Assembly (NCBI GenBank): GCA_046262595.1
Contig: JBHEMM010000024.1
Location: 384-36,753 of the forward strand
DNA length: 36,370 nucleotides
Origin: Vulcanimicrobiaceae bacterium
GTDB taxonomy: Bacteria; Vulcanimicrobiota; Vulcanimicrobiia; Vulcanimicrobiales; Vulcanimicrobiaceae
Reading direction: 5' to 3'
Of this stretch, positions 1 through 36,370 are shown one piece after another. A model generated the notes under the pieces. That model saw nothing but the letters and a program-made list of their open reading frames with translations, did no database searches and was not told the origin of the DNA. Every line of letters begins with the position of its first letter. Positions within the stretch are counted from its first letter, which is position 1. Made by a program: the position numbers and the translations under genes.

Positions 1-181
1 CCTGCAGCACCGTGTGGCCCACGCGCGCGCCCAATGCGTATGCGGCCGCATCCAGTTCGATCACGCGGCCGCGATCCGGCTTATCGGCCAGCACCGCCGG
101 TTCTTGTGCGGGAATCTCCGGATGCTCGCGCCGCGCAAGGGCGAGGCCGAATGAGGGAACGTGCACGCACAGCACCTGCAT
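1..181 (-). CDS. imuB: ImuB-like Y-family polymerase homologue, N-terminal part (runs off window start; not in ORF track)
   Basis: Hand translation from ATG at 181 (TGATG overlap with imuA stop): MQVLCVHVPSFGLALARREHPEIPAQEPAVLADKPDRGRVIELDAAAYALGARVGHTVLQ. Resembles the IMS/ImuB N-terminus (AxxxGxxxG.t..qA pattern) and lies directly after imuA. Confidence 0.7.
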   Translation of the reverse strand, partial: MQVLCVHVPSFGLALARREHPEIPAQEPAVLADKPDRGRVIELDAAAYALGARVGHTVLQ

Positions 182-864
182 CACGCCGCTCCGATATGCA
201 GCTGCGCCGTTGCGCCCGGTGCCGCGCGCTTATGCTTGAGCACGTGCGCATGCATGTCGTAACCACTCAGTTCGCCCTGTACGCCGTGCTGCGACCAGAC
301 GACGCGATCGATCGCGCAGCGCACTCGCGTCGAGGCGAAATATCCGAGCTCCGTGCTGGGGTGCAGCGCGAGCACCAGCAGCAGCGTTCCGCTTTTCTGT
401 GCCAGGCCGCACAGGCGCGACCACACGGTAGCGCGCAGCGGAACGGCGGGCATTGCGACCAGCGCGAACGTTTTGGCGCGCAGCAAGATGTCGGCGCTGC
501 GTGCGGTTTGCAGCGGCGTGCCGGCGGCGACCACGGGCATGCGCGCCAACAACACGCCGGCGTCTTCCAAGCCGGGCGGATACAGCGTGCCGTCGTGCAC
601 CACGGCGGCCAGGCCGGATCGTGTCGCTTCGGCGAGCATGCGCGCCAATACGGCGGTCCGCCCGGCACTGGGCGGACCTTCCAGGGTCGCCACCGTGCCG
701 CGCGCAAAACCGCCCGATAAGGCTTGGTCCAAGGCGGGGAAACCGCTGGGAAAGGCATCTTCCAGCGCCGCGACGATGCGGCCGCCGGCACGGATGTCCA
801 GGCCCGCCTTGAGCGTCTCGAAGGTTGCCCCAGGCGCGGGGTGAAGGCGAACTGCAGCGTTCAT
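181..864 (-). CDS. imuA: ImuA / RecA-like mutasome accessory protein
   Basis: FPSGFPALDQALSGGFARGTVATLEGPPSAGRT (RecA-like N-terminus with degenerate Walker A), LYPPGLxxxG, SRL..LAQKSG; SOS box upstream and imuB-like gene downstream. Confidence 0.8.
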   Translation of the reverse strand: MNAAVRLHPAPGATFETLKAGLDIRAGGRIVAALEDAFPSGFPALDQALSGGFARGTVATLEGPPSAGRTAVLARMLAEATRSGLAAVVHDGTLYPPGLEDAGVLLARMPVVAAGTPLQTARSADILLRAKTFALVAMPAVPLRATVWSRLCGLAQKSGTLLLVLALHPSTELGYFASTRVRCAIDRVVWSQHGVQGELSGYDMHAHVLKHKRAAPGATAQLHIGAA

Positions 865-873
865 GGGAAGACG

Positions 874-903
874 ATCCTAATCGAACATATGTTCGATTGT
901 CAA
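874..903 (-). promoter_or_regulatory. sigma70/sigmaA-type promoter of imuA
   Basis: TTGACA (903-898), 18-nt spacer, TAGGAT (879-874); the SOS box fills the spacer. Confidence 0.7.
879..898. promoter_or_regulatory. LexA (SOS) box, GAAC-N4-GTTC type
   Basis: Perfect 20-bp palindrome AATCGAACATATGTTCGATT matching the Firmicutes/Actinobacteria-type CGAAC-N4-GTTCG, directly upstream of imuA. Confidence 0.9.
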
Positions 904-922
904 TGAACTGCGGGAGATTTGT

Positions 923-2971
923 TTGATCCGGGTCGGCATCGACGTGGGCGGCACATTCACCGATTTGGTAGCCGTCGATATGACCACTGGGCAGCGGCAT
1001 ATCGTCAAATGTCCCAGCACGCCGCGCGCCCCCGAAGAAGGCGTGCTCCAAGCGCTCGACCGCCTCTTCGCCCGGTTCGAGCGTCCGCCGGCCATCGAGT
1101 ATTTGGCGCACTCCACCACCATCGCTACCAACGCGCTGCTCGGGCAGATGCACCTGGAGCTGCCGCGCGTGGTGTTCGTCACGACGTCCGGCTTCCGCGA
1201 CGTGGTCGAGATCGGGCGGCAAAACCGAAGCGAGGTCTACAATCTGCGGGTCACGCGCCCCAAGCCGCTGGCCGCGCGCGAGGATCGCATCGGCGCGCAC
1301 GAGCGCATGGATTACCGCGGCGAGGTTTTAGAAGCGCTCACCGCCGCCGAATGCGAGCGCGTCGAACGCGAAGTGTGCGCGAGAAATCCGGACGCGGTTG
1401 CGATCGGTTTTCTGCACGCCTATGCCAACGATACGCACGAACGCCTGATGGCCGCAGCGCTCGAGCGCGCGCTGCCGGGCATTCCCATCACGCAATCGGC
1501 GCAAGTCGATCCGGAATACCGCGAATACGAACGCTTCTCGACCGCGCTGGTGAACGCGGCGCTGCTGCCGATCGTGCAGCGGTATATCGATCGCTTGCGT
1601 GCCGCGCTGCGGCAGCGCGGCATCGACGTGCCGCTCTACGTCATGCAGAGCAACGGCGGCATGGCTTCGGCGCAGCGTGTCGCGCTGCAGCCGGCGGCCA
1701 TCATCGAAAGCGGCCCCGCAAGCGGGGTCATCGCAGCGGCGGATCTGGCGCGCGAACAGCAAGCGCAGCGCATTCTCTCCTTCGACATGGGCGGCACGAC
1801 CGCCAAAGCCGGAACGGTGCTTGACGGCGCGGTGCAGATCGCCAACGAATTCGAAGCGGCGGGCAGCACGCATAGCGGACGCTCCGTCAAAGGCAGCGGT
1901 TATCCGGTGCGTTTTCCATTCGTGGATCTCGCCGAAATCAGCGCGGGCGGCGGCACGATTGCGTTCGTGGACGAAGCCGGCGCGCTGCGCGTCGGGCCGC
2001 TTTCGGCAGGCGCCGATCCGGGCCCGGCGTGTTACGGCAACTCCACGCGAGCGACAGTGACCGATGCGAACGTCGTTTTAGGGCGCTTGAGCGGAGAGGC
2101 GCTCGCGGGCGGCACGCTGCCGATCGATGCATCGCTCGCGCGGGCGGCAATTTCACAGATTGCTGCCGCCGTCGGCTTGAGCGTGGAAGTGGCTGCGGAA
2201 GGCATCGTGCGCATCGTCGATGCGCAGATGGCAAAGGTGCTGCGCATCGTCACGGTCGAGCGCGGTTTGGATCCGCGCGACTTCACGATGGTCGCGTTCG
2301 GCGGCAATGGTCCGCTGCACGCCTGTTCGCTTGCGGATGAACTGGGAATCCGCCGCGTGCTGATTCCCGCGGATCCGGGCGTTTTCTCCGCGTTCGGGTT
2401 GCTGGTCGCTCCGCTGCGCGCGAGTTTCGTTCAACCGGTGATGCGCCGGGCGGACGAGGTTTGCACAGCGGATCTCGCCGCGCTCTCGAGCGAACTGCAT
2501 GTGCGCGGACAGAGCGCGATGCGCGAACAAGGCGCGCACGCCGCGAAGTTCACCGTGGAGTACGATGCGCGCTACCGGGGGCAAAGCTTTGAACTGAACG
2601 TTGCGGGTGCGTCCGAACCGCGGCTCCTGGCAGAGCGTTTTCACGAAGCGCACCGTCGGCGTTATGGCTACGACGTGCAAGAGGAGGCGGTCGAAATCGT
2701 CAATGCGCGGCTCGGTGCGGCGGCCTCCCTGCGGCCGCTGCCGCACCGGCAAACGAACGACGCGCCGCACGGCTCGCACGTCACGATGCAGCGCGCGCTC
2801 TGGCTCGATGGAGGCTTTGCCCAGGTTCCGGTGCACCGCCGCGAAAGCTTGCAGGAAGGCCTCATGCTCGCCGGACCGGCTCTGATCGAACAGTACGATA
2901 CGTGCACGTTCGTCGCGCCGCAGTGGCAGGCGCGTACGAGCGCGGATGCTTTATTGCTGGAGCGCACATGA
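923..2971 (+). CDS. hyuA: Hydantoinase/5-oxoprolinase subunit A (N-methylhydantoinase A family)
   Basis: GIDVGGTFTD, HSTTIATNALL, REYERFSTALVNA, ESGPASG, FDMGGTTAK, VGPLSAGADPGPACYG, AFGGNGPLHA; GGGAG RBS before TTG. Confidence 0.9.
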   Translation: MIRVGIDVGGTFTDLVAVDMTTGQRHIVKCPSTPRAPEEGVLQALDRLFARFERPPAIEYLAHSTTIATNALLGQMHLELPRVVFVTTSGFRDVVEIGRQNRSEVYNLRVTRPKPLAAREDRIGAHERMDYRGEVLEALTAAECERVEREVCARNPDAVAIGFLHAYANDTHERLMAAALERALPGIPITQSAQVDPEYREYERFSTALVNAALLPIVQRYIDRLRAALRQRGIDVPLYVMQSNGGMASAQRVALQPAAIIESGPASGVIAAADLAREQQAQRILSFDMGGTTAKAGTVLDGAVQIANEFEAAGSTHSGRSVKGSGYPVRFPFVDLAEISAGGGTIAFVDEAGALRVGPLSAGADPGPACYGNSTRATVTDANVVLGRLSGEALAGGTLPIDASLARAAISQIAAAVGLSVEVAAEGIVRIVDAQMAKVLRIVTVERGLDPRDFTMVAFGGNGPLHACSLADELGIRRVLIPADPGVFSAFGLLVAPLRASFVQPVMRRADEVCTADLAALSSELHVRGQSAMREQGAHAAKFTVEYDARYRGQSFELNVAGASEPRLLAERFHEAHRRRYGYDVQEEAVEIVNARLGAAASLRPLPHRQTNDAPHGSHVTMQRALWLDGGFAQVPVHRRESLQEGLMLAGPALIEQYDTCTFVAPQWQARTSADALLLERT

Positions 2972-4596
2972 ACGTGGATCCCGTCACCGTCGAAGTGATC
3001 AAAAGTTCGCTGATGTACGCGAGCGAAGAGATGGGCATCGCGGTGCGCAACAGCGCGTATTCGCCGAACATCAAGGAGCGCTTGGATCACTCGTGCGCGC
3101 TCTTCGATAAGCACGCGCGCCTCATCGCCCAAGCCGAACACATCCCGGTGCACTTGGGCTCCCTGCCCTGGGGTTTAAAAGAAACGCTGCGCGTCATCGA
3201 ACGTGAGCATGGCGGCGTCGCGCCCGGCGAGATGTGGATCGTCAACGATCCCTACGTTTCCGGAACGCATTTGAACGACGTGACGGTGATCCGGCCCGTG
3301 TTTTTCGCCGGCGAGCTGTTCGGCTTCGCGGCGAACAAGGCGCATCATACCGATGTGGGCGGCATGGTGCCGGGCTCCATGTCCGCCGACGCGCCGGATC
3401 TCTTTGCGGAAGGACTGATCGTTCCGCCGATGCGCTTGGACAGCCGCGCCATCGCGCTGTTCCGCGCGAATTCACGCACGCCCGGCGCGCGCAGCGGCGA
3501 CTTGCGCGCGCAAACAGCCGGCAATTACACGGGCGAACGCCGCACCCTCGAGTTGTTGGAACGCTACGGCGTGCAGACCGTGCAATCGGCCATCGATCGG
3601 CTGCTGGAGGAGAGCGAAATCCGCATGCGCGCGGCGCTGCGCCGCTTGGGCGAAGGAACCTTCCGCTACGAGGACGTGCTCGAGGACCGCGCCGGCGCGC
3701 CGTCCATCCGCATTGCGCTGCAACTGACGCTAAGCGCCGGAAGCGCACATTTCGACTATACCGGAACCGCGGCACAAGTCGCCTATCCGATGAATGCGGT
3801 GTACGGCGTCACCCTCTCGGGCGTGTACTATGCACTGCGCGCGGTGACCGATCGGGACATTCCGATGAACGAGGGCTGCTTCCGGCCGGTGTCCGTGCAC
3901 GTGCCGGAAGGAACGATCCTTCATCCGCTGCGGCCGGCGCCGGTTGCCGGCGGCAACGTCGAGACGAGCACGCGCAACGCGGACGTGGTGCTCGGCGCGC
4001 TCGCGCAAGCGGCGCCGCATCTGGTTCCGGCGCAGAGCGGCGGCACCATGAGCAACGTCATGATGGGCGGCGTTACGGCGGGGGGCGATGCATGGGCGTT
4101 TTATGAAACGAACGGCTGCGGCATGGGCGCGCGTCCGGGAATGGACGGCATACCGGGCATTCAATGCCACATGACTAACACGCTCAATACACCGATCGAG
4201 GCGATCGAACGCGACTATCCGCTGCGCGTACGGCGGTACGAATTTGCGCAAGGCACGGGGGGCGGCGGCCGCTACCGCGGCGGTGAGGGTTTGATCCGCG
4301 CCCTGGAACTCACCGGGGGAAGCGCGCAACTCTCGCTGCTTGCCGAACGCCATAACGTGCATCCGCAGGGTGCGCAGGGCGGCGGTGAGGGCGCAACCGG
4401 CGCGCATACGCTCGAGCTTCGAAACGGCGAACGCGAAATGCTGCCGGCAAAGACCAGCCGCCGTCTGCAGTCTGGAGACTGCATCGTCGTTCAGACGCCC
4501 GGAGGCGGCGGCTACGGCTTGATGCTCGGCGAGGGAGCGGGAAGCGGCGAAGGCAGCGGCGGGGAGCTGGGCCCCGGGATTTTGCCGCCGCACTGA
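2968..4596 (+). CDS. hyuB: Hydantoinase B/oxoprolinase family subunit
   Basis: Start moved to ATG 2968 (ATGA overlap with hyuA stop). AYSPNIKERLDHSCALFD, HIPVHLGS, NDPYVSGTHLND, HHTDVGGMVPGS, TNTLNTPIEAIE, TPGGGGYG. Confidence 0.9.
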   Translation: MNVDPVTVEVIKSSLMYASEEMGIAVRNSAYSPNIKERLDHSCALFDKHARLIAQAEHIPVHLGSLPWGLKETLRVIEREHGGVAPGEMWIVNDPYVSGTHLNDVTVIRPVFFAGELFGFAANKAHHTDVGGMVPGSMSADAPDLFAEGLIVPPMRLDSRAIALFRANSRTPGARSGDLRAQTAGNYTGERRTLELLERYGVQTVQSAIDRLLEESEIRMRAALRRLGEGTFRYEDVLEDRAGAPSIRIALQLTLSAGSAHFDYTGTAAQVAYPMNAVYGVTLSGVYYALRAVTDRDIPMNEGCFRPVSVHVPEGTILHPLRPAPVAGGNVETSTRNADVVLGALAQAAPHLVPAQSGGTMSNVMMGGVTAGGDAWAFYETNGCGMGARPGMDGIPGIQCHMTNTLNTPIEAIERDYPLRVRRYEFAQGTGGGGRYRGGEGLIRALELTGGSAQLSLLAERHNVHPQGAQGGGEGATGAHTLELRNGEREMLPAKTSRRLQSGDCIVVQTPGGGGYGLMLGEGAGSGEGSGGELGPGILPPH

Positions 4597-5396
4597 GGCA
4601 CCGCTTTGAGGATTGAGAAGGTTGCCGCCGCCTCGCCTTGCGCGATCTCGGCTTGATAGGCGAGCATCTGCTGATCGAACATGTTGAGCGGATTGTAACC
4701 GATCGCGTTGTTCGTGTTCGCGTAGCGCGGATCGTTTTTCATCGTGCCGGCCGGATCGTTCGCCGCCGTGTTCACGCCGGCGTTCAGAATCTCGGCGGGC
4801 GCGGTCGTGGCTCGCGCAACGGGGCGATTCGCCGCAGCGTTTGGTGAGGAATTGCTGTTCACCGCCGCGTCGTACTGATGGCCGGCCGCCTGCAGCTGAC
4901 CGAGCTGCTCCGTGTCGATAAAACCGCTAATGAGATCGAGCGCGTTCTTTTGCTTGGCCAGAACCTGCGCAAGCTGCGTGCGCATCTGCAGCAGCTGCTT
5001 GTCGTTGTCGTTCTGCGCTTTGCGTGGATAGATCGGGTCGTTCAGCAGCGCTTCAATGTTCTGCGTGCCCTTGACGAGCGGGCCGACTAAACGCTCGAGC
5101 CGCGCGACCGCCATGTCCTTGCCGCCTTCGCTGCCGAGCGAGGCGCTCGCCACGAAATCCTGCAGCATCGGACGGCTCGTCGCGATCGTCTTGTCGTTCT
5201 GCAGCACCTTACCGACCGCGGGACCGATCGAACGCCGCAAGCCCATGCACATACGCGAGTTCGAGTACACGTGCTTAATCGTCTTGAGCGGCGTCGGTTT
5301 CGGCACCGGGCGCGCAAGCACCGCAGCGGGGGCCGGGCCCACGCTCAGCAAGGTGAGCGCGGCAAGCGCGACCGGCGTCAAAAGGCGTACAATCAT
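4512..5396 (-). CDS. Secreted hypothetical protein with signal peptide, helical core and Pro/Ser-rich tail
   Basis: Hydrophobic N-terminus (LLTPVALAALTLLSVGPAPAA), two Cys, C-terminal PSSPPLPSPLPAPSPS; TATAAT just upstream. No family recognised. Confidence 0.7.
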   Translation of the reverse strand: MIVRLLTPVALAALTLLSVGPAPAAVLARPVPKPTPLKTIKHVYSNSRMCMGLRRSIGPAVGKVLQNDKTIATSRPMLQDFVASASLGSEGGKDMAVARLERLVGPLVKGTQNIEALLNDPIYPRKAQNDNDKQLLQMRTQLAQVLAKQKNALDLISGFIDTEQLGQLQAAGHQYDAAVNSNSSPNAAANRPVARATTAPAEILNAGVNTAANDPAGTMKNDPRYANTNNAIGYNPLNMFDQQMLAYQAEIAQGEAAATFSILKAVPQCGGKIPGPSSPPLPSPLPAPSPSIKP

Positions 5397-5403
5397 CACC
5401 TCT

Positions 5404-5409
5404 ATTATA
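5404..5409 (-). promoter_or_regulatory. -10 element (TATAAT) of the secreted hypothetical gene
   Basis: Perfect TATAAT in GC-rich DNA, 7 nt before ATG 5396; no clear -35. Confidence 0.5.
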
Positions 5410-5465
5410 CGCTTGCCGCGGCATTTTGTGCCTGCTACCTTTGCTCGATCTCGTGATTTGGCGGT

Positions 5466-5966
5466 TTAGACCGCGAGGTCCGCCGTTTCGAGCGCCGCTT
5501 TTTCATCGCCGCTCATCACCATCGTGAGATCGAGCAGAATGATGAGCCGGTCGGCGACTTTGCCGACACCCTGGATATACTCCGTGCCGACGCCCGCAAT
5601 CATGTCCGGCGCTTTCTCGACTTGCTCGAGCGGAATATTGAGCACTTCGGAGACGCCGTCGACGACGATGCCGACGCGCTTACTGCCGATCTCGGTGACC
5701 ACGATGCGCGTGCTTTTCGTTTTGCCCGTACGCGGCATGCCGAAGCGCGTGCGCAAGTCGATGATGGGAATGAGCTGCCCGCGCAGATTGATCACGCCCT
5801 CCATAAAATGCGGTGCGCGCGGCACGTGCGTGATCTCCACCATACGGATGATTTCCTGAACTTGCGAGATGTCCACCCCGTACTCTTCGCTGCCCAGTGC
5901 GAACGAGACGACTTGCACCATTTCAGCAGCCGTGTGCTGTTTATCTTTGCGCTCCATGGATTGCAT
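5466..5966 (-). CDS. cheW: Chemotaxis coupling protein CheW
   Basis: VVSFALGSEEYGVDISQVQEIIR, ITHVPRAPHFMEGVINLRGQLIPIIDLRTRFG, VGIVVDGVSEV. Confidence 0.95.
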   Translation of the reverse strand: MQSMERKDKQHTAAEMVQVVSFALGSEEYGVDISQVQEIIRMVEITHVPRAPHFMEGVINLRGQLIPIIDLRTRFGMPRTGKTKSTRIVVTEIGSKRVGIVVDGVSEVLNIPLEQVEKAPDMIAGVGTEYIQGVGKVADRLIILLDLTMVMSGDEKAALETADLAV

Positions 5967-5972
5967 ATCTGT

Positions 5973-7865
5973 TTAGACTCCCGAATACTCGGCGCGTGCG
6001 ACGCGCCCGCTGTTATAGGCCTCGGACACAAGCGAATGAACGTCGATGATCAGCGAGATCGATCCGTTGCCCAAAATTGTCGCGCCGGAAATGCCTGCGA
6101 TGCGTCCGACGACATCGGAAAGCGGCTTGATCACGATCTCCTGTTCGCCTTGAAAAGAATCGACGACCAGGCCGACTTGACGCCCCTGCAGACCGACGAT
6201 CACGATCATCACTTTTTCCGGATCCCGCTCGCCGCCCAATTCGAAAAAGTCGGCGATGCGCACGAGCGGAACCACCTGGCCCCGTAACGTAATCACTTCG
6301 TTTCCGTGCACGGTCCGCACGTCCGGCATCTCCACCCGCTGCGATTCAACGACCGAATCCAGCGGAATGGCGTAAAGTTCGTCCGCCACTCGGACGAGCA
6401 GCGCCTGGATGATCGCAAGCGTCAGCGGCAGTTTGATCGTGAACGTTGTGCCCGCACCCGGGACGGTATTGACGTCGAACACACCTTTGAGGCGCGTGAT
6501 ATTCTTTTTGACCACGTCCATGCCGACGCCGCGCCCGCTCACATCGCTGATGCCCTCAGCGGTCGAAAAGCCCGGCGTGAAAATCAGCTCGACGATGTCG
6601 CGATCGCTCAGCTTGTCGTCGGCGGCAATCAGGCCGTGCTTGACGCCCCGCTCGCGAACGCGGTCCAAATCAATGCCGTTACCGTCGTCGCTGACCTCGA
6701 TGATGATCTGATTGCCTTCGTGATACGCATTGAGCGCGATGGTGCCGGCGCGCGGCTTCCCGCGGCGTTCGCGTTCGGCGGGCGGTTCGATTCCGTGATC
6801 GACGCAGTTGCGCAGTAGATGCATGAGCGGCTCGCCCACTTCGTCGACAATGGTTTTGTCCAAGTCCGTATCGGCGCCGGAAACTTGCAGATGGACTTCT
6901 TTTCCGCGCGCCTTCGCGACGTCGCGGACCAGGCGCGGGAAGCGGTCGAACACCTGCCCGATCGGCACCATGCGGACCTTCATGATCGATTCTTGAATTT
7001 CGTTCGTCGTGCGCGCCAGCAGCGCCGAACTTTCCGCCAGCTGCTTTGCCAGCGGCACGAGCAGCTTCGCTTTACCGTTCAACGCGGCGGCTTGACCCTT
7101 GTCCGTGAGCGCGTGCTCGAGCGTACCGGCGATATCCGAGATGCGCGTACGGTTGATGACGAGTTCGCCGACCAAATTGAGCAGCAAATCCAAGCGTCCG
7201 ATGTCGACGCGGATCGTTTGATGCATCGTGGCGCGCTGTTTTGATTTTTCCATGACGGCCGGCGCCGGCTGCAGATCGGCCTCCTGGGTCATTTCTTGTA
7301 CGGGCGGCGCCGTCTTTTGTGCCTGCTCGAGTAGCCGCGCGACTTCCGCTTCGAATGCGTCAGCGTCGACGTCGTGCGCCGCCGCGCCGCAGGCGTCCGC
7401 TCCCTCAAACACGGGATTGCCGCGGGTCGTACCCTCGATGACGTTCGACGTTTCTTCGTACACCGCAACGAACGAGTCGAGGCGGTCGCTATAGACGCCC
7501 AGTTCGGCCGGCTCGTCGCGTCCTTCGATTGCCGCCTTTACGAGGTCCGTTAAAAAGTCCCGTCCTGAAAACAGCATGTCGACGCAGCCTTCGGAGAGCG
7601 GCATGCGGTCTTTGCGCAGCAGGTCGCACAGATTTTCCAATTTATGCGCGAGGCCTTGGACGGCGGTAAACTGCAGCATGCCCGAACTGCCCTTGATCGT
7701 GTGAAGCGCGCGGAACAGCGAGTTGATCAGGGCGGCATCGGCGTGGCCGCTCGAGACGTAATCTTCGAGATGAAGCAGATCGGCGTCGATCTGCTGCAGC
7801 AGCTCTTCCGCTTCGTCTCTGAAATACGAGATAAATTCCGAGCGGTGGAAGAGATCGTCAGACAT
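5973..7865 (-). CDS. cheA: Chemotaxis histidine kinase CheA
   Basis: Hpt FRALHTIKGSSG, TIRVDIGRLDLLLNLVGELVI, HLLRNCVDHGIE, DDGNGID, FTPGFSTA..SGRGVGMDVV, C-terminal CheW-like domain. Confidence 0.97.
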   Translation of the reverse strand: MSDDLFHRSEFISYFRDEAEELLQQIDADLLHLEDYVSSGHADAALINSLFRALHTIKGSSGMLQFTAVQGLAHKLENLCDLLRKDRMPLSEGCVDMLFSGRDFLTDLVKAAIEGRDEPAELGVYSDRLDSFVAVYEETSNVIEGTTRGNPVFEGADACGAAAHDVDADAFEAEVARLLEQAQKTAPPVQEMTQEADLQPAPAVMEKSKQRATMHQTIRVDIGRLDLLLNLVGELVINRTRISDIAGTLEHALTDKGQAAALNGKAKLLVPLAKQLAESSALLARTTNEIQESIMKVRMVPIGQVFDRFPRLVRDVAKARGKEVHLQVSGADTDLDKTIVDEVGEPLMHLLRNCVDHGIEPPAERERRGKPRAGTIALNAYHEGNQIIIEVSDDGNGIDLDRVRERGVKHGLIAADDKLSDRDIVELIFTPGFSTAEGISDVSGRGVGMDVVKKNITRLKGVFDVNTVPGAGTTFTIKLPLTLAIIQALLVRVADELYAIPLDSVVESQRVEMPDVRTVHGNEVITLRGQVVPLVRIADFFELGGERDPEKVMIVIVGLQGRQVGLVVDSFQGEQEIVIKPLSDVVGRIAGISGATILGNGSISLIIDVHSLVSEAYNSGRVARAEYSGV

Positions 7866-7900
7866 GCATTGTTTTCGAGCGCAGCGCGTGAGCGGGCGCT

Positions 7901-8512
7901 CTACTCCACGCCGAAAACCTGTAAGAGCGGGCCGAGCGAGCCGGTCTCGGGAATCAGGATAAACTGCCCGGCGACTTCGCGCTCCTTGTCCAAGAACGCG
8001 CTCTCGATCAGAAACACGTCTTGGTCCGGTAAAATCGACATCAGCGTGCGGAACGCGGCCTGGATCGTACCGTAAGAGAGCGTCGGCACCGAGGGCAGCA
8101 CGTTCTGGCCGGTCAGATTATTGATCGCCGAGAGATACGAGCCGGCGATGATGTTGCCGATCTCCTTGAGCGTCGAATCGACGATCGAATCGAAGATTTG
8201 AATGTCGCCGATCACGCGCTTGAGAAATGTTGAAACGAAGTCGAGCGCTTGATCGCGGTCGAACAACACGACGATCTGCCCGGGCGCTTCGCCTCGGATG
8301 TACATGTGCAGCGCGGCAACCATCCGGTTTTCATGACCCACGCGTGAGGCGAGATCGCGAAACTTAATGACATCGATCCGCGGCTCGCTCAAATTGATCT
8401 TCGCGTTGAGCAGCTGCGAGAGCGCCGTCGCGGCGTGGCCGGCGCCGATATTGCCGACTTCCTTGAGCGCGTCTTTCTGCAGATCGTTCAGTTTGAGAAT
8501 TTCGGTGCTCAC
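7901..8512 (-). CDS. cheC: CheY-P phosphatase CheC
   Basis: DALKEVGNIGAGHAATALSQLL and second site LKEIGNIIAGSYL (two E-x2-N motifs). Confidence 0.92.
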   Translation of the reverse strand: MSTEILKLNDLQKDALKEVGNIGAGHAATALSQLLNAKINLSEPRIDVIKFRDLASRVGHENRMVAALHMYIRGEAPGQIVVLFDRDQALDFVSTFLKRVIGDIQIFDSIVDSTLKEIGNIIAGSYLSAINNLTGQNVLPSVPTLSYGTIQAAFRTLMSILPDQDVFLIESAFLDKEREVAGQFILIPETGSLGPLLQVFGVE

Positions 8513-8871
8513 GACAGCACCTTATTGATCGTTTCGAGTATTTTGGGCGGCTGGAACGGTTTGGTGATAAACGATTTCGCACCGGCTTGAATCGCCTCGA
8601 CCACGAGCGCCTGCTGTCCCATGGAGGTGCACATGATAATTTTTGCGTTCGGATCGTGGCCGATGATTTGGCGCACTGCCGTAATGCCGTCCATTTCAGG
8701 CATCACCATGTCCATGGTCACGAGATCCGGGTTGAGCGATTTGTATTTGTCGACTGCTTCCACGCCGTTCTGCGCTTCGCCGACGACCTCAAAACCATTC
8801 TTGCTCAAAATACCCTTAATCATCATGCGCATGACCACCGCATCATCCACGATGAGGACCCGCTTACTCAT
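8509..8871 (-). CDS. cheY: Chemotaxis response regulator CheY
   Basis: Start moved to ATG 8871: MSKRVLIVDDA..MRMMIK, PDLVTMDMVMPEMDG, CTSMGQQ, AGAKSFITKPF (Bacillus/Thermotoga-type CheY). Confidence 0.93.
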   Translation of the reverse strand: MSKRVLIVDDAVVMRMMIKGILSKNGFEVVGEAQNGVEAVDKYKSLNPDLVTMDMVMPEMDGITAVRQIIGHDPNAKIIMCTSMGQQALVVEAIQAGAKSFITKPFQPPKILETINKVLS

Positions 8872-8985
8872 GTCGTACTCATTCCTTTCGCTCCACATGC
8901 AACAACACGCGCGGGCTCTGCGTCTTTCCGGCTCGATGCCACGTCAAACGCACTGCAAGCGTAGTAGGCGCTGCAATCTCTCTTT

Positions 8986-9013
8986 TCATCGGCTTTATGG
9001 GCCGTTTTCATTA
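8986..9013 (-). promoter_or_regulatory. Putative sigma28 (FliA/SigD) promoter of cheY-cheC-cheA-cheW
   Basis: TAAT-N16-GCCGATGA versus consensus TAAA-N15/16-GCCGATAA. Confidence 0.6.
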
Positions 9014-9028
9014 GCAGGCTAAGAGACG

Positions 9029-9772
9029 CTACGCGAGGCCGCGGCTTCGCAGTTCTGCCGTTTTTTTATTGATGTAGTCGAGGATTGCATGGTCCTCGGC
9101 GGGCTGCAGGCCGTGAAAGCGAAGGCCGTGCGAAAACTTGCCGGAGGCGGGTACCTGCTCGACGCGCACGATCTCCGCGAGCGCCGCGATCGCGGGGGCA
9201 TCGGAACGCAGTGCAATCGTTACCTCGAGCCATTGGCCCACTTTACAGCTGCGGTCCATAATGAGCGCGCAGCCGCCCCGGCTGATGTCGCGGATGCTGC
9301 CCTTCATAAACACGCCCACGCCTTGACCGCCCGGCGCCATACGCCACTGACCGGCAACCAGCGTGTCGAGCCGCACACTCGAGCGTTTCTGCGCTCCGCC
9401 GCCCGCGAGCGACTCGACGCGCGTGGGCATTTGGAAATACGTCATCCCGCCCTCGACGCGGACGATCGTCGCGCCGAACCGGAAACGGCCCGCCGGAGTC
9501 TGATATACGAAAGCGCCGCGCTCGCCGGCGCGCCCCAACGCCTCGCCCACGACGATGAACTTCGGTCCCGCCTGCTCCACGGAGACCGAGCGCGACGCGC
9601 GTCCGGTGACGGTCACATCAACAAACGAGTGTTCCGCCGGGAGTGTATCGCCGGCGGGGCCCTTCTTTGAAGATGACTTGAAAATCGACTTAAAGATCAG
9701 CGCACGTTCCTCTGGTGCATCCTTTGCCTTTTTATCACGCGTTCGAGGTTTCCATCTGTTCGGCCGTTTCAT
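9029..9772 (-). CDS. PilZ-domain c-di-GMP receptor, YcgR/MotI-like flagellar brake (true start probably downstream of 9772)
   Basis: RxxxR (QKRSSVR) and DxSxxG (DISRGG) motifs, N-terminal beta domain, position after flhA. Confidence 0.8.
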   Translation of the reverse strand: MKRPNRWKPRTRDKKAKDAPEERALIFKSIFKSSSKKGPAGDTLPAEHSFVDVTVTGRASRSVSVEQAGPKFIVVGEALGRAGERGAFVYQTPAGRFRFGATIVRVEGGMTYFQMPTRVESLAGGGAQKRSSVRLDTLVAGQWRMAPGGQGVGVFMKGSIRDISRGGCALIMDRSCKVGQWLEVTIALRSDAPAIAALAEIVRVEQVPASGKFSHGLRFHGLQPAEDHAILDYINKKTAELRSRGLA

Positions 9773-11861
9773 CCGTCGTGGATATCTGCCCGATCGATTC
9801 GACCCGCAGGCCCGGCGCTATCTCCGAATAGGACAAAACGACCAATTGCGGCGCGGCGCGTTCCGTTAAGCGTTTAAGCGCCAATCGCACCGCGGGCGAG
9901 CTCAGGACGATCGGATGAAGCCCTGACGACTGCGCCGCGGCCATTTGTTTCGTAAGCGACGTGTAGATCTTGGCCACCGTGTTCGGATCGAGCAGCGCAT
10001 ATGCATCCTCGCCGCGACGGACGGCCTCGCCCAGTAGGGACTCCAGACGCGGGTCCACGGTAATGACCGAGAGGACGCCGTCCTCGGCGTATTCGGCGCA
10101 GATGTGACGCGCCATCGCGGCGCGCACGCGCTCGGTCAAATAGTCGACGTCCTTGCTCACGCGCGAAGCGTCGGCAAGGTTCTCCAAAATCAGCAAGAGA
10201 TTGCGAACCGGAATGCGCTCGCGTAAAAGATTCTGCAGCACGCGCTGGATCTCGCCGACCGTGAGCAGATTCGGCACCAGCTCCTCGACGACGACCGGAT
10301 AGTGCGTTTTCACGTTATCGAGCAGCGCGGAGGTTTCCTGACGTCCGAGCAGTTCGGGTGCGTGGCTCTTGATGATTTCGGTTAAGTGCGTGGCGATGAC
10401 GCTCGTCGGATCGATCACCGTATAGCCCGCCATCTCCGCCTGGCCTTTGGCCGACTCGGCAATCCACATCGCAGGCAGGTTGAACGCCGGTTCGGTCGTC
10501 GCCACGCCGTCGATCGGCTGCATCGCCGTCCCGGGGTTCATCGCAAGCAGACGGCTAACCATCACTTCCGCCGACGCCACTTCCAAGCCGTAAATTTTGA
10601 CGACGTACGTGCTGGGTTTGAGCTGCAGATTGTCGCGCACGCGGATCGGCGGAACGACGATCCCCAGATCGCGCGCCGCATGCCGGCGCACGAGCGTGAT
10701 CCGTTCGAGCAGATCGCCGCCTTGCGTCGTATCGACCAGCGGGATCAGACCAAAGCCGATCTCGAGCTCCATCGGATCGTAGCTGAGCAGCGGCACCACC
10801 GACTCGGCCGGCTTGACCGCCGGCGGCGCGCCGGGAGCGCCGGGAAGCGCGCCGGCCGTCCCGCCGGGAAGCGCTGCGCGCCGATCGCCTGCAGCATTGC
10901 GCGTGCGAAAGTAAAACACGAACAGCAGCACGGCGATCGGCAGCATCAGCCAGCGCACCAGACCCGCCAGGCCGAAGAGCGTCGAGACCACCGCTGCGAG
11001 CAGAATCGCCGTCGGCTGACCCGCGAGCTGTTTGGTCAGGTCGCGTCCGAAATCGCCTTCCGATGCCGCGCGCGTAACGATAATGCCGGTTGCCGTGGAG
11101 ATCAGCAGCGCCGGAACTTGAGTGACGATGCCCTCGCCCACCGTGAGCAGCGTGAAGCGCTGCAGCGATTGGTCCCACGCCAAATGCAGCTGCGTCATGC
11201 CGACGATGAATCCGCCGACGGTGTTGATCGCGACGATGATGAGCGCGGCGATCGCGTCGCCGCGCACGAATTTGCTCGCGCCGTCCATCGCGCCGTAGAA
11301 GTCGGCGGCGCGCTGAATGTCTTTTCGGCGCTGGCGCGCCTCGGCTTCCGTAATAAGGCCCGCGTTTAAATCGGCGTCGATCGCGAGCTGCTTACCGGGC
11401 ATGGCGTCCAGGGTGAAGCGCGCGGCCACTTCCGCGACGCGTCCGGCGCCGTTTGTGATCACGACGAACTGGATCACGATCAAGATCATGAAGATGACGA
11501 AGCCCACGGCGTAGTTTCCGCCCACGACCACGTTGCCGAAAAAGTTAATCACTTCGCCGGCGTAACCGTGGAGCAGAATCTGTTTCGTTGCCGTGATGTT
11601 GAGCGAAAGACGGAAGAGCGTAATGACCAGGAGCAGCGTGGGAAACACGCTGAATTGGAGCGCGTTCTCCGCGTAGAGCGACACGCCGATGATCATCAGC
11701 GCCATGGCGATGTTGACGGTGAGCAGCAAGTCGAGCAGCAGCGAGGGAATCGGCACGATCATCAAAATGACGAGCATGATCGCCCCGCCGGCGACGAAGA
11801 CCGGCGCCGATCCGCCGATGCGGGAGAGCACGCCTTGGGGCGCCGGCTGGTTCACGGCCAC
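9735..11861 (-). CDS. flhA: Flagellar export gate protein FlhA
   Basis: FSVFPTLLL..TLFRLSLNI, VITNGAGRVAEVAARFTLDAMPGKQLAIDADLNAG, DFYGAMDGASKFVRGDAIA. Confidence 0.97.
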   Translation of the reverse strand: MAVNQPAPQGVLSRIGGSAPVFVAGGAIMLVILMIVPIPSLLLDLLLTVNIAMALMIIGVSLYAENALQFSVFPTLLLVITLFRLSLNITATKQILLHGYAGEVINFFGNVVVGGNYAVGFVIFMILIVIQFVVITNGAGRVAEVAARFTLDAMPGKQLAIDADLNAGLITEAEARQRRKDIQRAADFYGAMDGASKFVRGDAIAALIIVAINTVGGFIVGMTQLHLAWDQSLQRFTLLTVGEGIVTQVPALLISTATGIIVTRAASEGDFGRDLTKQLAGQPTAILLAAVVSTLFGLAGLVRWLMLPIAVLLFVFYFRTRNAAGDRRAALPGGTAGALPGAPGAPPAVKPAESVVPLLSYDPMELEIGFGLIPLVDTTQGGDLLERITLVRRHAARDLGIVVPPIRVRDNLQLKPSTYVVKIYGLEVASAEVMVSRLLAMNPGTAMQPIDGVATTEPAFNLPAMWIAESAKGQAEMAGYTVIDPTSVIATHLTEIIKSHAPELLGRQETSALLDNVKTHYPVVVEELVPNLLTVGEIQRVLQNLLRERIPVRNLLLILENLADASRVSKDVDYLTERVRAAMARHICAEYAEDGVLSVITVDPRLESLLGEAVRRGEDAYALLDPNTVAKIYTSLTKQMAAAQSSGLHPIVLSSPAVRLALKRLTERAAPQLVVLSYSEIAPGLRVESIGQISTTDETAEQMETSNA

Positions 11862-12925
11862 TATGCGATCGTCTTTCGTCTGAGTTTGAACACGAAGGCA
11901 ATCACCTGCGCGACGGCCGCGTACATGTTCGGCGGAATGCTTTGCTCTAATTCGACCTTTGCGTACAAGGTGCGCGCGAGCGGCGGATTCTCCATGATGG
12001 GTACGCCGTTTTCCACCGCTATCTCACGGATCCGCTTGGCGATCAAGTCGGCGCCCTTTGCCGTAACCACCGGCGCGTCCATCGTTATCTCGTCCCAATG
12101 CAGCGCGACGGCAAAGTGCGTGGGATTCGTCACGACGACGGTGGCTTTGGGAACGGATGACATCATTCGACGCCGTGCGAATTCCCGCTGGCGCCGCTTG
12201 ACCGCCGCGCGCACTTCCGGATTACCTTCGGACTGACGGTATTCGTCTTTGACTTCCTGCTTGCTCATTTTGAGCTGCTCTTCGTACTGCCAGCGCTCGT
12301 AGGCGAAATCCGCCAGTCCGACGATGACCAGCAGAAATCCGAACTTCCAACCGATCGTAAACGCAACGTCGCCCACGTATCCGACGAGTTGCTGCGGCGG
12401 CATCTGCCCCGCTCCGAAAAGCGTGTTGATGCTGCCGGCAACCGACGTATACACGATGATCAGCACCGCACCGAGCTTGAGCAGCTGCTTACCCAAATTG
12501 ACCAGCACTTGTTTGGAAAGCATGCGCTTAAGGCCCGTCACCGGATTGATCTTATTGAAGCTCGGCACCAGCGGTTTGACGGTGAAAACGAGCCCGGTCT
12601 GCAGCAAGTTCACCGCCAAGGCGCACACGAGCGCCGATAAGAAAAGCGCGCCGAGCAGCAGCCCCGCCGAGGAGAACACGCGCGCGTAGAGCAGCCACAC
12701 GGAACCGACCGTGAAATCTTGATGCTCGTGAATGCGCCACAGGATCGCCCGCATCGCACCGCCCACCGACGACATCGTCGCCGGCGCGAGCGCGTGCAGC
12801 ACAAAAACACCGGCAAGAAAGACGCCTGCACCGGCGAGGTCGGGGCTCTTCGCGACTTGACCGCGCCCGCGCGCCTCTTGGCGGCGCTTGGGAGTGGCCT
12901 TCTCCGTCTGTTCCGGTCTAGCCAT
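11861..12925 (-). CDS. flhB: Flagellar export switch protein FlhB
   Basis: TEKATPKRRQEAR..GQVAKS, KMSKQEVKDEYRQSEGNPEV, autocleavage motif TNPTHFAVAL. Confidence 0.97.
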   Translation of the reverse strand: MARPEQTEKATPKRRQEARGRGQVAKSPDLAGAGVFLAGVFVLHALAPATMSSVGGAMRAILWRIHEHQDFTVGSVWLLYARVFSSAGLLLGALFLSALVCALAVNLLQTGLVFTVKPLVPSFNKINPVTGLKRMLSKQVLVNLGKQLLKLGAVLIIVYTSVAGSINTLFGAGQMPPQQLVGYVGDVAFTIGWKFGFLLVIVGLADFAYERWQYEEQLKMSKQEVKDEYRQSEGNPEVRAAVKRRQREFARRRMMSSVPKATVVVTNPTHFAVALHWDEITMDAPVVTAKGADLIAKRIREIAVENGVPIMENPPLARTLYAKVELEQSIPPNMYAAVAQVIAFVFKLRRKTIA

Positions 12926-12955
12926 AAAATGCGCTTGTGAGAGCGTCTAGTGGTA

Positions 12956-12963
12956 CTATCGGC
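12956..12963 (-). promoter_or_regulatory. Possible sigma28 -10 element upstream of flhB
   Basis: GCCGATAG about 30 nt upstream of the flhB ATG; no convincing -35 at 15-16 nt. Confidence 0.3.
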
Positions 12964-13111
12964 GCTGCCGGCGGCCCGGCGCATACCCGACCTTGTAAGT
13001 TTTGCGTGTCATTCTGCGGTATGCACGCATGCTTACCTCGGCGGGACGAAGCTGCGGTGCGCCGAATAGGCGGGAGGTTTGGCGCCTGCCCTTCATTTAG
13101 AGGAGACACGA

Positions 13112-14128
13112 TTGCCCCGTATTAATCGACCCGCCCTCGCGTTCATGTTGCTGTTCCTGGCCGGCTGCGGCAACGGCACCGTTATCGGCAGCGGGCCGAC
13201 TCCAACAACGCCGCCCGTCACGCCCAGCGTGACCTTCGAGTACCCCGTACCGACGGCCGGGGCGCATCCCGCGACGGTCGTCACGCAGAACGGATACCTT
13301 TACTTTACGGAGCAGGCCGCGAGCAAAATCGGCCAACTCACCACCGGCGGGGCGGTCACCGAACTCGCGACAAAGACGGCCAACGCGGGCCCGACCTCGA
13401 TCATCGCAGGTCCCGACGGCAATCTGTGGTGGACGGAAGCATCGATCCATAGCATCGCGACGTCCGGATCGGGCTTTACCGCCGCAGGCTTCACGGAGTA
13501 CAACATTCCGTTCGCGGGATCGCTTCCGAACTTCATGACGCGCGGCGCTGCGTCCGGCAGCATGTACTTCACCGATCCCGGCGCCAACGCGATCGGCGAA
13601 ATCTTGACGAGCGGCGCCGTCAGCGGGCCGTTCGCCATTCCGACGGCCGGCTCGAACCCGCAAGGCATCGCGGTCGGCCCCGACAACAACATCTGGTTTA
13701 CCGAATTTAATACGAACAAAATCGGAATTCTGAACTCGGCCACGAACGCTATCACGGAGATTCCCGTAAGCGCAGGATCGCATCCCGACATTCTGGTGCA
13801 AGGCGCCGACGGCGCCATGTGGTTCACGGAGGACATTGCCGGTGCGCCCAAACTCGGCAGAATGACGTCGACGCATTCCTACAGCGAATTCGCACTCACG
13901 GGAGCGCAGTCGGCCGTGGGATTGGCGGTCGATCTGTACGGCGATCTTGCTGTTACCGACAGCGCGGGCAGCGCGATCGGCATCTTCAAACTGAGCAGCC
14001 AAACGTACGCGTCGTATCCGACAAAGACGGCCTCCGCCTCGCCGCTGTGGATCACCGTCGGACCGGAAGGCAAACTGTACTTCACCGAGTTCGCCGCGGA
14101 CAAGATAGGGCAGTTCAGCTACTTCTAG
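13112..14128 (+). CDS. Lipoprotein with Vgb (virginiamycin B lyase)-like beta-propeller repeats
   Basis: AGGAG at 13101-13105 then TTG 13112; lipobox LAGC; about 7 repeats of P..I..GPDGNLWFTE...KIG (e.g. PQGIAVGPDNNIWFTEFNTNKIG). Confidence 0.8.
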   Translation: MPRINRPALAFMLLFLAGCGNGTVIGSGPTPTTPPVTPSVTFEYPVPTAGAHPATVVTQNGYLYFTEQAASKIGQLTTGGAVTELATKTANAGPTSIIAGPDGNLWWTEASIHSIATSGSGFTAAGFTEYNIPFAGSLPNFMTRGAASGSMYFTDPGANAIGEILTSGAVSGPFAIPTAGSNPQGIAVGPDNNIWFTEFNTNKIGILNSATNAITEIPVSAGSHPDILVQGADGAMWFTEDIAGAPKLGRMTSTHSYSEFALTGAQSAVGLAVDLYGDLAVTDSAGSAIGIFKLSSQTYASYPTKTASASPLWITVGPEGKLYFTEFAADKIGQFSYF

Positions 14129-14904
14129 GGACGCATGCCGCGCATAACGGTATCCATGTGGGCGGCCGACTCGCTGAAGAGCTGCGGCGCGACGTAGCCC
14201 AGCAGCGGCAGACTGACCGCCATCATCAGCAGACCGACGCCGATCTGCAGCGGAAAACCGACGACGAAAACGTTCATCTGCGGCGCGACGCGCGCCATCA
14301 GCCCAAGCGCTAGATTGACGAGAAAAAGCGCGACGGCCGGCGGCGCGGCGATCTTCAGCACGATCATGAACGACTCTTGCACGAACACCATGACGTTGGT
14401 GATTACGCCCGGGTCGAGCGCGATGTAGGGCAGCGGCAGGACGTGGAACGAGCCGCCGATGCCCTGCAGCATGAGCAAGTGCGAGTTGGACGCCAAAAAG
14501 ATCAGCGTGGCAAGCGTGAGCTCCAACTCGCCAATCACCGTGACTTGCTGCTGCGTTGTGGGATTGATGATGTTTGCTACCGCAAAGCCGATCTGAATGT
14601 CCAAAATCTCGCCGGCGAATTGAATCCCCATAAAAACCAGATAGGCGACGAATCCGACGATGACGCCCAGCACGACTTGGCTAACGACGGCCGCGAGCAA
14701 TTCACCGGTGCCCGGCAGCGGCGCCATTACCGGGACGGTGTGCGAGAGCACGAATGCGAACAAAAACGCGAGGCCGATCCGCGCGAGAACGGGGATCTGC
14801 CGCGCCGAGAACACCGGAAAAACGAACAGCATTGAGGAGACGCGCACCACTATGAGCAAGAACGTTTCGAATTGTCCTTGGCTGATGTGGAAGAGATCGG
14901 TCAC
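14125..14904 (-). CDS. fliR: Flagellar export protein FliR
   Basis: Start moved to GTG 14904 (GTGA overlap with fliQ stop). FLLIVVRVSSML..FPVFS, QFAGEILDIQIGF, LGLMARVAPQMNVFVVGFPLQI. Confidence 0.95.
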   Translation of the reverse strand: MTDLFHISQGQFETFLLIVVRVSSMLFVFPVFSARQIPVLARIGLAFLFAFVLSHTVPVMAPLPGTGELLAAVVSQVVLGVIVGFVAYLVFMGIQFAGEILDIQIGFAVANIINPTTQQQVTVIGELELTLATLIFLASNSHLLMLQGIGGSFHVLPLPYIALDPGVITNVMVFVQESFMIVLKIAAPPAVALFLVNLALGLMARVAPQMNVFVVGFPLQIGVGLLMMAVSLPLLGYVAPQLFSESAAHMDTVMRGMRP

Positions 14905-15170
14905 CGGATAAAGTCTTTTAAATGCGTGAAAACGCGTGACATGAAATCGGTAAGGAGCGCGAGCATGAACGGCCCGAAGAATAAGATCGTGAGCGCCGAT
15001 GCGACGATCTTGGGAATAAACGTCAGAGTCGGCTCCTGAATCTGCGTTGTCGCCTGCACGATCGAAATGATCAGCCCGACAACCATCGAGACCAGCAGCA
15101 CGGGCGCCGCGACCATGAAGCAAACCAAAATCGCATCGCGCCCGAGCCCGATGGCATCACCGAACCCCAT
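14901..15170 (-). CDS. fliQ: Flagellar export protein FliQ
   Basis: VGLIISIVQATTQIQEPTLTFIPKI. Confidence 0.96.
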   Translation of the reverse strand: MGFGDAIGLGRDAILVCFMVAAPVLLVSMVVGLIISIVQATTQIQEPTLTFIPKIVASALTILFFGPFMLALLTDFMSRVFTHLKDFIR

Positions 15171-15243
15171 CAGCCTACGTCACCCTTCACGCATCGCTCC
15201 GATGCCGCATCGTGCCCGTGCGCGGCATCGTGCCGTCGCCCAC

Positions 15244-15267
15244 TGTCATCCTGAGCCTGTGGAAGGA
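15244..15267 (+). repeat. Single degenerate REP-like extragenic element
   Basis: TGTCATCCTGAGCCTGTGGAAGGA resembles the GTCA(T/C)CCTGAGC..GTCGAAGG class of extragenic repeats (recalled, not searched); it lies in an unusually long fliP-fliQ gap. Only one copy in the window. Confidence 0.45.
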
Positions 15268-15295
15268 CGGCGCGGCATCCCTCATGCCTCTCGCA

Positions 15296-16090
15296 TCACT
15301 TATAAGACTGAAAGATCGCATTGACCGTAAGATTCCAGCCGTCGACCAGCAAGAAGATGAGAATTTTAAACGGCAGCGAGATAATCACCGGCGGAATCAT
15401 CATCATGCCCATGGAGAGCAAAATGCTCGCGACGACCATGTCGATCACGATGAAAGGGACGTAGATCGCAAAACCAATCTCGAACGCCGTCTTCAGCTCC
15501 GAGATAACGAATGCCGGAATCAAGATATACGTCGGCACATCGCTCTGCGCGGCCGGCCGCGGTTCGCTCGAGAGCGAGTAGAAGAGTTGCAGATCCTTAT
15601 CCCGCGTTTGCTTGAACATGAATTTGCGCAGCGGCTGCGCGGCGCGGTCGATCGCGGCGTTTTGCGATATCTGCGTTTTCAGATACGGCTGAAGCGCGTT
15701 CTGATTGATATCCTTCACCACCGGCGCCATGATAAAGAACGTTAGAAATAGCGAAAGGCCCACGAGCACCTGATTCGGCGGCACCTGCTGCGTGCCCAAG
15801 GCGGTGCGGACGAATGAAAGGACGACGACGACGCGCGTGAACGAGGTGACCAGCACCAGGAGCGTCGGGGCGAGCGAGAGCACCGTGAGCAGCAGCAATA
15901 TCTGCAAAGACGTTGCCACGTCTCGCGGGTTGTGCGCCTGACCCACGCCGATATTGATCTGCGGCAGCGGAATGGTCGGATTTGCAGGCGCCGTGGCGGC
16001 CATTGCCAGGGCCGGAACAAGCCAAAGCAGCCCGATCGCCGCTGCGCAGATAACGAAAAAGGGGCGGTGGCGCCGCCACATGCGTTTCAC
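15296..16090 (-). CDS. fliP: Flagellar export protein FliP
   Basis: Start GTG 16090 (overlaps fliO stop) or ATG 16081. LLTVLSLAP..TSFTR...LSFVRTALGTQQVPPNQVL, PAFVISELKTAFEIGF, SLPFKILIFLLVDGW. Confidence 0.96.
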   Translation of the reverse strand: MKRMWRRHRPFFVICAAAIGLLWLVPALAMAATAPANPTIPLPQINIGVGQAHNPRDVATSLQILLLLTVLSLAPTLLVLVTSFTRVVVVLSFVRTALGTQQVPPNQVLVGLSLFLTFFIMAPVVKDINQNALQPYLKTQISQNAAIDRAAQPLRKFMFKQTRDKDLQLFYSLSSEPRPAAQSDVPTYILIPAFVISELKTAFEIGFAIYVPFIVIDMVVASILLSMGMMMIPPVIISLPFKILIFLLVDGWNLTVNAIFQSYK

Positions 16091-16440
16091 GTATTTTTGC
16101 GCCGGAACTGCTCGATGAATCCGCCTATCGTCTTCGCCTGCTGCGTAAACAATGCGCGCTGTCCGGCCAGCCACGGTTCGACCTCTTCAGGCGCAAGCTC
16201 CGCAAGCGTCGAGGCGCGCCCGTTACCGCCGCCAAGCAGATAGTAGCGCGCGCCGGCCTTGATGACGTGCAGCGTGGTGTTTTGTGCCAGGAACGTCGAT
16301 TCGATCACCGTTACCAGGCGTTTGTCGGCCGACGTGACGAGGCGCCCGCGCCCGAGCGCCCGGACGATGACATACAAGCCGCCGAGCATGAGCGCGACGA
16401 CGATCAGCGCAAACAGATAGCGCGCGTAAAGAGCAAGCAT
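16087..16440 (-). CDS. fliO: Flagellar biosynthesis protein FliO/FliZ
   Basis: N-terminal TM helix then LVTVIESTFLAQNTTLHVIKAG..YYLLG; located between fliN/Y and fliP. Confidence 0.8.
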   Translation of the reverse strand: MLALYARYLFALIVVALMLGGLYVIVRALGRGRLVTSADKRLVTVIESTFLAQNTTLHVIKAGARYYLLGGGNGRASTLAELAPEEVEPWLAGQRALFTQQAKTIGGFIEQFRRKNT

Positions 16441-16445
16441 ACGCG

Positions 16446-17318
16446 CTATTCGATCGTGGGATTCAGCTCGCTGATTTTTACCGCGAACTTATCCTCGACG
16501 ACCACTACTTCGCCGCGCGCTATCAGAATGTTGTTCACGTAGAGATCGATGGGGTCGGTCGACAACTTGTCCAGTTCGAACACGCTTCCCGATTGCAGCG
16601 TCACAACATCGCGCAGCGTGAGCGCCGTTTTGCCGAGCACCGCACTGATCTGCAGCGGCACGTCGTGCACCAGATCCAGGTTGTTGCCACCGTGCGCGGT
16701 TCGCGCGCTCGGCGTCATGGCCGCAAATGCGACCGGCTGCGCGGCGGCAACGGGCGCCTGTGCGCGCGCAGGCGCCGCGAGCGGCATGGCTGCCGCGGGC
16801 TGCGGTTCGGGCGGCTGTCCGGCAACCTTCGAAAGCGCGATCCCGTCGAAATCGATCGCGATCTCCGGCGCCAGGCGCGTTCCGACCCGGATCGATCCCG
16901 TATAGGACGCAAAGGGCGGCGCAGGCAGATCGGTCGCATCCGTGCACAGGCCCGCATGAACGCCGTCCGCGGACGCGCCGAGCTGTTTTGCGAGTTCTTC
17001 AGCCATCGAAGCTGCAATCTGGGAGACGGTTTCCGAAACGATGGAGAGCTGCATCGCCCCCATGTCGGCGTCGTCCATACCGCCGAGCATGAGACTTACA
17101 ACGTTGACGATATCGCCGCTTGCGAAACGCACGACCACCTTGATCGCGAGCGACGGTATGTCCGCCCTCACCGCCAGCGTCGCAGCATCGATCTTGATCG
17201 AGCCTTCGTGATCGTTGCGAACGGCGGGGGAGGCGGAAACCGGCTGGTCGACCAACCGGCCAAGGACTGTCGCGGCCGCCTCGAACATTGCGCCGGTCAA
17301 TAGTTGGATATCTGCCAT
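16446..17318 (-). CDS. fliY: Flagellar motor switch protein FliN/FliY (degenerate CheC-like N-terminal domain plus SpoA domain)
   Basis: C-terminal NLDLVHDVPLQISAVLGKT..G.VFELDKL..P.D.YVNN.LIARGEVVVV...FAVKI; N-terminal half echoes FliY (MQLSIVSETVSQI). Confidence 0.85.
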   Translation of the reverse strand: MADIQLLTGAMFEAAATVLGRLVDQPVSASPAVRNDHEGSIKIDAATLAVRADIPSLAIKVVVRFASGDIVNVVSLMLGGMDDADMGAMQLSIVSETVSQIAASMAEELAKQLGASADGVHAGLCTDATDLPAPPFASYTGSIRVGTRLAPEIAIDFDGIALSKVAGQPPEPQPAAAMPLAAPARAQAPVAAAQPVAFAAMTPSARTAHGGNNLDLVHDVPLQISAVLGKTALTLRDVVTLQSGSVFELDKLSTDPIDLYVNNILIARGEVVVVEDKFAVKISELNPTIE

Positions 17319-17320
17319 CG

Positions 17321-18313
17321 CTAGTGCTCCTCGCTCGAGATGACGTCCCCGACCTGCACCGATATGCGGTCCCGGTGCACGCCCGGATACACGAGAAACT
17401 TCTCGCGGTCGTTAATCCGCGCGACGAGCGCGGCATCCGTCGGTTTATCGAATAGGACGAGGTCTCCGGGCTGCAGCGCCACGAGGTCACGCAGCGAGAC
17501 GGTGGTCTTGCCGAGTTCGACCTGAACGTCCACCGGCGCTTTTTCGACGTTGCGGGCGAGCTGCTGAATGTCTTCTTCCGTCATGCCGCGCCCGGCGACA
17601 ACGGTGGGCGACCACTGAAAATCGCTGAGCTGCGTGCTGATGGACTGCATCACCAAATACGGCAGGCAAAAGTTCATGACGCCGGCCATGTCGCCGACCT
17701 TGAGCTCCATCGAGATGTAGGCGACGATCTGGTCGAGCGGAATGATGCGCGGAATGAACTGCGGATTTGAATCGAGCGCTTCGATCTTCAGTGAGAGCGT
17801 GAGCAGATAATTCCACGATTCCCGGTAGCTGTTCAGCATGCGCGCCATGAAGCGCTGCATGAGCGTGCGCTCGATATCCGTCAAATCGCGCAGCTTCTGC
17901 GGAAACCACCCGGGGCCGCCGAGCAGGCGGTCGATGATCGAGAACACCAGATTCAGATCGACCTGCACGATGCCGCTGCCGGGAAGCGGATCCATCGAAA
18001 AGATCGAGAGGATCGACGGAATGCCGATGCTCGCGATGAAGTCGCCATAACTGATCTGCTCGATCGAAACGATCGATGCTTCAACCCGCGTCCGAAGATA
18101 CACCGAAAGCGAGTTGTTCAGCAGCCGCGTAAAGTTTTCGTGCAGCGTGCGCAGCGTCTGAAGCTGGTTGTTCGAAAACTTGTCGAGGCGTTTGTTGAAA
18201 CGGAAATCGAACGACTTGACCTTCTTGCCTTCGAGCGCGTCTTCACGGGCGGAGGGCTCGGTCGAAAGTTGATTGATGAGCGCATCGATTTCTTCTTGAG
18301 AAAGGCTGGACAT
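17321..18313 (-). CDS. fliM: Flagellar motor switch protein FliM
   Basis: CheY-binding LSQEEIDAL, L..LHENF.R, IIDRLLGGPG, RDLTDIE, NPQF, C-terminal SpoA domain. Confidence 0.96.
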   Translation of the reverse strand: MSSLSQEEIDALINQLSTEPSAREDALEGKKVKSFDFRFNKRLDKFSNNQLQTLRTLHENFTRLLNNSLSVYLRTRVEASIVSIEQISYGDFIASIGIPSILSIFSMDPLPGSGIVQVDLNLVFSIIDRLLGGPGWFPQKLRDLTDIERTLMQRFMARMLNSYRESWNYLLTLSLKIEALDSNPQFIPRIIPLDQIVAYISMELKVGDMAGVMNFCLPYLVMQSISTQLSDFQWSPTVVAGRGMTEEDIQQLARNVEKAPVDVQVELGKTTVSLRDLVALQPGDLVLFDKPTDAALVARINDREKFLVYPGVHRDRISVQVGDVISSEEH

Positions 18314-18321
18314 GCGGCGGA

Positions 18322-19089
18322 CTATTGCCCCTTTTCGGCTCTTGAGAGGTTGGCATTGAGCAGCACGACGTCGACTCGCCTATTGGCTTGCCGGTTCTGC
18401 GCCGTGCTGTTGTCCGTCCGTGGGTGAAATTGTCCGTATCCCGCTGCCGATATGCGATCCGCCGGCAGACGATCCTGCTCGATCAGATAGCGCACGACAT
18501 TGACGGCACGCGCCGTCGAAAGTTCCCAGTTCGTGGGATAGCGGTCCGTGGCGATGGGAACGTTGTCCGTGTTCCCCTCGACGCGAATCAGGTTATCGTT
18601 CTTCTTTAAAAAGACATCGACCTCATCGAGAATTTTTTTAGTCTGCGGCCGCAGATCCGCGCTCCCGGAGTCGTAGTACGCTTTATCTGAAAGTAAAGTT
18701 ATGACTAAGCCGCGCCGGTCCAAATGCACCTGCACTTGGTCCTGGAGGCGGTTTTGAGCGACGTACTGCTGCAGTTGCTTTTGAATGAGCGGTATGCGCG
18801 ACGGCGTTGTGAAGTTTTGATGCGCATCCAAACCGCCGTTGGGCGGCTGATTGACGGACCAGTCGTTGTCAAAGCCGGCGGAGACGTCTTTTGCGAACGC
18901 CTGAAACTTTACTTTGCTGATCGTCGAGATCGCGAACAGGATAATGAACAGCGCGAGCATGAGGGTGATCATATCCGCATACGTGAGCAGCCAGCGCATC
19001 ATGCCGGCGGTCTCGACTTTCTGCTCTTCGGCTTTTTTGCGGAAGCGGCTTTCGGCCGCACGCGCGGCGGTTTTTATCGGCTGCGGCAC
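18322..19089 (-). CDS. motB: Flagellar stator MotB
   Basis: RWLLTYADMITLMLALFI (ion-binding Asp), OmpA-like IRVEGNTDNVPI..NWELSTARA..NRRVDV. Confidence 0.96.
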   Translation of the reverse strand: MPQPIKTAARAAESRFRKKAEEQKVETAGMMRWLLTYADMITLMLALFIILFAISTISKVKFQAFAKDVSAGFDNDWSVNQPPNGGLDAHQNFTTPSRIPLIQKQLQQYVAQNRLQDQVQVHLDRRGLVITLLSDKAYYDSGSADLRPQTKKILDEVDVFLKKNDNLIRVEGNTDNVPIATDRYPTNWELSTARAVNVVRYLIEQDRLPADRISAAGYGQFHPRTDNSTAQNRQANRRVDVVLLNANLSRAEKGQ

Positions 19090-19094
19090 GGCGC

Positions 19095-19934
19095 TTAGGT
19101 GGAGTAGCTCGGCTGATCGGCAACCGCGCCGCCTTCTTCAATCTCCGTCTCACGTTCGTGCGGGTCGAGGAACGCCTGCAGACGCTCTTCGAGCAGCCGC
19201 GGATTGTCGCCGGCTTGGATAGAGAGGATGCCCTCGATCATGATCTCGCGCAGCAGCAGCAATTGGCCGGAGCGCTCCTTGATCTTGTTGGCGATCGGCA
19301 GCCAGAGCAGATTGGCGAACATGATGCCGAAGAATGTCGCTACGAACGCCTGCGCGGTGGAGACGCCGATGGTTCCCGCGATGCTCCCGCTGCCGCTTAC
19401 GCTGCCAAGGCTGCGCAGCATGCCGATCAGCCCGAGCACCGTTCCGATGATGCCAAGCGTCGGCGAATAGCCGCCCAAATTCGTGTACACCGCTTCGGCC
19501 TTGGAACCACTCTCCTGGACGTAGCTGACTTCGGTCTCCAGCACTTTGCGGATGACGTCGGTGTCGCGTCCGTCGATCACGAGTTGGATGCCCTTGCGCA
19601 TGAAATCGTCTTCCAGCGCGGCGGCCTCGTTTTCGAGCGCCAGCAAACCCTCGCGCCGCGCCTTCTCGGCGAACGACACGAGCGTCGCAATCACATCGCG
19701 TTCGTGATATTCCGGTTCGGTGAATGCGGTTTTGAGACCGCCGAAGAAACCTTTGAGGAACGTGCGCAGCGGAAAAGAGGTCAGCGTTGCGCCGACCGTT
19801 CCGCCGATAATCAGCACGATCGCTTCCCACCGTCCGAAGATGATGTGCGGGTCGGCCCCGCCGACATACCCGGCGAGAAAAATAGCGCCGAAGGCGATGA
19901 GGAGCCCCAGCAGCGTAGCTACGTCCATCCTCAT
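19095..19934 (-). CDS. motA: Flagellar stator MotA (start 19934 or 19928)
   Basis: AEKARREGLLALE, FMRKGIQLVIDG, GGYSPTLGIIGTVLGLI, AFVATFFGI..ANL.WLPIANK, EGILSIQAGDNP. Confidence 0.96.
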   Translation of the reverse strand: MRMDVATLLGLLIAFGAIFLAGYVGGADPHIIFGRWEAIVLIIGGTVGATLTSFPLRTFLKGFFGGLKTAFTEPEYHERDVIATLVSFAEKARREGLLALENEAAALEDDFMRKGIQLVIDGRDTDVIRKVLETEVSYVQESGSKAEAVYTNLGGYSPTLGIIGTVLGLIGMLRSLGSVSGSGSIAGTIGVSTAQAFVATFFGIMFANLLWLPIANKIKERSGQLLLLREIMIEGILSIQAGDNPRLLEERLQAFLDPHERETEIEEGGAVADQPSYST

Positions 19935-19937
19935 CCT

Positions 19938-19964
19938 TTATCGGCCGCCCGGGCCCAACATTCA
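19938..19964 (-). promoter_or_regulatory. Putative sigma28 promoter of motA
   Basis: TGAA-N15-GCCGATAA (perfect -10). Confidence 0.5.
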
Positions 19965-20165
19965 GTCGGCGGGGCTGGGGGGATTTCCGTAAATCTTGCG
20001 TTTGAATTCGATGATGCGCTCTTGAATCGCGTCCATCGCGTCGCGCACGATCAGCTTGTTGCCGCTGACGAGCGTGATCACCGTGTCCGGCGTGGTTTCC
20101 ACCGACTCGATGAGGTCCGCATTCACCATAATCGGCTGCCCGTTGAGCCGCGTAAGTTTGACCAT
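19962..20165 (-). CDS. flbD: Flagellar FlbD/SwrD family protein
   Basis: MVKLTRLNG....VNADLIESVETTPDTVITLVSGNKLIV; canonical position between flgE and motA. Confidence 0.92.
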   Translation of the reverse strand: MVKLTRLNGQPIMVNADLIESVETTPDTVITLVSGNKLIVRDAMDAIQERIIEFKRKIYGNPPSPAD

Positions 20166-20195
20166 TTCCCCTCGTCTTCTTTACCTGCAGGCAGC

Positions 20196-20222
20196 GGGCC
20201 CCGCCTTCGAAAGGCGGGACCC
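20196..20222 (-). other. GC-rich stem-loop after flgE (no U-tract)
   Basis: Minus strand GGGTCCCGCCTT-TCG-AAGGCGGGGCCC, a 12-bp stem with one G-U pair. Confidence 0.6.
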
Positions 20223-20237
20223 TGCGCCTCATTGCCC

Positions 20238-22055
20238 CTAGTTCTCCGAAGCGCGAACGTTGATGACCGTCTGCAGATTTTGGTCCGCAGTCGAGATGCC
20301 GCGCGTGTTCGCTTCGAACGCGCGCTGCGCCACGATCATCTTCGTGAACTCGTCGGCCAGTGAAACGTTCGACTGTTCGAGAGAGCCGGCGATGATGGCG
20401 CCGAACCGTCCTTGGTTCCCTGTGCCGACCTGCGCGAGACCGGAGTTCGGGCTCTCCTGGAACTGGTTGCCGCCCACGCGGTGCAAGCCGTCCTCATTTT
20501 GGAACGTCGCAAGCGCTACTTGGCCAAGCGTGCGGCTTTGCCCGTTGGTGAACGCGCCGGAGATGGCACCGTCCTGCCCGATGGAGATGTTGGACAGAAT
20601 GCCGGCTTCGTAACCGTTCTGCGAAAGCACGGTTGCCGTATAGCCGCTGGTGCTCGCGGTCGCGCTCGCGCTCGAGGTTCCGGCCAGCGAGGCGGTGTTC
20701 GAGAAGTCGAGCCCGATCGCACCCGCCGTCGCGGGGCCGGCGCCGCTGCCCGTCGGCGCGACGGCGACGTTGCCATTGAGCAGTCCCCACGCCGTCACGT
20801 TGATTTCGTCGCCCGCGGCAATCGAAGCCGGTTGGCCCAAGGTGTGGACGTTCGTTGCGAGCGCCGCCCCGTTTACGCCGGTCGAGCTGGAGGTGTTGAT
20901 GAATTGCCCGTTCTGATCGTAGTACGCATATCCCAGCGTCGTGGGGTTCGAAGCGGTCGGCGTCGAGCCGTTCACCGCGGTGCCGTCGGTGAAGTACGCT
21001 TCGGTTTTCCAGCGCGTCGCCGGTGTATGCGCCGTTCCTTGCGCATCGGTCACCGAAGAAGGCAGCCCGGTCGTGGCGCCGGTGATCGTGATCGTGTCCG
21101 CCGTCGCCGCTGCCGGCTCGGGCGAAGCCAGCGTGAAGGTGGCGTTATCGAACGTCATCGTTGCGCCCGCCGCACCCTTGATCGTGTTGCCGTTTGCATC
21201 CGAGATCGCGTAGCCGAGGCCGGGACCATTGGAAGTGACCGTGATTGTTTGCGCCGCAGCGCCTGCGGCGACGCTGGTTCCGCTGATGTTGCCGTTCGCG
21301 GTGCTCACTTGCGAAGCGGCAGTCGCGCCCGTTGCATCCGGCACGTACTTGATGAACATTTGGTGCGCGTTGCCGAGCGAGTCGTAGATCGTTGTCGAAA
21401 TGGTGTCCGGCACGCCCTGGCCGGCGCCTTTGCCGGTGATGTTTCCTTGCTCTTCGACTTGCCACTGCGTTTGATCCAGATTACCGCCCAGCGCAATGTC
21501 GAACGCTTTGTCGCCCGCCGGGCCGAGCTTGTTGCCGAAACCGGTGCCGACCGCTTGCGACTGCAAGCCGAGTGGAATCGTGATATTTCCTAGCGCGCTA
21601 TTCGCGATAACGCCCTGCGAATTCGCGGTGTACCCTTGCACGGCAAGCCCCGAGGCCGGATCGTACAGCAGGCCGCTGGAGTTGAGCGAGAAGGCGCCGT
21701 CGCGCGTATACGTCGCGCCGCTGCTGCCGTCCACGTTGCGCAGCACGAAAAAGCCGTCGCCGTTGACGGCCAGGTCGGTGTTGATTCCCGTGGTTTGCAA
21801 GCCGCCCTGCGCGAAGTTCGTGTCGATGGAGTTCACCCGGACGCCCACGCCGACTTCCTGCGAATTGATGCCGCCGCGTGAAGACGTCGGCGCGCTGGAA
21901 AACGCCTGCGTTTGATAAAAAAGATCTGCAAACGTCATACGCTGGCCTTTGAAGCCGACCGTACCGGTGTTTGCGATGTCGTTGGAGATCATATCGATTT
22001 GATTCTGATAGGCGTTGATGCCCGAGATCCCCGTGAACAGCGAATCGAATGCCAT
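20238..22055 (-). CDS. flgE: Flagellar hook protein FlgE
   Basis: SLFTGISG.....DMISNDIANTGTVGFK, TDLAVNGDGFF, YTRDGAF, IYDSLGNAH, GSLEQSNVSLADEFTKMIVAQRAFEANTRGISTAD. Confidence 0.96.
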   Translation of the reverse strand: MAFDSLFTGISGINAYQNQIDMISNDIANTGTVGFKGQRMTFADLFYQTQAFSSAPTSSRGGINSQEVGVGVRVNSIDTNFAQGGLQTTGINTDLAVNGDGFFVLRNVDGSSGATYTRDGAFSLNSSGLLYDPASGLAVQGYTANSQGVIANSALGNITIPLGLQSQAVGTGFGNKLGPAGDKAFDIALGGNLDQTQWQVEEQGNITGKGAGQGVPDTISTTIYDSLGNAHQMFIKYVPDATGATAASQVSTANGNISGTSVAAGAAAQTITVTSNGPGLGYAISDANGNTIKGAAGATMTFDNATFTLASPEPAAATADTITITGATTGLPSSVTDAQGTAHTPATRWKTEAYFTDGTAVNGSTPTASNPTTLGYAYYDQNGQFINTSSSTGVNGAALATNVHTLGQPASIAAGDEINVTAWGLLNGNVAVAPTGSGAGPATAGAIGLDFSNTASLAGTSSASATASTSGYTATVLSQNGYEAGILSNISIGQDGAISGAFTNGQSRTLGQVALATFQNEDGLHRVGGNQFQESPNSGLAQVGTGNQGRFGAIIAGSLEQSNVSLADEFTKMIVAQRAFEANTRGISTADQNLQTVINVRASEN

Positions 22056-22114
22056 TCTTTGAAATGCCTTTCTTGATTTTTCGGCAGCGCGTCAGTCCTT
22101 CGGCGCGGCCGGTA

Positions 22115-22146
22115 TGCTTCTTCGATTCGTAAATCGGCCGGAAGCA
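22115..22146 (-). other. Structured element in the flgE leader (UACG-capped hairpin)
   Basis: Minus strand TGCTTC-cggc-CGATT-TACG-AATCG-aa-GAAGCA. Confidence 0.4.
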
Positions 22147-22162
22147 GAGTAAAAAAATGCCC

Positions 22163-22564
22163 TTAGGCGATGATCGCGGCGGAGTCGATGTTGGTGAAAA
22201 CGTTTTCTTTCATCGATTCTTGATCGACGGCGGTGATGACGGTGCGGTTTTTAATGCTGACCACCATCGCGACGTCGCGCAGCATGAACAACGATTGTTT
22301 CGCGCCTTTTTGTGCGGCTTTGTCGGCCATCACGTTCATGCGCGCGACATCGTCGCTGCTCAATTGAATGTTGCGCGATGCCAGGCGCTGCGCCGCATGT
22401 GCCGAGAACCTGAGCGGCTGAAGCGACGAGCCCGTTTGCTCCAGGACGGAGCGGAAGCTCGGCGTTCCCTGCGGTGGAATCTGGAGCGGCGTACCGGCGG
22501 GGCGCGGAGCGGGGCCGGGAATAATTCCCGGACGTCCGATACCCTTGAGATCGTTCGGATCCAC
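22163..22564 (-). CDS. Conserved flagellar operon protein (TIGR02530-like)
   Basis: LRFSAHAAQRLASRNI, KAAQKGAKQSL, VVSIKNRTVITAVD....ENVFTNIDSAAI; between flgD and flgE; probable GTG start 22564. Confidence 0.88.
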   Translation of the reverse strand: MDPNDLKGIGRPGIIPGPAPRPAGTPLQIPPQGTPSFRSVLEQTGSSLQPLRFSAHAAQRLASRNIQLSSDDVARMNVMADKAAQKGAKQSLFMLRDVAMVVSIKNRTVITAVDQESMKENVFTNIDSAAIIA

Positions 22565-22565
22565 G

Positions 22566-23033
22566 TTAACTGCCGATGCCGACGATTTCGTTCGTTGCAA
22601 AGAGCAGCGGCTGACCGTTGTTGTCGCTGATGACCTTGCCTGCGGAGTTGGTCATGCTGAAAAACGGCTGACCGTTCTGCACCGCAATGGAACTGACCGT
22701 GCCGCTTTGCGTCGCGGAGTTCCCCGTGCCGTCGGGCGTGATGACGGTCACTTTCTTTCCCAGAAGCGACGAGGCTTGCATCACCCCGAAGTTCGACTGG
22801 AAATTGGCAAATGCCGAGCTGAGATCGTTTTGCGCCTGCAGCGCGGAAAACTGCGCCAGCTGCGCGACGGACTGCGTGTCATCCATCGGCTTGAGCGGGT
22901 CTTGGTTTTGCAGTTCCGTTGTGAGCAGTTGCAAGAACTGCTGGGAGCCCATGACTTGGCCGTTCGCCGAAGCCGCCGAACTCGCGGGTGAGGTTTGCGG
23001 CGTCGCCGTGATCGCCGCGATACTGTTGGACAT
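22566..23033 (-). CDS. flgD: Hook capping protein FlgD
   Basis: Start moved to ATG 23033 (AGGAG RBS). FLQLLTTELQNQDPLKPMD....AQLAQFSAL, ASSLLGKKV. Confidence 0.95.
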   Translation of the reverse strand: MSNSIAAITATPQTSPASSAASANGQVMGSQQFLQLLTTELQNQDPLKPMDDTQSVAQLAQFSALQAQNDLSSAFANFQSNFGVMQASSLLGKKVTVITPDGTGNSATQSGTVSSIAVQNGQPFFSMTNSAGKVISDNNGQPLLFATNEIVGIGS

Positions 23034-23041
23034 AGCGTCTC

Positions 23042-24463
23042 CTATACGAGCGAGTTGATGACGAGCGATCCGGGCCCCGTTGCAATCGGAGGACCGAACC
23101 GTGCGTCGTAAACCGCCTGGTCGTCGTTGTGGTTGAGCCCGGCTTGCCATCCGCCGAGCTTGTAGTTGGCGTGCTGCTGGCCGGCCGTTTCGCGGTCGCC
23201 GGCGGAACCGGTTTGATTGCCGGAAACGCCGACCGAGAACGTTCCCAGCGTCAAGCCGGCATCGCCGAGTGCCCGCGCAAGTTGCGTGTGACCGGCAAGA
23301 AGCACATCCCGCATGCCCGCGTTCTGCGCGAGCACGTTTGCGGAGATGCTGTTGCCCGTCACCGTGATTTTGAGCGCGACTTCACCCAAGTGTTCGGGCT
23401 GTAAACGCAGACGGATCTGCGAAGACTCGCCGGAGCTTTGGATAACGATGCCTTTGACCATCTGTTCGATCACCGCATTCGCATCGACTGCGGTATACGG
23501 GGCGATCGGCCGCTCGGGAAGCGTCGCCGTTGCGTCCGCAGCCGGCGTATGCCCGGCGGCGGTCGCGGCTGCGGCGGCGGTTGAGCCGGGATCGGTCTGC
23601 ATTGCAAGAGCGGCTTGCGTTTGCAGCGGCGCCGCGCTTTGCCGTTGGAAATGATCGCCCGTTTGCATACCGGCTCCGCCGCCGTTTTGGCTTGGCGAAG
23701 CGATCAGCGCAACGAGCCGTTCGAACACCGCGGACGGCGAAGAGACGGCTGCCGAAGCACCGGTGGATCGGGATGCTTGCGGCGGCGCCGTTTCTGCGTT
23801 TTGCGCGTTCGCGCTGAACGCGCGTGTCAAGATGCGCGAAAGCACGTCGTTGACGGCACTGTCCGCGTTCGCAGCCGGAGCTGCGGGCGCATCTTGTGCC
23901 GGTGCGGCGATCGGCGTTTGACCGGGACTCGCGGCAGGCGCGGCCGCCTGGGCCGCTTGCGCTAGAAGAGCCCGCGCGAACGCGGCGACGTCGTCCTCGA
24001 TGAGAGCGGCATGCGCGTTTTTCGTTTGCGGGGCCGGGGGTTCTTTCGCCGGTTTGGCGTCCAAGAGATGTCCCGGGATTTCGTTCTTCTGCCCTGCGTT
24101 GTTTTTTGCCGTCGTGCCCGTGAGCGTTTCTAGGAGTCCTATCAATCGCTGTTCGAGTGTTGCGGCTTGCGGTGGACTCGTGCCGGGAGGCGCGAGGGCC
24201 GCGGTAAGTGCGCGCTGCAGCGTGCTGCGCGCATTCGCATCGCGCGTGCTGCCGGTCGCACGTAGCAGTGCGTTCGTCAGTTCTTTCGCGATGCTGCTCA
24301 CGAGTGGTGCCGCCGGTGCAGCGTTCGGGAGCAGTGCGGTCAGGTTCGATCCCAGCAGAGCCGCGAACTCGGTGGCGTTGCCGCGCAGTGCGCTCGTGAC
24401 CCCGCGTGGGAGCGCCATACCGCCGCCCTTGACGGCGGTGAGTTGGCTTAAAGAAAAGTCCAT
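23042..24463 (-). CDS. fliK: Hook-length control protein FliK
   Basis: Long Ala/Pro/Gln-rich N-terminal region, then IRLRLQPEHLGEVALKI..L..AL..AGL.LG.FSV; precedes flgD. Confidence 0.88.
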   Translation of the reverse strand: MDFSLSQLTAVKGGGMALPRGVTSALRGNATEFAALLGSNLTALLPNAAPAAPLVSSIAKELTNALLRATGSTRDANARSTLQRALTAALAPPGTSPPQAATLEQRLIGLLETLTGTTAKNNAGQKNEIPGHLLDAKPAKEPPAPQTKNAHAALIEDDVAAFARALLAQAAQAAAPAASPGQTPIAAPAQDAPAAPAANADSAVNDVLSRILTRAFSANAQNAETAPPQASRSTGASAAVSSPSAVFERLVALIASPSQNGGGAGMQTGDHFQRQSAAPLQTQAALAMQTDPGSTAAAAATAAGHTPAADATATLPERPIAPYTAVDANAVIEQMVKGIVIQSSGESSQIRLRLQPEHLGEVALKITVTGNSISANVLAQNAGMRDVLLAGHTQLARALGDAGLTLGTFSVGVSGNQTGSAGDRETAGQQHANYKLGGWQAGLNHNDDQAVYDARFGPPIATGPGSLVINSLV

Positions 24464-24516
24464 TACGTGTTGTATTCACCCCCTCTCGAGTGAAGGAAGA
24501 GAGACTCGTACCTTCC

Positions 24517-24544
24517 TCATCGGCACGCCGTGAGCGGAACGTTA
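24517..24544 (-). promoter_or_regulatory. Putative sigma28 promoter of fliK, embedded in the last codons of aroF
   Basis: TAAC-N16-GCCGATGA; the TGA of the -10 box is the aroF stop codon; near-identical to the cheY promoter. Confidence 0.6.
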
Positions 24545-25344
24545 GGGCGGCCCGCCCCCGCAAGAGACGCCAACAGCCGCATAAGGCGCTCGAACGCCGC
24601 AAAGTCGAGCGCCTGCTCGGCGTCGCAGAGCGCGGCGGCCGGTTCGGGATGCACCTCGATGATCGCGCCGTCCAATCCGGCGACCGCCGCGGCAAGGACG
24701 AGCGGCTCGATGAGGCTCGCGCGCCCGGTCGCATGGCTCGGGTCGGCAATGACCGGGAGATGCGTGAGTTCTTTGAGCCGCAGCGCTCCGGCCAGATCGA
24801 ACACGTTGCGTGTGTGCGGATCGAAGCCGCGAATGCCCCGCTCGCACAGGATGACGCTCGGGTTGCCTTCGACCAAAATATATTCGGCCGCATAAAGAAC
24901 CTCGTCCAAGGTGGCCGAGGCCGCGCGCTTGAGCAGCACCGGCTTGCCCGTGCGCGCCACCGCCTGCAGCAAGGTGAAGTTCTGCATGTTGCGCGCGCCG
25001 ATTTGGATTACGTCCACGCTGCGCGCCAGAATGGGCAACTGCGTTTCGGAGAGAGCTTCGACGACCGTAGGAATACCGGACGCGAGCCCAGCAGCGGAAA
25101 TGAGGCGTACGCCTTCTTCTCCCAGGCCCTGAAAGGCGTAGGGCGACGTGCGCGGCTTGTACGCGCCGCCCCGCAGCGCAACGGCACCGGCGCCGGCCAC
25201 GAACTGCGCCGTCCGCTCGATCTGCGCACGGCTTTCGATGGAGCACGGTCCCGCGATCATGCGGAACGTTCCGTCGCCGAACGCGGCGGTGCCGATCTGC
25301 ACGATCGAGCGTTGCTGCGGGCCCCTGCTTGCCAACTTGTACAT
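24517..25344 (-). CDS. aroF: DAHP synthase, type I-beta, catalytic barrel only
   Basis: Start ATG 25344 (MYKLASR) after GGGGA. MIAGPCSIES, LRGGAYKPRTSPYAFQGLG, QIGARNMQNF.LL, PVLLKR, ILCERGIRGF, THLPVIADPSHATG, IEVHPEP..ALCD..Q. Confidence 0.93.
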   Translation of the reverse strand: MYKLASRGPQQRSIVQIGTAAFGDGTFRMIAGPCSIESRAQIERTAQFVAGAGAVALRGGAYKPRTSPYAFQGLGEEGVRLISAAGLASGIPTVVEALSETQLPILARSVDVIQIGARNMQNFTLLQAVARTGKPVLLKRAASATLDEVLYAAEYILVEGNPSVILCERGIRGFDPHTRNVFDLAGALRLKELTHLPVIADPSHATGRASLIEPLVLAAAVAGLDGAIIEVHPEPAAALCDAEQALDFAAFERLMRLLASLAGAGRPNVPLTACR

Positions 25345-25363
25345 GCCATCCCCATTTGCAATC

Positions 25364-25390
25364 AAAAAACCGCCCCGGTAAGGGCGGCTT
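25364..25390 (-). terminator. Intrinsic (attenuator) terminator upstream of aroF
   Basis: Minus strand AAGCCGCCC-TTACCG-GGGCGG-TTTTTT. Confidence 0.85.
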
Positions 25391-25425
25391 CGGAAGTCGT
25401 TGAACGACGGACGAGCGCGCTGAAC

Positions 25426-25482
25426 TTACCGAAGATCTTCGCCGGGAAGCCACCACCAGCCGGTGCGCGCGAGCATTGTCAT
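25426..25482 (-). CDS. trpL: Trp attenuator leader peptide MTMLARTGWWWLPGEDLR (18 aa; not in ORF track)
   Basis: ATG ACA ATG CTC GCG CGC ACC GGC TGG TGG TGG CTT CCC GGC GAA GAT CTT CGG TAA; three tandem Trp codons at 25450-25458, followed by antiterminator arm and terminator. Confidence 0.85.
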   Translation of the reverse strand: MTMLARTGWWWLPGEDLR

Positions 25483-25489
25483 TCCAGCG

Positions 25490-25519
25490 ACTCTACCACG
25501 CGGTCCGCGCGTGTGTCAA
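25490..25519 (-). promoter_or_regulatory. sigma70/sigmaA-type promoter of trpL-aroF
   Basis: TTGACA (25519-25514), 18-nt spacer ending in TGg, TAGAGT (25495-25490); leader ATG follows 7 nt later. Confidence 0.75.
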
Positions 25520-26092
25520 TCAAACGAAAGCCATGGCGTTGCGCACGATCCGGGCGCCGTGCTCGCTCAAAATCGATTCCGGATGAAACTGTACACCGCT
25601 AACGGGCAGCGTACGATGGGAGAGCGCTTGAATGACGCCGTCCGAACTGCGCGCGACCACTTGAAGTTCTTGCGGCAGCGACGCATCCTCGACGCACAGC
25701 GAATGATAGCGCGTCGCCGTCAAAGGCGTGGGCAAGCCGGCGAACATGCCCGTTCCTTGATGAATGATCGCCGAAGTTTTTCCATGCATCGGAACCGGCG
25801 CGCGGACAACGTTTGCACCGTACGCCGCGCCGATTGCCTGCATCCCGAAGCACACGCCGAAAACCGGCGTGCCGTTCTGCGCAGCGCGTAAGATGAGATC
25901 CACAATCTGCGGCGTTTGCCCGGGGTTGCCCGGACCCGGACCGACGACGAGCGCACCGTACGCGCGCAGCGTTTCCGATCCCAGACGCGGATCGTCGCTG
26001 AGCACGATCTCCGGGTGCGTGCCGATCGATGCGAGCAACTGCACGACGTTATAGGTAAACGAGTCGAAGTTATCGATGAAAAGTATGTTCAT
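25520..26092 (-). CDS. trpG: Anthranilate synthase component II (class I glutamine amidotransferase, TrpG/PabA)
   Basis: Start moved to ATG 26092 (ATGA overlap with trpE): MNILFIDNFDSFTYNVVQ, GPGPGNP, GVCFGMQ, MHGKTS, TRYHSL, GVQFHPESILS. Confidence 0.92.
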   Translation of the reverse strand: MNILFIDNFDSFTYNVVQLLASIGTHPEIVLSDDPRLGSETLRAYGALVVGPGPGNPGQTPQIVDLILRAAQNGTPVFGVCFGMQAIGAAYGANVVRAPVPMHGKTSAIIHQGTGMFAGLPTPLTATRYHSLCVEDASLPQELQVVARSSDGVIQALSHRTLPVSGVQFHPESILSEHGARIVRNAMAFV

Positions 26093-27432
26093 AGCCCCAG
26101 CACTTCGCGGGCGATGCGCGTCTTGTGCATTACCTCGTCGTATTCGGCTTGCGGATCGCTGTCCGCAACGATTCCCGCGGACGCTTGCCAATAGGCAATG
26201 CCGTCGTGCACGTGCAAGCTGCGCAGCGTGATGCATGAATCGAAATCGCCGTTCCAGGCCCAGCGGCCGACGCTGCCGGCGTAAAAGCCGCGCGCTTGCG
26301 CTTCGAGATCGTCGATCAGCTGCATCGCGCGAATCTTCGGCGTGCCCGTCACCGTGCCGGCAGGAAAGCCCGCCTGAAAAAGATCCAAGCCGTCGCACCC
26401 GCCGCACAGCTCGCCTTGCAGGTCCGAGACGATGTGCATGACGTGACTGTACCGTTCGATCTCGAGCAGCTCCGTCGCCCGAATCGTCCCCGTGCGGCAC
26501 ACGCGCCCGAGATCGTTGCGGCCGAGATCCACCAGCATCACGTGCTCGGCGCGCTCTTTCTCGTTGCGCAGCAACTCGTCCGCAATCTCGATATCGCTGG
26601 CTTCGTCGGCGCCGCGCGGACGTGTGCCGGCCAGCGGGCGGATGCGCGCCCGCTGCCCTTCGAGCCGCACGAGGAACTCGGGTGAAGCGCCCAGCAGTTG
26701 TCCGAACGGCGTATCGACATAGAACATGTACGGCGAGGGGTTGGCCGAGCGGATCGCACGATACAGATCGAAGGCGCTCCCCTGAAGCGGCGCACAGAAG
26801 CGGATGCCGATTTGCAGTTGGTACACTTCTCCGTCGTTGATGAACTCTTTGACCTGCGCGACTCTCTCTAAAAAAGCGGCTTGCGTCATGGAGGCGTTCA
26901 TGGGCCCGGCGGCGCCGACGGCATGCGGAAGGCGCGGGCGGATGGTAAGGAGCCGCTGCACGTATTGCTCGATGCGCGCCTCGGCGGAGCCCTCGTCCGG
27001 CCCGCAGACCCAAATCGTGAGTTTGTCGGTGAAGTGATCGAAGACAAGCCACGTGAGCGGCGCGGCAACATACGCCGCGGGCATGGAGGGAACGGCCGGT
27101 CCGCGCGAGCGAAGTTTCGCATACGAGCGCGCCGCATCGTACGAAAACGCGACGAGCGCGCCGCCGATCGGCATGTCGGATGTCTCGTCGACGCGGTGGG
27201 CGCGCCAGAATCCGCGGATAGCATCGTACATCGCCGCATCATCGCCGAAGCTGCGGGCGTCGGCGTAATCGATACCGATGAACGAATATCGCGAGATGCG
27301 GCCCGCAGCGCTCTCGACGCTTTCAAGCAGGCACGATGCGCCGGCCGTGGCAAGTTCCGCGTACGCCGCGATCGGGGTGAGCGTGTCCGCCGAAATGGTC
27401 TTGCTGTGCGAGACCCGTACCGCCGTTTGCAT
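26089..27432 (-). CDS. trpE: Anthranilate synthase component I
   Basis: Start moved to ATG 27432. ADTLTPI, Trp-feedback motifs LLES and NPSPYM, GASPE.LV, RPLAGTRPRG, KERAEHVMLVDLGRND, YSHVMHIVS, FPAGTVTGTPKIRAM. Confidence 0.88.
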   Translation of the reverse strand: MQTAVRVSHSKTISADTLTPIAAYAELATAGASCLLESVESAAGRISRYSFIGIDYADARSFGDDAAMYDAIRGFWRAHRVDETSDMPIGGALVAFSYDAARSYAKLRSRGPAVPSMPAAYVAAPLTWLVFDHFTDKLTIWVCGPDEGSAEARIEQYVQRLLTIRPRLPHAVGAAGPMNASMTQAAFLERVAQVKEFINDGEVYQLQIGIRFCAPLQGSAFDLYRAIRSANPSPYMFYVDTPFGQLLGASPEFLVRLEGQRARIRPLAGTRPRGADEASDIEIADELLRNEKERAEHVMLVDLGRNDLGRVCRTGTIRATELLEIERYSHVMHIVSDLQGELCGGCDGLDLFQAGFPAGTVTGTPKIRAMQLIDDLEAQARGFYAGSVGRWAWNGDFDSCITLRSLHVHDGIAYWQASAGIVADSDPQAEYDEVMHKTRIAREVLGL

Positions 27433-27440
27433 CCGGCGCC

Positions 27441-28073
27441 CTACCGTTTTAGTTCGGGGTGCTCCTGCGTCAGCTGCGCCGCGTATGCCGCCGGCAAGTT
27501 TTCCAAAATCGCGCCCACGGAATCCGGCGGCATCAACGCGAAAATGCGGGCGACGTATGCTTCGGGAAGTTTCTGCACCACCTTCGCCGCAGCTTCGGAG
27601 TCCATCGCGCCCCACACGAGCGCCGTGCGGTGCATGCCGGCCGTGCCGTCCTGCGCTAAATCGGCGCTCACGACCGGTATCGCCGCCGCCGGGTTTGCGG
27701 CAATGCCGCCCGCAGGCTTGGACGCGGGCGCGACGGCCGATCCTTGCTGCGCTTGACTGAGTTGCGTCTGCAGCTGCGTGATCTGTTTATCGCGCTGTGC
27801 GATTTGCGAGCGCGCATCATTAACTTCTTTGCTCAAGGCGTCGATCTGCGCGCTCTGCGCGTTGAGCGTTCCCTGCTGCGCCGCCAGATCGAACGGCCGC
27901 GCGAGCGGTTTCAAGAACGGCGCATTGCGGACGGGCGCCGTCACGGGGCTGGCTGCAAGGAACGTGCGCGAGGGCGCCCACCAGAGCGCCAGCGTAACGA
28001 TCGCCGCGGCGGCGGCAGAATACATGACGCGCTTCCACGGAAACGGTTTTTTGCGGCGGCGGGTGACGATCAT
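27441..28073 (-). CDS. YlxF/MotE-like flagellar protein (TM helix, coiled coil, MgtE-N-like helical repeats)
   Basis: RTALVWGAMDSEAAAKVVQKL....VARIFALMPPDSVGAILENLP...AAQLT; canonical position after fliJ. Confidence 0.75.
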   Translation of the reverse strand: MIVTRRRKKPFPWKRVMYSAAAAAIVTLALWWAPSRTFLAASPVTAPVRNAPFLKPLARPFDLAAQQGTLNAQSAQIDALSKEVNDARSQIAQRDKQITQLQTQLSQAQQGSAVAPASKPAGGIAANPAAAIPVVSADLAQDGTAGMHRTALVWGAMDSEAAAKVVQKLPEAYVARIFALMPPDSVGAILENLPAAYAAQLTQEHPELKR

Positions 28074-28094
28074 CGGCTTGGGCCCCTCGGACGG

Positions 28095-28544
28095 TTAGGT
28101 TGCTGCATGGGCACGCGCGTGACGGCGGTTGTTGGAGTCGTCAAGCTCTCTTTGCTCTTCAGCCGCTTGCATCTGCCGGTGCTCTTCGAAGCGCCGCTCC
28201 TTCAGCTTCTCGATCACTTTGCGTTCACGGCTGGCGTCAAGCAGATCGAGACGCGCCCGTTCCGACGCGAGGCGGCACTGCGAAATAATGCCATGCTGCA
28301 TCGTCATGGACCGGTCCAGATACTCCAGATGCGCATAATGCGCGCGCAAGTCTTCGCTGGTGAAGTTGCGGTGACCATCGCGCAGACGCAGCGAATACTG
28401 CTTGAACTGCGCGTTTAGACGCGCGAGCGTGTCCTGGGCATCGCGCAAGTCGCGCATGCGCCCGGCGAGAAACAATTGTTTTTCATCCTCGATACGTTCG
28501 CGCTGTTCGAGGACGGGCTCGAGCGAAAACGCAAACCGCTTCAT
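28095..28544 (-). CDS. fliJ: Flagellar export protein FliJ
   Basis: MKRFAFSLEPVLEQRE..E, ERKVIEKLKERR, EQRELDD; follows fliI. Confidence 0.9.
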   Translation of the reverse strand: MKRFAFSLEPVLEQRERIEDEKQLFLAGRMRDLRDAQDTLARLNAQFKQYSLRLRDGHRNFTSEDLRAHYAHLEYLDRSMTMQHGIISQCRLASERARLDLLDASRERKVIEKLKERRFEEHRQMQAAEEQRELDDSNNRRHARAHAAT

Positions 28545-29866
28545 CAGGCGATGCCCAGCAAGCCGCTGTGCGCTTGTTCGAACGTGGCGGTTTCGTAGAT
28601 ATCTTGTTTGAGATAATGCCGCACCGATTCGATTTTCGAGAGCGCGAGATCGACGCGCGGATTGCTTCCTTGCACGTACGCGCCGATATTGATCAAGTCT
28701 TCCGCCTCGCGGTACGTTGAAAGCACGTCCCGAACCGCGGATGCCGCCGAGGAGTGATTCTGATCCACGACATCGGGCATGACGCGGCTTACGCTGGCGA
28801 GCACGTCGATAGCGGGGTAATGGTTCGCAGCCGCAAGTTTTCGCGAAAGCACGATATGACCGTCCAGGATCGAGCGCACGGCATCCGCGACGGGTTCGTT
28901 CATGTCATCGCCGTCAACGAGCACCGAATAAAGGCCGGTGATGGTTCCCGTCTGCGCCGTGCCGGCGCGCTCGAGCAACTTCGGCAGCATGGCAAAGACC
29001 GACGGCGTGTATCCGCGCGTTGTGGTCGGCTCGCCGATCGCCAGACCGACTTCCCGCTGCGCCATGGCAAAGCGCGTCACACTGTCCATCATGAACATCA
29101 CGTCCAAGCCTTGATCGCGAAAGTACTCGGCGATGGTGGTCGCGACGAATGCCGCTTTAATGCGCACAAGCGCGGGCTGATCGCTGGTTGAAACCACCAC
29201 GACGCTGCGGCGCAGCCCCTCTTCTCCCAAATCCCGTTCGATGAAGTCGCGGACTTCTTTGCCGCGCTCGCCGATGAGCGCAATGACGTTGACGTCGGCC
29301 GACGTATTGCGCGCGATCATTCCTAAAATCGTCGATTTGCCGACGCCGCTTCCGGCGAAGACGCCGGCACGCTGGCCTTTGCCGCACGTGAGGAGCCCAT
29401 CGATCGCGCGGATGCCCAGCGCCAGCGGCTGGGTGATGCGCCGGCGCGAGAGCGCGGGCGGCGGTGAGGCGGCAATCTGCGCGCGGCGCCCCGCGAAGAT
29501 GCGGCCGTGGCCGTCGATCGGATGGCCCAGGCCGTCCAAAACGCGGCCGAGCAGGTCGTCCGTAACGCCGATTTCGAGCGGTTTACCGAGCGTCACCACT
29601 TCGCTGCCGGCGCCGATACCCATCAGGTCGCCCAGCGGCATAATCAGCACTTTGTTATCGCGAAAGCCGACCACTTCGGCGAGCACCGGTTCGGCCGTGC
29701 GTTTATACTGGATGTGGCACGTCTCGCCGATCGCCATGTGCGGCCCCAGCGACTCGATAACCACGCCGATGAGCTGGCGCACTTTGCCGTTCTGCCGCAT
29801 CAGGTCGACCGAATCGACGTCGCCGATGTATTTGTCCGCGCTGAATACGGGCAGCCCGGCCGTCAT
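28544..29866 (-). CDS. fliI: Flagellum-specific ATPase FliI
   Basis: Start moved to ATG 29866. GIRAIDGLLTCGKGQR.G.FAGSGVGKST, ALIGERGKEV, MDSVTRFAMAQREVGLA.GEP, ILDGHIVLSR.LA...HYPAID. Confidence 0.97.
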   Translation of the reverse strand: MTAGLPVFSADKYIGDVDSVDLMRQNGKVRQLIGVVIESLGPHMAIGETCHIQYKRTAEPVLAEVVGFRDNKVLIMPLGDLMGIGAGSEVVTLGKPLEIGVTDDLLGRVLDGLGHPIDGHGRIFAGRRAQIAASPPPALSRRRITQPLALGIRAIDGLLTCGKGQRAGVFAGSGVGKSTILGMIARNTSADVNVIALIGERGKEVRDFIERDLGEEGLRRSVVVVSTSDQPALVRIKAAFVATTIAEYFRDQGLDVMFMMDSVTRFAMAQREVGLAIGEPTTTRGYTPSVFAMLPKLLERAGTAQTGTITGLYSVLVDGDDMNEPVADAVRSILDGHIVLSRKLAAANHYPAIDVLASVSRVMPDVVDQNHSSAASAVRDVLSTYREAEDLINIGAYVQGSNPRVDLALSKIESVRHYLKQDIYETATFEQAHSGLLGIA

Positions 29867-29867
29867 A

Positions 29868-30692
29868 TCAGCTCGCTTGCGCCGGGGCGTTGATGATCGG
29901 CGGTTCGCTCGAGGGAGCGACCGAGAGCGGCTCCTCGACGGCGAGCAGCCGGCGCACTTGACGCAGCTGCGTGGAAATTTTCGCGTCGATCGTTCCCGAC
30001 TCCGTGTCGATGACCACGCCGCCGCGGTCCACGCGCTGATCTTCGACCAGCCGCAGATTATCAATGTCGTTCATGGACATCAGGCGGTCGCGGTGATCCC
30101 GCATCAGCGCAATGTCGGCCGGGTGCACGCGGACCGTAACGGTTTCACGCGTGACCAGACGCGAGATCGCGGATCGCGCCATTTCCAGCACGGTTTCCGG
30201 CTGCACCAGAATGTGCGCGTTGAGAATGCGCTCGCAGACGTGCAAAGCAAGTCGCACGATCTCCGGTTCGGCTCCTTCGATGATCTTGTAGCGCTCGACG
30301 CGCGCCATTTCGACCAGCCCGCGCATCGTTTCCAGCATCTCGTCCATCTCGGCACCGGCGGCAGCGCGGCCATCGCCCATGCCTTGGTCGAAGCCGCTTT
30401 GCCGCGCCGACGATTCGATCTCGGCGACGCGCGCGAGCCCGTCGTCGACGAGCTGCAGTGCGCGCTCGCGCGCGTCTTCCAAAAGACGGGCTGCGTCCGC
30501 GGATGCATCGTCTACCAGTTGCGCTGCCTCGGCGCGCGCCGCTTCAGCGTCGATCTGCGGCAGCGCCTCTGCGGCGTACGGCGCGGGCGGCGCGTCGGAA
30601 TATTCGAAGCTGTGCGGCTGCGCGTGTTGCGTCCGGGGCTTCATCTGAAACGCTTCGTCCGTTACGCGCGCGCCTTTTACCACTCTGCCCAC
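29868..30692 (-). CDS. fliH: Flagellar assembly protein FliH
   Basis: AxxxGxxxGxxxG (ARQSGFDQGMGDG), VTVRVHPAD, D..VDRGGVVIDTESGTIDA.I.TQL; lies between fliG and fliI. Confidence 0.92.
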   Translation of the reverse strand: MGRVVKGARVTDEAFQMKPRTQHAQPHSFEYSDAPPAPYAAEALPQIDAEAARAEAAQLVDDASADAARLLEDARERALQLVDDGLARVAEIESSARQSGFDQGMGDGRAAAGAEMDEMLETMRGLVEMARVERYKIIEGAEPEIVRLALHVCERILNAHILVQPETVLEMARSAISRLVTRETVTVRVHPADIALMRDHRDRLMSMNDIDNLRLVEDQRVDRGGVVIDTESGTIDAKISTQLRQVRRLLAVEEPLSVAPSSEPPIINAPAQAS

Positions 30693-30694
30693 AG

Positions 30695-31777
30695 CTAGAC
30701 GAGTTTTTCGTCCTTAGCGCCGCGGGCGATGATAATCTGTCCGTTCTCTTCAAGCGTGCGGATGACGTCGACAATCGCTTGCTGGGCCTTGCCGACTTCG
30801 CGCATACGCGTCGGGCCGAGCAGCTCGATCTCTTCGCGCAGCGTACCGCCGGCGCGCGTCGACATATTTTTATAGACGCGGACGAGGAGTTCTTCGTTGG
30901 CCGTCTTGAGCGCCAGCGCGAGCTCCTTGCCGTCCACTTCCTTGAGGATACGCTGAATCGAACGGTCGTCCAGATTGACGATATCTTCAAAGACGAACAG
31001 CAGGTTTTTCACTTCCGTCGCGAGCTCGGGGTCGCGCTTGGACAAGCCCTCGAGAATGTTCTTCTCCGTTTCGCGGTCCACAAAGCCCATCACGTTGGCA
31101 AGCGACTGCACGCCGCCCGCCTTCGCGAAATCGGCGCCCGTGACGAGCAGCCTGCGCCCGAGCAGTTCGTCCAACTGTTCGAGCACTTCGGGCGCCGTCT
31201 TCTGCAGAATCGCGATGCGCATCGCAACTTCGGCCTGCAGTTCGGGCGGCAGCGCGGAAAGCACGGCGCCGGCTTGGTCCGCCGCCATGTACACCAAAAT
31301 CAAAGCAATCGTCTGGGGATGCTCGTCTTGGATGAACTGCAGCAGCTGCGCGGGCTCCGTCTTCTTGATCAGCTCGAGCGGATTACCGTGCTTGAGCGCT
31401 GCGAACAGGCGGTTCGTCATGTCGTCCGCTTGGCCCGCGCCGAACGAACGCTCTAAAATCTCTTTGGCATACTCGATGCCGCCTTCATTGATGTACTTGA
31501 GCGCGATCGCACGCTGATATGCCTCCGTGATAACCGTGTCACGCTTCTCGAGCGGAACGGTTTGAATCTTCGCGATCTCCAGGACGATGCGCTCGACTTC
31601 GTCTTGGCGCAGAAACTTGAAGATCGTCGCTGAGAGTTCGAGGCCCAGCGTGATGATCAGGATTGCGGCTTTTTCCGGTCCGCAGACGTCGACCGCCGGG
31701 AAGGCCTCGAGCGCTGCGAAACTGTCGGGCAGTTCCGCCGCAACGTCGCTCAGATTTACTATGGGGTTTTCCATCAT
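30695..31777 (-). CDS. fliG: Flagellar motor switch protein FliG
   Basis: EKAAILIITLG, EGGIEYAKEILE, EHPQTIALIL, GGVQSLA, LFVFEDIVNLDDRSIQRIL, KNMSTRA. Confidence 0.97.
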   Translation of the reverse strand: MMENPIVNLSDVAAELPDSFAALEAFPAVDVCGPEKAAILIITLGLELSATIFKFLRQDEVERIVLEIAKIQTVPLEKRDTVITEAYQRAIALKYINEGGIEYAKEILERSFGAGQADDMTNRLFAALKHGNPLELIKKTEPAQLLQFIQDEHPQTIALILVYMAADQAGAVLSALPPELQAEVAMRIAILQKTAPEVLEQLDELLGRRLLVTGADFAKAGGVQSLANVMGFVDRETEKNILEGLSKRDPELATEVKNLLFVFEDIVNLDDRSIQRILKEVDGKELALALKTANEELLVRVYKNMSTRAGGTLREEIELLGPTRMREVGKAQQAIVDVIRTLEENGQIIIARGAKDEKLV

Positions 31778-33441
31778 TCCGAGAGCCAGAGTTTGACGAG
31801 TTTGGCGATGCTGTCCGGATTTTCTTGAGCGACGGTGGTGACGTATTCGATCATCTGTTCGCGCGTCAGATCCGCTGCCGAACGGATCGGCGCGGCGATG
31901 CCCGGCGCACCGTCGAGCATCGGATGTTCTTCGAACGGCGGCAGCTCTTCGGCGAGCGTCGAGTCGAAGGAGGGCAGTTCCATCGCCGGCTTAAATGCGC
32001 TGCGCCGCATACGCCCGAGCAGCATGGCGGAAGCGAGAACGGCGCCCGTTCCCAAGAGCAGGAACAACACCCAAAGCGGCACGCCGACAAACGTTGCCGG
32101 TGCTCCGCTGCCGATGCCGCCGCCCGTTTCGGGCGCGGTCACGGCGGGGTTGAACGGAATGGCTTCAACCGAGACTTGATCGCCGCCGCTCAGATTCAAG
32201 CCGGCTGCGGCGACCACGAGGTTCTGAACCTGCTGGCGCATCGCGGGAGTGATTTGATATGCGGCTGCCGGCGCCGACGCGGCCAAAGGCGATGCATTGG
32301 GGACGGTGGCGGTATTCAACACGACGGCGACGCTCGTCGAAAGCACCTTGCCCGGCGCGTCGATATGTTTGGCATTCGTTTCCGAAACGTTATAGTTCGT
32401 CGTCGTTTCCGACTTGTTGTCCTTGAACGTTCCGGAATTCTGCTGGCCCTGGTAACTCGGAATATTGCTGCTGGTGCCGGGCACGCCCAGCGCCGTACGC
32501 GGCGCGTTCCCGTTGAGCGTTTCGCGTTTGCTTTGCGAGGAAAGCACGGTGCCCACCGGCGCGTACGTCTTCGTCTCGGTGCTCGCCGCATCGAAGTTCA
32601 TTCTCGTTGAAACGCGCGCGACCGCGTGACGCGGCCCGAGCGTTTGATCGAGCATCGACTGGATGCTCGCCTGTACCGTCGCTTCGTAGCGCTGCTTGGC
32701 GGAGATTTGATCCTGCGTGAGATTGAGCGGGTCGGGAGCGTTTGCGTCCATCCCGCGAGGCGGCAGCAGCACTTGGCCGTCTTGATTCACGATCGTCACG
32801 TCTTGCGGCTTGAGTCCGTCGACGGCGCGTGCGACGAGCATCGTGATGCCCTGCACTTGATCGGGGGAAAGATTCATCCCCGGCTTCGTCGCGATGGCGA
32901 CCGAAGCGGTGGCGGCGGAACTGGTGCTCGAATACAGCGTTTTATCCGCCTGCGCGATGTGCACGCGCGCCGACTGCACGGGGTCGAGCCCGCCGATCGT
33001 GCGTTCGAGCTCGCCTTCGATCGCCCGGTTCATATCGAGGTTTTGCTCAAACTCCGTCATGCCGAAGTTGGTCCGGTCGAAGAGCTCGTAGCCGGTCGAA
33101 CTGCCTTTAAGAACGTTCGCTCCGGCGATCGCAACGCGCTCGTCGGCCAAACTCGATGGAGGAACCAGAACCGTTTTGCCGTCGGCCGAAAGGCGGTACG
33201 GCACCTTGTCGTCCTTCAAACGCTGCGTGACGGACGCCGCATCGCCGGCGGAAAGGTTTGAAAACAACGGTTCGTATCCGGGCCGGTCGAACGCCAGCAA
33301 GAGCGCCAGTCCGACAAATGCAAAGACAAGAATGCCGGCAACGCCCATCAGCAGCGCCCTGTTCGGGCCGCCCCAAAGCACTCGAATACGGCCGGCGAAA
33401 TCGTTCCACATCACCGCGATGCGATCCAAGAAAGTCACCAA
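31774..33441 (-). CDS. fliF: Flagellar MS-ring protein FliF
   Basis: YEPLFSNLS..DA, GYELFDRTNFGMTEFEQ....RAIEGELERTI, VQSARVHI, LVARAVDGL....VTIV.Q.G, second TM helix, C-terminal PDSIAKLVKLWLSE. Confidence 0.96.
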   Translation of the reverse strand: MVTFLDRIAVMWNDFAGRIRVLWGGPNRALLMGVAGILVFAFVGLALLLAFDRPGYEPLFSNLSAGDAASVTQRLKDDKVPYRLSADGKTVLVPPSSLADERVAIAGANVLKGSSTGYELFDRTNFGMTEFEQNLDMNRAIEGELERTIGGLDPVQSARVHIAQADKTLYSSTSSAATASVAIATKPGMNLSPDQVQGITMLVARAVDGLKPQDVTIVNQDGQVLLPPRGMDANAPDPLNLTQDQISAKQRYEATVQASIQSMLDQTLGPRHAVARVSTRMNFDAASTETKTYAPVGTVLSSQSKRETLNGNAPRTALGVPGTSSNIPSYQGQQNSGTFKDNKSETTTNYNVSETNAKHIDAPGKVLSTSVAVVLNTATVPNASPLAASAPAAAYQITPAMRQQVQNLVVAAAGLNLSGGDQVSVEAIPFNPAVTAPETGGGIGSGAPATFVGVPLWVLFLLLGTGAVLASAMLLGRMRRSAFKPAMELPSFDSTLAEELPPFEEHPMLDGAPGIAAPIRSAADLTREQMIEYVTTVAQENPDSIAKLVKLWLSE

Positions 33442-33509
33442 AACCTAGAAACGCGGCCGACCTTGGCCTTTTCGCCGCTCATCCGTGGCCGGCGAAGTGT
33501 TCTTAGTCA

Positions 33510-33541
33510 GTATCGGACGGAACGGTCGATGCTTTATCGGC
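33510..33541 (-). promoter_or_regulatory. Putative sigma28 promoter(s) of fliF
   Basis: TAAA (33536-33533)-N15-TCCGATAC (33517-33510); an overlapping perfect GCCGATAA at 33541-33534. Confidence 0.55.
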
Positions 33542-33564
33542 ACGCCGGATCTCCCGCCGGAAGT

Positions 33565-34806
33565 TTACACGGCGAGCTGTGAGCGCTCGGGTCCGACGGA
33601 GACGGCTTCGAAGGACACGCCGAGCACCGCTTCGAGCCGGCGCACGTAGGCCAGCGCCTTCGCGGGCAGCGCGCCGATCGCCCGGACCTCACGCAGGTCG
33701 TCCTGCCAGCCGTCCATCCACTCGATCTCGGTTTGCAGATCGCTCGCACCGGCCGAGCTGAAACCCGCCGGGCGGCCGCCCGTGCGGTATGCGCTCACGA
33801 TGCCGATCCGCTCGAAGCCGCTGAGCACGTCCAACTTCGTGAGCACGGCGCCGCTGAGGCCGTTGATGCGTGCGGCATAGCGCGCGGCGACGGCGTCGAA
33901 CCAGCCGCAGCGCCGCGGCCTGCCGGTGACCACGCCGAACTCGGCGCCCGCGCGTTGGAGACGCTCGCCGTCCGCATCCTGCAGTTCGGAGGGAAAGGGG
34001 CCGCCGCCCACGCGCGTGCAGTACGCCTTCACCACCCCGGTGACGCGGCCGATTGCGGTCGGCCCGATTCCTAAACCGATACACGCTCCGCCGGCGATTG
34101 TGTGCGAGCTCGTGACGTACGGATACGTGCCGAACCCGACGTCGAGCAGCGAACCTTGCGCGCCTTCGATCAAAACGCGCCGCCCCGATTCGATTGCTCC
34201 GTGCAGATAGTCGACGCCGTCCACAATATGCGGGGCAATGCGGCGCGCGAGTTCGAGCGTCGGCTCGAGCAGCGCCTGCGCGCCGCGCGTCTGCAACTTC
34301 TGCGCAAGCGCCGCCTCGTCCGCAAGATCGCCGAACGTAATCCCGGCACGCGAGGCCTTATCGACGTACGCCGGGCCGATGCCGCGGCCCGTCGTGCCGA
34401 TCGCACGTTCACCGCGCGCCGCCTCCGCTTCTTTGTCCGCTTGCGCGTGATAAGCAAACACCACGTGCGCGCGGTCGGAAACGCGAATGCGCGAGATGTC
34501 GATGCCGCGCTTGCTCAGCGCGTCGAGTTCGGCGGTGAAACCGGTCAGGCTGACGACGGTGCCGCCGCCGATGAACAGATCGCACGGCTGCATAACGCCG
34601 GAAGGCACGATGCGCAGCGCGAGTTTCTCGCTGCCCACCTCGATTGAATGCCCGGCGTTATCGCCGCCGCCGAAGCGCGCGACGATGTCGTAGCGCGCGG
34701 CGTACGAATCGACCACCCGGCCTTTGCCTTCGTCGCCCCACTGGATTCCCACAATGATGTCCGCTTTGCAGCCATCATTGCGGGTCCCTAACGGTTTAAC
34801 GGGCAC
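33565..34806 (-). CDS. purA: Adenylosuccinate synthetase
   Basis: IIVGIQWGDEGKG, RFGGGDNAGHS, IGTTGRGIGPAY.DK, EGAQG.LLD..FGTYPYVTSS, KAYCTRVG.GPFP, EFG..TGRPRRCGWFD, SVGPER. Confidence 0.96.
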   Translation of the reverse strand: MPVKPLGTRNDGCKADIIVGIQWGDEGKGRVVDSYAARYDIVARFGGGDNAGHSIEVGSEKLALRIVPSGVMQPCDLFIGGGTVVSLTGFTAELDALSKRGIDISRIRVSDRAHVVFAYHAQADKEAEAARGERAIGTTGRGIGPAYVDKASRAGITFGDLADEAALAQKLQTRGAQALLEPTLELARRIAPHIVDGVDYLHGAIESGRRVLIEGAQGSLLDVGFGTYPYVTSSHTIAGGACIGLGIGPTAIGRVTGVVKAYCTRVGGGPFPSELQDADGERLQRAGAEFGVVTGRPRRCGWFDAVAARYAARINGLSGAVLTKLDVLSGFERIGIVSAYRTGGRPAGFSSAGASDLQTEIEWMDGWQDDLREVRAIGALPAKALAYVRRLEAVLGVSFEAVSVGPERSQLAV

Positions 34807-34811
34807 GTGCC

Positions 34812-36125
34812 TTATTCATTGAGGAATTCGAGATCGGAGACTTGGCCCATCGGGATTGCGTTGACGCCGTCGAATGCGGTTAGGACGAATTCGCTAAAGA
34901 GCGAATTCGGCCAGCCGAAATCCGTACGCGTAAAACGTTTGGGATCGTTCGGATCGAACGACTCGTGCAGCAGATGATCGCCCGGATCGCTTGCGAGCAG
35001 TTGATTGAGGACGTCGCGCTTTTCCGTTTGGTTCGACGCCGTTAAGCCCTGCATAACGAGCGCGAGCGGCCACACCCAGTGATCCGGCGTATGGTAACTG
35101 CCGATGCCGCGCGCGACGTTGCCGGTATAAAACGACGGATTGTCCTGCGAGAGCAAAAACGCACGCGTGTTCAAATAGTAACGGTCGTTCGCGGTCGTAT
35201 ATCCGATATACGGCGCGGAGAGCAGGCTCGGCACGTTCGCGTCGTCGGTGAGAATGGCGTGCCCCAAGCCGTCCACTTCGTACGCGTACAGATAGCCGTA
35301 TTTCGAGACCGGCACCATCCCGTAGCGCTGGATGCCGCGCTGCACCTCGTCGCGTAAGGACTGCGCCTCATGCGCTTTGATCAGGTTGTGATAGACTTGC
35401 CGCTCGATCGTCGCCATGTCGTCCAGGGCGACCACCGCAAACATTTCGGACGGAATCAAAAAGTTGTAGTAACACGCGTCATCGGAGGGGCGGAAACCGG
35501 TCCAAATCATGCCGGTATATCCGGTGGGGCGGCCTTTGCCGTCGAGCAGTTCCTTGTGCGTGTAGCGCGAGTTCTTCGGATGGTCTTGCTCACGCTCCAT
35601 CGTCGCGAGGATCGTGTCGAATGCCTTCGAGAGGTCCGGTGTAAAGACCGACGTGTCGCCCGTGACGTGCCAGTAGCTCCACGCGAGCGTGACGGGATAC
35701 GCAAGCGAGTCGAGCTCGAACTTTTGTTCCCAAACGCGGTAATCGAGTGTAAACGCGTTCGCGTACGGGTCGATCTGCAGATATTTTCCTTGCCGCGCGA
35801 TGATGCCGCGCAGCAACTGCCGGATGTTGGCGTCCTGACGAGCGTAATAGAGGAACGGACGCACCTGCGCGCTCGAATCGCGCAGCCATTCCGCGGGAAT
35901 GTCGCCGGTCTTCACGTAGGCGGTGCCGTCGGGCTCTACTTCGGCGAGTTTGGTCGTATCTAAAAGCGCCGCCCGGAACATCGTCTGCAGATGCATGTCG
36001 GGCGTTTGATATTGCGCCGCTGCGGCAGCGATGGACGGCAGCTCGAGCGCACTCGCCGGCGCGGTGAACGCGAGCGCAGCACAGAGCATCAGCGCGGCGA
36101 TGCGGCAGAACATCAGTGGGGCCAA
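34812..36125 (-). CDS. Glycoside hydrolase family 125 (exo-alpha-1,6-mannosidase-like) with signal peptide (start 36125 or 36113)
   Basis: TGDIPAEWLRDSSAQ, DPYANAF, WEQKFELDSLAY, FRPSDDAC, YAYEVDG.G, DDANVPSLLSAPY, HESF, FTR..F.WPNSLF; N-terminal IAALMLCAALAFTAPASA. Confidence 0.88.
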   Translation of the reverse strand: MAPLMFCRIAALMLCAALAFTAPASALELPSIAAAAAQYQTPDMHLQTMFRAALLDTTKLAEVEPDGTAYVKTGDIPAEWLRDSSAQVRPFLYYARQDANIRQLLRGIIARQGKYLQIDPYANAFTLDYRVWEQKFELDSLAYPVTLAWSYWHVTGDTSVFTPDLSKAFDTILATMEREQDHPKNSRYTHKELLDGKGRPTGYTGMIWTGFRPSDDACYYNFLIPSEMFAVVALDDMATIERQVYHNLIKAHEAQSLRDEVQRGIQRYGMVPVSKYGYLYAYEVDGLGHAILTDDANVPSLLSAPYIGYTTANDRYYLNTRAFLLSQDNPSFYTGNVARGIGSYHTPDHWVWPLALVMQGLTASNQTEKRDVLNQLLASDPGDHLLHESFDPNDPKRFTRTDFGWPNSLFSEFVLTAFDGVNAIPMGQVSDLEFLNE

Positions 36126-36370
36126 CTTCCGTGCGCGTAGAGTTCGGGCAGTTCGCGAAAACGGCCCCGGTAATCGAGCCCATATCCGACGACGAAAACG
36201 TCGGGTATCTCAAATCCGCGGTAAGCGATCTCGACTTCGGCGATGCGCCGGTGGGGGCGGTCGAGCAGCACGCAGGTTGCAAGCGAGGCAGGCGCGCGCG
36301 CGCGCAGCGTCGCGACGACCGAGGCCGCGAGCGCGTCGAGGTCGTAGCCGCCCTCGAGGCAGACGAGCAC
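36113..36370 (-). CDS. 3' part of an ORF: hypoxanthine phosphoribosyltransferase C-terminus joined in frame to an HDAC-family C-terminal motif (runs off window end)
   Basis: PASLATCVLLDRPHRR......YRGFEIPDVFVVGYGLDY...FRELP is typical Hpt. The preceding VLVCLEGGYDLDALAASV is the HDAC/AcuC signature, not the expected VEDIVDTG PRPP loop. Confidence 0.7.
   Translation of the reverse strand: MLVCLEGGYDLDALAASVVATLRARAPASLATCVLLDRPHRRIAEVEIAYRGFEIPDVFVVGYGLDYRGRFRELPELYAHGSWPH

Follow-up and report, generated by a model that had tools for sequence, protein, structure and literature searches.

Attenuation at aroR-aroF of Corynebacterium glutamicum was reportedly studied by Neshat in 2014. The aroR leader reads Phe-Tyr-Phe and a response to Phe has been reported for it (Mentz 2013, PMC4046766; review PMC11802643). 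In Acholeplasma, the motif uORFC-13-1, which is known as a prediction only, consists of a promoter, an upstream ORF (uORF) and an intrinsic terminator directly before aroF (PMC8632094), and aroH and aroF of Shewanella are listed with candidate elements (PMC2659441). Trp codons are read by the trpL attenuators, i.e., the E. coli type (RF00513) and the Corynebacterium/Streptomyces type with tandem UGG before trp genes of Actinobacteria (PMC1262725). In E. coli, aroH encodes the Trp-controlled DAHP synthase isozyme, which is repressed through TrpR (PMC11802643).

The window, i.e., the whole stretch of 36,370 nucleotides that was analysed, comes from a Vulcanimicrobiaceae bacterium and carries a cassette with a Trp leader before aroF. 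Like aroR-aroF, the cassette has a short leader peptide with aromatic codons before a DAHP synthase gene, and stalling is known to raise transcription there and predicted to do so here. It is set apart from aroR by its codons, as the window leader codes for three Trp and among the aromatic residues for Trp only, with zero Phe or Tyr codons. With uORFC-13-1 it shares the promoter, uORF and intrinsic terminator directly before aroF, whereas that motif has Phe codons and a ribosome-binding site and the window cassette has Trp codons, probably a leaderless start and a host from another phylum. Two to three tandem UGG codons, a GC-rich terminator with a U tract and an overlapping antiterminator are common to the window and both types of trpL attenuator, but these precede trpE, trp operons or trpS, while the window cassette lies behind trpEG and before a DAHP synthase gene. 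As in the case of E. coli aroH, Trp would set the supply of one DAHP synthase paralogue, though by predicted attenuation instead of a repressor; TrpR, TRAP and T-box were searched for in the assembly (89.7% complete) and none was found.

The preliminary description of this locus had called the placement unusual. The position behind trpEG and before aroF is confirmed, although DAHP synthase attenuators, Phe-based ones, were already in print. The literature search turned up no description of an attenuator from this phylum, of a Trp-only leader ahead of a stand-alone DAHP synthase or of a terminator that lies within the trpE coding sequence; most subscription journals, which hold the large attenuator surveys, lay outside its scope, so that this is weak evidence of absence. 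In Rfam, Trp_leader (RF00513) did not match the window up to an E value of 10, the five sub-threshold matches of the window search include no Trp leader, and the best-scoring relative among 11 loci reached 25.8 bits for RF00513, below the gathering cut-off of 41. The element would work like trpL, is placed like aroR and stays below the cut-off of any Rfam family.

The cassette and its conservation

All parts of the cassette lie on the minus strand between trpG and aroF, as follows:

25520..27432, minus strand: trpE-trpG, upstream of the cassette and predicted to be outside attenuator control
25490..25519, minus strand: sigma70-type promoter, with TTGACA at 25519-25514, an 18-nt spacer and an extended -10 (TG and TAGAGT, the latter at 25495-25490)
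25426..25482, minus strand: leader ORF of 18 aa, MTMLARTGWWWLPGEDLR, with its ATG at 25482, 7 nt past the -10, and a TAA stop ending at 25426
25450..25458, minus strand: three Trp control codons (TGG, codons 9-11)
25415..25470, minus strand: predicted upstream helix of the minimum-energy fold, GCGCGC at 25470-25465 with GCGCGC at 25420-25415, plus inner hairpins
25425..25433, minus strand: antiterminator arm TTCGGTAAG over the leader stop codon (family consensus CCGGTRAG)
25364..25388, minus strand: intrinsic terminator, GCCGCCC at 25388-25382, TTACCG, GGGCGG at 25375-25370 and T6 at 25369-25364
24517..25344, minus strand: aroF, a 275-aa type I-beta DAHP synthase, the predicted regulated gene

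The promoter, the 18-aa ORF and the terminator that had been proposed for this site were all found at these coordinates, with TTGACA beginning one base past the trpG stop (25520) and the terminator standing between the leader and aroF. The proposed complementarity also holds, the arm pairing with CTTACCGGG (25382-25374), i.e., the terminator loop and arms, through 7 Watson-Crick and 2 G-U pairs. The genes were named by protein matches (DAHP synthase, TrpG-type, TrpE-type); the window TrpE scores below the equivalog cut-offs, with trpE_most as its best match.

Taken alone, the promoter is not significant, with 1 promoter-like site in 22000-30000 vs 1.5 expected in shuffles, and a simple terminator scan did not list the cassette terminator. 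The strict combination of a promoter, a near-start ATG and a short ORF occurs at 3 sites genome-wide, one of which, the window leader, has WW; in 8 Markov surrogates of the genome taken together, the same pattern came up twice, both times without WW. That the cassette is genuine and not a product of chance is decided by conservation. A protein search with the window's DAHP synthase covered 61 genomes, and the upstream DNA was inspected at the 30 best loci. The 15 best matches from published genomes (the window included; one more top locus, from an unpublished genome, was omitted) were ranked on protein similarity alone, with the leader not a criterion, and all 15 have the promoter, an aromatic leader, the arm YYGGTRAG, a GCGC block and the terminator. 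At least two Trp codons are present in 14 of them and the remaining one reads AWYF. The next 14 of the 30 loci are other paralogues with no cassette directly before their DAHP synthase domain, and on a quick tree of 61 proteins the short enzymes with an attenuator group together in a single clade (support 98).

A sequence-only model built from the 15 leaders matched in 86 of 151 family genomes at E 0.01, a tally that takes in unpublished genomes and weak chance matches. The fetched loci (30 from the leader model, 60 further stretches and 15 from the protein search) hold 59 distinct aroF-linked copies; promoter and leader were called in 57, each of these promoters having the form TTGAC-17/18 nt-TAnnnT, and the counts are selected ones because copies past the first 15 were found through leader similarity. 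Parsing succeeded for 51 copies, while 8 were omitted since the script could not place their terminator or promoter. The ATG lies 6-10 nt past the -10 in 51/51, which makes leaderless translation probable; transcription would start at or beside the leader ATG. A Trp codon is found within residues 4-16 of all 51 leaders, and 46 have at least two. Comparison of the relatives' aroF upstream regions, a check that the original proposal had named, found the Trp codons and both stems kept.

The named carriers belong to Vulcanimicrobiota (Eremiobacterota). A pattern scan of named genomes gave at least 80 loci, and among the matches listed 14 have leader, terminator and aroF, 12 of them titled Vulcanimicrobiota, Eremiobacteraeota or families within and 2 bearing other depositor labels. 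The other 66 of the 80 listed, many from Streptomyces, are without leader and aroF and were discarded as chance. Two loci titled Betaproteobacteria (L167, L193) carry the cassette and aroF at 67-71% identity and are probably mislabelled bins. The phylum-wide search with a second model hit 19 of the 71 genomes within the family and 2 of the 79 beyond it; one of these two is a real Leu/Val/Ile leader from the sister family and the other is without a terminator.

Leaders of many relatives mix Tyr, Trp and Phe codons, unlike the Trp-only leader of the window. The 23 leaders behind trpG average 2.6 Trp, all with adjacent WW, and the 28 of 51 copies without trpG seen upstream average 2.0 Trp, 1.75 Tyr and 1.5 Phe. 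The idea that codon content is tuned to gene context, i.e., Trp-rich behind trpG and mixed when alone, was dropped, because the mixed leaders that stand alone fall into a single clade (support 100, quick tree), hence about one event, and mixed leaders also occur behind trpG.

Antiterminator pairing and the predicted switch

RNAalifold on 15 copies returned, unprompted, a consensus in which the arm is paired with the terminator loop. Across the eight antiterminator pairs of 52 copies, 94.4% of the cells pair and 11 cells are changed on both sides; 0 of 500 shuffles reached either value, bearing in mind that the copies are related, not independent, and that kinship alone can beat shuffles. Controls with a slid partner brought the pairing down to 32-61%. 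Most of the covariation comes from one pair (G-C 27, G-U 12, A-U 8). The stem covariation that had been suggested as a check is seen for the antiterminator in the 52 copies. The arm occurs in all three leader reading frames (27, 15 and 8 of 50 by a simple pattern that mis-picked a few rows), so the constraint acts on the RNA and not on the peptide. The position of the leader stop varies, being inside the arm, just behind it or approximately 30 nt beyond.

We regard it as very probable that the cassette is a classical ribosome-read transcription attenuator which raises DAHP synthase when charged tRNA-Trp runs short, a function that we infer from the arrangement and pairing of its parts. A ribosome at the leader stop would cover the arm and the terminator would form. 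While a ribosome is held at the Trp codons, the arm would be free to capture the terminator loop and arms ahead of completion of the terminator, and transcription would read through to aroF. With no ribosome, the upstream helix would hold the arm and termination would be the default. Both trpEG upstream and trpD-C-F-B-A on another contig would be outside the control of the attenuator. Translational control of aroF was rejected, since approximately 20 nt separate the U tract from the aroF start, which is part of neither helix. The mechanism would be classical; the element adds an RNA family unmatched in Rfam in a mostly uncultured phylum and an instance in which the supply of DAHP synthase is predicted to depend on Trp alone, with the trp genes unattenuated.

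Folding with a ribosome mask, likewise named earlier as a check, was applied to 51 copies (one was skipped) with transcripts ended just before the U tract. The antiterminator exceeds a probability of 0.5 in 1/51 copies with no ribosome, in 35/51 with a stall at the first Trp and in 40/51 with a stall at the last Trp, and, by construction, in 0/51 with the ribosome at the stop; five of the 51 rows, in which the arm was mis-picked, are counted as misses. With no ribosome, the arm is paired upstream with a mean probability of 0.82 over the 51 copies. In these folds the leader switches in the predicted direction in unfinished transcripts, though mostly not at full-length equilibrium, where the terminator is still favoured under Trp stall in 36-43 of 51 copies; hence the switch would have to be kinetic, with co-transcriptional trapping needed. 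The mechanism of the preliminary description holds in silico, while the probable leaderless start and the upstream helix that holds the arm had been missed.

The same equilibrium result, i.e., that the full-length fold is the terminator in every state for most copies, is what would be expected of a plain terminator of the flagellar-trpE-trpG transcript, with the ORF and its Trp codons incidental and aroF expressed by leak-through. The hairpin sits just behind trpG and may well end upstream transcripts too. However, a promoter that belongs to the cassette precedes the hairpin, the cassette stays with aroF in the copies without trpG seen upstream (28/51), the position of the aromatic codons is constant and there is covariation between the arm and the terminator loop, which together make this explanation highly improbable.

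Cut before the U tract, with the terminator stem complete, the antiterminator of the window copy falls to 0.19-0.51. When transcripts end at 25376-25371, the arm is paired with the terminator at 0.49-1.00 under Trp stall, at 0 with the ribosome at the stop and unevenly, at 0.16-0.93, without a ribosome. By this model the window copy is among the weaker switches in the set. The element could be a working attenuator in the family and a copy decayed towards always-off in the window: the first base of its arm is U instead of the C found in 49 of 52 copies, few copies have a switch score as low and the neighbouring trpE attenuator was apparently deleted in this lineage. Yet the promoter, the three Trp codons, the stop position and both helices are intact, a G-U pair is still possible after the change to U, and for as long as the terminator is incomplete the antiterminator prevails, so that we judge decay of this copy to be very unlikely.

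DAHP synthases and trp genes of the genome

The N-terminal domain of such DAHP synthases carries feedback control. The alignment of the window enzyme to the 338-aa structure 1rzm begins at residue 69 of the latter, and the enzyme falls into the same length class as 1zco and 1vs1, from which it follows that the N-terminal regulatory domain is absent. Judged by this domain content, the enzyme would not be subject to feedback inhibition, and since the usual feedback domain appears to be missing, attenuation may be the main control of DAHP synthase. The same genome has a second DAHP synthase, of 287 aa (contig C8, 42340-43203, plus strand), which again lacks the N-terminal domain and is not preceded by a leader; in the copy that a relative (L029) has at this place the domain appears to be retained. 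The third DAHP synthase of the genome is a 545-base fragment, and no fusion of prephenate dehydratase and DAHP synthase (PDT-DAHP synthase) was found in the window's assembly.

The window trpE had been described as having no leader, in contrast to aroF. The 8-nt gap between the stop of the upstream gene (27441) and the trpE ATG (27432) is real and most relatives' trpE genes are alike, but the surprise was partly overstated, as close relatives do have a leader. A survey drew 69 trpE loci from 118 genomes with a match, namely the 29 best plus 40 taken from lower ranks; 65 were anchored and a Trp leader was called at 13 of these, 10 plausible and 3 judged chance. Most trpE genes examined are without a leader, so the contrast of trpE and aroF holds broadly. 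The trpD-C-F-B-A cluster on contig C39 begins approximately 30 nt behind a ribosomal-protein gene, which leaves no room for a leader; trpC, trpF, trpA and the ribosomal-protein gene are putative names given by sequence motifs.

In some relatives trpE is preceded by the same RNA scaffold as aroF. Compared with a relative that shares the upstream gene, the window misses approximately 90 nt at 27390-27441 (minus strand), and at the join the ATG that stands where a leader would be runs directly into the 3' arm of the former terminator. One genome of the same genus has the identical join. The start of the window trpE looks like a deletion scar; deletion would be the simplest reading of this alignment. 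The window trpE is therefore probably without a leader because one was deleted, while close relatives keep theirs.

In eight relatives (L266, L268, L273, L274, L276, L280, L281 and L106) trpE can be read in an open frame from a GTG at the arm. This GTG overlaps the leader stop in the six relatives with a leader called; among the eight, one has an N gap and one an ATG instead of GTG. The distance from the start at the arm to a conserved Asp codon further on is exactly 87 nt in 8/8, and in 7/8 no later in-frame start was found behind the terminator. From the open frame, the fixed 87 nt and the missing later start, the trpE terminator of these relatives seems to be inside the coding sequence. The spacing in the aroF leaders of six of these eight genomes varies (41-48 nt). 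At least 40 bp are expected between an attenuating leader and its gene (PMC4833913), an expectation that the relatives' trpE arrangement would break, and this attenuator with its terminator inside coding sequence offers a compact test of termination vs re-initiation.

We lean, by a small measure, towards a history in which Trp control moved from the trp genes to the shikimate entry. An ancestral pair of attenuators, at trpE and aroF, would have lost the trpE one by a clean deletion, leaving the feedback-free DAHP synthase as the only Trp-sensing step, and the relatives would have kept a trpE attenuator with its start over the leader stop and its terminator in the coding sequence.

Other genes behind the same scaffold and the flagellar neighbourhood

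The scaffold is also found with control codons that match the gene behind it, i.e., Trp before trpE and trpD (WWW before the latter in relatives), Phe/Tyr before the PDT-DAHP synthase fusion, Met/Cys before a periplasmic-binding-type gene and Leu/Val/Ile before an aminotransferase-like gene in the sister family. These form a natural series of one RNA scaffold with different control codons before different genes. Loci with other codons on the same scaffold are L090, L093, L094, L105; L108; L092; L100; and L260, with gene names assigned by eye. The fusions of prephenate dehydratase, (ACT) and DAHP synthase, approximately 600 aa long (L017, L019-L022, L025, L026, L028, L082), each have a Tyr/Phe-rich leader and a terminator; such leaders stand before the fusions at 9/9 parsed loci, 2 of the 11 loci being unparsed.

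This change of control codons with the downstream gene bears on whether the element senses charged tRNA-Trp specifically or acts as a general sensor of translation stalls or of the nascent peptide, responding to free Trp, antibiotics or elongation rate. Masks at some non-Trp codons likewise weaken the window terminator in the fold, so any stall before the arm could open it, and parts of the leader peptide are conserved inside subclades. Against such a sensor stand not only the matching codons but also the peptide itself, which ranges from 17 to 30 residues, varies in its frame over the arm and retains only the aromatic block, and the fact that for Tyr and Phe either synonymous codon is freely used (TAT 37, TAC 33, TTT 33, TTC 26). 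We consider a general sensor quite unlikely and continue to prefer an attenuator that reads charged tRNA-Trp.

Further occurrences of the scaffold are a CCC-Cys leader before a probable tRNA gene and, ahead of an MFS-like gene, a leader in which no run of control codons is present. On contig C8 (minus strand, approximately 21330-21130), a second promoter with a short ORF, MHLLLSATSSYYGRSTSSRLFRCLP, and a strong terminator precedes a 248-aa protein, for which no Pfam or PDB match was found.

The block trpE-trpG-leader-aroF (24517-27432, minus strand) is embedded in a flagellar cluster, with fliI-fliJ-(MgtE_N-like gene) on one side and a FliK-like gene and flgD on the other, and this linkage recurs in relatives. 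At the aroF end of the block lies one further feature:

24517..24544, minus strand: sigma28-like site ahead of the FliK-like gene (TAACGTT...GCCGATGA), with its end on the aroF stop

Its motif GCCGATRA is present at the aroF stop in 27/27 loci with the FliK-like gene next and in 1/25 others. With such a site, transcription of the hook genes would not depend on the attenuator, and for this reason a coupling of the hook genes to Trp was dropped. A similar sigma28-like site at 28070-28097 (minus strand) lies over the first ATG of the 210-aa MgtE_N-like gene.
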